64,000 nucleotides of DNA from Rhizodiscina lignyota (taxonomy: Eukaryota), in assembly GCA_010015805.1 (NCBI GenBank), contig ML978123.1, positions 3,038,001-3,102,000 of the forward strand, in the 5' to 3' direction. Positions 1-64,000 of the stretch are shown here, in pieces. Position numbers and translations under genes: made by a program. Positions within the stretch are counted from its first letter, which is position 1. Each line of letters begins with the position of its first letter. The notes beneath the pieces are model-generated. The model saw only the letters and a program-made list of their open reading frames with translations. It made no database searches and was not told the origin of the DNA.

Positions 1-830
1 TGTGTCCTCTACAGGGTCAACTTGCTCGGCTGTCATTTATGTTCAATACATAAGTAGCTTACCATGCGAGGCACAGAAGGAACTCAATGAATCGGAAGGA
101 CTCTAGAATAAAAGGCATCTGCCCTCGGCAGACAAGAGGCTCTACTAAAATCTTGTAGAGTTTAATGCTGTATTACGAGTGTGACATGAAATATGAGAAG
201 GCAATTGGTATATCACTCAGCTTCCGTAAGGAGGCCCACGATGTCCTCAGCTATATTTAATTTGTATTATCGTGCTGGGACGCAAATATGCTTTACATAA
301 TGAAGGTAAAGGTTTTTCTAAATGATACAAGACCGCAGGCACAATTAGAGTGGGAGCCAGCTCTATTAGAACTCTGTCTTGGTCAAGTTCACTTGTAGGT
401 ACAACTTTTGCGGAGAAGGGGAAGGGTCGGTGCGGACCCTTGTCTCGTTCTGGAAAAGTTCGACTGGCGTAGAACATCAGGGCGCATCGCTAGCACAGGA
501 ACAGCACCACACCGTGTCCTGCGTTGTACAACACATTCTCCCCTTCACCTTTCTTTGTTCACGCTGATTGCCCGGTCAGCTGTGGTCGTGGCTGACTGGA
601 TGAATGGTTGCCTTCTCAGTGGCATTCGGGGCTCCTTCAATTTGCCGCTGAGTCTGAGGCTGAGTCTGAAAATTCATTGCCCTCGCACTCACTCGCGCTT
701 TCACTCTCTTCTGCCTTCCATTACCTTCACTGCACTTCGGACAAACAGCCAAAGTACTGTGACAGCACAAAGACACCTCACACCAGCACATTCACCACGT
801 CATTCCTCTTCACGCCCTCTCCTAGCCGCC

Positions 831-3800
831 ATGGATCAAAAGAACGGTGACGCCCGCAGCAAGCGGAAACAACCACCTACATCTCCTTCCTCCGACCGAC
901 CTATGAAGCAGATCCGTGCTTTGGAGCAAGACTCCGACTACACCAACGGCAACTCGCCTGTACATACCAAATATCACGACGGGAACGGGAATGGGGAGCT
1001 TGACATAGAGATGGAGGAGGACCCAAGACTCTCACGTGTCACTACTGCTACGGCAGATACGGCAGAATGGCAGGCGACAATAGAGAAGGTGGTCAAGAAT
1101 GTGGTGTCGATCCACTTCTGCCAGACCTGCTCGTTCGACACTGACTCTGCGCTGTCTTCTGAGGCTACTGGCTTTGTTGTCGACGCGGAGAAGGGCTACA
1201 TTCTCACCAACCGCCACGTGGTAGGTGCAGGACCATTCTGGGGCTACTGTATCTTCGACAACCATGAAGAGTGTGATGTCTGGCCTGTCTACCGCGACCC
1301 TGTCCACGACTTTGGCATTCTCAAGTTCGACCCTAAGGCAATCAAGTACATGCCCCTTGCGGCGCTGGAATTGAGGCCAGACCTCGCACGTGTGGGTGCA
1401 GAAATCAGAGTGGTTGGAAACGACGCAGGCGAGAAGCTGAGCATCTTGTCTGGCGTGATCAGCCGCTTGGACCGCAATGCGCCAGAGTATGGAGAGGGCT
1501 ACAGTGACTTCAATACGAACTACATCCAGGCTGCTGCTGCGGCGAGTGGTGGTAGCTCCGGCAGTCCTGTCATCAACATTGATGGCTACGCTGTCGCTCT
1601 TCAGGCAGGTGGCAGAGCAGATGGAGCTGCAACTGATTTCTTCCTTCCTCTCGATCGACCCCTTCGCGCCCTGCAGTGCGTCCAACGCGACGAGCCAGTA
1701 CCTCGAGGAACGATACAAACACAGTGGATACTGAAGCCTTTCGACGAGTGCCGACGATTGGGCTTGACAAGCGATTCAGAGGCGGCTTTGCGTGAGGCTT
1801 TTCCGAAAGAGACAGGGATGCTCGTGGCAGAGGTGGTATTGCCCAATGGCCCCGGAGACAAGAAGCTTGAAGAAGGAGATCTGCTCATAAAGGTCAACGG
1901 CGAGCTGCTTACGCAGTTCATTCGTCTTGATGAGATCTTGGATTCAAGTGTTGGCAAGAAGGTGCAATTGCTGATCCAGCGCGGTGGTGAGAATATGGAC
2001 CTTGAACTGGATGTGGGAGATCTTCATGCAATCACTCCGGATCGATTCGTGTCTGTCGCTGGAGCTGCATTCCATGACCTGTCCTATCAGCAGGCCAGGC
2101 TATATGCCATCTCAACGAAGGGCAATGGTGTCTTTGTCTGCGAGTCGGCAGGCTCTTTCCGATTCGAAGGCAGCTACTCAGGTTGGCTCATTCAGTCTGT
2201 AGATAACAAAGAGACTCCAGATCTGGACACATTCGTGGAAGTCATGAAGGGCATACCCGATAGAGCGCGAGTTGTGGTTGGCTACAAGCACCTTCGCGAC
2301 CTTCATACTCTGAACACCAGCATCATCACAATCGATCGCCACTGGAGCGCGAAGATGCGATTGGCAATGCGAAATGACGCCACGGGACTGTGGGACTTTA
2401 CAGACATTGCTGATGCTCTTCCTCCGGTACCACCTGTCCCTCGCAGAGCCAATTTCATCAAGATGGACAATGCGAAGTATCCCAAGGCTGTCGATATTGT
2501 CCGCAGCTTTGTCAGGATTACGGCAACGATGCCCGTGAAGCTCGATGGGTTTCCAAGAGGACGCAAGACTGGACACGGACTTGTACTGGATGCCGACAAG
2601 GGCTTGGTTATCATCTCGAGAGCTACTGTCCCGTACGATTTGTGCGACATCTCCCTGACGTTCGCCAATTCCATCATTGTTGATGGAAAAGTCGTTTTCA
2701 TGCATCCGATTCAAAACTATGCCATCATCTCCTACGATCCATCCCTTGTCAATGCCCCAGTCCAGAGCGCTAAACTCTCCACAACACCTATCAAACAAGG
2801 AGAGGAGACCATCTTCTTTGGCTTCAACCAGAATTACCGTCCGGTTGTGGCAAAGACTGTCGTTACGGACATTACCACAGTCGCTATTCCCGCCAGCGCA
2901 TCAACGCCGCGCTACCGTGCGATCAATCTCGATGCTGTCACCGTCGACACGAACTTGGCTTCACAATGCGGCAGCGGCGTCTTAATCGCTGAGGATGGTA
3001 CGGTCCAAGCACTCTGGCTGACTTACTTGGGCGAGCGCCATTCTCACAGCGGCAAAGACATGGAGTATCATCTTGGTCTACTCACCCCAATGGTACTGCC
3101 TGTATTTAATCAGATTCTTGGTGGTGTCATGCCAAAGCTGCGCTTCCTCAACGTCGAGATGCATACGGTTCAAATGAGCCAAGCCCGCATCATGGGCGTT
3201 GAAGAAGAGTGGATCGAACGTGTCGAGAAGGAGGATCCGGAGCGGCATCAGCTCTTCATGATCCGCAAGATTGATTCTGGCCATAATGACGGCCTGCAGG
3301 AGAGCGATATCATCTTGACGCTCAATGACAAGCTCGTCACGCGTGTGTCTGATCTCGACATCCAGTACGACAATGAGTCGCTTGACGCAGTTATTGTCCG
3401 CAAGCGTGAGCAGATCCGCATCAAGATCCCCACTGTCCCCACGGAGGATCTCGAGACGGATCGCGTCGTTATGTTCTGCGGTGCCATGCTTCACCGTCCG
3501 CATCACGCAGTGAGGCAGCAGATCAGCAAGGTGCACTCTGATGTCTACATCTCCGGACGAGTAAGTCTTTTCCCCCTTTCTCTTATCGCAAAGTTTTAAT
3601 ACGTGAAACAGATGCGCGGCTCACCATCCTACGCCTACGGCCTCGCGCCCACTAACTTCATCACCCACGTCAACGGCCGCTCGACGCCCGATCTCGACAC
3701 TTTCCTTGAAGAGACTCACAAGATCCCCGATAACACGTATTTCCGTCTTAAGGTCATGACGTTCGATAATGTTCCGTGGGTAGCCACGATGAAGAAGAAC

Positions 3801-3965
3801 GAGCACTACTTCCCGACCTTGGAGCTGCTGAAGGATGCGAGCGAGCCGTTAGGCTGGAAGAAGATCATTCATGAGGTGGATGGGAAGGGAAAGGGGATGA
3901 TGGGAGAGGAGGTGCTTGAGGGGAGGGACGCTGTTGATGTGGAGGGTGGAGAAGGTGAAGCTTGA
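831..3965 (+). CDS. nma111: Pro-apoptotic HtrA-like serine protease Nma111/Ynm3 (canonical copy); one intron 3561-3611
   Basis: ATG at 831 in GCCGCCATGG context. Catalytic triad motifs TNRHVV, VHDFG and [13 protein letters not shown] and duplicated protease/PDZ half. GTAAGT..CAG intron joins YISGR to MRGSPSY. Confidence 0.95.
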
Positions 3966-4430
3966 CTAGAATGAGTTAGAGACTACCGATGCTGTATGCA
4001 TTAAGTGGACGTGAGAGTTGGAGGTTGATCAACATGCGGAATTGGTCATGGGTAAGGCTGTCTGAAGACTTAGTACTGAAGCTGTACTACTAACTTGTTG
4101 CCATGATTGCAGATACCCGAGAGCTTATCTTGGAAGTAACTGGTAGCCACTAAACAAGAACATACATAATCACAGGATATACCTTTAATTGTCGTGCATC
4201 TCATGTGGAATATTCGACGGTGCAGGAAATAAATATCAGATGAAAAGGGTAAGGAGCGGAGAGGTGGTCCTTAATCGTAGGGCTGAAGCTCTGACATGTG
4301 ACGCAATTGGCCGCGGGCAAAGTTGGACGCGACCAGCTTCGAACTTGGGCCTTTCATGTTGTCACCATGAATAGCGAAACTCGACGGCGGACTGTATTGT
4401 TTACGGCTCTACTAACTGCAGAACTCGACA

Positions 4431-5126
4431 ATGGATGATCCAAGTGATACTTACCCTCCGCCCTCTATTCATCGCACTGTGCTCTAAACTGACGTGTCAT
4501 TGCTCCCAGTCCGCGACGTTCCCGGTGTAATAAAGCTCCTCACTCAAGGCTCGCCTTCAAGACAAGCAGAAGCTATTGAGACGTATTTCACGAAAGATGC
4601 CGCCTTCACGCACCCCTTCTGCCGAGTTCCGAGCTTCCCGAATTCGAGACACCTCGTTCAGGCCATCTTTCGCTGGTACAAGATCATGAGTCCGCATATT
4701 GATCTCACGATCAACTCTGTCGGTACGCTTTCGCATCCATATCCTGAGTGGCCTGCGCAGAGAATGGAGCTAACGGAAGCTGAAATCACAGCATTGGATG
4801 CCCCCGCCCTAATCCTCTACGTCAATATCACCCAATCCTTCCGCATCTTCGTCGTCCCCTTCTACCTCGCGCGCGTCAACCTCGTCACGGTCCTACAGCT
4901 CGAGCACGACAAGGCGAAGGAGAAGTACTTCATTCAGTCGCAGAACGACCTGTACCAGACGGACCACTTTGTGCGCTTCATCTGGCCCGGCGGATGGCTC
5001 GTTGTCTGGCTGTGGCAGGTTGTTGCGACGCTGGTGTGCGCGGTGCTCGCGATGGTGTTCTGGCCGATTACGTGGGTTGAGGAGAATTATATGCCGGATG
5101 GGTGGTATGGGGTTAGCTGGAGATGA
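4431..5126 (+). CDS. Conserved fungal NTF2-like fold protein with C-terminal membrane segment; introns 4444-4509 and 4723-4791
   Basis: Spliced product MDDPIRDVPGVIKLLTQG...FTHPFC...WYKIMSP...YFIQSQNDLYQ, followed by a hydrophobic tail. Confidence 0.75.
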
Positions 5127-6096
5127 GGCTGGCTTGACTCTGCAGGGCGTTTGGCGCAGGGATTTGTTTGCGGCTGAAGGAAAAGGGGCATTGTGCATGA
5201 GATTTCGTTGCTCGCGTGGTACATGGTGCCCTCTCGACGAATCATTTTAAGCTCAGCGATGCCACACGGCAGTTTGGAAGTCGTGTGGCAGCCTTTGGAG
5301 GAAAAGCTGAAGCTGCTGAGCCGTGATTTCTTGGCAAAGCTTGCTTCGGACGCCCGATGCAGATTTGTTTGCTATTAACGATGACTTTCGAAAATAGAAG
5401 CAGTTCCTTGAAGGAGATACGTTGCGCATGCTGTATCGAAAATCTTCTAAGGCGGGTAATTATCTCCAGGCTCTCCCGATGTTTATTCGCAGTGGGAGTG
5501 GCGGACAACGCAAATCTTATTTTCACAGTCATCGTGTATATGACATTTTTCCAATATCCTCATTCGAGGCGACGTTCTCCTCTGTCCATATGGCGAGCCT
5601 CGTCTTGGTTACTGCGATGTCTGTCTGAGAATATCACCTGCTGTCCGCATTCCAAGTCCGCCTCACGGACGTAATGTCGCAGATACGAAGCTTCACCGGT
5701 CTCCTGTTTTGGGGCAACATCCGTTGTATACCAGAAGTAACTTTCCCCCCCCTGCCCTGTTGGGCAGTTGCTCATTTCCCTTTTTGTATTTAACACCGTG
5801 CAGGCAAATCATCTTCAAGTGTTGCCGCCTGGGCGCAACTTTCAAAACTGTTGCGCCCTTCAGCGGCGTATGCAAATGCACGGAGGCAAAGCTGCTGAGC
5901 CGTAATCCCTAAAACCAACCTCAATACTCTGTATCTCTCGGCGCCTGCGCTAATGAAAGGCTGTCTTCTATAGCTGAATAATATTATTTGGCAATTAGAT
6001 ACAATCGCAATAGATCCTGGATCGGACGTCTAAGTAAAAGTCTTGTGGCGAAGACAACAAAATACCTCGGGATAACTTGCGCGCTTCCCTCAATAG

Positions 6097-9000
6097 CTAA
6101 ATGGACGTATCTATCTGAGCACTGCCAAAGTAAACACCGAATATACTCTACGAGATGTCAATGCTCCTATTTGCTTTTGTATCGTTGATAAGACTCACCA
6201 GCATCGACTGAAACCTTTCAGACATCCCTTCCTTTCCAAAACCACCTCCCGCGAGTTGTAATTTCCTCTGTTGGCGAGATAAAACATTACTCTTGCTAGA
6301 TGTTAGTCTCACAAAGACTTCGACTGCGACACTGCATATTCGAACCTCTTCGATAGTGTTCTCCATGACATATCGCTTTATGATGACTTGATCTGTTTGA
6401 CCGAGTCGCACGGCCCTGCCAATGGCTTGAGACTCAATTGACGGGTTCCACTGCGGTTCCAGGAGGTATATTCGTGACGCAACAGCGAGATTCAATCTGA
6501 TGAAGGTAAGCTAGGAATCTATTACCGCAATGACGAAGTTGCGAACTACGCGAGATTGGATACTGACCCTACTGCACTGGTACCAAGGGTCATAAGCAAT
6601 ATATTCGCGCCTTTGGGGGATCGAAAGTCATCAAGGACCTTTTTGCGCTGTGCCAGCTTCAGTGAGCCATCTATTGAATCGTAACGCAAGCCCCAGTGCC
6701 TAAGAAGTTTACCAACAAGGCTCAGGGTAACTTTCCAACTTGAGAAGACGATGCTGGCAAATTGACCAGTAAGTGATCCTTCGGAAAACATGGAGGGGGG
6801 TACTCACCTCTTTGCAGTATCCTTTAAAAGGTCTGAGACAAGCGCTTGCAATTTCGAGGGGTACTGACCGCGATGAAGACTGCCTTGACAATGGTCCGAC
6901 GACTGAATCTGGGGGTTTTCTAACGACCACGACTCGAATGGCGTCGCTTCATTTCCAGCAGTACAACTCGGACAGCTTTTTTGATCCACAGTAGGATCGG
7001 ACATGCAATTGCGGCAAATTAAGTGGGCGCAAGTCGACATTAGTCTGCCGCCGTCAGTGTCCGCAGAGTTATCGATGGTGTAAACAATGCTGGAACAATA
7101 AGTGCAGATGTTCTGATCAGACTGCTGCAGGTAGCTCAAAAACTCATCAGCATCCATTGGAAGACCATCTGGTCCAATTGCCAGTAAGGATCTTGCGCTC
7201 CCATTGTTGCAAAAGAGACGAAGTTTGAGAAGTGACTCCAACACGGTAGAATTGACTTTGCGGTTGGCATAGCCACTGACTGCCATGTCGATCCTCGTCC
7301 TGCAATTATCCAGCAGATCCTTGTACTCTGCCCATTCAAGATTTGTAAATGGCAGTCGGCGGATTTGTACAGCAGGTTCTGGCAAATGGAGCAACTCTCG
7401 GGTTCTTCGAATGCAGATGGTCTGCAAGAGGGTACGGAGATTTTGGAACCGACCACTCGTATTCGACAAGATTGGATTTGTTATAAACTTTCGAAATGTG
7501 GGTCCGTTCTCAAGTACTGGGACCCTGAGGAATGACACTAGGGCTCCAAGGTCTTCTAAGTCGTTTTGGATGGGAGTGCCGCTCAAGCACCAACGATGCT
7601 TAGCAGAGAGGCTACTGACCGCTTGGAATTGCTTGGTGGAGCTGTTTCGAATATCATGCGCTGGAATAAGTTATAGTCAAGCTTACATTGAACAAGAGCC
7701 CCAGATTGGATACTAACCTTCATCGAGAACTATCCTGAACCAGTTGATCTTTGCCAAGGTGCTGTTTCCTTTGCAGTACTCCGCAGCTACTGTAGCGTAA
7801 GTAGTAAATATTATTACCTTCTCACAAAGCAGATGAGTCTCCGCGTGCCTGCTTTGGCCCAAATGTTTGTGGAACGAAAGGCTTCCGGGATACGTATGCC
7901 TTACAGCCCGTCAGAATGGGGATGCCAGCTACAAAGCGGAAAGAGAACGTACTTGCGAAGTTCGTCCACCCAACTGTCTATCAAGACTACAAAATGGTCA
8001 ACAAGTATGTTAGAGCAGTGGTTCTCTCCTACTTACGCGATGATGGTGCTATCACAAGCGTTGCTCCGGACCGAGTCATTTTCTTCTGGTCCTTCCAGGG
8101 CTGCTGATCTTCAGTGGTCACGAATTCCTTCGCACGATCGAGTGATCCAGATATAGTGGAAATAATGACGAGTGACTTTCCAAGCCCCATTTCATCTGCA
8201 ATGATACCGCTTGGGGCTTCGTCCTGTTGTGGGCGTTTGGCGCCCGTGAACACATGTTGAAAACTTGCCATTGGAGAGTCAGTTTAGAAAGCGAAGATCA
8301 GAAACATAATCTCACAAAGGTTCATCTGCATCAATCTCATTTCTTTTCCAAAGGCTTAATTCTGATGGGAGATTCCCAGTCTCGCGTTGCGTGACAAAAT
8401 CTAGCGCTTCTTTCTGGTGGCTGTCGTGGAAAAAAATGTTATGGAATCGAAGTTGACTATATCAAAATAGCAGAGTGATACAACTTACATGAGCAATTCG
8501 CTTCTAATACGACGGTCAATGAATACGTCTTCGAACGTTGTAACATGGTGCGTGAGGCTATCGAGGATGTTGTCGACAGCCTTAGAAACACTCTCTTGTG
8601 AGACATCTTCTTCGTTTTCATGAGTGGTTGATGAAATCCTTTCCGTAAGCAACTCAGGCTCCCCAATGAGACCCTGCTCCGTGAATTCTCCAATGTGGAG
8701 AAAGTGCGGATTATGGTACTCTGCATTATTGAGGCCGTGGAGAGGGTACTGTAAATAGATGCCGGCTTTCGACAAAATGGAGCCTACTGTTTCAGCAGCA
8801 GCTCGGACCCCATAGAGATTGATCTCTATAGAGATTGAGAGAAGGAAGTAATAACTCTGTGTTTGTGTGGCTTTGAATAGATCTTCACTGCGCACACATG
8901 CCTGAATTCGGACGTTCTGACCGTAGATAATGGAGCCGAGTATCGAGCCGAGGCCCTCTCTCAATCGTGCAAAAGAACGGTTGTTGTGTTGTAATAGAAA

Positions 9001-9319
9001 GGACTCTCCATCTTCTAGCACAGGGAAGCATTGAACACTGTCATCGGTGCCGGAGAGGTACGAGAATAGGCTATCCGATTCTTTGAGTAGTTGTGCGGAT
9101 TCGTCGTCAACCTGAAATGATATTAGATTTACTTCAGAATCTAAGAGGATGACTTACGCAGCCATAGCAGACCATCTCATCGAAACCGACTTCTTGGCTT
9201 TCATTCAGCAGAAAAGAGACTGACAAGGCCGCTGGCCGAGGGCGACGCTGCCCTCCGTCGAATGGGCACGGCCGCTTCAATGATGAATCTACAGCCTCAC
9301 TACCTGTGTTGAAATGCAT
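6097..9319 (-). CDS. SNF2-family helicase/ATPase with RING finger (Rad5/Rad16-like architecture), multi-intron
   Basis: Motif I GIIADEMGLGKS, Ia TLVIAPSS, II WFRIVLDE|AH, III SGTPIQN, RING CTYC..CAHLICRNC..CPSC, IV IVFSSW, V/VI LLEPQWNPSIESQAIGRAVRLGQ. Start and last exon inferred from splice signals. Confidence 0.9.
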
Positions 9320-9595
9320 GGAATGAACGGGGCTCGCAGTGATGATACTAGAGCGATAGTAGGCGAAATGATAGAGATGCGCTCTTGCGGGAGTTCCAAT
9401 GCCCGAATAAATACGATAATCTGGAGACGCCCGATATTTTGCACTGCCACAGCGCTTCCGCAACAAGAACCACCATCGATCCAGCCTCGCTGCTCGCACT
9501 TCACCCGTTAGCCTTCATCATAACATGATAATATCTTAACTCAAGACACTTATGCGACATTAGTCACTATCAAATTCGTATAACGTCAGGAAAAG

Positions 9596-12500
9596 ATGAC
9601 TAGTCAATCTCATGTGACTGTGTTCGAGCGGGTATTGCAGGATTTCAAACGAGGCTTGAAGAAGAGACATCAAGAAAACTTCAAAATGACGACATTAGCC
9701 GACCTTATGGAGAGTATCGGAGAGATACAACGAAAACAACACTCACAAAGACGCCTGAGAAATCTCAACAGGCTGAGTGCTTTTCTCGAGGCAATCGATC
9801 AATACGGAAAGGTAGTCGAAGTATTCGCGAACAGCAGTATTTTTGTGGCGTTCGTCTGGGCAAGTAGATTTATATTATGAATGATAATACGTCGACTGAT
9901 ATCGTTTAGGGTCCAATGAAATTCCTTTTGCAGGTATGGTATCCGTCGTTTTAGTCCTTACAAGGCTGACCAGAGAAGGTTGCAAGCTCACACGTCGAAG
10001 CGTTCACAGAACTGCTCGATGCGTATGAACAGATCGGAGAAAACCTCCCTCTTCTCTCGCAGTATCAAGATCTATTCAAAACCAATTCTCACATGGTCGC
10101 GGTGTTGCCGCTTATGTACGAAGATATCTTGAAGTTCCATAAGGATGCTTTGCATTATTTTGAACAACCAAGTTAGTCAGTGTTTTCATTGTTATCTCAA
10201 AGCTCATATCATGGCTCAAAGCTAATGAATGGCATGAAGTTTGGATGCAATTATTCCAAGCGACGTGGAAGACCTACAAGTCTCGCTTCTCCAGCGTGAT
10301 TTCGAACATGGCAAGACATAAAGAGCTGATAGAGAGTCATGCTAGCGTAGCACAAATCCAAGAAAGCCGTGAGGCACGCCTAGATGAAGAAGCTCGATTT
10401 GAGACTCACCTGAGGAACGAAAATTTACACCGCCGACACGTCGTGTCCGACTGGCTCAAAGCTGCTGATATTGAAGCCGACCAATATGAACATTGCAAGC
10501 TTCGGGCAGGGTATCCCAAGACTGGACGGTGGCTCCTGGAGAATGAAATATTCGCGCATTGGTTCCACCCACGATTTGCTCCCGTCCCTCCCTTACTTTG
10601 GCTATGTGGCGTACCTGGTGCAGGTAGGATACTACCATAGTCTCTGTTACCTCGAAAGTTCCTAATGGCTATACAGGAAAAACAATTCTTGCTTCACTTA
10701 TTGTAGAGGAAGCTGAAAAGCTCAATCCATCGCCCACCGTCTTGTACTTTTACTGCAGGTATGGAAATTCCGAACGGGACAATTTCCTTGCACTTGCCAG
10801 AAGCATATTGGCTCAACTTCTCCGGGAGGACAAAGTCCTGCTGTCGTACCTTTATGAAGAATGCTGTGAAAGTAACGAAACACTTCTGAGGAACCCTGAA
10901 CGGGTTGAAAAGCTCTTACAACTTGCCTTTGAGAACTGCAAAAATGCCTACATAATTCTGGACGGTATAGACGAATGCAACAGGGAACAACGAAAAAGAA
11001 TCACACAGTACTTCCGAAGTCTGGTCGAACATCTGCCTCCCACAGAACCAGACCGGTTGCGATGCCTCTTCATCAGCCAGGACGACGGCTTCGCCCGTAG
11101 GGACTTCTCGGGTCTTGCGAGTTACAAAATCACGATGGAAGACACAAGGAATGATATTGGTGAATTCTGCGAACTCGAAGCTAAGAAGCTTCAAGATCTC
11201 TTTCCACTCACGGACCAGCGGGTATCCGAAATAGCTACTGAAATATCTGATGCCGTAGGAGGTACGTACCTGATCAGAGTCATCTGGGGTGGGCCTGCTC
11301 ATGTACTCATAGGCATGTTTCTTCTTGCGAAGTTGGTCTGGATTAATCTATCCGGTACGACTTCAATGCACGCACTTGAGGAAGAGCTGGAACCAAGTGT
11401 CTTCCCAAAGACGACCAACGAAGCGTGAGTTCATCTTTATCTCGATAACTACTTTCAGTTAATTCGGTCGCAGATATGGAAGGATTATGGCTCGAATAGA
11501 AGAATATCCTTCCATTTCGATGAAAAATGAAGCGTTGACGTTACTAGCTTGGTTTGTTTGCGCAAAGCGACCCTTGAAATGGTATGAAATACAAGGTATG
11601 CGGTCTGTAAACCTTGAGAGTGAGTCTGTAGAATATGAAAAGCGAAAGTTTCGAGTTACGCCAAAAGATCTCTGCCAGTCATTGGTGGAAGAGAGATCAG
11701 ATCGTACCCTCGAACTGGTCCATCTGACAGCACGATTGTAAGTCATTACGACAATGTCCTGACATGCAGAGTTAAGACAGATAATAATAAATGTCCTATC
11801 GCGTAGTTTCCTCATCGAAGAAAATCACCTCGACTTAGCTCAGGAAGAGCTAAAATTGACAACCCTGTGTATCGACTACTTGGATCTACCGGCATTTTTA
11901 GATGCTCCCAACAAAGAGGGTATATGTAATGGCGATTACATATTCATGGATTACGCTGCATTGTATTGGGTCAGGCATCTTGAGGCTGGTCTTGTGGAGG
12001 CCAATAGTGACGAACCACTAATACAAGCGCTTTCAGAGTCCCTTGAAATCTTCATTGAGCGCCACTGGAAATCTGCAGAAAGCAAGTTCGCGTCCTCTCT
12101 GAGGAATACCGAAAGACTCAAGCCATTAAAAGAGCTGCCCTTTTATGGCAAACTTGAGCAAACCGTTCTCTCGATGAGGAAGCAATTAACATATTACGGA
12201 GAGATGAGAGAGTCGGAAATTGCTTTGGATATTTCAGACATCGTCCGAGCTGTTCGCAGTGTCCTGGAAAGCTTGGTATCATCATCACTTCCTGATCCCG
12301 TTCGGAGAGATTTGGAAGAAAAGTATGGGGAAAATTTGTTCAAATGTCCAAGATTCAGTTGCCAGAATTTTACTGTTGGATTCGTTACCTCCCTGGAGCG
12401 ACAGAAGCACATGGCAAAGCACGAAAGGTCTTATCTCTGTCCGAACCAGGCTTGTCCATCGGCCATATTTGGTTTCACTTTGGCTAGGGAACGAGAAAAT

Positions 12501-13127
12501 CACATTAAGAAGACACACCCTACGGAAACTGAACGAAACCAATCTCTGACGGATCAGGAAGTACATGACAGCGTACCTGGAAGACCCGCCGAACAGGACG
12601 CAATCGAACAAGATCAAGAACTCGAACGGGACATGACAGAACAGACCACGGCCGACGAAGGCACGATCGAGCAAGCCACAACCGAACAACGCTTATTGGA
12701 ACAGAGTAAAATGGAGCTTGTTGAGCCACCGGAGTCGCCACCGGAGATCCAGGAATTGGGCATGTGGCGACGAAAACGAGCGCAACCGACAGAAATTCGA
12801 TGCGACTTCTGTCCCAGGGTCTTTACGAAGAGCTTCAATTTAAAATCGCATCTTCGAACCCATTCAGACAATCGACCATTCAGCTGCGATGAATGCGAAA
12901 AACACTTCGCTCGCAAAAGCGATCTTGTCCGCCACGAGGCCACACATACTGGGGAAAAGCGTCATGTGTGCCATGGCATACTGAGTGATGGAACACCATG
13001 GGGTTGCGGGAAGTCATTTGCTCGTGCAGATATCTTGGCCAGTCACCATAAATCTGACTCTGGTCGGGCTTGTTTCGAGCCTCTTCTCCAAGAGCGGGAA
13101 CAGGAGTCAGTTGTTCAGCAGCGCTAA
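9596..13127 (+). CDS. Fungal STAND/NACHT NLR-like protein with N-terminal helical domain and five C-terminal C2H2 zinc fingers, multi-intron
   Basis: N-terminal FVAFVW|GPMKFLLQ signature. Walker A LLWLCGVPGAG|KT split by an intron. Walker B YIILDGIDEC. GMFLLAKL, WFVCAKRPL, FMDYAALYWVRHL. Five C2H2 fingers. Confidence 0.9.
12591..12704 (+). repeat. Degenerate 15-bp coding minisatellite (EQxxx pentapeptide repeats) inside the NACHT-ZnF gene
   Basis: Units gaacaggacgcaatc, gaacgggacatgaca, gaacagaccacggcc, gagcaagccacaacc, gaacaacgcttattg. Confidence 0.6.
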
Positions 13128-16100
13128 ATGGAAATTGTGCTCAGTCAGAGGCCTTGAGTACGATAATCGTGTAGCTGCAGAGTGAAAATCATGATTCAGC
13201 ACATAATTGAAAGTATACCAACATTTCACACCGAAATCTCTTGGCTCAAGTGCTGGCGACGGTGCGACCTTGACCGGCGCCATAACTATGGATCTTGGTG
13301 CTAGAAATTGTCGGAGACTGAATACTATGTAGGAAGGACTTTTGGGTGAGACCCAGCAGCTGTCTCTTTAGAGGCTCTTGTGGAGCTTTGAAGGATGAAT
13401 TGTATTAATCGACTTTGCTACGGCAAGCAAAATTCACAAACGTTACGCCGTACCTGCAGTACTCGGATTAACGATAAAATTGTCCGGATATAGAAACGGC
13501 TCAGCTATCTCCCACGGTGAACGCCTCATTGTTGTTTTAATATCGAAAACTGTGTGTGAGCAAGGTCCCTGCAACATCATTGGTGTAAACGATGCTAGAG
13601 AACCGGAACCTGCATGCTAGGATCCCCTCGACGCCCCAGAGGATCCTGTGCCCTGGCTATGGGTTCCGGTCGTCATGATGATTTGTTGCACTGCCTCAGC
13701 CACCGCACCGCTACGTAATGACCTGCAGCGCTACACGGCTCAGCTGTGCTGCTGAAGTGAGGCTCTATTGCTGTTTAAAACGCAAATCTGCGTATGAGCG
13801 ACGAAGCTCAAATATGATTGGCTAAACACGGACGGGTGCTAAGCACACGAAGGAGATATCGCATATTCCGAATAGACCTTTTGAAGAGAGGACGCCCGGG
13901 TATGAGCAGTGTGCTATCCGCCTTTTCGCTGGTAATTCGTGGAGTCATGTGAGAAAATTTAAAGCTGCCTAGACTCTGAACTTGTGCGCCTTCTATTTTT
14001 ATGGCGAACCTTCTAATTATAGAGCTGTGAAAGACTCTATGGAGTACATAGCGACCAGCTTATCACTGCGTACAGCTGGGTTGGCAACGCCGCGAGAGGC
14101 GGAATTACTTGTGGATGTTTTGTACGTCTAAAGAGCACTTAGGAATGTTCAGTGAGTTGTTAAATTCTCTCGAAACAATCTTTCGAGAGATAAATCTCGC
14201 CATATAAATCTCAAGTGATGGCTGAGCCCTTCATCTTTGGTCAAACCTCTTTGTGACTTTGCGACGAGCTAGGTATCTTGGTACCTAGCGTGTACCCGAA
14301 TTTAGGCTCGTCACCGGGTGCCTCTGTACCCCTGAGCAGTAATGCCACCTTAACCACCAACCGATGCATCCTCTCCATATTTTGTTCGTGAACCAATGAA
14401 TGTTATCGCCTGCTTCTCTGTTCATACTCAAGCATTCATGTGATTTTTTTTCTATTACACTACAATAGCAATCTCCTCTTCTAGGAGAGAATTGTCAGTG
14501 CGATAGTTATCTCCCGAACTGTCCCTAGCGGCGGCCGCCTGAGTGCCGCCTAATGTCGTTCAACGTCGGAAACACAAATAACGTTACGGAGTCCTCCAAA
14601 GCCAGCAAAGAGGGATTGCAACGAAGCAAAAGATAGAAGAGAAGGAGCCGTCAGCATCGTCGTCGCATACGGATTTCGACACTGCAATGAAACATACATA
14701 CATAGACATTGCTCTCCGAGAGCTATCCAACACTGGCGGAAGATTCCTAACTTTTCTTTGCTCTCTTTACATTTTGCCCTAGAGTTATCTGCAGCCCCAT
14801 CCTCTACAGTCTGATACGAAGTTACTCAACAACACGCTGGGGTTGCCTCAACGAGCTTCGCCGGCTAGAACGCTTCTGGATGGGTTGGGTTGGATAAAGG
14901 CGGGCCGGTCCGTCTCCACATTTGCTGCAATGGGTATGAGGTTTATCCGTGTATATGATGAGTATAAGATAAATCAGCAGCACGGAGCAATTGGTCGAAG
15001 CGAGAAGTATTAGAGGCATTTAGTTGCGCGAAGCGAGGATCTTATGCAGGCATGGACGGCTCCGGGAATTCCCCAGATTTTCCTTTCTCCACACTCTCCC
15101 GCCTTCTCCATCCTGCGATGCAACCGTTTCGGCTCACAGACACGATTTGTTGGCTCCACTCTTTCTCCTTGCCTGAGGCTTTACAATTCGCAGGTCGTAT
15201 CTTTGCTTTTTCGGATAAAATCAACAAAGCTTCGTCAAGGACGGTTAAATCTTATGATAGAAACCCATTCTACCCTTACCGAAAGCTTGTTCGGACTTCA
15301 TCGGCGAAGCCGGTGCCATTGTCCCTACATGGCTGGGCAGCAATCACTTCCGTGATGTACCCCAGATTGGATCTGATCCACTTTTGTCAGCACTTTGTGG
15401 AGCTACCTCACCTCGCTACGACCATCTCACGCATGTACGAATGTCGAAGCCGTGGATGCTGAAAGGGTCTCAAACGCAGAGACATTTCTTCCTTGCGAAA
15501 TCCCATGCGAGCCCTCCTAAATAGTAGAGTTTGCGGACTAATACGAAGTATCTGATGGATGCACCTTTCATCGAGACTCTGCCCCCATATACCGCAGAAG
15601 CGGGCAGGAGTGACCAAAATTTGGTCGAGCGAAAGAGAGGAGCTGAGGCCTTGACAGCGAAGCAAAGTATTGTCCCACCCTCTTGCAGAGCAGGCATCGA
15701 ATGGCCAGGTGACCTTTGGCGCTTGCGAGACATCGTTGCTCCTTCTGCTGCGGGTAAGGATGTTTCGCATTCCTGTCCATGCCATTCTGCGAGAAAGTAT
15801 CTGTTCTCTTCTTGGACCTACTCAATTATCCATTCAACTATTCAATGGCCAACGTCTCCAGGGCTTCCAGTATATTCATGGCCCTGCCATTTATCTCCAT
15901 TCGAGCCATACAGTTTCTCGTCCAACTCTTTGAAACCACAGGGGTACCTAAAGGCGTCAATGATCCCCTTCTTTTCACGGAATACAAGATTAGTAAGATG
16001 AAGCCACGTCGTTGCGCTTGAGCCTGGCTGCCTGGGGCATCCTGCAAGCAATGTCAGAAACGGGTGATTACCAGATTAGTGAATGCAGCAACTGCTCGGT

Positions 16101-16619
16101 TGGGAATTCAATTCGCATGTAACAAAATCACATCCAAGGAGCAGCGATATTCCAATAGACACTCAATGCCTCCTTATTGCATTTTTGCCTCTGGTCAGCA
16201 ACACCATGGATTGTTGTTGCTGTCACTAAAGTCTCTTTTGCCGGTGCTTGCGAATGCGATTGCGAGGTTGTAAATGGCTCAATGGCAAGACCAGTCACGG
16301 TCCTCTTCATTAAACCCCTCCAGCAAAATAATTTTCCGTACGCTCAACGAAAGCCAACGCCTCGTCGTTGAGTTATGGCTAAATGCATCCATGGATGAGC
16401 AAACCTTCATTCTGAAGGACATTGTCGCCAGTGTACCACGACGGCATCGATGGCCAAGCGACGACGACGAAGGACGAACGGAGTCTAGAGAAGTATAAAG
16501 AGACGTGTCGTTTCGTCGATAACCTTTCTCATCAGCAACAGCCTCGATCTCAACCTCAAGCCCACAGCAATACCAAGCACCAGCTTCATAGCTCCAACCA
16601 AGCTCTTCAAACAATCAAA

Positions 16620-16939
16620 ATGCGTTTCGCTGCCATCACCGTCATCTCTGCCCTCGCGGCCATCGTTTCTGCCTCCGCTGTCCCTGAGGCCAAGGCCATC
16701 GCCGCTGAGAAGCGCGCTCCCAGCCTTTCCTTTCCAAAGGAAATGTTCAAGCGTGAGGCCAAGTCTGAGGTTTGCAACTGCTGCATTGAGGAGGTGAGTC
16801 GACCATCAGATAAATGCGATTTTTCATCGGATGAATTTTCTTTCTCGACGAGCACCAACTGACAAGTTCATAGTTCATGACCATCGAATGCTTCTGCTGC
16901 TCCTCTGGACAGACTTGCGGTCCATTTGGCTGCGACTAG
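16620..16939 (+). CDS. Small secreted cysteine-rich prepropeptide; intron 16794-16873
   Basis: Signal peptide MRFAAITVISALAAIVSA, two KR Kex2 sites, spliced mature part EAKSEVCNCCIEEFMTIECFCCSSGQTCGPFGCD (8 Cys). Confidence 0.85.
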
Positions 16940-17268
16940 ACGCTACAATGAGAATGACTGAGATGGGGGCTGATGGAAAGTTTTCGGAGAGTATTAAGAG
17001 AGATCAGGGGCAGGGGTAGTTTGGCGGAGGCGTTGAGAGCAAGGCTGGAATTGTATTAGGGACTGCCAAGATTAAAGACGGATGCTTCTAGTGGTTCGGA
17101 ATAATTGTGAAGTATTCATGAGACGTCTCTTATGGTACATTTACAGCCAATAAAACGCCTTGCTCTAATCTTTCATGCCCTCTTACGTTGATCAAAATGA
17201 CAATGTGAGATCGCTTGTTCCTGAGAAAATAACGAGCAAGCCAATATCATGCGATGTGAACATTAATA

Positions 17269-18442
17269 TTACCAGGGACCGTTTCCGTATGTGCGGAAAG
17301 CTGATGGCTGGTTGGGAGCATAAGCCGGAGGGACCGGGGAGGTGGATCTTGGAGGCAGAGCAGGGGTATTCTCTTCAGCTGCTAGACGCTCCCGTGAACC
17401 ATCCTGGCCCTCCAAGGAAGTCAACATCTCGTACGACGTGCCATCCGACAGTATACTCTTCCCTGCCTTCTTCGCTGCTTTGGCAGCCTTCTTCTCGGCC
17501 TTGTATTCCTTTCGGCTTGGTAAATCGCTCTCCTTCCCTGGCATGATGCGGCCTGGGTGCATGATGTTGAAGAGGAGGATTGCGATCCACATTGGGGTCG
17601 TGTCGAAGATATACATGAATACCTCATGATTGGGGATACTGCTGTTGAGGCCGGAAGAGTATTCAATCAGGCGGAAGATGATGCGGACCGTGATCAGGGT
17701 CAGTACGGTATAGAGGACGTAGAGTAGCCGAAGAGCGCGAGTCTGAATCTCGAGCGACGACTCACGCACGACACGGCGTTGGAAGCGGATGGCGATGTAG
17801 ACGAAAACGAGTATGAAGAATTGTTGGAAGCCAACGCCTCCCATGTAGATGTGCAGGCCGGTCTAAATATTGCAGTTAGCACGTGCGACAGCGCAGGAAC
17901 GCGAGAGGGGTTCCTACCAGGATCTGACTCTCAGAAATGTTATCTCCCGATGCGGAGCTGGCCCCAAGAACTTGAATGACGAAGGCGACGAAATCCAGCA
18001 GCACAAAGTACGTGCCAAATCGCCTGGCCTTGATCTTGAACAGCCTCTGGTCCGGAAGGAAGTTGTGCACCATTCGCCCCATGATTTGATAGACGTAGGC
18101 ATTGGTGAACAGTGGCGCGACAAGGATGATGACGAACCATAGCGCATACCATAGCGTGCTTGTGGGGTTGTTGATCGAGATGATACGGAACACAAAGACC
18201 AGCATCTGCAGTATTGCAGAGATGATAATGACTATCGAATACGCCTTGCGATGGATGATGGCTTGGACTATGTGCGCTATGACGAGGAATCCAAACATGA
18301 CAGCCCAAAAGTATGCGACGCCGATGTTTGCTGGAGTGGATGTTAGCCCCTGACTCATCCTGTTGCGGTGTATCGAGATCTACGCACGACAGAAGTTCCA
18401 GTCCGTGTCCTTTGGTTCGATTGCTTTGCATGTCGGCCCCAT
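17269..18442 (-). CDS. RTA1-like 7-TM protein; introns 18331-18387 and 17863-17917
   Basis: MGPTCKAIEPKDTDWNFCPNIG..., LVAPLFTNAYVYQIMGRMV, FVLLDFVAFVIQ, RIIFRLIEY, HEVFMYIFD, HPGR motifs. Confidence 0.9.
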
Positions 18443-19399
18443 TTTGATATTAGCTTTGTGAGTCGGTGTGAGTGAGCGTGGCAGTGATGAGTGAGTGGTG
18501 TGGTGAAAGTCGTGCGACCAATGTCAGAAAGTGATGGGGCTTGAGTAGAGACAATGAGAGAGCGAGAGCAATTGATGCCTTGGAATTGATACAGACTCAA
18601 TCGAGGAGAAAGCGAAAGGCCTATATACTACTTGCCTGTGCCCTGAAGCCGCAACCTCGCCAAGGCCGCGAATTCCTTTCGACGTGGAGATCTCCAAATT
18701 CGTTTTGGTGGAGGAAGGCGCAGGCTGCATTCGTAAGCCAGATATGGTTCTGTGCCTTGATATTTAGGTGTAAATACAGCGTTCATTTAGGAGGCGTGCC
18801 TCATGCACCCGTACATCATGCCATGTAGCGGTGGTTTAGCGGCGTTGCGGCTGGAGATGAAGGCGTGAAGTCGTCACCTACACGAACGAGGCGCTGCGAC
18901 GACCCTGCTAAGCGACCCGATTGGCCCGTTCGTTAATCCTACACGCGAGGAGTGGGCGATTCATGGGCAGCGAGCTAGCAGAAAGAAGCAAGGTCTTTAC
19001 GATAGGGCACGCATGGGCTGTGTCAGTGTCACGTGACGAAACTCCATGCTATCGACGCCCACAGCGACTTCGGGTTGCCCGAGCTTGCCTCTCTGAGCCA
19101 GCGTTACTCCGAGCACAATCCTGCGGAGCAAAAACGCACCGCCGAGTGCCTAAGCCACCAACTATTCGGCCGCCCCTCTGCCGTGGGACTGCTGTTCATC
19201 TTTTAACCGCGAGCGCCAAAGGAAACCACTATAAACTCGCAAAGTCCGCCATAGTTGGGTTGTTGGCTCGTCAAATCTCTCGTCTATTAGTCTTCCGGCG
19301 ACCACGCGGCGACCGCATTGCGTCTCGGTACCTCCACCGCGCCCGTTCTCAGCTTATTCGTGCGCTCGGCTTGCCCACAGCTGCCTTATACGCTGATCC

Positions 19400-22032
19400 A
19401 TGACCTACCTCACGAATGGTGTGTCCACATCCTACGCACTAGCCAACAACATCCCCAAAATGAACCGAATAATACCTGAAATGCTCCCAAATGGCGAATC
19501 ACCTCCGACCTTGGCTAAACGTCGGCGGAAAGCGACTGGTCCGAGAAGCAAAAACGGCTGTCGAACATGCAGGTGAGCCATGCCATGTCCCGCGTGTTGG
19601 TGTGTAGGTACTGGGGAAATGCAAATCGGCCCTCCGCTTTGTCAGGTGCTACATCTCTATGTGAAACGAAATGGACAAAGCCACTCTCGAGACTTCACTC
19701 TTAAGGGTCCAGTTGCGAGCCTGTCGGAACTTTATCTGCTCTCGTATCCTGCTACCCCTTTTAAGATCTCGTTTACGCCCTTGCTACATGCAAGAACAGC
19801 GCTTCGATATGGACGGCCAGAGTGGATACGGCGATGGCCTGCCTGTCGGGGACTCTCCTGGTCTCCCTCCATTCGACCTTTCACATAGTAGCCTGGTACA
19901 AGAGGAGGGGTTTTGGACTTGCATACCCCAGTAGCCTGCTGCTCGCAACCACAACCGGAATAGGCTCGCTAACCGTGAACAGAATACGACGTGTCAAGTG
20001 CGACGAGCACAAACCCGACTGTCAGAAGTGCTCGAGTACAGGTCGAGCATGCGAGTGGTTTTCTGCAGAAGATGCAAAACAGAATTCCATCACACCGGAG
20101 CCAGAAACATTACTGCTGAAACCAGTGTCGAACAAGAGGATCTTGCTGCCGCTGCCGGATTCTCCCTTCTCAACTCCAGAGCAGAGCCGAAGCTTCACCT
20201 ACTTTCGCCAGCGAACCGTCTCCCAACTGTCCGGAATTTTCGACACCGAGTTCTGGGATTTTGTCTTATTACAAGCAACGCATCACAATGAGACCCTTCG
20301 GCATGCTGTTGTCGCCTTGGGTGCTCTTCATGAACGCTTCGAGAGCTGTGATCCAACTGTCCTCGCCTCCAACAAGGACTACATTCAAGGCGGCTTTGCC
20401 CTTCAAGAATACATCAAAGCAATCGGTACTCTTGTCAGGCCATATCAAGCATCCAACCGCTGCCAGGTGAGTCATACAGTACATTTTATTATTTTTATCG
20501 ATACTGCCGACCCGACGAATGCTTGAATCACTTCAGCTGCCTACGAATATGCGTTAGCGTTGGGGTCGTAGCTACATATACTCAAACTCCTCTGGAGGGC
20601 TGTGTGATCGATGAGTTGAAGCTACGTCACGGCTCACTCAGACCTTTTTCCGAAAGAGAAGAGATTCGTCGATGTCGAATTTTCCCTGGAAAGCCTCGAA
20701 CTGTGCTAACTTGTCCTACTACTTTCAGGCCGACGTGTTCCTTGTAGCATGTTTGCTATTTGCCGCCTTCGAGGCCCTGCGGGGCCACTCCGGATCTGCA
20801 CTCTCTCACGTCCACGCCGGTGTTCGCATGCTTGCGGAAATAGCTGGACAAGATAGTCCGGACGAGTTACCGCGGTCTACACCTCCGAAGGTACTCGACC
20901 GTCCTTTGGTGCCTCTGCATATGCTCGTCATGCTCTTTACACGCCTGGACACACAATTGCGCCAGTTGCAGGGGAATGACAGTTGGCCGAAATGTATAGC
21001 CAGATCATGGCAGTTTCCTGAGCAGGGTTTCTGTGCGCAGATTCCGGATGCTTTTACGTGAGTTACCCTTCCTTGAAATCGTCCTGTGTAGTCATAAGTT
21101 GTCGTGTCGATGCTCCAGTCATGGCCAATCGGCATCCGTGGCACTGACGCTGCTCTGGACGTATGCATCCGAGAGTATTTGAGTTGGCACCGTGTCTGAG
21201 AGCACACAATGTGCGGACAGCAGATGTAGTTCAGAATTTGCTAATGTGTGCTTCACAACTTAGGTCGATCGATCAAGCTCGCAACTCGATGGATTATGCC
21301 TGGAGCGACATGATACAGCTGATCGAAGAAGGACGGCCGGAAGTCGCGACTTGGCCGGTACATGTCAATCGCAATTTTCAAACATATTTAGATCGACAAG
21401 CGCTTTACGCGAGATCTATGCGGTGGTTACGCGCATTCGATGCATATGTCGAAAACCCCGAGACGAAGCTGTCGCCGAAAGAACGAAAGGCAGCAAAGTC
21501 GCTGAGGATGTCCGCCGTCATTGGAGCCCAAGCCCTTCAGACTGCAGGCACCGAGAGCGAGATGGACTACGATCAATTTTATGACACTTATGCCGATTCC
21601 GTCGAGATGGCTGCGGAAATTGTCGACGATCCGTGCGGGGACCTGCTGGAATATTCGCTCGACTCGCAGTACAAGGCGATACCAAAATTCCAATTGGACA
21701 TGGGCATCATTGTCACCATGTTCGAGACCATCTGGAAGTGCCGCGACTCTCGAGTGCGACGGAAGGGGATCGCGATTTTGGAACGGAACCCCCGACAGGA
21801 AGGGCTGTGGGACGGAGTGGTGACTGCAAAAGTTGGACGTGAGATCATGAAGCTTGAACAAGGCGACTTAATAAGCGATTATCGTGCCGAAGAGATACCA
21901 GACTGGCGCAGAGTCCTTGAAGTTGACATTAACTTCGACCGCGAGGAGAGGAAAGGCATCCTGATGTTGGCAAAGGTTGCGGGCCAATACGATCCAACGC
22001 GAGTCTGGGTACACAGGACTATCGCGTGGTAG
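19400..22032 (+). CDS. Zn(II)2Cys6 transcription factor; introns 19573-19982, 20467-20728, 21058-21263
   Basis: Spliced cluster RSKNGCRTCR|IRRVKCDEHKPDCQKCSSTGRAC. FWDFVLLQATH..RHAVVALGALH. C-terminal KCRDSRVRRKGI..RQEGLWD. Start could also be 19460. Confidence 0.88.
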
Positions 22033-23576
22033 TGTGGGAGATTGGAAACCAGATGAACCGGTTGAGGACCACCGAAATCGAACCCATTTTCTGGAGCGAG
22101 CTCTTACCTAACCTCTCTGCGACGGACACAATCACAGTAGAGGGAGGGCTTACAGAATGTGCGCGGAGGATTAAAAAGCTTCCTCCTGGCGGTCATTCAT
22201 GACTGGAGAGGACACGAAATCCAACAAGAGCCTTGTAGTCATCTCCGATCACAAGCTGGAGATACCTTGGTGTCACGCAGAAGAGCGATGTCTCCCTCTC
22301 GTGACTGACCACACACGGTCGCGCACCGCATGGAAGAGGAGGCCGATTCTACCACAATATCGCTGAGATACGGGTGCATGCAACTGAGAGAGATTGGTCG
22401 TGATCACTTTCATCATCTGTGGGAACAAGTGCGAGCGGGTAGAAGAGTATTCTGACTCAGTGATATTACTGATTGGGGAAGCTCCCGCAATCCAGGGAAG
22501 ATTATCAAATGGATGTTGCACTAGCGACCAACCGAGGGTGCAGACCACTGGAAAGAGCTTGCCGTTTTAGTGAAGCCGCTCGCTGGGGATGCGTGCGCGC
22601 TTAGCAGAAGGACATCGAGTGCCGTTCACGCTGGAAGTTGGAGACCTGTTAGCTCTGAGAGGGCTGTGTTTCTTGTACAAGCATACCTCTGCATCGCGTT
22701 CTGCGTCCGAAGATCAATTCTTGCTAACATCGTTAACCTCCTTTTGACCTCATTTTTTGTGAACTACCTTTCTTCATATCTGTCCGACTTGAGTATGTCG
22801 ACCCTAGTCAGACTCAAGCGTCTCGCTTCCTTGGACATGCCGACCCAGAAATCTTTGTATCTTGGACTTTCCTCTAAAGGCCTTGTTTCGCGAGACATAT
22901 TTTCCCTTTTGTCATATCAATAACCGATTCTAGCGGTCTGGATACAGATCTCGTGCGAGAATCGATCCTCGTCAGCACGAATCAGAAGGATCATCTCGGA
23001 GTTACAGGGTTGCCATTTGTCGGAATGGGGCCGATGGACCAAACTCCTTAGAATTTCTTCTCATTCTAGGCAAGTATAGGTTCTCTATTAGCACTGGCAT
23101 ATTTACATAGCTGAAAGGCTGACTACATGTAGAAAAACAACCCCCACTTCTCGCAGTACATTCATCACCTCCACTTGTACGAGGTGGAGTTAAGATTCTT
23201 TATCGTAATCACGATCACGTGACATAATATTCGTATCCCTATCTTAGGAATCGCGCCTTCACGGGCGTTGTAACCCCGGAAAATCTCTTCGAGGACGATC
23301 GAAATTCCTGCTTTCGCACGACGTGATTATTTCAGCAGCGGCATGATGTGTGCCTGACGAGAGTGGAAAAGCTATCCAAATCCGCATAAAGCATCTACAT
23401 GTGCGTGTGCAATTGGGGAGGAGTCGTTGGACGGGCACACCGCCTTTCTTTTCTTTTCAATCAAATACTAATATAAATGCATAGCTGCATGTGGTTTGAT
23501 TCTATGTAGCGTCTGGGAATCCCTTGAAAGGCAGCGTGACATTCTGTCTGTTTGTTAATATCCGGCGTCCTGTAAC

Positions 23577-24949
23577 ATGGTCTTCGTACATCTTAATGCC
23601 CTTGCTATTGTTGCAATCTTTCTCAATCTGGCCTGTCATACTACCGGTTTTACTTTACAGTCGCTATGGCCAAATGCTCTCATCACCTCGAGCACGATAA
23701 CGCCGAAGATAATGGTATACATATCCCATTGTTCTTTTACGGGAGAGACTCTCGCTAAAAATAGGACCAGATCGTGGGCTTTTATCCCGATGAGCAATCT
23801 GTCTGGGAGGGCATTCCAGAATTCGATATATTTGGACAAAATATTACAGTGCCAGGACTATCGTCGCAATTCCCACAGGTCCATTGCACGAAGGAGGGGG
23901 ATGTCTGCCAAATGTTGGCTGGCGAAGGAGGTACGTCCTGACTTCTAGCTCCCTATCAGACACCCCATTTTTGCGACCGCCATGCGATCAGATTGATTGA
24001 CTCGACTGCAGAAATCAATGCTGCCTCGTCTATCACTGCGGTAGCATTCTCCCCACTGTTCGACTTCCGCACCACATACTTCATGATCGCCGGTGTCGCT
24101 GGAATCAATCCCGAGATTGCGGGAATCGGATCCGTCACGTTTGCGCAGTTTGTCACGCAGCCTGCTCTCCAATACGAATTCGACGCTCGCGAGAAGCCGG
24201 AGAATTATACGACTGGATACGTACCGCAAGGAAGCCAGTTCCCTTCGCAGTACCCTTCGGAGCTCTATGGAACTGAGTGTTACGAAGTCAATGCGCGGCT
24301 GAAGTCGCTCGCCGTCGGCTTCGCAAAAACTGCGCAACTCAACGACACGGCGGCTGCTGCGCGGTTTCGCGCTACATATCGTGGATACGCACCTTACGCG
24401 GCCGGCACCACGGAACCAGGAGTATATGAATGCGACGCTGCCACCGCAGACGTGTATGTCTCAGGCCGCTTACTCTCAGAAGCCTGGCAGAACTACACCC
24501 ATCTAATCACCAACGGCACGGGGAAATACTGCACAACGCTGCAAGAAGACAGCGGCGTGCTAGAAGCTCTCCTCCGTGCAGACCTAGCAAAGCGCGCAGA
24601 CTTTGCGCGCGCGATTGTCATGCGAACAGGCTCAGACTACGACCGGCAAGCTCCTGAGACCAGCCCAATCGACAATCTATACTTCGGCCAAGACGGCTAC
24701 ACACCCGCCCTGAATAACATCTACCTGGCAGGCGTGAAAGTGGTGCAGGGGATCCTGATGGGCTGGGAGCGCACGTTCAAGCGTGGTATCACGCCGGAGA
24801 ATTACGTTGGAGATATACTGGGATCCCTGGGCGGGAGACCAGATTTTGGACCGGGGAGCATCTTCACCATGGACGGGGAGTCCGGCACGACGCAGCTTAT
24901 GCGGAAAAGGGGCCGAGGGCAGCTCAGGGGCAGGAGGAGACCGTTGTGA
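23577..24949 (+). CDS. Secreted purine nucleoside permease (NUP) family protein; introns 23715-23770 and 23931-24011
   Basis: Signal peptide, GEG|EINAASS, FDFRTTYFMIAGVAGINP, LQYEFDARE, YCTTLQED, MRTGSDYDR. Confidence 0.88.
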
Positions 24950-25751
24950 AGACAATGCATACCATTGCAATGTTTCAGATAGAGAGAGAATGTCTAGAAT
25001 CTTCTAACGAAATCCTTCAACGCAATCCTTGTCGATACCTCGGAGTCAGCGACGCAGGCGTACCTACTGGCTTCCCAAACGGCTTTTGGAGGCTGATTTC
25101 TCCAAACAGACAAGGATAGATTTTCCCGGTATGACTTGCATGAGAATATGCAAGATGACCAGGACTCTCCGACTGTTTCAATGATAAAGGAAATTGCTGC
25201 TTTGAATCGAAGCATAATTAGCAATATCTGACAACGACAGTTCTGGCGGGGATCTTGAGCAGATTTTGTAATTCAATTGGGTATCATAATTCTATCTCGC
25301 TCCCCACATACGCCATAATCTAGAGGTAATGCATCAGCGTGAGGAGTCCATATCCAAGCGGCTCTGTGCTTCCGATCTCCGAGCAGCACTGGATGCGTTG
25401 GGCAATTGACGCGTTCGACGACATCGTCGCTGGCAGACCTCCTAACCCTAGTATCGGAGCTTCGAAACGTCGACGTTGACAGGTGCGAACTACATGCAAA
25501 TCATCTGTTCCAAACCAGTTCCCAAGCGGTCGGATGGTCGTCTCCGATCGGCTGGAGAAATCGCACCAAGTCCAGGGACCTGCAAGTAGCGCGTGTCGCA
25601 TGAATCATGTGAACCGAGGCTCTTCTCGTCTCCTTGCATTAATAGTCCCGCTATATGATCGTGGCCGTTAACGTCGTCTCAAATCGTGTTATTCAAATCT
25701 ACGTTCCAGACTTGCGCCCAGCGCAAGTCGTACTAAAAATCCGACCTCTCT

Positions 25752-27172
25752 CTATGGGTAGGGATACTGGCTTCTGCCAGTGTATTCGAGTCCAGAGCTA
25801 GTGATGTCCGGGCTGCTATGCTGTCCATAGCCATATTCACCACCGCCGCGAACTGTGGTCGAGATATTTGATGCCATTTCGTAAGAGCTGCCGGGCTTGT
25901 TGTCGAACTGCTGCTGGTAATCCCACTCCATTCTGATCTTCTTCATTGAATCCGACGACTCGCGCGAGGACTTGAGTCTCTCAGCTCCATCTGCACGATG
26001 CGTACCGGAGCGGCTCGTGATCATGGAGCTACCACTCTTCTTGTCGGCGGTGTAGCCGCGCGTTCTGTCCCGCTGATTGCGGGACACAAGACACTTCAGA
26101 GCCGGAATTGAGGCGCAGATTATGGCGACGTTGACTTCAACCATGGACCACAGGTTGACCGGCACTGCGTCATGGAATGGATCCTTTGACTGGGTGAAGA
26201 CTCGGATCGAATAAAGTCGTACAATCGAAGCTGTGGCACTGAAGATGCCCATTCCAAAAATGAAAACTAGGGCAAGCTTTTCTTCGGTTGGACGCTGGAT
26301 GGACAGCAATGTCCTGATTGGAAGTGCAATGAGCCAGCAGTCGAGCACGATGTGAATCCCAGATGTAGCTAAAAAGCAGTCAGCATGCAGTGTGCACAAT
26401 CCCCCACATTGGAATCCTACAGTAGAAGAAGGCTGTTGTGTTGATGCAATTGCCTTTGACCGTTCCTGTGAGATCCCACGCCTTGTTGAGTGGGACGCAT
26501 TGTGCCAGCGTCGCTACCTCGGACGCCAAGAAAAAGCAAGCGACAAAAGCAAGCGTCCACAAACACGCACGCTTGAAGAATGAGGTGATTGCTAAGTCAT
26601 GTTAATGAAATCCTGGCGCATTGGAAGAGAAACCGTACCTATTCTCAGATAGAGAAGGAGAATCGATGCTTTGATTGCGTTGACAATGCCATAGTATGTC
26701 GTCTCGATGGCAAGCGTCATCTGTGCCTCGGTATCAGATTTACGCTCCGCACAGACAGTTTCGATATGGGACTGGCTTCATCAAGTACTTACCTTGAGGA
26801 TGCCAACCATTTGGTTCAATGAAAGCTCCGTGCCATGTTTCCCAAGTCCGTACGAGGCCCAGGCGATGTATATTTCTGCCAGATAGCCGCAAGTGATCGC
26901 CTGGATATATCAGCGGAGTCTTTCGCGACGCGCATTCCCATCAACTTACCACCGCTACGCCCATCATGATATCGTCTATTCCAATCTGCTTAACGATGAA
27001 ATATCGCGCGGACAGCCTCACGAAGTAAACGATGGCTACGAGCAACGCATGTCAGCACGGGCTCTCGCTCCCGCTCTGAGTGGCTGTGAGCTCGTAAATG
27101 GCGTGGGAATCACTCACTAGCGACAGCGGTCATGACCGTCGAGACGACGATGAGAACATTTCTTGCCTCCAT
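25752..27172 (-). CDS. Fungal rhodopsin-domain (PTH11-like) integral membrane protein, multi-intron
   Basis: MEARNVLIVVSTVMTAVA|TIVYFVRLSARYFIVKQIGIDD, KASILLLYLR, QCVPLNKAWD..GNC, LPI, WSMVEVNVAIICASIPALK. Confidence 0.88.
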
Positions 27173-28822
27173 CTTGCCACACCGTGAACAGAGCAAAAAC
27201 AGAGGCAAAACGACGCGAAAGAGATTACAGAGGGAGGAAGTCGCTGGAAAAGGCCATTTGGCAGTCTAAAGTATTTCGGGTCCGCATCAGCTTGCCGCAT
27301 ATCCTCGAGCTGGCCAGCTGCAGAGCAGCATGCAGTCTCATGTCATCCTTCCAAGCACTCCGAACGGAGGATGGCGGCCCTTGCAGTGTGCTTACGCTCT
27401 GCTAGAGAAATGCTTGTCTCGATGGATCAGCATTCTAATGGCCCTAAGTCGCGAAATCACTCCATCCATCTGCAAATCGCTGTGCTGCATCATGGGGCCC
27501 GGCGCATGATTTTCGATGTCCGCCGCGAAAAGTGTGAAGGCGGTCCCACGCTACTGAAAAACAATAACGCGCGCGTTCCGCTGCTGCGGTCGGCGGCCGC
27601 TGCGATCGCACATCTGCTGCAGATCCCGCTCTTCCTGGCAAAAGAACGGGTGATAGGCGAGGCCTTATGGGGCAGCAAGTCCTGCACTGTAAGTGTTTCA
27701 GCACACTACCATACGAACTGGTGGAGCTTCAGCTCCCCACTGCACCACCTCACGATGGGACCGTCCGTCGAACGATTGCCGTCGCGACTTGATAGCCTAC
27801 AAGAGGATAAGGATCTTCGCTGACATGCAAGGTACGCAGGATACGTCGGCGTGAGCCTTTGCTGGTGGAGTGCTGTACGTTAGGGCACGAAAGGGAGCGG
27901 GACGATCAGAATAGCGAAAATACCAGGCCTGTCGTCGAGCTGGATGATGCTTGCAGCCAGCTTCTTCGACACGGCATTGGAAAAGAACAGAGACGAGGAT
28001 CGTTGGCGGCCTCATGCAGCATCTGGCCGGCAACTGCGCTGGTGGGCTCGCCGTTGAAGGTGTTGCTGTCACTTGCTGCAGGCGGACCGGGGGGGTGGCA
28101 GCTGCGAGGCTGGGCGAAAGGGCAGGAGGGCCATGATTCAGGCTAATCGCCCGCGAACCCACCCGATACGAAATAACGTCACCAATGGAACTTCACCACT
28201 GATTGCCGCATTCTTGCTTTGTATAAGATTGTCTCTCACCCGATGCACAGGCCAAATGATGACAGGAACGCGAACACATCGGTAATCGGTATCAGCGCGT
28301 CGCAACTTGATGAGCGCTCTGGGGAGTCGGAGATCCGTTACAACTGAGCCGGGTGTGATGATATTGCCAGAATCCCTCCTGCTTCATGATATGTATTCTT
28401 GCTGAGTAGATCTTTTTCAAACGCCATTTCACATCGGCAACTCATCTTCCGAGCTCTCTGCGTGTATGGTTATCTGTGTCTCCGCAGAATCTATCCCAAA
28501 CGCCATGGGCCATCAGCCAGAGTACCCAGGCCCTGAACAGACTTCCTAATCGGCATACGAAGGAGCTGGTTTCCAGCGAGCGAACAGTCACAGAGCCAGT
28601 ATTGTACAATTCTCTTTAGCACTCGGAAGTCTCCGCATATTGATGAGTTTATATTTGAGGTTGTCAGGAGTAGCTTACCAAGCTTGCCTCAAAAGGTTTA
28701 ACCGCTTGTTGGTTTCGCGGAGGAGAGGCTTCATTGCAGATCTCATACACTCACGAGTGACTAGAGTAGCTCCTTCGTATTCCTCATCGTTCCAAACTGA
28801 CACCACCGACGACTCCTTTTGC

Positions 28823-31768
28823 TTACATTGTGGAGTCGGGAGAAGGCCGTATCTCAAGCTCCGCCTGTCCGGATCCATATTTCTCCATATACTCGGGCAG
28901 TGTGAGAGCACCCCAACCTGTCGGAGAAGTCGAGTCCTTGAACATCATTATAGTTGGATGATATAGTTCATCCTTCTGAATCGTCGCGATCTTCGGTTCT
29001 TTCCCCTTGCTGAAGCCCTCAATCTTGAAGAACACGCCATCCTCGATCTTCATTAGAGCATTGCAGAAAGCTTCAAGGGTTAGCGTGCTCTCGCCGTTGA
29101 CCTTTGTAACCGAGACGAGTTTGTTAAGTCCGTACAAGGCTGCCGGGCTCCCAAGGTTCCAATACGATATGTAAACTTCTGAGAATATTTCCGACCCGGT
29201 TTGTCGCTTGGAGTATGGCGGTCTATGAACGTAGAGCCCGCACGTATAGAGGATTTGGGAAGTCTCGATATCGTCCGTGCGAGAGGTGGAGACCTTTTGG
29301 GTGAGCTCTTTACCCTTGCGCACGATCCGAGCATCGTGAGATGGCCCAAAGAACTGCACGTCCAACTGCACTGCGCGTGTGACGATATTGCCGTTTAACG
29401 TTAACAGGATGTCGCCGTCCTCCAGCGGGCCGGTGTATCCAGCGTTGACCTTGCTGACTTGGAATAGATGTGGATGGTCTGGGTCTTCCGCTCCGACTCG
29501 TGCGATCCAATCTGTATTTTCGTTAGCGACATTGGCGAGATCTATTCAGAAGACGTGTTACCTCTGGAAACACCAAGATCTGCGGCCTTTGCGAGCTCAA
29601 GTGTCTCAAACTGCACATCTATGACCTGCAAGTTGCTGAAGTCGCCCATTCGTATCCTGTCCAAAATCGGGAGAAGCTGAACGGTCATCAGGCCGTCATT
29701 TGATTCCGGATAAATGATCCAATTGGCCTTGACAGATCCATCTGCTGAAGCCAGAAGTCCGTTTTTGGTGACGTTCGTGTTGACTTCAACGATGTCAATA
29801 TTCATTGATCTGAAAGACGCTTGGGTGGTCTCTGTGAGTACCACGACAGTCTCTTCGATATAGGACTTGGCGCCTTTTTCCATGCGCAGGAAGTATGCCT
29901 TTTCGCCTTGCGTAACCGGTGCCCCCGAGAATTTGATGGCTCGAACGGACCCGTCCACGAGCGCCGCATCGTACTGCAGAAGGATGCAATTCAAGAGCGG
30001 GTGGATATACCTGACGGTCGCATTGATCTTCAGAGAGGCGCCGACAATGAGAGTGACATGGCAGCGGTTGTGAGGAACCGTGTCTCTCGAAACCAGGACA
30101 TAGCCCTTCTTGTCATCCACAACCATCCCGAAGCCGTCTTTCCAACCTTCGTCATTGTCACTAAAGCAAGTTGGGATATACGTTTCGACTTGAACTAAAC
30201 CAGCTTGGAGTCGCGTAATCGCCTCCGGAATCGAGGGATTTTTCCTGATCGCCATCGTGGCCACACTGCGACTCTGAGGTTCGGCTGGGAGGAAGTCCGA
30301 AATCTTCTCGAACTGCCACAATCCTGTGTTATCGTTACGCTCGCCGATGCTCATTGCCTTCCACTGGCGATCAATCATTGCGATCTCCGTCTTCTCTAAA
30401 TGGAGGTTGGTGAGGCTCCTATATTTGACCTGGGCTCTATGCTGGTCTGCTTCGTGTTAGGTACGACTTCGTTGTTGAGAACATTCTGCTCACCTCTCTT
30501 TGAACGGATGACCCTTATGAATGTGTCCAAGTCGGGTGTTTCTTCGTCATCAACCGACAGAATTAGCGGATCGCCGCTTGAGAGCTTTACAGTTCCACAT
30601 CCACCACTAAACAGGACACCTTTCACTGGAACGCCGTACTCAAGAGCTTTGATATACGGAAGTTCGTGAAAAGACCATCCTCCGAAACAAAATACTCTCG
30701 TCGGGGAAATGTCCGCAAAGTCTTGCACCTTGATGCTGCACGACATTTCTTTTCCGTTGCGCGAAAAGAGAATATCCAGCTCATCCCCAATATGATTGTC
30801 CATGAGCTCGTTCAATGCTGAAAATTGAACGATCGGTTTGCCGTTAATGCGGAGCAAGATGTCTCCGGCCTCTAGATGTCCGGAGGCAGGTCCATCTTTG
30901 AGCACCTTTTCGGCGATGAGCATGCTGACCTCGTCTGGGAAGGCGGATTGGATAGCTTTCTTCGATGACGATTCAAGTCCGAGTCTGCGGCACTCTTCGA
31001 ATGACTTAATGAGCCACTGAGTCTGCAAGGTTCCTCGGCGGACGACATTCCCAGTGAGGATAGTATGCAAAATATGGGCAATGCGATCAAGTGGCACAAA
31101 ATAGTTGATGTTGGCAAGTAAATACCCTGAAGCCATAAGGCCAACTACATGCCCATCAAGAGTGACAACAGGACTTCCTGAGCTGCCACTCTTGGCGCCG
31201 GCTGCTGCCTGGATCATGTTGGTATTGGGGTAACTGCTATTCGAGTTCTTGTCGAGCCTGGAAATGACGCCCTTGGATATACTGAGTTCCGAATCATAGT
31301 CGTTGCCGATGACGCATATCTCGACACCAACACGAGCCTCTTCCGGTTTGAGCTGCAGTCCGGTAAGGTCATGAGATTCTGCGAACTTCGGACAGACTCG
31401 CAGAATCCCAAAATCATGTTCAGGATCGCGGTATATAGGGAACACATCTGCCTGTATATGTGTTAGCCCTCCGACAAAAGGCACAAATGATAAATCTTGG
31501 ACATACTTCTTTCTTGTCCCAGAAGGTGCAGCGACCTCGAAAGCCGCCGGACCCCACGATGTGCTGAGTTCTTGTCAGTAACCAAGAGGTATAAGATCGC
31601 GAACTCAACACTGACCTTGTTTGTCAAGATGTAGCCTCCTTCGACGAGAAACCCAGTCCCGGCAGCGGTATGCACTTCCTCCCCATCCCAAGAGAATGGT
31701 AAGTAGTATCGCAATCGGACAACATGCTTCTTAACCTCTTCGATTGTATCCTGCCACTTGATTTCCAT
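28823..31768 (-). CDS. Divergent second Nma111/HtrA-like serine protease; introns 31564-31615, 31452-31506, 30447-30493, 29512-29561
   Basis: After splicing the frame is continuous. Triad TNK|HIV, EHDFG and AKSGSSGSPV. Collinear similarity with the 831-3965 protein throughout ([34 protein letters not shown]). Confidence 0.9.
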
Positions 31769-34146
31769 AGTGGAGGACGGAGTGCTGATAACTGTAGTGG
31801 TGGTTACGTATTTGGGGTAAACTGGATGTTAATATAGTGATCGCCTCTTTCGCGTGCTAGCTCGAGAATGAAGTAGAATGGAGAATGTAAATGTAAATTT
31901 GCACGGCTTATATATATGCTGTATGTGTTGAACTCAAGCGCCTAGTTCAGTGACAGAGCAATTTAAATTCAAGGCCTATTTTTCGTTACCAGGGAGGTGT
32001 TTGCAGGCCTGCAACACAGGAGTCAGTTACAGTTAACCAACCAAATGCTCGGTTTCGGTTCATGAGGCCGTTTCCACTGTAGTGCAAGCGCTTGAGGGTG
32101 AAGACATGTATACCGCACCGCAAAGCTCTGACGCAGCTACCGTTCACCGGTCGTGGGTGTACGATCGGGAACAGTGGAACAAAGAGGTGGGCCTGAAGAT
32201 AGAAACAGTCAGCCGCAAAACAAGGATCGAAGTCATGAACTCGTGGGGCCAGGAAATCAAATACTCACAATTAACAGTCGCCAAATCTTCTGAACCGACG
32301 AATAGAACTCACCAGCTGCAGCATCAGAGCTATCTAGCTTTCGGCGTTCGTGTAACGATTGGTGAATGAAACACAGTTGTCAGTTGAGGTCCAAGCTACT
32401 CGGAAACATTCGATTTTGATCGATTTTCAACTTATGTGCTCTCTGTACGACAAGACTTGAGGGCAGGGCAGAGATTGCCCCGCAGTGGCTGAGTGGCTGT
32501 TAGACATGTGACCGAACCCATCAATCAGATAGATCGAAGGTCTCAATAAAGATCGAACTAGAACAAAGAAAAGCCTATGACACCTGGCGAGCTGGTTCGG
32601 GGTGGCTATGCTGTGGAGGCAAATGGCAAGTGAACGTCGGTCAAGACCGCGAAGAAGAGATCCTTCGACGTGTCGCCCTAAAGAGCTGGAGGGAGTTCCC
32701 ACTATCTTCAAGGCTGAAGAGAGGGCTTTGTGCGAAAAGAGTGACCGAGTACATGCATGTGCGGACGAAGAATATGCGGCCGTCGAAAGGACGCGCTTCA
32801 GCCTAGTTCCGCCCATCCAGGTGCAAGGTTTTCCTGGCGCAAGCCAATTGGGAACCTCCAACAACAGCTGCGCATTTAAAAATGAGTCAGTTATAGAATG
32901 AAGGGTTTTGATGATATAGACCGTTACTGAATGGTCTGAGGCAACCTCGCGGTGCCTTTCAACATCTGCCACGACTGACTAAGCGTCCGCATTGGGAAGG
33001 TCTTAGGCACTGGCCTGCTAGGTGAACTTTACATCTCGGTTGCGGAAAAATTTGGACTCGCTCTCAATCCTCAATTTGTTGTGTTCACGTGGAGGAACGC
33101 TTATACAGGTATTGAGGTTACATTTGACCTTTAAAACGATCAAGGGTTGCGGGTCGGCTCGATCTCCAGGCAGCGGTTGCCTACGCGGTGGACTCTGGAA
33201 AATCCGGATCGTTTGCACCGTACGACGCGTCTCCACGCCTTTCCCCGCGAAAGAGTATTGGGATCTCAACATTTAGCATTGCACGTTGCATCAGCAGTAA
33301 TCAAATTAAGGCGGGGAGGGGCAGAGTGCTGAGGTGAGACCGCAAAGTTAACTTCTAATGGCAGGTTAGATCAACACCTATCGCTCCTCTTCATGAACCA
33401 GCAACGCCGATATTGGAAGTCCTTTGTGGGTTCATCTTGCAGTGGGTGGTATTAGGGCGCGGTCACCACACCTCTCCCCTATAATTCGAGAGCGGTGGAC
33501 TGAAAGAGGTACCGGTACGTGATCCCTTCTGTTGGGTTCAACGGCCGTGCTGTGTATCGAGGACCAGTCTTGTTTTCGAACAAATCACACTCTCTAGTTC
33601 TAATCCTAGCTCTTCGATTCGCAAGCTAGCCTCCAATATCCTATAGTTTCAGCAGATCATTGACAAGGCGCGTCCACTTTATCCTGAGCGATTCGCAACG
33701 TCCCTGTGCCACATATCATGATCAGCACGTCTCAGCAACAACCCCCAACAGGGCCTGAATCTCGTTGGCACACGTACGAGATGTGAGTGACACTGCACGA
33801 CTACTGGCGAGCCAGTGAAATTAACCGCTACCGTTGGCCCGAATGCGGCATTCTTTCCTCGAAGCATCTAGGCGAGACGACATGCTTGAAGCTTGAGAAT
33901 GCGGAGAAGGCAGAGATATGGCCGTAGCACGGACCGACGTCGCATTGGAGAGGCGGCTCGAGAGTAACAATACTCGTCATAATGTGACGTATGCATTATG
34001 GAAGAGTCAGTCGCATCCCTATAAAGCACAACTCCCGTCGTGCGGCAGAGGACCTCACCCCCAACCTTACAAGTCAGAAAGATCTCTTTACTCTCCTTCT
34101 GAAAGCAAGTCAATCCATCATCCAGACCTCCCTCAAATATACCAAG

Positions 34147-34353
34147 ATGCAGCTTCAATCGATCATCGCCATCGCCGGTATGCTTGTGGCATCACACTGC
34201 GTGCTCGCCGAGCCTGTTCCGAACCTTGGACAGATGCTCGTCCAGAGACAGGACAGCTGCCCATCGGGCCAAGTTGTTTGCCCCCTCGGAGACGATAGCT
34301 TTGAGTGCTGTTTCTCTTCCGCTTGCTGCAGCTTGCCCTGCTGCAACGAATGA
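34147..34353 (+). CDS. Small secreted cysteine-rich peptide (68 aa)
   Basis: Signal peptide MQLQSIIAIAGMLVASHCVLA, pro-region ending VQR, mature QDSCPSGQVVCPLGDDSFECCFSSACCSLPCCNE. TATAAA at about 34020. Confidence 0.8.
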   Translation: MQLQSIIAIAGMLVASHCVLAEPVPNLGQMLVQRQDSCPSGQVVCPLGDDSFECCFSSACCSLPCCNE

Positions 34354-35670
34354 AGCCGGGCCATCAACAAATACGACAGGAAAAAGCAGAAACTCTCGAG
34401 GATATGGAGATTGCGAAGGAGCATATATGGGACGTCAGTTATATAAGGCCTGTAGGCGATACTGATTCAATGACGGCAAGAGAAACTCTGTTGACAAGAC
34501 TTTAACACAAATATAAATGATGTTGGGATGGCCTGTACGTGCGATAAATTGAATGACAGAGAGTGAAAAATTAAAATGCTATCTTACTGCACATATCCCT
34601 CAGTACCTGAGTGGTCTCAAATGAGAAGAGCCAAATAATAGGGCCAGTAAACAGCTCCGAAAACTTTCTGGTAGGTCCAGATGCGTTCTCTTTACTCCCT
34701 CCTGAAGCCGCTCTAATGAAGTCGTACAGTTTGTATTAGTAATATGTCTTTGGAAGAGATACAATTCTCTAAGCCAATTAGCAATACCAATCTCCTTGAG
34801 TGCACGGGCGATAGATATCAAGGATGCCGAAGGACTTTGGACTTGCCGGAGTGGCTTCGAGTGACATCAAATACGAGAGAGGGTTAGCTTGGTCAATCCC
34901 TGCCTTCATGTTTTGGTCATGACAATTAAAGAGTGGGAGCTTTGGATACGGTTGACCCAGTAATTGCCCCGGTGTTGAAAAAAGGGGAAACAGGAAACCT
35001 GCTCAAATATTTCTCTCTCACGAAGTTGGAGTGGATCTTGCAGAAGAAGACTCGGCTCCTCTCCTTTCGGAACGTTGAATGTAAGGCTGGCAATCTCGGC
35101 ATCTGTTAATCGGGCCGGACAACGGCTCGACAGTCTCCGCTCCCGGCATCAGCCACCGCTATCAGAGTCACGCCACAACGCACCGAGAGCACCTAGTGGC
35201 TGTGTCGATTGCCAACCCCTGCTGACTCACACTATTTCCTCCGTCTTACTAGCTGAACGCCTGATGCGACGCGTCAAACCAAGGTCGTCTTGCAAAGCAC
35301 CACAACGCTGTTCAATGGCTCAGTCGCCATGCTGTCATTTAAGCACATCGTCTTGGGGGCTATGCGGAGACTTTTCAAATGTCTCCATGATATGTATATC
35401 AGGTCGGTTGGCATTCGCGCGAACGCGTCTTCAGAGCGTACACTTTTGTATCGCGCCTGTACGAGTCCCAAAACGTCGTCACTTTGTACCTTTGATCACT
35501 TTTCGACCGAGAGGCGAGCGCCGTTTGTGTCCGCTTTAGGAGGCTTACGATAATTCACACAAGCTTTGCGTGCCTGTTTTTCATTTGATTGATCACAGGG
35601 CTATGCAGAATTGCCTTTAAACTAAAGGTGCCACAACCACTTCAATTCGCAAATCCTCTGGGACGCGATC

Positions 35671-37391
35671 ATGGCTCCTCGCGTAGCTGTCATAGGAGCT
35701 GGCCCTCTTGGGCTCATAGCTGTGAAGAACCTTAAAGAGGATGGTTTTGACGTGACATGTTTCGAAGCCAGACCATACGTCGGAGGGTACGCAGTTGTTG
35801 AGGAATTGTTAGGGTACATGATGCTAACTACGCCTTTCAACAGTCTCTGGAACTACTCTGACGATGAGCGTCTCAGTACCGCTGCAACGACCATCTTCAA
35901 TTCAAGCAAGTATCGAAGCGCCATATCAGACTACCCGTTTCCGGATGATGCAGATGACTTTCCCACCTGGCAGCAGATGCATCAATATCTGGAGGGCTTC
36001 GCCGATCATTTCGAATTGAGACCGCATCTTCGCCTCAATAGTCCTGTCACAAGCCTATCGCGAGATGGCAAGCAATGGGTAATAGAAATCACACCGAAGG
36101 ACGGGCCGTCTCGACGCGAATATTTCGACAAGGTCGCTATTGCAACTGGATCATTTGTGATACCGAAGCAACCACAATTGCAAGGAGTTGAAAAGTTTAC
36201 AGGCAGGCAACTCCATGCAATCAACTTCCATCGGCCCGAGACATTCAAGGGCGAAAGAGTCCTAATCATTGGTCTTCACGCCAGCGCTCAAGACGTTGCC
36301 ACAGGTCTTGCAGGACACGCGTCGCAGGCTTACGTCTCGCATCGGAACGGTGTTTTACTGGTGAGTCTCAGTGTGGTATCTATTTCCCAAGTTATCCCAC
36401 TTACACTTTGCAGATTCCCCGATACGAGCCGAAGGGTGCCACTTTTGATCAAACCATGAACATCGGCTTCGCAATGTTTCAGATGTCTATGCAGACTTGG
36501 TTTCCCAATTTATTTACGTGGCTAGTTGACAAGATGCTGGTGTCGATGTCTAAGAAGGCGTTTCCAAATGCCCCAAAGTCCTGGAATTTGTTCCCGGCCC
36601 CATCCATCGCTACAACTCCGCCGTTGGTTGGAGATGAAATGTACCCGCTGATGGAATCAGGCTTTTGCGAACCGGTGGGTGCCGTCGCTCAGATAACCGG
36701 TCCGAAGACTGTTGAATTGAAAGATGGCCGCATTCTAGAAGACATTGATTCAATCATCTACTGTACAGGCTATGACACGGCAACTCCTTTCGTCGATAAA
36801 GAGTATAACCCGTATCCCACTCCTGGTGGGCCTGCCGATCTCTATCGGGGAACATTTCCGCTGCACGAAGATCCCGAGGTGCGAAACTCGCTGGCATTCT
36901 TTGGACATGCCGCCGTGCCTTTCCCAGGATTTATTCAGCACGAAATAATCATCCTGGCTACCTCTCAGATTTGGAAAGGTAATTCTTCCTTGCCGCCCCT
37001 CGGAGAGATGAAGAAGTGGCATCGCGGATATTTGGATTGGAGAAACGACCTATTGCGCAAGCAGCAATGGCCTTCCACATTCTACGTTGCCTTCATGCCC
37101 TTCAAAGACCACGTACTCTGGTTCGACCAGGCCGCCGGTTCCGACGTCTTTTCACATTTCGGGATGTTCAGCGCGAAGGCGTGGTCTTTCTGGTGGAACG
37201 ACAAGGATCTATACCGAAAGTGTGCAGGTGGTTTATTCACCCCATCGATATGGCGCCTCTTCGAAACGGGTAAGCGGAAAGCCTGGCCGAAAGCGAGAGA
37301 GCAGATTTATCTGGACAACGAAGCAGCACAGAAGCAGATTAAGAAAAGACTCGAGAAGCTAAAGCTTGAGAAAAACAAGAAGACTCGGTAG
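35671..37391 (+). CDS. Flavin-containing monooxygenase (class B FMO); introns 35787-35843 and 36361-36413
   Basis: VAVIGAGPLG, GG|LW, FTGRQLHAINF fingerprint, IIGLHASAQD, IYCTGYD. Confidence 0.92.
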
Positions 37392-38677
37392 AGCGATTCA
37401 TATTTCATAAGTTGTCGTGTACCAATATTTGAGCACTCAGCTTCTTGGAACTGATCTGGAAGCTATTGGCTATTCTTATGCAAGTCATTATCGCTTTAAT
37501 CCCTTTGTTTCTTATTAAATGTTCGCTATGTAGATGTGGAACGAAGCATACTATATCGTCAAAAAGATTATCACTGATTAATGCTCAGGATCGCTAAAGG
37601 AGTGTGCCCCAAAATTAAAAATTTAATATGAAACCTTTCCGCTGGCCAATACTCCCAAGCCTCGTCATCTAAGCCACCCTTCCGAATTACAAACTCAGAG
37701 TCTTATAGAAAAATCTACACTGATACGCGCTCCTGGGTTTTCAAATATACTGACCGGACTAAGGGAGGATCACTGTACATAGAGGTGATAGCTTTGAGCT
37801 CCGCTTCGAATAGTAATACCGAGTACGCTCGAGGAGCTTCGGAATAAACTGGGAGTTGCATGGGAAGTAATTCGGTTCTTGAAGCAATCATAAACAAGGC
37901 CTCGCTGGTGGGCAGGTGAGTCTGAAGACTCTGAACTGGAAATGCAAATGAGTTCGAGCGCTGACTTGGCTTAGTAAAGTCTATTTACCTTCATGTTTAA
38001 ATTCATTATGATCAAGCCTAAGTATTTACAAATAACAAGCGTCCAAAAACCAACCAAGCAATGATATAAAACCTACAAGGATGAGAGTAATCCAGTGAAA
38101 GCTGACGTGCCTATTGAGCTAAAGCTTGAGCACAAAACCTCAAGCATCATACTGAAGCAAAACCGAGCCGGAATGAGGACAAGCTGATGGAGCGGACCAA
38201 AGAGTACGGCCCCAACGGGTCAGGGTTCTAGACAGTTGCGTACAGATTACAATTAACGAATGGGCGATTATTCCAATGAATTTCTTTCGTATGTATGGTG
38301 ACAGCATAAAGAATAAAGCTAAAGTTCTCTTGTGTGCGGGAAGTTCGATTGTCGTGGTCAGCTTTGTTCCCCATTGTTGCTTCATAGGCCTAATGATCAT
38401 AGATTCTCCTAAACTTTAACTGGTAGAAAACCTTTTTAATCCCCAATAGTGTAAACTCGTGAAGGCCGGTGCCTGAAATTACCCTACGAATATCTTTATG
38501 ATGATGTTGAACATGGCTACTCCTAGATCGGCCGAGCGAGGGAGGGGAATGTGCAAAGCTCCATTGGCCGCGGAAAGCTACTATCCGTCTCCACATAATA
38601 CTCATAAAGTCTACCCATCGTGCCCATAATTTCATCTCATTTCACAAATCTCTGCTGCATCATACAAAATAGACAAA

Positions 38678-40141
38678 ATGCAGGAATTCGACATCTACAT
38701 CAACGGCCAATACCGCAAAGGTCGCGCGGGAACCGAGGATGCAATAAACCCATATTCTCAAAAGCCATGGGCCAAGATTGCACAAGCTTCCGTGGAAGAC
38801 GTCAATGATGCAGTCCTCGCGGCAGAGACTGCGTTTGAAACATGGGGCAAGACAACAGGCTACCACCGGTCCAAGCTGATGCTCAAGTTAGCTGATGTGC
38901 TCGACGAGGATGCTGAGTCGTTGTCGATCGTTGAAACGTCTGACAATGGCAAGATCCGCAGGGAGACGAAGAGCCAGATGCATTTTGCCGCTAGGAATTA
39001 CAGGTACTTTGCAGGCCTGGCGGACAAGTTGGTTGGCGAGACGAAGCCGTTGGATAATCCGGATATGTTCGATTTCACACTGCGCGAACCGTATGGCGTA
39101 TGTGCCCTCATCACGCCTTGGAATAGTCCCATTGGAATTCTGGCGAACAAGCTTGCGCCATGTCTGGCTGCCGGAAATACCTGCGTTGTCAAGCCGAGCG
39201 AATTCACGTCAGCTAGCACCATGTACTTCGCAAAGATTGTGGAGAAAGCGGGATTCCCACCCGGAGTTTTCAACGTCATTACTGGTAAAGCAGAGGTCGG
39301 AAAGGCGCTGGTAATGCATCCAGTGATCACAAAGATCAGTTTTACAGGCAGCGTTAACGTGGGCCGGATCATCGCGAAGCAAGGAGCGGAGAACATTGTT
39401 CCTGTCACGCTCGAGCTCGGAGGAAAGTCAGCCAATATCATTCTGGACGATGCGGAATTAGACAAAGCTATTCCTGGAAGCGTAGCAGGCATCTTTGCTG
39501 CGTCAGGACAGACATGTATTGCGGGATCCCGTCTGCTTGTTCACCGCACAGTGTACGACCAGGTACTGAACGGCATCTTAGAGAGGATCAAGACTATCCG
39601 CTTTGGCGACCCGCAGGACCTGAGCACTGATATTGGACCAGTGGCACATGCAGGTCAATGGGAAACAATCCAGGGCTTTATCAAGAAAGCGCAAGATGAC
39701 GGAGCCAAGCTACTTGCTGGTGGACGAGACGCAAGCGAGAAGTTGGGTGGCCTCTCCGTTGCTCCCACTGTGTTCGGCGATGTCGACCCAATGAGCCATC
39801 TTGCGCAAAATGAAGTCTTCGGACCCGTTCTCGGAATGATTCCATTCGACACAGACGAGGAGGCAATCAAGATTGCGAACAGCACCAAGTACGGCTTGGG
39901 TGGAGCTGTGTGGACGACGAACGTCAAGCGCGCTCATAAGATCGCTAGACGTCTCAACACTGGTCAAGTCTGGGTTAACACCTATCGATCAAGTGCCACG
40001 ATGGCGCCGTTTGGTGGATTCAAGCACAGCGGGTACGGAAAGGAGCGTGGTACGGAAGCGTTGCTTGAGTATACCCGAGTGAAGAACGTGATGATGGATC
40101 TGAGCGATGAAGTGCGGGATCCTTTCGTTATCAAGATGTAA
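38678..40141 (+). CDS. NAD(P)-dependent aldehyde dehydrogenase, intronless
   Basis: ITPWNSP, KPSE, FTGS, LELGGKS, GQTCIAGSR (catalytic Cys), EVFGPV, PFGGFKHSGYGKE. Confidence 0.95.
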   Translation: MQEFDIYINGQYRKGRAGTEDAINPYSQKPWAKIAQASVEDVNDAVLAAETAFETWGKTTGYHRSKLMLKLADVLDEDAESLSIVETSDNGKIRRETKSQMHFAARNYRYFAGLADKLVGETKPLDNPDMFDFTLREPYGVCALITPWNSPIGILANKLAPCLAAGNTCVVKPSEFTSASTMYFAKIVEKAGFPPGVFNVITGKAEVGKALVMHPVITKISFTGSVNVGRIIAKQGAENIVPVTLELGGKSANIILDDAELDKAIPGSVAGIFAASGQTCIAGSRLLVHRTVYDQVLNGILERIKTIRFGDPQDLSTDIGPVAHAGQWETIQGFIKKAQDDGAKLLAGGRDASEKLGGLSVAPTVFGDVDPMSHLAQNEVFGPVLGMIPFDTDEEAIKIANSTKYGLGGAVWTTNVKRAHKIARRLNTGQVWVNTYRSSATMAPFGGFKHSGYGKERGTEALLEYTRVKNVMMDLSDEVRDPFVIKM

Positions 40142-40501
40142 CACGAATATTCGGTGGAAATGTATACTTTTAGCCTGTCCGCTCGGCCTCCTCTGCTCGA
40201 ACGTGTCGCTACGATGTCTCAGCCGGAAGAAATGCTTTCGATGAGCTGTTGCGTTGCTGAACGATGCACGAAATAACGGGGATACCCACCTCAGCGCTTC
40301 TCAATTCTGTGCTATCTCAATTCGGCAGTGAACAGAAACTTGGGTGGCAAAAGTCCGTACGGCGACATGTGAAGAACATATGTGCTGTTCTACCTTCAAC
40401 GCCACTGGGAGGCAGTGAGAAACCCCCTCCAGCCATGGTATGACCCGCTGTATAACAATACGTGTGTGTCGTCGCAGCAGCCCACATCGTGTCTGTTCCA
40501 T

Positions 40502-41261
40502 TCATACTTTGCGCGCCATCAATTCGACGACTTTTGGCCGCTTCTCGTCCCATTCATCCCAAACAATCGAAAAGTTAGCAGTGTGTCTCCCCGAAGCTTC
40601 TCTCTTGGTGCCATTCCTTTTCTCAAGTGCTCCCACAGGGAGTCCAAGTTTGGCATCTGCAAAGGCGCGATGCCATCTCGAGATTCCTTCGAACTCGAAA
40701 CCCATTCGCAATGCCGTTGTCCGCGAGGCCGTGTTTCCCGTATGTGTTCGCCATTCAACACGTCGGAGTCCTAAGCCTCCTGCAGAGGGCGGATCCAGTA
40801 ATCGCAGGAGGGCAAGTCCAATAGCATTTGTTGTAACGTGCGTGCGTTGAAACTGGGGGAAAACCATGACACCCAGCTCTGTGACTGCGTTTTCGGGGCT
40901 TGTTCCGTTCAATGATAAGACACCAGCGTATTTACTGGAAGTGTTCATCTCTTCCTTAATAGCACTCTTGTCGAAGATCACGTATAAACAGTCCTCAGTC
41001 GGTGTTCTGAATCCCTTGTCGTAAACTTCTCTCACGAAGTCTTCCTTGGTGTCTATGGGTGGGAACGACACGTATCTAAAGGCATCCGGATCGGCTTTCA
41101 GCACCTCCACGAATGGTGCTGAGTGGATATCTGGCTACCGCATGGTAAACAGTTAGGGCAGGCCACCTTTGATAAGATGGTCCACGCACGTCAAATATTT
41201 CGAGAGCGATAAGATCATTCTCCAAGCGCCGATGCTCATAGTGGGAGGCCGGTTCAGACAT
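40502..41261 (-). CDS. GNAT acetyltransferase (RimJ/RimL-like); intron 41135-41189
   Basis: ELGVMVFPQFQRTHVTTNAIGL, GLRRVEWRTHTGNTASRTTALRMGFEFEG. Confidence 0.88.
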
Positions 41262-41806
41262 GGCGCAACACGCTTATGATGAGACTAAAAGACTGATACA
41301 AGGAACGTGCTGGCAGAACTTATACGATGTGTATAGTGGTGATCAACGATGAAATGTGTGTAGGTATGAAAATAGACGGGCCTGATTGAGCCGGAGATAG
41401 GTGTGTGTGTATCATGAGCACGGTACATCCTGCGGCTACTGCGCAATTAGAGGGGCTAGGCAGACAAGGACAAGAGAGACTCCGAAGCCGGTGGTCTTCT
41501 CGTTTATGAGGGGATTTGCTGGGGTGGCTAGCAGTCCGCCAGGTGTACGGAGTATCGCATCCTCTATGGAGTAGATCACGTGATGAATGCTCGAGGAGGA
41601 GACCTCCAGCTTGGAGAACCTTGGAAGGCACCAGTGATAGATCGCGTATTAATTAATCTCTCACTAATTCTGTGGATAGTAAGAAGATTATGTGTAGTGG
41701 TATACTACTACCCGAATAAATATGCGATAGCTTACTTTCAAGACTAGTAAACCAGGTGAAAATTGCTACATAAAAGGGATGAGACAGAAACAATGAAGAA
41801 TATGGG

Positions 41807-42793
41807 CTATCTCTTGCCCAACGCCGCAAACCTCTTCGCTAAATCATCCGCATCAGGTATCTTGCCCCCCGGCCCACCTGCATCATCCTTCTTCTTCGCC
41901 CCAGCTCCTGCTCCGGCCTTCTTCATCTTGCCTCCAGGTTTTAGTTCGCCTATTTGCCCGGGGACCTTCACTCCTGGGGCTAGATTATCTGTACTTGGAC
42001 TTGGGGGGGCCACTCTTACTGGACTCTGAGGGCCCAAGGCCTTAGGAGGCGTAGCTCTCGCCAGATCCTCTGTTTCCAGCGGTGCTTCTAATGCCTTGAC
42101 CTTCTGTCCGCCGTCCCTCCCTTCGGCGTCATCGTCATCATCCTCCTCCTCTTCGCCCTCAAGGAATGGGTCTCCTGGAAAGTGTACGCCGTACGTCTTG
42201 CATATCTCTCTCAGATACGCATTAACCAGCTCTGTGCTCGGTGTCTCCGTCTTCAGCTTGTTTAGTACTCTCTCCGCCACGCCCTCTCCATCCATAGCTG
42301 CGATTGCAAAGTCTTTCCCAAACTTCTCAATCAGCAAATTTCGTGCCATGTGTAGCTCCTTCACCTCCGTCCTCGTCGCCGCGTATATCAGACTCCTGAC
42401 AGCCTCCTCCAACCCCGGATCTAGCACCACCTCATCCTTCCCGCTGCCCGTCAGACTATGCGATATTGATTGAGGCGGATCAAGGAGCTGCGACCGTGCG
42501 AGGAGCAATTCGCAGTATAGCTCGAGGATTTCGTGAAGCTCGGTGGTGATATCGGAGCGGATAATGTTCTCGACGCGGATCCGTGCGGATTCGAGCTTTC
42601 CTTGCTCGATAAGCTGGGCCATTGCGCGCCGTTGCTGTTTCGCGATTGCAGAATCCTTTTGCTGGGTCATGCGTAGGCGGGAGATAGAGAGCTTGAGCTG
42701 CACCTTGAGCTTGGACTGTCTGATAGTCAGTAGGGTTCAGTTTGGGGTATGGGTGGGAACTTGACGTACGACCAAGCTCGAAGGGGGTGCCAT
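41807..42793 (-). CDS. ist1: Ist1 (regulator of Vps4, ESCRT-III-like); one 5' intron
   Basis: KLKVQLKLSISRLRMTQQK..ARIRVENIIRSD..EILELYCELLLAR. C-terminal MIM-like DDLAKRFAALGKR. Confidence 0.92.
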
Positions 42794-43403
42794 GGTGATA
42801 ATGGAAGATTGTGGAGACTAGGGTATGGTATATTCGCTGTCGTCGAACTTAACGGCTGCTGGTGAGGTTGAAGTTGAGATGAAGTAAGGGTAAGGCAGCA
42901 CCCCGCGGTTTGCATTGGCTCGGATGGTCCCGCATTTAGGTACCTGAGGCACCCATCGCTTGAGTGAATGACGTCCCCCGTCTCAGCCCTACGCGTGCCG
43001 AGGCGGTACCGATAATCTTAGTGGACCGCTCTTGGAATTCCTCGATATCACTCTCTTTCGTACATCTTCGTCGGAGGATGACGTCTCTCATGAACTGCTG
43101 CTCCAAATCCCCCCGTTCTTACGCCCAGGCAGCGCGATGGAGGAGCGTGACTAGGTGACTAACAGTAATGGCGAGGCTGATCCATCCTTTGCGCAGACCG
43201 GGGTAAGACAGGCGCACACCATCATCGCGCGTGCTTGAGTCGCATTTACGACAACGCCTTCCAACTCACTCACCGCAGGTAGGACAGTATGTAACCACTC
43301 CATTCCTTCTGCCTTGTATTTACGCTGTTCATAACCTGTCGTTTCTCTGTCGCCTTGTCCACTCGCTTCTTTCCACCTGATTGCGTGTGGTTCATGATTC
43401 CTA

Positions 43404-45915
43404 ATGACTTCTCTGAGTCCGCGACGGAGCTCCTCCGCACCTGTAATTAACATTGAGCCTGAAGAACGCGAACTTGAAGGTGCGATGTTCTTTTAATACT
43501 GCCTGTCATGAAGGCTAATCATACTACTATAGATCAAGAACAGGAAGCAACTGTTGGTGCACCAGACCCTCGAGCACAACCAAACAACAGCCGTCCCCAG
43601 CGTAATTTCAGGCGCACCGCCTCCCAGCCACATAGAAAGAGACGAAAGACTTCTCCGAGTCCCGGCCTTGACTGGAAGGGTGACTGGAGCCAAGACACTT
43701 TCAAAGATGGACGCGTCTTGGTACTCGACTACGTCTCGCGCGATTTCGCCGACGATCACCGCCGGCGCGTTCTAGCGAACGAATACCACAATATTGAGGG
43801 TTTGCGGCACTTCTATAGACACGAGGCGCCAAGCCGAAATCCAGCACTAAGGGTTATACATGTGCAAAATAGTTGGTGGGCAAGGAGGTTCCTGTTGCGC
43901 AAGTTCAATATCGATCCTACGGATGATTTGGTCGGTACTAGCTTTGGGAAGTGGGCTGCGTTCACCACACCGCAGCGCCGAGCGGGCAAGCCGATGCTGA
44001 ATGGAAAGGCGTTTCGGAACCAGCGCGATCCTTGGAGAGGAATATCAAGATGTGCGTTTGGGATGGACTACCTGAAGTATTACTCTCCAGGACGTTGCCC
44101 CCCAAATAAAAGCGGCTTCAAGATGATGGAGTTGAATGGATTCGACTCGAGAGGAGATCCCGCGTATCTAAATGACGTGTATGTGCAAAGACTTTCCGTG
44201 TACATCCAGAAGAACGATGGAGAGCCGAGTGTGCCGACAGACCCCGACCTGCGCAATCCGTATTCGACCACGGAGCGAGAAGAGCAAGAGAGAATTAAGA
44301 GGAGATACTCACGGCTTGCTCAACAAGCGGACTTATCAGCAGACGACTATGTGCCAATATTGAAATCGTTGGATAATGGTACGAATCTTATACGAAGCAA
44401 TTGCTATGCACTTGTATGCTAATAGGTCTGGCAGGCTCTACAGTCATCATATTCGAAGACTCGACAACTAGCGACACACAAGATACATTGATTCAAGCAA
44501 GACGAGAGGTTGAAACCCGGTGGCGGAAACTGACTTTCTACCTTCCCAAGGAGGAACTTGACGAAGAGCATCTCGCTATGGAGTGCATGAATTTGGTACT
44601 CAGCGACGTTTTCAAAGCTCTGAGCACGTCATGGGAGAAGTATCTGCACAAGTCTGCAGCCCACGTCTCCATCCTGGAAGACAAGATCTACGAGCAGCCT
44701 GCCGATGAATCTCGCGCACCTGAGCTTTGGCTGAATTCCTCGACATGGCTGAAGGTAGAGCGCCTGGTGTACACGCATCAAGACATAGTCAAAGAAACTA
44801 TAGTCTATCTGAACTCGCTCTTCGATGACGACCCGCACGGAGGATGGCTCGGCAGCACCCTCGAAGACTTCGAACGGGTCGAGCATCTCGTGCAAGAAGA
44901 TCTCGTCAAGCCCACCGACTCCCTCAACGATCTTATGTACAAATCCGTCGAGATTCGTGATTCTAGGCACTCCCTCCAACTCGGAACTAGCATGTGGCGC
45001 CTCTCCTGGATCACGTTCATCTTCCTCCCACTTACGTTTATCGTTTCCTTCTTCGGTATGAACGTCGACACCTTCCAATCCGGTGCCCCATCCATAAAAT
45101 GGTGGTTCATCGTCAGCGTCCCCATGATGTTTCTTGTCTTTTTTATATGGTACATTATCAAACACTTCCTCGCGCAGCGTAGACAGGACCCCTTAGTCCG
45201 CGGCACATACGAGCATCTCTTCCATGATCTCTCGAACGAGCATCCGCAGCTGTGGTCTCGCAATGGTCCGAGGGATTATATTGAGCCGAAAGGCCGCATC
45301 GCCAATTGGAAGTGGTACTTCCTGAAGAAATGGTTCGCACCCGCGAAGACTATTGCCGCCAAAGGCTACGACCAAGACATCGACGGCCTCGGCGCGTGGG
45401 CCCGCGTCAAACGCGCCCTCGCTATCCGCTGGCTACCGCAGATAGGCGTCGCGAACGCCACCAAGGCCGACGAGGAGGAGGGCACCGAGCTATCTGAAAC
45501 GCTCTACGGCGACGGCGAAGCGCGCCCGCCAGATCCGAGCGGGGATTTCGATGCTATCCGCGATGCGCTGCGCTACGCAAACCGCGTCGGTATGGCGGAG
45601 GCGGAGCCCCAGATCGCGATGAGCCCGCGCTTGAGTCCGCCGCCGAGCAGGGCGAGTCGCAGCCGCGCGCGGAGGAGTAGTCCAAAGCAAAGGGAAGAGA
45701 GTGGGAGTGGACGGCCAACGAGTCAGGGTAGTGGGAGTTGCATGATCACGGAGGAGTTAATTGGGAGTGAGGGCGATGAGAGCGATGCTGGTGGGATTCA
45801 GGAACGGCCGCGCGGTGCGCCTGGGGGTGCAGAGAGCGGGGGAGGGAGAGATGGAGGCTTGGGGTTGTTGGAGGTGCCGATTGGGTTGGGCGGGTCGTCT
45901 GCTGCATCTTTTTGA
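43404..45915 (+). CDS. CorA-like Mg2+/metal transporter family protein; introns about 43480-43532 and 44379-44434
   Basis: RLSWITFIFLPLTFIVSFFGMNV (GMN signature) plus second TM helix. 5' exon inferred from splice signals, start uncertain. Confidence 0.85.
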
Positions 45916-46501
45916 GGTATAGTCATGGTCATGATGCGATAAATAAATGAACCGTGTAACCGCCCTGCAAGTTCCTGAGTTCTGCTCGTGAGCGTTTCGC
46001 GCGCCTCAGTCCGCCAACAAGTATATCCAAAATACTCGAGGCTCAAGTCCTGCACAGGAAAAGAGTAGATTGGAACAAAATCCTTCAACATGAGAGCGTT
46101 CTCACTTTGCGAGCAAATCGAATAAAACTTTCAGAGGGCAGTTTGCGATGTATGCGATGACATTCCAAATGCTCCGCCCTGCCAAGACGTCGGCGGCTGC
46201 ATATGCATGTAATATCGAATCTTTTAAGGGCTGATGATCTTACTCCAGGATTCTGACTAGATCTTATTGCCGAGGCTGCTCGAGAGCGGCGTGAGCGATT
46301 TCTGAAAATGGGGAGAATTGTTTCCGAGCGTGGCATGAGATTTCTGAAGATAGCACTTGAAATTCAGTAATAGAGTCGTAGTTGGAATCTCTCACATGAT
46401 ATACAAACAGTATCTTGGGATAGTGATATATACAAATGTGACCTTTCGTACTCCTTGTAAATTGAACTCTGCTTTAGCATCTCAAATATAGCTTCCCAAA
46501 A

Positions 46502-47056
46502 TCAACCGCAGTTTAGCGCAGCACCGCCGAATGTGAATCCAGCAGGAACCTGTGTGCAACCCAACGTGCTACCGGGGTCAATCCCCGGAATTGCTGTGCC
46601 CCAAAAATCTTGACTTAAGATGAATCCACAGCCGTCCTGAGTAAATAGCTGTAGATAACAGCCCTCTGAGTTACTCCGCGGCAGCGCCGTCATCTCAACT
46701 TGAATCAAGTTCTGGTCGTTAATCGGGAGCTCCGAGCAGCCCTCTTCGGTGATTGAAACAGATGTCGCAGTGCCGGCACTACCGTCGTTGAGAATCTTGT
46801 CACTCTTGCTGCTGCAGGAGAAGCTGCCGCCGGTGAACACTGTGAGGTTGGCGAAGGCAGGACCGCCGGTGGGTTTGCCTTTGCGGGGGTAGAGTATATG
46901 TGGAGTAGCAGTGGCGAAGGAGATGCTGACGAGAGCGAGAGTGATGGCGAGGTTGAGCTTCTAAAAGGCATTGTTAGCTTTTTGGATCTTTCAATTGAGG
47001 AAATTGATCTTCAATGCGGTAGAGATAATGAAAGAATATGGGCCGAGTCGTACCAT
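46502..47056 (-). CDS. Small secreted protein with 6 Cys; ATG-only first coding exon, intron 46961-47053
   Basis: ATG|GTACGA...GCTAAC..TAG|AAG gives MKLNLAITLALVSISFATATPHILYPR...FTGGSFSC...LNCG. Confidence 0.8.
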
Positions 47057-48503
47057 TTCGAAAGTCAAGATTATCGGTATGTGTAAAGAAACGTATGAGA
47101 ACCTGAATGTGAGAGTGAGGGAAATGAGATGCAGATCTGACTCTCAAAATGCTGCAGTTGCTGATAGAAGACAAAGAATACTGTCTACATTTTATACTCC
47201 TTTGCTGTGAGTACTGCAAGGCATATCCAACACCTTCCAGATTTCAGTTTGAATTCCAGATTTCAGGCCAAGCATTTTATCGTCCTCTTGGCAATAATGC
47301 GGAGTCGCTCTTCTTGGACGCTGTGCCGTCTTCTGAGAGGTTCTTAAGGCTCTCTCGCCGTCCAGATCTTGAGCCGCATAAGACTCAACATGCCATTGTA
47401 CGGGGTAAGCGGATGGGAATTTGGATGTGGAGGTAGCGTAGATGTAAGGATACGGCTGTATTTGGATAGTTAATGTGAACTTGGAGCTTGAAGAGGAAAT
47501 TAATGGGGTAAGCCTTAAGAATTCAGCATGAAATATACGAGATGAGATGGGAACTAGATTCAATCCGGTCGGCCCGTCAGCTGATGGAGCTTGACCTGCG
47601 AAAAGGTCTGGAAATACAAATGCTTGTATCTGCATGCTCATCCATGTGCTGATGGCTCTGTGAAGCGAGAGATGCGGCCATTCAATGCCTCATTTTGGAC
47701 AAGGAGCGTATATTATGAAGGTAGAGGAGGTGAGTCGGTAGGGGTCGAGAAAAGCTTTGTGAAGAAGCTCGAAGTTCCAACCACCCAGCGCCACTGCCGC
47801 CCTCCCGCCCCCCTGCATTCCCATGAGCGGAACACGAGTCCAAGAGAGTATCTCCAGCGATTGCCAAGGCGGCGGAAGTAGAATCGAAGCTCCAAATAAG
47901 AGGGATCTTCACTCTTAGAGCAATGCGCCAAGATGAAGTGTCCTCGAAATAGACGTCTGGCCTTACGAGACGAGGTGCTCGGCTGGTAAGAGCCGAACCT
48001 GGCCTTGCATGAGCCTCAGGGGGCTTCGGCATACCGCAATGCAATCATTCCGCATGGTTTCTACAGGTCGGAGCATGTATGTTCTCCTTATTCGACACTC
48101 GGCGAACCGTGATTCGCTTGGACGGACTTGACTGCATGGCCTTCCCAGAAGGGACGCCCTCATGCCTGGCCACAAGAGTTTGTCCGCGAGAGCTCCGGGA
48201 TATGTAAGAAGGCATTGCCAAGTAAAGACAGGGTCTGTTGACGAGAGACATCGTTCGATGGCGAACTTCAACCGACAATAATGGATTCTGGCTCTCAGCT
48301 GGAAGATGCGATTCCTTTGGCGGTGAAATTGGCACAACGGAAGATTGCCAGGATGCCGCTCCACTTCCATTTCAAGTCTAGGATACGATAGCGGGCCCCC
48401 AAATTAGCATCCGCGTCGACTCCTCGTCTTCAACGTCGACGAGGTTGCGAACATCGGCTATGCACAACGAGTATGCAGGAAACTTGCACCTGTTCTACAC
48501 ATC

Positions 48504-50846
48504 ATGTCTTCTGCAAGTCCTACTTGGACCCCAGGATCCAATATTGTCCCTCTGAAGCGCCCGCGTCCAGTGAAATCATGCTTGAGCTGCCGCAGCAAGA
48601 AGCTAAAGTGCGACCGAGAGCAACCGTGTGCGCAATGTATTCGAATGAATCGAGCGGAGCAGTGCGACTACGATGAACATGCTGGGAGTTTGAGTGTGCA
48701 TGCAAGAGACGTGCCGCGCTCGCAAACCGCATCGCGACCTGAGGCGTCTGCCATCAACCACCGTCAGCCTCTATCAAGAACTCCTGATCTGAACAGGAAT
48801 CGGCTAGAGGCGAGCGGTGTACCTTCTCCTGGAGATGATGTCAGAGAACTCAAAGCACGCGTTGAGAGGCTCGAGAATTTGATCTCCAGGATTAATGGGA
48901 TCAATGACCAGTCGATGTTACCCCCACACAACGATACGAAGTTTCCTTCGAATGAAAGATTTACAGACGACGAGACTGCACATGGAAAGATGAGGTATCA
49001 GGGGCTTAGCAATACCCGCTCATTAGTAGCTTTGGTACGTTCATCTTAAGTTCTTACCCATAAGTGTTTCGTTGTGATCGAACATATGTGCCTTTTCTCA
49101 CGTGCCACATTCCTGTCTCGAGTTGCTGCTGTGATACTGACTAGGTAGTTCCCTGATGTGGAGTCGTACTCCCAGGCTTTACTCTCTGATCCGAATCTAA
49201 AACCAGAATTCGAAAATCTGCGGCGAATGTTTCCAAAGGAGAAGACAAGTCGTGAAAGATCTCCACCTGTGTCGATAGAGTCGATATTATCTATAATTCC
49301 TGCCCAGGATGTTGGCGAGCATCTCGTTACTTCGTATGCGACCAACTTTCCCAAGATATACCAAGTGCTGCACCTCGCAACATTTCGTCGGCAATGTAGT
49401 CGCTTTTGGGATCTTGATGCCGCCAGCAATGAAAAGTTTCGTACCGAATTCGGACCTCTTCTTGCACTGGTCACTTCTCTCGGATCCAATTTTTGGCAAC
49501 AGCAGACTAGTGGGCCATGCCTAAATCTCCACAAGACATGTGCGTTAGTGGATGACTGGCTCTCTGGGCTGGACTGTAAGAAACAGCTGCAGCCAATGGC
49601 ACTTCAGACATCATGCATCCTCGTGCTATCGATGGGAATGCTATCGATGCCCTCTGTACGTATATGGCAGTATTCTGGCGATCTTGTACGCTCTGCCCTC
49701 GCGATTGGGCTGCACAAGGATCCAGATGAGCTTGATCCGCAAATGTCACCCCTTCAAGCTAATCTCCGAAGGAGACTATGGTACATCATTGCCAATTTGG
49801 ACGCGGAAGTATCGATACTGTCCTGTTTACCTAGCCTGGTACAGGTAACACCTTATAGCTGCCGCGTGCCGACCGCAGTTCCGACGGAGGATGTCAGCAT
49901 GGATGCCACGGAGGAGATCCAGAATTATGGTCCCGATGACACTGACGATATCACTTACCAATCCGAACTCGTGAACTCTCTCCCCCTGAGACTTCGGGCC
50001 CTGCAAGTCCTCACCCAATCTCCGGCAAATCCAACTGAAATACGAATGGTCCTTGAAGACTTAGAGGCTAGAAGAATATCCTTACCCTCCCCTCTTCGGT
50101 TTTCAGACTCGATGTCTGCATCTGATTCCATGCATACCTACAACAACATGATGCTAGATATGTGCTTCAGAAGGCCGATGATTTCTTTGAACACGCTGGG
50201 CCTGCAGTGCCCTGGGTATCTCGAAACTAAAGACGATGTCGCTCACTGCATCGGATTATGCATGGCAGTCATGTCACTTTCCGAGGTCCTTGATGCCGAC
50301 CTCTCAGACGAGCAGTTTACAGTGGACGATCATATCTGGCGACTCTTCCAAGTGTTCAATCTCGACGACATTATACGAGCAGCATACTCCGCTTGCTTTT
50401 GCCTGAGGCTCATCGACGAGGCCGCGCGAACCCCAGAAGAACAACGTACGATTCCGCAGTTCGATCTCAATATTCCTAAGTCAGCGGTCAGGCGAAGTGT
50501 AGAGGACTTAGTAAAGACATATCTGAACAAGAAATCGGATCTCAGACCAGTTCTGAAGCAAGTCATGGCGCTAGCGATGGCCTCAGAATCCACCAAGCAG
50601 GCAAGAACGGAGGCCGCTAAGCAAGACCTCATGCGAGCCAGTCTTCTGCGGGTCTTGCAGCAGTGTCGCGAGCGCCATGCCGCCGACGAGAGACGTGGTT
50701 CCCATGGGAGTCAATCGGTCCACTCAGATTCCGCGAGCTTAACGTCCACACTGGACTACGACCAATTTCTTTGGCCCGATTTTGACCTGGATTACACATC
50801 CTTCAGCTGGGATATGGGGCTGCTCCCAGAAGTGCAGATGCCTTAG
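48504..50846 (+). CDS. Zn(II)2Cys6 transcription factor with fungal-specific middle domain; intron 49035-49148
   Basis: CLSCRSKKLKCDREQPCAQCIRMNRAEQC, coiled coil LKARVERLE, GLHKDP..LRRRLW. Confidence 0.92.
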
Positions 50847-51621
50847 TAAGCGCAAACTCAAACGACATCCATTGCGTCTACTGTCATTCACTGCACTCCG
50901 TGGACATCTGCAACTCTAGAGGCGAATTTTGAACGGATATCGGCATCTGTATCCGCGCTATCATGATTTTGAGCCACGTCTGTTTGGAAGACATGCCTTC
51001 TGCAGCAGATCGGCCCAGATCACCAGTTCCCTCCTTTACATCTTATACGTCGACCCTACTCAAGCTGATATCGGTGCAGGTCTGCCTGGGGACGTATTTC
51101 GTCGAGAGTCTATGATCCGTGGAATGTTGTTGGAATAGAGGACAGGGGATATATGGTGCAATCGTCCAGTCGGAAGAATCACGGCTCCATCGAGGATCCA
51201 AAGATATAGAATTGGGTGACTGCGTGGCGAATTAATCGATAAAAACCAGTCAGCGCTTTCGAGCTCCTCTTCGTTGGACGAATTCCATACCACTCCGCAT
51301 AAGGACCGCTACTGTCCGCGTTTGGCGGTGCTATTTCAAGTTCATCGAGTATGTGGGAACGTGCGCCTCTAACCCATACCCTCTTGATGCCATCCGGTGG
51401 TTGTCCTGCTGGGATGGAGATCCGTCTTCGGTTTGGGGATGGAATGACCACACTCGAGACCAAGTTGCAGAATCCAACACCTCGACGCGTAAGCTTTTCA
51501 TTTCAATCCAGAGTAACGGAACACACTTGATACGTCATTTATGAGTGAAAAATGACTCAGTCCGAATCCTTTCCACGATCTTCGCCTCCGGCGGTCTGTT
51601 GTGCTTAATATTCTCCATATA

Positions 51622-51658
51622 CCCGGAGCCGGTGACCCCGGAGCCGGTGTACCGGCCG
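51622..51658 (+). promoter_or_regulatory. Tandem CCCGGAGCCGGTG direct repeat, candidate Zn2Cys6 binding site upstream of the FAD monooxygenase
   Basis: Exact 13-bp repeat at 51622-51634 and 51637-51649, plus a further CCGG. Confidence 0.45.
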
Positions 51659-51910
51659 ATAAGGAAGGCCAACCTGGTTTACATTCGCATCGGTGCAGAA
51701 CATTGGTGCAGAGCATTGTTGCAATCGTACGACCGTTTAATCAGAATCCTTGCCTTCTCGTTTCATATATCTTCAGTGCTTTCAGAGTTCTGAATGCTAC
51801 CACAATCACAAGAATCTCCGCTCATATCATACGAACATCAGCAACCACCAAATTCGAGATTGAACAGCCCATCAGCACAACCTACGAAGACCGAAGTGCA
51901 ATACGAGAAA

Positions 51911-53194
51911 ATGGCCACTTCCACACTTTCCACTCCGCCCAAGACTGTCACCATCATTGGCGCAGGCCTCGGCGGACTCACACTGGCCTTGGCATTGCAC
52001 AAATTTGGCATCAAGACGAGATTCTTCGAACTTCGAACACCAGACTACGACTTTGGAGGAGCGATCATGCTTTCTCCTAACGCCCTCCGTGTCCTCGATA
52101 AGATCGGTGCGTACGAGCGCATCAGTGATAAGGGATTCCACTTCAATATCATGACCTTCAAAAGCGACTTCGACTTCAAGACGACGGGAAAGTACTACTT
52201 CGGCGACAAGAAGATGTACGAGTACAACGCAGTTCGCATTTACAGAAAGGCCATACTCGGAGAGCTGCGAAAGATGGTTGAGGAGCTTGGTATCCCAATT
52301 GAGTACGGCAAGAAATTCTCGCACGTCGTCTCTGAAGACGGTTCTGGCGTGCGATTCGCCTTTGCAGACGGATCCGAAGAGACTGCCGAACTTCTCATCG
52401 GCACCGATGGCATCCACTCGACAGTCCGAAAATATCTCTTCCCCGATATTGAGCCCAAGTATGCTGGCTTCATTGGCGTAACTTACGCCTTCCCAGACTC
52501 GAAACTCCGCATCCCAACAGGTCAACAAAACGAAGAATACCCAATCTCGTTCATGGGGAAGAAAGGTGTCTTCGTCATGGCCCGCCAAGGCGCTGACGGC
52601 AAAGAAATGTTCGTCGGCCGACAATTCCACTACCCGCAGCAAGAACGGTCAGGCTGGGACTGGTTGCTCAAAGAGAGACAGGAGTTGGTACAATTACATC
52701 AGGGCGACATGTCGGAATGGTCTGACTGGGTTCAGTCAGCACAGGAGCAGCTCAGTGGGCCGGACGCGCATTCTTTGGCCATCTGGCCCTTCCACGCTGT
52801 GCCGAAGATTAACAAATGGTTCAGCGACGCCGGGAGAGTTGTCATCATGGGAGATGCTGCGCATGCGATCCCGCCAACTGCTGGCCAAGGAGCTAACCAA
52901 GCATTCGAAGACAGCTACAGTCTCGCTTTCTTGATCAAGTCATTGTCCCCCGATATCGATCTCACAACCGCATTGGCAAACTGGCAACACTATAGACAGT
53001 CGAGAGTCGACCAGGTTCTGCAGCTTTCGGACAAGATGAACAACCTTAGGCTCTCTGAGGAAGAGAAGAAGCTGGTTCCACCGGAGCAGGTGTGGCACGA
53101 CTCGGGTGAAGGAAATGAACTTGCTTGGCTGTATCTGGAGGATATTGAGAAGAGCATGTCCGCTGTGATGGCAAAGGCGTCGAAGAGCGGGTGA
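51911..53194 (+). CDS. FAD-dependent monooxygenase (class A aromatic hydroxylase, salicylate hydroxylase-like), intronless
   Basis: IIGAGLGG, IGTDGIHSTVR (DG motif), VVIMGDAAHAIPPTAGQGANQAFED (GD motif). Confidence 0.93.
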   Translation: MATSTLSTPPKTVTIIGAGLGGLTLALALHKFGIKTRFFELRTPDYDFGGAIMLSPNALRVLDKIGAYERISDKGFHFNIMTFKSDFDFKTTGKYYFGDKKMYEYNAVRIYRKAILGELRKMVEELGIPIEYGKKFSHVVSEDGSGVRFAFADGSEETAELLIGTDGIHSTVRKYLFPDIEPKYAGFIGVTYAFPDSKLRIPTGQQNEEYPISFMGKKGVFVMARQGADGKEMFVGRQFHYPQQERSGWDWLLKERQELVQLHQGDMSEWSDWVQSAQEQLSGPDAHSLAIWPFHAVPKINKWFSDAGRVVIMGDAAHAIPPTAGQGANQAFEDSYSLAFLIKSLSPDIDLTTALANWQHYRQSRVDQVLQLSDKMNNLRLSEEEKKLVPPEQVWHDSGEGNELAWLYLEDIEKSMSAVMAKASKSG

Positions 53195-53615
53195 GGTGGT
53201 CTGGTCGAGGAGCTCGAGAGCTACGAATGAACTACGGAAGATATACCAAAAACTGTATTTAATGAATTAACTTGATTTTCCTCATTATCCTGATCCTAGC
53301 GTTTGGCACTGTGACTCAGTGCCATTGTTTCATACAAGTACACCTTGTCTCACGTCCAACTCATTGAGATCCTGCATGTTTAGAAGCGCTAGAAAGAAAC
53401 AGCTTAGCAAACTACACGAGCACTTATCAGACACTATGGAACTCACCAGCAACGCAATCAACGAATTGGCCCAGGCTTTCACTCTGCCGTACCACCGCCG
53501 GCACCGGCGGTGGACTGTTGCTGGAGAGCGAGCATCCGCGGCGGCAGGCTTTGGGGTTTCCGGGGAGCGTACGACGGCTGGGGCTGAGCCCATCTCCTTG
53601 TAATTTGATTGCTGT

Positions 53616-54101
53616 TTACCACAAACGTGAATGCCGCTTCCACCACTTGAGCGTAAACACCCGTTTACATGCCTCTGGCCAATCCTTCTTCCTTTCGGGC
53701 CATTCCACTCCTCGCTTTTTCTTGCAGAGCGCCCAAAGAAACTTGCCCATAACCGCTTCGACAGTGCATGGGAAAGGCCAGAAGCAGCCACGAGAGGCAT
53801 TATAGCACTTCCTGTAGTGTTTTTCGTCCTTTCGCTGGGCGAATTCTCTGCGCCCTTGGCGGAGAACGTACACCATGTCGCGCCGGGTTTGGCGGTTCAA
53901 GAACAGTAGAGTCGAGATCTGGTGCGCGTACATCTTTCGGAACAGCTTTGTCGTGGTTTCTCCCAATGCGGGCTTCAGTGAGAATTCTCCGCCGGGAAGG
54001 AGGAATCCTGGATCGAGAAGGAACTTGAGAATTTTCTGCCGCAGCTCGATTGGGAGATCCATGAAAGAGAAAGTAGAGGGCTGTAGGGTTGCTGGATCCA
54101 T
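53616..54101 (-). CDS. Small protein with N-terminal F-box-like motif
   Basis: FSFMDLPIELRQKILKFLL, later LLFLNRQTRRDM. Confidence 0.6.
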   Translation of the reverse strand: MDPATLQPSTFSFMDLPIELRQKILKFLLDPGFLLPGGEFSLKPALGETTTKLFRKMYAHQISTLLFLNRQTRRDMVYVLRQGRREFAQRKDEKHYRKCYNASRGCFWPFPCTVEAVMGKFLWALCKKKRGVEWPERKKDWPEACKRVFTLKWWKRHSRLW

Positions 54102-54162
54102 TATGGTCCTGTTGACTTGTTTGTAAGAGAACACACTTGTCGACTACTAGAATTGGGAGAGT

Positions 54163-54843
54163 TTAGCAGACGTACGATGTCGCCAGGAGAGAAGCTTTCT
54201 CATCGGACACGTGCGATGCCCGTGTCGTAGTCAAACCGCGCAAAGTACCAGATAGATGATCCATTTGAGACACTTCCGAGTGTATAAAAGTTCTTTCAAT
54301 GGGCAAGCCGATAAAATGACACATATCGGGGTTGCCTGATTGCGCGATATATTCGAGCGTGTAGGTGACCGAGTGGGGCAACCAGTATGACTCCCAAAAA
54401 GCCTCACTTCCACTTTTGTAGTTAAGACTTCCAAAATAACTGTGACTCCTAATAGCTGTTAGCTTTTCCAATGGATTCTCAGGTATTGCTGGGTGCGGCC
54501 TCACAAGCAGAGCTATTAACCTATTCAGCGTTTGCGCCTCGTCGGAGACGATAGGTGCGGGAAACCAAAGCCCCTCAGAGTCAGCTTGAATCTGTTTCAC
54601 TTCCTCTACGCGCCGCTTTAGCACGTGTATCATCTCCCATCGAATTTGCTTCTTCACGTAGAGAAGAGGGGTAAAAAGTCGCTTGTGGATTTGCTTCGCC
54701 CCATCGTGACCGCTAGCTTTTCGTTTTGGATAAAGCCATGTCTGGCCCTCGCTATGCGTTCGGAAGCGCAGAACATGGCCGAAGATCTCTTGTCGGAGCT
54801 CCAAGGGGAGATCCATGAGATTTGGAGAGGATCGGCTCGTCAT
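54163..54843 (-). CDS. Protein with N-terminal F-box-like motif (C-terminus uncertain)
   Basis: NLMDLPLELRQEIFGHVL, later LLYVKKQIRWEM. Confidence 0.6.
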   Translation of the reverse strand: MTSRSSPNLMDLPLELRQEIFGHVLRFRTHSEGQTWLYPKRKASGHDGAKQIHKRLFTPLLYVKKQIRWEMIHVLKRRVEEVKQIQADSEGLWFPAPIVSDEAQTLNRLIALLVRPHPAIPENPLEKLTAIRSHSYFGSLNYKSGSEAFWESYWLPHSVTYTLEYIAQSGNPDMCHFIGLPIERTFIHSEVSQMDHLSGTLRGLTTTRASHVSDEKASLLATSYVC

Positions 54844-55574
54844 TCGGATGTGATGCACAGGTTTGTTTAAGATGAGCGTGATAAGTGTGATGATCAACTA
54901 GATCGCTGAGCATCTCAAGCCTTATAATACCAATATGCTCTATATCCACGTAGCGTAACTACATGGATAAGATGCGAAAGATATCACGCCTCAATACGAG
55001 AGTTAAATTTAGAAAGGCGGTGGAGGCAGCTGTCTACCTCCGCTGGTACGTCCGGTCAAGCATTTGTGGCGCAGGCGCCAAAGCCACGGGGTAAGCCACA
55101 GGACGTTGGATCTTACAGCGGCCGCCTGTTGCCTACCTCGTACAAATTCAACGTAATAAGAAGGAATAGAAGATGGGGATAGAGTGTATATTTAAATATG
55201 AATATTTAATTGGGGAAAAAAAGCCATGTGCTGACAGCGGAAAAGCAGTTAAGAAATTGTTGGTGATGGCTCGTCCCACAGTTTTCGCCAAGTCCAATTT
55301 CCCTTATCCGTATCGTATCAAGGCCAGGAGAGCAGAATTTCTAACATTTAAACTGCGCAGAACTTCAGAAGCGATATCTGTTAGTGTTGTTCCTAACAGG
55401 CCTGTCGAATTCGGAATTCCATACGAGCTAGCTGGCATAAAGAGTGCCCAAGTGGAACTCGTGATCTTACAACGGTGGCGTTTCGGAGAAAAACATAAGA
55501 CATGACTTGAAATACACACTACATAGTAGCAGGGATGGGGAAGAATTCCCATTTGCAGTATGCAATCAATTCTG

Positions 55575-57220
55575 TCATGCTTTGGCTCCTAATTTTCTCC
55601 TCCAAACCTTCACCGGCATCTCGCCCAAGATGTGATTCATGGTCTCCAACCTCTTTAACTCGAAGCCCTTCGCCAAGGTAAAGTCGAATCTATGAAGCAA
55701 GCTGGAGATACATACCGTCTGCTCTAAATAGCTAATGTTGCGCCCGATACAGCCCCTAGCGCCGGTGGAGAAAGCAATGAAGCTTGATTGTAGTTTCTTG
55801 CCTTCTTCTCCTAGCCATCGTTCCGGGATGAACTTGTCCGGTTGGTCGAAAGCCTCCGGATCGCGGTGAGCTACGAGTGCTGAGATCGAGACGGTGGTGT
55901 TTCCTGGGATCCATTCTCCCATGATATGCATGCCACCAGGTGGTGTCTTCCGGGGCAGGCCATGTGGAGTTGGCGGCCAGAGGCGCAAGCTTTCATCCAA
56001 GCACGCCTTCAGGTAAGGCTGCGTTCTCATCTTTTCGTAGCTCGCAACCACCTCATTCGGTTCCATAACTTGGTCGATCTCTGCCTGTAACTTCTCCAGG
56101 ACATCTCGATGTCTGAGCAATTGGTACAGCACGTTCGTGATCGCGATAGCTGTTGTGACCGATCCGGCGTTCAGCATAATGTTGACCTCCGCCCTGACCT
56201 CTCCGAAAGGCAGGTTGTTGGGCACTGCGGACTTGCTCTCCATGAGAGCGGTGAAGAAGTCATCAAGTCCTTCTTCGTTGCTGTCATACCTTGCTTTTCG
56301 GAGCATAACGCGACGTAGGACAATGGCATCCCAGCCCCTACTACTCTCGGACATGCGACGATAGAAGGGGATGACGTTGGAGATCTTGTCGAGGGTTGGA
56401 TACCAGCTGTACGCCCAGAGGAGTAAACTCTGTTTCCGGGCGGTTGGATACAAGCATTGACGAAGAGGGAGGTCGACTAGTTTTCCGGTGGCAAGCTGAC
56501 CTTGCACCATATCGTGACCTCGGTCGAGAAGCCCGAGTCGCTCAGAAAGTCCAATGTCTGCAATGGCATCGAGCGAGAAGAAATTAACCCATTGGCGGAG
56601 GTCGACGTTGAGGTCTTCCGGTGCTGGGTCATTGATCTCCTCGCCTGCAGGGGGCATCGTGCAGCAGGAGTCAATGTGAGCAATCAGGCGTTGGACTTTG
56701 TCTGCAACTTTGTGCTCCCAGGCTACGAGGTGCTTAATTGCATAAGCCATCGAGAGGACCTTGCGTTTACGGGCGTGCTCATTCTTATCGACGACATCCG
56801 CAAGATGGTGGTGTGGGCCACGGGTAATCTCGTATGATTCATCCTTCAGACAAAGGGTTGAGTGACCGTAAATGTCTTTTATAGCGCGAACACTGCCGAA
56901 GGACAATGCGTTTGGGCCAGTTCGTAAGATGGGCTTCTCATGGTGGAGTTCGGACAGGTACTGTGAGCGAGCGCCTCTGTGGGCCAGTATCATGAACGGA
57001 AGGGCAGAGATGCCAGAGAGCAAAGAGAAGTTGGGGAATTTCCGCAAGCCTAGTGCTCCACAGTCAATCTTTTAGCTAACAGAAGGCTGGTGAGGGGATG
57101 CGAACCTTTCGTGTCCTTGATGTACACTATAATAGGAAGTAAGATAAAATAGCAAAGGAAGAAAATAGAAAGGGCTACGGCATAGGTGCCTATTGAGACA
57201 TGTCGGGCGAGGGCGTCCAT
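55575..57220 (-). CDS. Cytochrome P450, benzoate 4-monooxygenase-like; intron 57050-57105
   Basis: N-terminal TM anchor, KGLRKFP, I-helix NAGSVTT, ESLR, PERW, heme motif FSTGARGCIG. Confidence 0.93.
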
Positions 57221-59255
57221 CTTTACTGGACAACCTGGGGCAGAACTTGATCGGAACGAAAGGAGAAGAAGATTGAAGGGAAGACTGTTTAATACTGAAC
57301 GCGCTCAAAGCCGGAAGACTGCCTTATCAAGCCTGACGACGGCGGCGTATAAGTAGACTTCATGATTGCGATAGTCGAAATGGTGTCCGAAGACATCTTG
57401 GGCCATGAAAACGGCGTGATTGGGCATGGTAGAAAAATGTGAATAGAGACTGTTGGTTTGCTGGCCTGGCTTTCCGATTTTGGCAGAAAGGGTATCTTTG
57501 AGAGAACAAGTCACACTTAGGAAAGCGAGCTGAGGTGCCTGTCCCACTTCAATTCCGACACGCGCAGCGTGACATGTGTTGTTCTCCATGGGGCATCCCG
57601 ATTTGGGCCGTTTTGCCCGCGGGGAGATACCCCTGTCTTGAGGCTGCATTCCGCCCTCGCGCGACAAGGGTCTCTCCGCGCGGAGCACCTGGGAGCAGCA
57701 ACCTCACCTCAACCAAGTCCAATATGCAGAGTAGCTGCAAGTGAGGCTCGCAGAACGCAGCATCTTGCCGGCGGTAGCCTCAAAGCGATAGTTATTGCCT
57801 CGCACGGGTCCATCAATACGTAGAGTATTCGAAGGCTCAAACAGATCCGTACAGCCGACGAGACTCTCGAAAATCTCGACTGAAAGACAATCTCTGCCCT
57901 TTAGATTTACATTGTTGCTTGTGCTGTTGGTCCCCATTCTGGATATATATCCCGTCCTTATATCGAAGTTGGCTTGTCCGATTGGCGAGTTGTACTGTGT
58001 GCCATTCGAGTTGGACATTCTGGCATGGAAGTTGGCCGTTGGCTGCGAGCCAGAAGATGAGGGGCGGGTTGGTGATGGTCCAGAACTGTGTCGACCAGGA
58101 GTGGTCATTTCAACCTCTCATAACTGAAGCAAGATGTTTCAGTCTTCATATTCCAGGTGTCTTTGCAAAACCATCTCCCAACGAATATCTGTATCCACAC
58201 ACAACCTGTTGTATGAATTGACCGAAACGTCTCGAGATCAGCGTGAACTTACGAACTAAGAAGAGGTAGATAGCTTCAACAGAATCGAAGCAAAAATTGT
58301 ATAATCGACGAGGTATTCTAGCTCAAAAAAATATAAAAAGAATTATCAGATTTGAAAAATAAAAGTGCAAAACCTTACCACCAGCGCGAGTCGAACTCGC
58401 GGTGGCAGTAAGGGAAAACCAGGCGGACTGATTTATTATTGGCTGATCAAGTGTTAGTACTGTATCTTTTCGGGGTGGCGCACCTTTATTTTCCACTCTC
58501 AGTTCTCGCTACCGTTGCGCCATAGCAGGTCATCGAACGCCTTTGATGAGGACATTTTAACTTTGAATATATAGTTAAGAATATAAGAGCGTACATAGAA
58601 TCCAGGCCTACACCACACCGCAGCGTGGTCCCTCGGAACTGCAGTTTTTCTTTTCTCCACAACAGCCACAGGTCTTCCTCTTGCAAACATTTTCTTCCTG
58701 GTCTCCGCGCCCATGGACATTTGACACTGACATATTTTCCACATCTTTGATTCCAAGAGAGACATTCATTCCAGCTTTTTAATTTCGGCTGCGTGTAGTT
58801 ATACGGCCTCCAGGCATGTTTTCCCTTGAGCAGGGCACCGACCCTTTCCGGTCAACCAATATCGGCTGCAAACGAGACAGAGTAGAACACTGATCTTTAA
58901 TAGATAGGTTCTCTTGCCATTGCCAATTAACGGATTATCGCAGTTGTCTCTTTCCTTGCGACACGCTGGGACTACCGTCTACGGAGAGCAATACCAGCGC
59001 CCGCCGATGCATCAGCCGGATATATACAACGGAATTGGATGGTCGGACAACCCCAAAGGAGTGTGCGACGCTTGGCTCGGATGTCATTAAATCTGCACAT
59101 CTCCAGGCTGCCGCTGTGGTACATCAGTTGCAGCGAGAGACGGCTCACTGAGCTGCTGCGCGTTCCATTAGAATCGCGTGTCGATAAGCCGAATACATCT
59201 CTCGATTTCGCATCTACTGCCTATGACAGGCATATATCTGCAGTCGTCGGTGTCG

Positions 59256-61255
59256 TTATCGTACCTCTTCATATGCTTCAGCAACAGTCTGCTGTATCGT
59301 CTGAGCAAATTTCGAGCAACATGCCAGGTCCTTCAAGGCTAACAACAGTGTGGACAGGACTGTTCCGAAATAATCGCGGCTTATACTACCTTCGGTAAAG
59401 TCTGCTGAAACGCAGTTGAACGCAAGCTGGATCGCGGCGACAGTGTGGTGCGGATATGGATCCCAGGCGACGAAGGATTTGACCGACGAGAGCGTGGAGC
59501 TCATCGACGTATCGTCGGCGCTGTATGGAGAAAAGGTATTTTTCAGGCCAAGAGTGAGTACATCACTGATGCACTGTACTGCTTCCATCCTTGATATTGA
59601 CAGGCGATCGAGTAACTCAGTTCGACCCACCGCTTGTATGGCATCGGCAAGAATAAGGACACCAAGATAGTAATGAAGCAGGACGACATCTGGAAGAGGC
59701 AGTAGTGAGCAAAATGATACCTAAGTTAAGGGAGTCAAAAGAGTAATGATGAGACCCACTCACACCACACCAATCTAGTTGAACGACTTAGTAGGTAGAG
59801 CTTCTTCTCACAGACATCCAGTATCGGCTGGTACACGGTCTGGAAGTGCGCAATAGCGTCACTGGCACCGACAAATGCGTGCGTCACTTTAGTCTCGTCA
59901 TGGCCATCCCGCAAAGCTTCTTTGAAGAGCGCTATTCTTTTGAACGTATAAAGCTTCCAGCGAGATGTCACTCCGATGACCTTCATTGCAGTATCATCTG
60001 TCACTACAAATCCATTGCGCAGCCACGACTCAGTTTCGACTTGGAAGAGTAGACTGCGCTTCCGGATTAGCTCGAATGTAGCCTCGAATTCGAATCCCAG
60101 GAGTCCAGAACACAAAACGGATTGCCGGTCAAGAGTGAGTGATGATGCTGTATCCATAATGAGTCCAACTAGATACGCGCCAGCCTCGGCGTCGAGTAAA
60201 GCCTTGTCAGCAACCATGTCAGCCGTCACATGGTTAAAGCTTGATCTTGGACTAGCTGGTTCACTGGAAAGTGAGAATTGCAATGTCCGTGGTCGTGCTC
60301 GCAATGCCTGCAATTTCTGAAGTGCGAGTTGAAGGCAAGTATATCCAGATAGGCCGTTCATCTCTTCACTCTTAGAGATACCGCAGGGCAGGGGCGTCAG
60401 GCCAAATATAAGCATAGTGAGAACTGCGCGGTACGAGCTCTGGTTGATGAGTTTAAGCATGTCTTGTCGCGCTTTTCGCCAGAAATGCTCAGCTAGCTCC
60501 TCGAATTGCTCATCAGGGCATTCTTTACCACGAGAAGGGTACAGCAATGGTAGCCATCGTGCGGAAAAAGCATAGATGGCATTCAGGAGGGGAGCATAGA
60601 CAACTGACTCCTGGTCCGCAGGGTTCGTCGACGTTGGCATTGCGATCCTGGAATCACTCTCCGAACGCTCTTCATCACCGATCAACTCATCTAGGCATGT
60701 ATACAACTGCCAAAGGCTGACCGCCTGCGAACTCTTAGCCGTAGCCTCTCCAAGGCTGGTCCTTTGAGGAGAAATCCAGGGATACTCAAGATTTCTCCTC
60801 CGGGCACAGTCGATCACTGTATCCGCAACGAGGGTGCCTAGAAACTTTTCAAAGACTCCCGTATAGATGGCGAAAAGTTGTTTTTGAATGGATTCGATAT
60901 CCAGTAAGGAGCCCACGTTGGGGTTTGCAGCTCTTTTGGCTGTGAGCGTGTCTCGACTGTCCAATGGCTTCCAGGCATGGCTCGTCTTCATCCATTCATC
61001 GGACGCTGTCGGATTCGAGGCTGCAAGCCCTGTGACTCCCAGAATCCACTGGAGATCTCAGTTTCGGGCAAGAGAGACGATTTTTCACAAGGTCAGACTG
61101 ACATTGAAGGTACATGGTCGGTTCCGGCCCGAGCACCTCGAGCACGATCCCAATCTTGAGGCTGACGCATCGCATCGGAGCCGAGATGTGCGACATCCAT
61201 CGCAGCTAGAGAACTGCTTTCTGCGCCGAGGCGAAGTCGCTTGCATCTCTATCAT
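59256..61255 (-). CDS. Zn(II)2Cys6 transcription factor, AlcR-like family; introns 61049-61102 and 59690-59763
   Basis: RRRKQFSSCDGCRTSRLRCDA..CSRCSGRNRPCTFN|W, SYRAVLTMLIFGLTP, W|YVVLLHYYLG. Confidence 0.85.
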
Positions 61256-61689
61256 CGGTTTGGAGCTTCCTAAGAGCAGAAATCCATCGCGGAGGCTGCC
61301 CTGTAGAAAATGATGGGACGGTTGACGTGCGGGGTGGTGCGGACGCGATCCCCGGAAAATTGAAAGATGATACCGTAATGGGAATAGTCTCATTTCCTTG
61401 TCTCAGGGGCTCGGCCTCCGCAATAAGGCGAACATTTCTCGGCCATAAAGATCGCTTCGGAACCGACGTTTTACTTGCGCCGGTTGGTCGCGGACAGCAG
61501 CAATATCTTCCAACTCTTGGGTCTGACCCGTTCTCATCTTCAAGAGAATGAGCGTTGCGGAGATCATCCTCCTGATGGCATATAAAAACGCCGGGCGAGA
61601 TCGAACGGAATAGGTATGCATTCCTAAAGTTCTTTGTTCTGAATCACAAAAGCAGACATAATTCGATAGAGGGTTTATTTTTTGTGAAG

Positions 61690-63573
61690 ATGTCTATCAA
61701 GCTCCGCGATGCAAAGACAATAGACGAAACCTCTTTTGCTTACATTATCGAGCAGGACGTTGCGATCCCCCTCAAGAGCGGCGATATAATCCGCTGCAAT
61801 GTATACCGTCCGAAATCATCGTCCATTTCGCAGCGATATCCTGTACTTGTGACGTACGGCCCGTACGGAAAAGACGTCCGTTATGCAGAGTAAGCAGCCT
61901 GAAGGACAAGCTCGCAGAATTATTTACTGACATCGGCAGTTTTCACCCGAAGAGTTTCTCAGAAGTCGACAAAGAACACCACACAGAGCATTCAGCATGG
62001 GAGACTCCAACTCCGAGCTACTGGACTTCTCACGGATATGCTATTGTTCGCGCCGATGAAATTGGAACAGGACAGTCACCAGGGCTCTTGGATACTCTTT
62101 CTGCAGCAACCATCGATTCCTTTCACGAGCTTATTGAATGGGCTTCTGAGCAGTCCTGGTCTACGGGGAAAATTGGGCTTTTAGGCATCAGCTACTATGC
62201 CGGCACTCAATGGCACGTAGCTGCACGGCACCCCAAAGGACTGGAAGCAATCGTCCCATGGGAAGGATTTACGAACCTTTATCCCTCTTTCCGTCATGGA
62301 GGAATCTTGAGCAATGAATTCTTAAAGTGGTGGTGGAATCGTCAATGCGCTTCAAACCAGTATGGCTTGCCGGGTAGAGCTGCGCGTCACTGGGGCCCAG
62401 ATACCATCGAAGGAGATCTGACGGAAGAAGAACTGAAGGGGAACAGAGTGGTGCTCATGGATGAGCTTCCACACGCTCGATTCCGAGACAGCAAATTCTA
62501 CACATCCACTAACTTCAATCTGGAAGACATCACGACACCAATGCTCAGCGTCGCGAACTGGGGCGGCATCTTGCTCCATCTTCGAGGTAACGTGGAAGGC
62601 TACATGCAAGCCAGCTCTGAGTTTAAGTATCTTCGCTTCATCGTTGGCCGACACGACTTGCCGTTTTACTATCCAGAGGAAGTTGAAGTCCAGCGCAGCT
62701 TCCTCGACGCATTTTTGAAAGGTGAAGATCGGGTGGGATGGTCCCGCAAAGGCGCAGTGCCAGCAGTCGACCTTGTCCTGCGAAAAGGAGACGTCGGATA
62801 CAACAACCCGGTTAATGAGAGGAAATTTCCACGTCGGCAAGAGAATGAATGGCCAATTGCGAGGACACAATATACGAAATTTTATCTCACTCCTTCTCAG
62901 GAGCTTCGGACGACACCTGTGGATCCGGCCACACCACGCAAGATTGGCTACAAAGCACTTGGTACCGCTGATTCGCAGCAGCTCATCTCCTTCAGTACCC
63001 CGCCGTTTGAAGTGGAGACTGAAATCACTGGTCACGTCGTTGCTCACCTGAATGTGTCCGTCACTCCAACCCCAGGTAGCCCCGCGCCTTCCGATATCGA
63101 TCTCTTCTTGAGCCTTAGACATATGTCGTCCTCCGGCAAAGAGGTCTTCTATACTGGAACCGGAGGGGAAGCTGTTCCAATTACGAAAGGGTTTCTTCGC
63201 GTCAGTTTGAGGAAAACAAATCCAGACCACCCGCAGCATCGTCCGTGGCTCCCTCATCGAGATTACTATTCGACTGATGTCCTCCCAGTCATTCCTAATG
63301 AAATTTATGCGGTGGATGTTGAGATCTGGCCAACAAACGCTGTGTTTGAGAAGGGCGAGCGGCTTGTGCTCAACGTCAGCTCTGGAGACACTGATGGCAC
63401 CGGATGGTTCCGCCATAGCGATCAGACCGATAGGTAGGTTTGAGCACAGCACTTCAAGAGTTGTGACAACTAATTCGAACAGACTGGAGAACACGTTTGG
63501 AGGCACAAACTTTATTCATTTTGGCCCAAGGTACTTGAACTACCTGACCGTACCCATCATTCCGCCAAAGTAG
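61690..63573 (+). CDS. CocE/NonD family (peptidase S15) alpha/beta hydrolase; introns 61890-61939 and 63434-63482
   Basis: TYGPYGKD, AWETP, WSTGKIGLLGISYYA (nucleophile Ser), LHLRGN, GRHDLPFY, EIWPT. Confidence 0.93.
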
Positions 63574-64000
63574 GTTGATTTAGCTGAAGGAAGTGCCAAA
63601 TATCAAATCTAACCATTGAAATCACCTATGCCAAGCAAAACAGAATTTTCCTCCCCAAGTGAAAATCATTTCCCGATCTCAACAATGCGCAAGAGGGCAG
63701 GTCGACTCCCTATTGCATTATCTCGACCTGACCGCGTCCCAAACAGCACAATGACTCGCAGCATTCACTCCAAAATCCTGCAAGAGTCTTCTCCCAAATA
63801 ACCAATCATCATCTCCTTATCTTCATTATATAGCCAGATAAGCCATTCGAGCGACGACCGTCCCCAGCCTCGAGCATATCGGCCATACAAGTTCAGTTCC
63901 GGTTTCGTTGGACCTGGCTCCTCTGACTCGGAAATCGACCGAACTTCTTTAGAAGCTGTAATATGAACCGATTAAAATGACATGGAAGATTTATTCATCC

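Follow-up and report, generated by a model that had tools for sequence, protein, structure and literature searches.

A fungal NACHT protein whose C-terminal zinc fingers resemble the DNA-binding domain of Crz1

The window, by which we mean the whole 64-kb stretch of Rhizodiscina lignyota DNA that was analyzed, contains a gene for a NACHT protein whose three C-terminal zinc fingers almost certainly descend from the DNA-binding domain of Crz1/CrzA, as judged by sequence comparison. At the level of sequence and fold, the protein combines in one chain an NTPase switch and a C2H2 domain of the DNA-binding type. The fingers probably constitute a working, sequence-specific DNA-binding module, and the best reading of the protein as a whole is that of a NACHT-gated DNA-binding regulator acting at CDRE-like sites, a proposal to which we give an even chance of being correct. 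Because the family has already been catalogued under the heading "NLR with C2H2 fingers," and because we can only infer its function, we regard the result as a promising lead, short of a discovery.

Gene model and domain layout

The source gene is NA57DRAFT_35425 of R. lignyota, as revealed by an identity match to its public product (P0004). Our model has eight exons (Table 1) separated by introns of 45–69 nt, six of the GT-AG type and one of the GC-AG type, and it includes a mini-exon (9910-9933) that is backed by orthologues. The public annotation, which among other things treats 12573-12644 as an in-frame, 72-nt intron inside the linker, yields a protein of 1019 residues, as compared to 1048 in the present model. 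We also note that sequencing run X1, which is not recorded as RNA, yields a single unspliced contig that is identical to the window, and that it is probably the DNA source.

That the public and present models disagree at two places might be taken to mean that the model wrongly joins two genes, one for a NACHT protein and a small one of the Crz1-like kind, or that the gene is the dead relic of a fusion, but we regard such an artefact as highly improbable. The fingers lie in a single open frame of 454 codons (11763-13127, plus strand), which forms the last exon of the model and which holds, without interruption, the post-NACHT helical region, the pre-fingers, and the Crz1-like fingers; the peptide singled out in the first-pass annotation is the in-frame translation of 12789-13124 (plus strand), at the end of this frame. 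Given one uninterrupted frame with a conserved post-NACHT region, the question of separate splicing of the fingers is largely moot at the DNA level. Moreover, the same layout recurs in 57 full-length proteins (900–1100 residues, with NACHT homology) that come from independent gene predictions, with species named from four classes of Pezizomycotina. Finally, decay is inconsistent with the conservation seen at the zinc ligands and contact residues, the invariance of the ligands being partly built in by our use of a regular expression to choose the sets of finger sequences. (Seventeen of 82 stored NACHT-type proteins fail this expression, nine of them because they are truncated or have a shortened finger-3 loop and the rest because the spacing of their fingers is variable.)

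Table 1. Features of the NACHT-finger gene and its divergent neighbor (positions are those of the window)
Feature	Position	Strand	Remarks
Divergent neighbor	6807-9153	-	related to SNF2-family helicases; among the window ORFs
Whole gene	9596..13127	+	8 exons, 1048 codons plus stop; in-frame joining
Exons	9596-9859, 9910-9933, 9979-10171, 10240-10623, 10677-11261, 11313-11424, 11474-11737, 11807-13127	+	gene model
DUF7708 N-terminal domain, similar to Goodbye/NACHT_N	9773..10361	+	exons 1-4; Pfam PF24809, E 1e-13 on P0004
NACHT / NPHP3_N NTPase domain	10521..11077	+	Pfam NPHP3_N, E 2.8e-31; NACHT, E 2.1e-07
Walker A, GVPGAGKT	10608-10684	+	intron splits motif
Walker B, IILDGIDEC	10952-10978	+	within NACHT domain
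Winged helix, GPIID_WHD-like	11526..11825	+	Pfam PF22939, E 3e-04, below curated cut-off
Helical region between winged helix and fingers	11826..12350	+	AlphaFold2: all-helical, pLDDT mostly 92-98
Pre-fingers A and B, atypical	12339..12518	+	weak Pfam zf-C2H2_aberr, E 0.027
Pre-finger A	12339-12422	+	C-x4-C-x15-H-x3-H
Pre-finger B	12432-12518	+	C-x4-C-x15-H-x4-H
Linker and basic cluster	12519..12785	+	acidic, disordered 12519-12764, then basic WRRKRAQ 12765-12785
Crz1-like finger 1	12795..12863	+	contact residues K, F, N, S
Crz1-like finger 2	12879..12947	+	contact residues R, S, D, R
Crz1-like atypical finger 3	12963..13073	+	C-x11-C-x12-H-x8-C; contact residues R, D, I, S
C-terminal helix/tail FEPLLQEREQE.. 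and stop	13074..13127	+	helix 417-438 of model; PLL..E motif common with Crz1

The order of domains is DUF7708, NACHT, winged helix, helical region, two pre-fingers, acidic linker, basic cluster, and three Crz1-like fingers. Fungal NLRs carry N-terminal domains of the type seen here, as indicated by its match to DUF7708 (on which we found no papers in the literature) and by its nearest Atlas clusters, which were DUF7708, Goodbye, and NACHT_N (score 0.93 with the orthologue P0023 as query; such scores are uncalibrated for parts of proteins). Goodbye and NACHT_N domains are found at the N-terminus of fungal STAND proteins. The patterns GxPGxGK[TS] and hhhDGxDEC are kept in the 57 full-length members of the family, and the winged-helix region exhibits a mean identity of 55% to its orthologues.

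The helical region that follows is a candidate sensor or arm. It showed weak helical-repeat matches only (a TPR chain with a Z of 7.0 over 63 residues, in a range that is common for helical models), and fold searches with the model of the exon-8 translation returned no clear relative for it, the lists being dominated by finger proteins. Pfam assigned no WD40, ankyrin, or TPR repeat family to the window protein, which bears out the view taken in the first-pass annotation that this NACHT protein ends in fingers instead of in WD, ANK, or TPR repeats. Seven of the eight ligands of the pre-fingers (C180, C185, H201, H205, C211, C216, and H232) are invariant in a 47-row alignment (A1), and the eighth, H237, is nearly so (at least 90%). 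The linker has a pLDDT of below 50 in the AlphaFold2 model (residues 259-326 of the exon-8 translation). Among 48 members, the median net negative charge of the linker is 15.7 per 100 residues, and a basic cluster lies ahead of finger 1 in 39 of them.

Relationship of the fingers to Crz1

The likeness of the last three fingers to the Crz1/CrzA domain had been proposed from the sequence alone with the help of Crz1 signatures (NLRSHLRTH..RPF, WGCG..FARAD, and GR.C..PLL). We have now confirmed this likeness, which amounts to 56–57% ungapped identity and includes the WGCG of finger 3 and the tail, and the signatures proved to be real in the sequences recovered, which include 162 Crz1-like proteins with a legible 60% consensus (..FTR.YNL.SHLRTHT.ERPF.C..CGKAFARQHDRKRHE.LHSG.K..VC.G.LKDG..WGCG..FAR.DALGRHF.TE.GR.CI.PL.EE). 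In BLASTP comparisons, the finger domain matched the Saccharomyces cerevisiae protein P0314 with 61 identities in 107 residues (57%, no gaps, E 5e-43) and SNOG_05002, a Crz1-like protein of the Dothideomycete Parastagonospora nodorum, with 58 in 103 (56%, E 1e-42). The finger domain of P0314 is identical to that of S. mikatae P0149, and its fingers are 76–86% identical to those of ten proteins named CRZ1/Crz1 by their sources.

Finger 3 has an 11-residue loop between its cysteines (..DGTPWGCG..) as well as a distal cysteine, and Pfam, which called two C2H2 fingers in the finger stretch (zf-C2H2, E 1.5e-14), left it uncalled. An exhaustive phmmer search of 1.84 billion representatives, with finger 3 and the tail (59 residues) as query, gave 808 matches at E<=1e-3. 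Among the matches listed, the WGC motif was present in 137 of 149 proteins, mostly within a Crz1-type three-finger context, and the Kluyveromyces lactis protein "Crz1" (P0242) was also among those listed. One member of the NACHT-finger family (P0072) has been automatically named "Transcriptional regulator CRZ1."

Convergence, or similarity of a kind generic to C2H2 proteins, was considered and rejected on the grounds that the match is ungapped through three fingers and the tail and that the rare architecture of finger 3 is common to both. Animal poly-finger proteins are 31–45% identical to the finger domain over 52–83% of its length. They crowded the 39 candidates scored in a word-index search with the whole domain, from which Crz1 was absent. 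Likewise, in a search of PDB sequences the best stretch covered fingers 1 and 2 only (query ~2-62) in the 60 chains listed, with the exception of Gfi-1 (query 4-91). The finger block did not group with generic C2H2 proteins, as the first-pass annotation had allowed that it might; its nearest relatives outside the family are Crz1-type factors. In the AlphaFold2 model the fingers are predicted with confidence (pLDDT 86–97; 87–97 for finger 3), and the model superposes on the DNA-bound array of ZBTB20 (Z 8.0, rmsd 3.5 over 84 residues, model 329-427) and compares with Gfi-1, a DNA-bound three-finger array, with a TM of 0.65.

The DNA-binding domain alone was captured from Crz1, the calcineurin-regulated N-terminal part having been left out. 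Beyond the fingers, no part of Crz1 aligned with the window protein in BLASTP comparisons with P0314 and SNOG_05002. Nor was a P.I.I. motif found in the 1048-residue model, a weak test given that the Crz1-like controls P0245 and P0261 were likewise without a match; the yeast protein P0314 carries PIISIQ at residue 324. A look-up of clusters for the Pezizomycotina Crz1-like representatives returned organisms and no "CrzA" names. A Crz1 orthologue of D. stenobrocha, to which P0261 may correspond, is mentioned in PMC9322116.

The complete Crz1-like three-finger pattern is present in 48 of the 57 full-length proteins, and the family includes Sordariales members (Chaetomium and Diplogelasinospora). 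The finger domain has a mean identity of 50% over the 56 other full-length members, as compared to 19% for the adjoining linker. The fingers of the window protein are no closer to those of their own family (median identity 52%, n = 64) than to those of Crz1-like proteins (median 54%, n = 188), and NACHT-fused fingers evolve faster than the fingers of Crz1. In a tree of 99 finger domains, the main NACHT clade consists of 59 rows behind a single branch (bootstrap 96, SH-aLRT 96), all of them from NACHT-type proteins and including the window row, and it is set apart from all 31 Crz1-like rows (96/96). A single clade of all 68 NACHT-type rows was not rejected (p-AU 0.68). On this evidence the window fingers are a derived sister lineage of Crz1 and not a Crz1 orthologue. 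A paralogue or subfamily in Trichoderma keeps fingers that are closer to Crz1: P0407 of T. viride is a full DUF7708-NACHT-finger protein and clusters at 90% identity with P0286, the fingers of which show 78% identity to those of Pezizomycotina Crz1-like proteins and 62% to those of Saccharomyces. The fusion is old and retained, with at least two subfamilies and with species named from four classes.

DNA contacts and possible functions

Descent of the fingers from Crz1 implies that the protein probably reads Crz1-like DNA sites. The first-pass annotation had described the recognition helices as diverged from those of Crz1. This was overstated, since seven of the 12 canonical contact positions are identical to Crz1 and conserved in the family, and two more are conservative, but three positions do differ (F2 +2, S versus H; F3 +3, I versus A; and F3 +6, S versus R). 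Among 48 members, the residues that are the same as in Crz1 are N (97%) and S (97%) in finger 1; R (97%), D (97%), and R (100%) in finger 2; and R (100%) and D (85%) in finger 3. Because fingers 1 and 2 keep their contact residues and finger 3 keeps half of its own, a CDRE-like core is to be expected, whereas the three differences, together with the variation of F3 +6 inside the NACHT-finger family, make the target site uncertain. A recognition-code prediction drawn from general C2H2 rules would have the fingers read a CDRE-like core of roughly G-GC(G/T)-nA with an altered 5' end. The word GNGGCKCA, which we take to be the CDRE consensus, was found 14 times in the window as against 18.8 expected, and hence without enrichment, and was not found in the gene's own promoter.

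How might such a protein work? In the mechanism that we propose, the nucleotide switch of the NACHT domain would set oligomerization, and through it the occupancy of DNA or the output, after the manner of MalT and other bacterial STAND regulators. The acidic linker would be the activation region, and import into the nucleus would be directed by the basic cluster. Such a protein would regulate at Crz1-like sites under the gating of its NTPase and independently of calcineurin. Taken whole, this mechanism falls a little short of an even chance. A more ambitious version, in which the protein is a eukaryotic counterpart of the MalT type at CDRE-like sites and supplies filamentous ascomycetes, independently of calcineurin, with a second input to the Crz1 regulon, or a check on it, under the control of a nucleotide switch, is tentative and rather more apt to be wrong than right.

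An N-terminus of the Goodbye/NACHT_N type would also fit a receptor of the immune type, with sensing at the C-terminus and execution at the N-terminus. The protein could, for example, be a nucleic acid-sensing NLR whose five fingers bind a given DNA or RNA, be it foreign, damaged, or misplaced, and so free the NACHT switch, an explanation that we consider unlikely. We are equally doubtful of its corollary that the Goodbye-like N-terminus is the effector, as in canonical fungal NLRs, and that DNA binding is an input and not an output. The closeness of DUF7708 to Goodbye and NACHT_N, which are domains of fungal STAND proteins, is in keeping with this explanation, as is the position of the fingers, which sit where NLRs usually bear sensor repeats, and the conserved base-contacting residues fit a sensor and a regulator equally well. 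Zinc fingers were, moreover, proposed as sensor domains of Sordariales NLRs in a passage of PMC12258605. Recognition receptors that diversify fast are, however, unlike this conserved, low-copy family, in which the NACHT domain has a mean identity of 60% among members from four classes and for which PMC12258605 counts 34 C2H2 NLRs out of 4,613 NLRs in 82 genomes. In addition, the host motif read by a Crz1-type domain is short and common and would be a poor signal of non-self, and the acidic linker and basic cluster resemble features of transcription factors.

Less likely still is that the fingers are an integrated decoy, mimicking the Crz1 domain in the way proposed for the WRKY domain in RRS1, and that the NACHT receptor would thereby trap a toxin, effector, or viral protein directed against Crz1. 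That fungal NLRs might carry integrated decoys has been suggested (in a passage of PMC12258605), and the domain is truly homologous to a host protein from outside the NLR family, namely a central regulator of stress. The near-Crz1 fingers of one subfamily (~78% identity to Pezizomycotina Crz1-like fingers) would suit such a role, but those of the window protein, at 52–57% identity to the Crz1 type and with three altered contact positions, would make a poor mimic, and the regulated parts of Crz1 (calcineurin docking and phospho-sites) were not captured. Nor does a partner NLR adjoin the gene, whose divergent neighbor is an SNF2-family helicase; indeed, the 34 long ORFs of the window included no further NACHT or NB-ARC gene. 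Our full-text search of the literature recovered no paper linking Crz1 to a fungal NLR; PMC11481868 deals with plant NLRs. With contacts conserved among 48 members, a family that is old and of low copy number, and no adjoining partner, the evidence leans toward real DNA binding over a paired decoy of the plant style.

For most fungal NLR-like proteins the ligand or output is unknown, and a Crz1-like module offers a concrete handle. The DNA-binding domain of Crz1 is well understood, its motif, targets, and assays all being known. If the fingers bind CDRE-like DNA, it becomes testable whether a eukaryotic NACHT switch gates DNA binding, how the family is related to calcium and stress signaling, and whether the "integrated domains" of fungal NLRs are baits or working modules. 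If instead the domain is a bait, then Crz1 would be indicated as a target of antagonists of fungi.

Comparison with known systems

The closest described proteins are the Sordariales NLRs with C-terminal C2H2 fingers (PLoS Genet 2025, PMC12258605), which in the passages devoted to them have, like the window protein, a NACHT domain and three tandem C-terminal motifs and are without canonical repeats; Sordariales members are present in the family described here. Those passages catalog the domain and suggest a role as sensor or decoy, and they are without mention of Crz1, the two extra fingers, conservation outside of the Sordariales, or the contact residues.

The window protein has in common with Crz1/CrzA the three fingers, the unusual finger 3 (with its 11-residue loop, WGCG, and distal cysteine), and a PL(L/Y)..E tail. 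Orthologues of Crz1 are stand-alone factors of about 400–900 residues with a docking motif of the PxIxIT type and a serine-rich N-terminus. The window protein, in contrast, is 1048 residues long, with DUF7708 and NACHT replacing the serine-rich, calcineurin-docking N-terminus, and its fingers belong to a separate clade (96/96) and are altered at F2 +2, F3 +3, and F3 +6.

RRS1-R is a plant NLR with a WRKY domain and LRRs that acts with a head-to-head partner NLR, RPS4. In both RRS1-R and the window protein an NTPase of the NLR type carries at its C-terminus a DNA-binding domain that belongs to a transcription factor of the stress response, but the window protein has neither repeats nor a neighboring NLR, and its fusion is kept across fungal classes.

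Finally, MalT, AfsR, CIITA, and NLRC5 likewise combine, in one polypeptide, an NTPase switch with an output related to transcription; the comparison is one of layout, with no sequence relationship past the STAND fold. CIITA and NLRC5 are animal NLR transactivators that have no DNA binding of their own, whereas MalT and AfsR are bacterial and have HTH domains. In MalT the order is NTPase, arm, sensor, and DNA-binding domain, which is the same order as that proposed for the window protein.

Structure of the NACHT gene and its surroundings

The gene that carries the finger block is assembled from eight exons, which give a coding sequence of 3147 nt and a product of 1048 residues; its seven introns are 45-69 nt each, six of them GT-AG and one GC-AG. 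The product matches P0004, the public Rhizodiscina lignyota protein NA57DRAFT_35425 (1019 residues), from which it differs at two points, neither affecting the finger block. The public model lacks the 24-nt mini-exon (encoding GPMKFLLQ) that follows the GC-AG intron, and it is probably wrong there, since orthologues have WGP.K.LLQ where P0004 misses the mini-exon. It also cuts out an in-frame 72-nt GT..AG stretch (24 residues of the acidic linker), across which the reading frame stays open.

Positions of the features discussed, in window coordinates
Feature	Position	Strand	Remark
Nma111/HtrA-like serine protease gene	399-3596	+	Trypsin_2, PDZ
SNF2-related helicase gene	6807-9153	-	Cys-rich, RING-like stretch in frame
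NACHT gene	9596-13127	+	
Exon 1	9596-9859	+	
GC-AG intron	9860-9909	+	
Exon 2	9910-9933	+	mini-exon
Exon 3	9979-10171	+	
Exon 4	10240-10623	+	
Exon 5	10677-11261	+	
Exon 6	11313-11424	+	
Exon 7	11474-11737	+	
Exon 8	11807-13127	+	
Open frame	11763-13127	+	454 codons
Pre-finger A	12339-12422	+	
Pre-finger B	12432-12518	+	
Acidic linker	12519-12764	+	
Stretch cut out by public model	12573-12644	+	
Peptide first noted	12789-13124	+	in-frame translation, end of open frame
Finger F1	12795-12863	+	
Finger F2	12879-12947	+	
Finger F3	12963-13073	+	
Nma111/HtrA-like serine protease gene	28826-31574	-	Trypsin_2, PDZ
Zn2Cys6 transcription factor gene	48408-50843	+	
FAD monooxygenase gene	51794-53191	+	
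Cytochrome P450 gene	55578-57071	-	

Pfam identified DUF7708 (E 1e-13), NPHP3_N (E 2.8e-31), NACHT (E 2.1e-07) and zf-C2H2 in P0004, together with a sub-threshold match to a winged helix. For a 112-residue C-terminal piece zf-C2H2 was found in two stretches (E 1.5e-14) and the third finger, whose pattern is C-x11-C-x12-H-x8-C, was not called; in the accessible portion of one report, just two fingers are likewise counted for Drechslerella Crz1 (PMC9322116). Two additional, atypical fingers lie 5' of the disordered, acidic linker (median net charge -15.7 per 100 residues). In a 47-row alignment their ligands do not vary at seven of the eight positions, and the eighth (H237) is at least 90% conserved. 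Five fingers are thus present in total, the Crz1-like ones being the last three. A basic cluster stands before finger 1 in 39 of 48 members of the family.

The SNF2-related gene is arranged head-to-head with the NACHT gene across a 440-bp intergenic region. Elsewhere, the Zn2Cys6 transcription factor gene adjoins those for the FAD monooxygenase and cytochrome P450, and these three may together be a small cluster of metabolic genes that has no connection with the fingers.

Relationship of the C-terminal fingers to Crz1

A resemblance of the last three fingers to the Crz1/CrzA DNA-binding domain had been proposed from the sequence alone, and it was borne out by an exhaustive search with the third finger and by direct alignment. 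A phmmer query of the third finger plus tail (59 residues) against 1.84 billion representatives returned 808 matches with E<=1e-3, and for 124 the value was E<=1e-10. Among the matches listed, 137 of 149 proteins had the WGC motif, mostly in the context FTR.YNL(R/K)SHLRTHT.ERPF ... FARQHDRKRHE ... WGCG..FAR.DALGRHF..E.GR.CI.PL, so that the Crz1 signatures cited from recall in the first-pass annotation are present in the database sequences retrieved. When one of these matches (P0149 of S. mikatae) served as the query of a further search, the matches listed included at least ten proteins named CRZ1 or Crz1 by their sources, two of them with the description 'similar to S. cerevisiae YNL027W CRZ1'; also among the ten was K. 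lactis 'Crz1' (P0242), itself a match of the window third finger. The finger domain of P0314, a Crz1-type protein of S. cerevisiae, is identical to that of P0149, and P0314 has PIISIQ at residue 324, which we take to be the calcineurin-docking motif of Crz1. Pezizomycotina Crz1-like proteins were identified by approximately 70% finger identity to named yeast Crz1, not by source names.

In BLASTP the window domain aligned with P0314 at 61/107 identities, ungapped (E 5e-43), and with SNOG_05002 of Parastagonospora nodorum at 58/103 (E 1e-42); outside the fingers, BLASTP gave no alignment of the window protein with either. For animal poly-finger proteins the match extended over only a portion of the domain, at 31-45% identity, and among the 60 PDB chains listed the best-scoring stretch was fingers 1-2 only in all but one, Gfi-1. 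Homology of the finger block to Crz1 is thus strongly supported by sequence comparison.

Distribution of the family and origin of its fingers

When the C-terminal 420 residues of P0004 were used as query, the matches listed included many fungal proteins of approximately 950-1050 residues with DUF7708, NPHP3_N/NACHT and zf-C2H2. They came from what we take to be four classes: Dothideomycetes (Bathelium, Mytilinidion, Lophium, Amniculicola, Lophiostoma and Neocucurbitaria), Sordariomycetes (many Xylariales, Fusarium, Trichoderma, Apiospora, Pestalotiopsis, Chaetomium and Stachybotrys), Eurotiomycetes (Aspergillus terreus) and Leotiomycetes (Amylocarpus). One member, P0072, bears the automatic name 'Transcriptional regulator CRZ1'. 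NACHT/winged-helix homology to P0004 was found in 62 of the collected proteins, 57 of which are 900-1100 residues long. Mean identity of P0004 to 56 other full-length members was 42% in the N-terminal domain, 60% in the NACHT, 55% in the winged helix, 47% in the helical region, 41% in the pre-fingers, 19% in the linker and 50% in the Crz1-like fingers. The Walker A and B motifs are conserved in the 57 full-length members. The family is old, well kept and low in copy number. That two genes were wrongly merged is very unlikely: one open frame runs from the conserved region after the NACHT into the fingers, and the layout recurs in 57 full-length proteins predicted independently. These comparisons show, at the level of sequence, that a Crz1-derived DNA-binding domain, without the regulatory part of Crz1, has been joined to a NACHT switch that is itself intact, and that the fusion is kept across classes.

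Seventeen of the 82 collected NACHT-type proteins failed our three-finger regular expression; five of them are truncated or disrupted, four are Xylariales proteins (P0102, P0132, P0103 and P0134) whose third finger has a plain C-x2-C (..CRGCGK.FARAD..) in place of the 11-residue loop, and others differ in finger spacing. As these four paralogues show, the Crz1-type loop can be lost within the family. Related shortened forms occur in P0117 and P0087, and the subfamily of P0142 and P0143 has a second long-loop WGC finger after the third, making four C-terminal fingers.

Of the 253 domains extracted by the regular expression with a W.C filter, 65 were NACHT-type and 188 were not. Median identity of the window domain was 52% to the other NACHT-type domains (n=64) versus 54% to the Crz1-like domains (n=188), and the fused fingers thus evolve faster than Crz1 itself. 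In an unrooted maximum-likelihood tree of 99 non-redundant finger domains, many of whose forks lack resolution because it has few columns (101), one branch (bootstrap 96, SH-aLRT 96) subtends 59 rows, every one of them NACHT-type and the window domain among them. Nine more NACHT-type rows, C-terminal fragments with the family helical region and pre-fingers, fall among or beside the 31 Crz1-like rows. Constraining all 68 together gave a slightly better likelihood and was not rejected (p-AU 0.68), which is compatible with a single capture.

The least diverged fused fingers, those of P0286 and P0277, are 77-78% identical to a Dothideomycete Crz1-like protein (P0378) and only 61-62% identical to Saccharomyces. 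P0407 of Trichoderma viride, a full-length protein of 952 residues with DUF7708, NPHP3_N/NACHT and fingers, shares a 90%-identity cluster with P0286, and both its halves align with P0004 (40% and 35% identity); Crz1-derived fingers are thus borne by two or more subfamilies of NACHT proteins. The fused form is presumably the derived one, because it is seen solely in species named as Pezizomycotina and Crz1 is far more widespread, and its source was most probably a Pezizomycotina-type CrzA.

Contact residues and candidate roles

Residues at the base-contacting positions were compared among 48 NACHT-type and 162 Crz1-like proteins; invariance of zinc ligands in such regex-selected sets is partly by construction.

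Residues at contact positions -1, +2, +3 and +6 (figures, percentage frequencies)
Finger	Window	NACHT family	Crz1-like
F1	K F N S	K81 Y56 N97 S97	R99 Y98 N98 S98
F2	R S D R	R97 S62 D97 R100	R99 H96 D98 R98
F3	R D I S	R100 D85 T79 K39 (variable)	R99 D99 A98 R98

The suggestion that the recognition helices have diverged from Crz1 holds at position +2 of F2 and positions +3 and +6 of F3 and fails overall: 7 of the 12 residues are identical and 2 conservative, and those common to the window and Crz1 are the ones the NACHT family also keeps. The general recognition rules for C2H2 fingers pair Arg at -1 or +6 with G, Asp at +3 with C and Asn at +3 with A, and the CDRE is GNGGC(G/T)CA. By these rules the Crz1 contact pattern would fit the CDRE, and the window protein is predicted from its contact residues to keep a G-GC(G/T)-nA core and to lose the 5' G. 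The element is quoted as GAGGCTG in the accessible part of another report (PMC11868491). The last exon was modelled with AlphaFold2 from a 47-row alignment (mean pLDDT 83.3), with the fingers at 86-97 and the linker disordered; the model fingers superpose on the DNA-bound ZBTB20 array (Z 8.0, rmsd 3.5, 84 residues, model 329-427) and on the DNA-bound three-finger array of Gfi-1 (TM 0.65). The finger block probably binds DNA specifically.

We tentatively favor a role for the protein as a nucleotide-switch-gated regulator that would act at CDRE-like sites, by analogy with the MalT-type STAND regulators. Its principal rival, which casts the fingers as sensor and the N-terminus as effector, draws on an N-terminal domain of the Goodbye/NACHT_N kind known on fungal NLRs; we consider it unlikely. 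A plant-style decoy made of Crz1-like fingers is improbable: the window fingers are a poor copy of Crz1, no NLR partner is nearby in the 64-kb window, the divergent neighbor being an SNF2-family gene, and ordinary metabolic and transport genes fill the rest.

Full-text searches for literature linking Crz1 with NACHT or NLR found nothing apparently relevant. In the accessible part of a survey from 2025 that covers 82 Sordariales genomes (PMC12258605), Crz1 is not mentioned; out of 4,613 NLRs, 34 are reported there to have C2H2 fingers, which mostly lie at the C-terminus, form a tandem of three in one example and are discussed as possible sensor domains. An old, low-copy NACHT-finger family agrees with that count. 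The NACHT plus C2H2 architecture is thus already catalogued; what is new is a useful insight into the origin of its C-terminal module, and the proposed function is now sharply testable.
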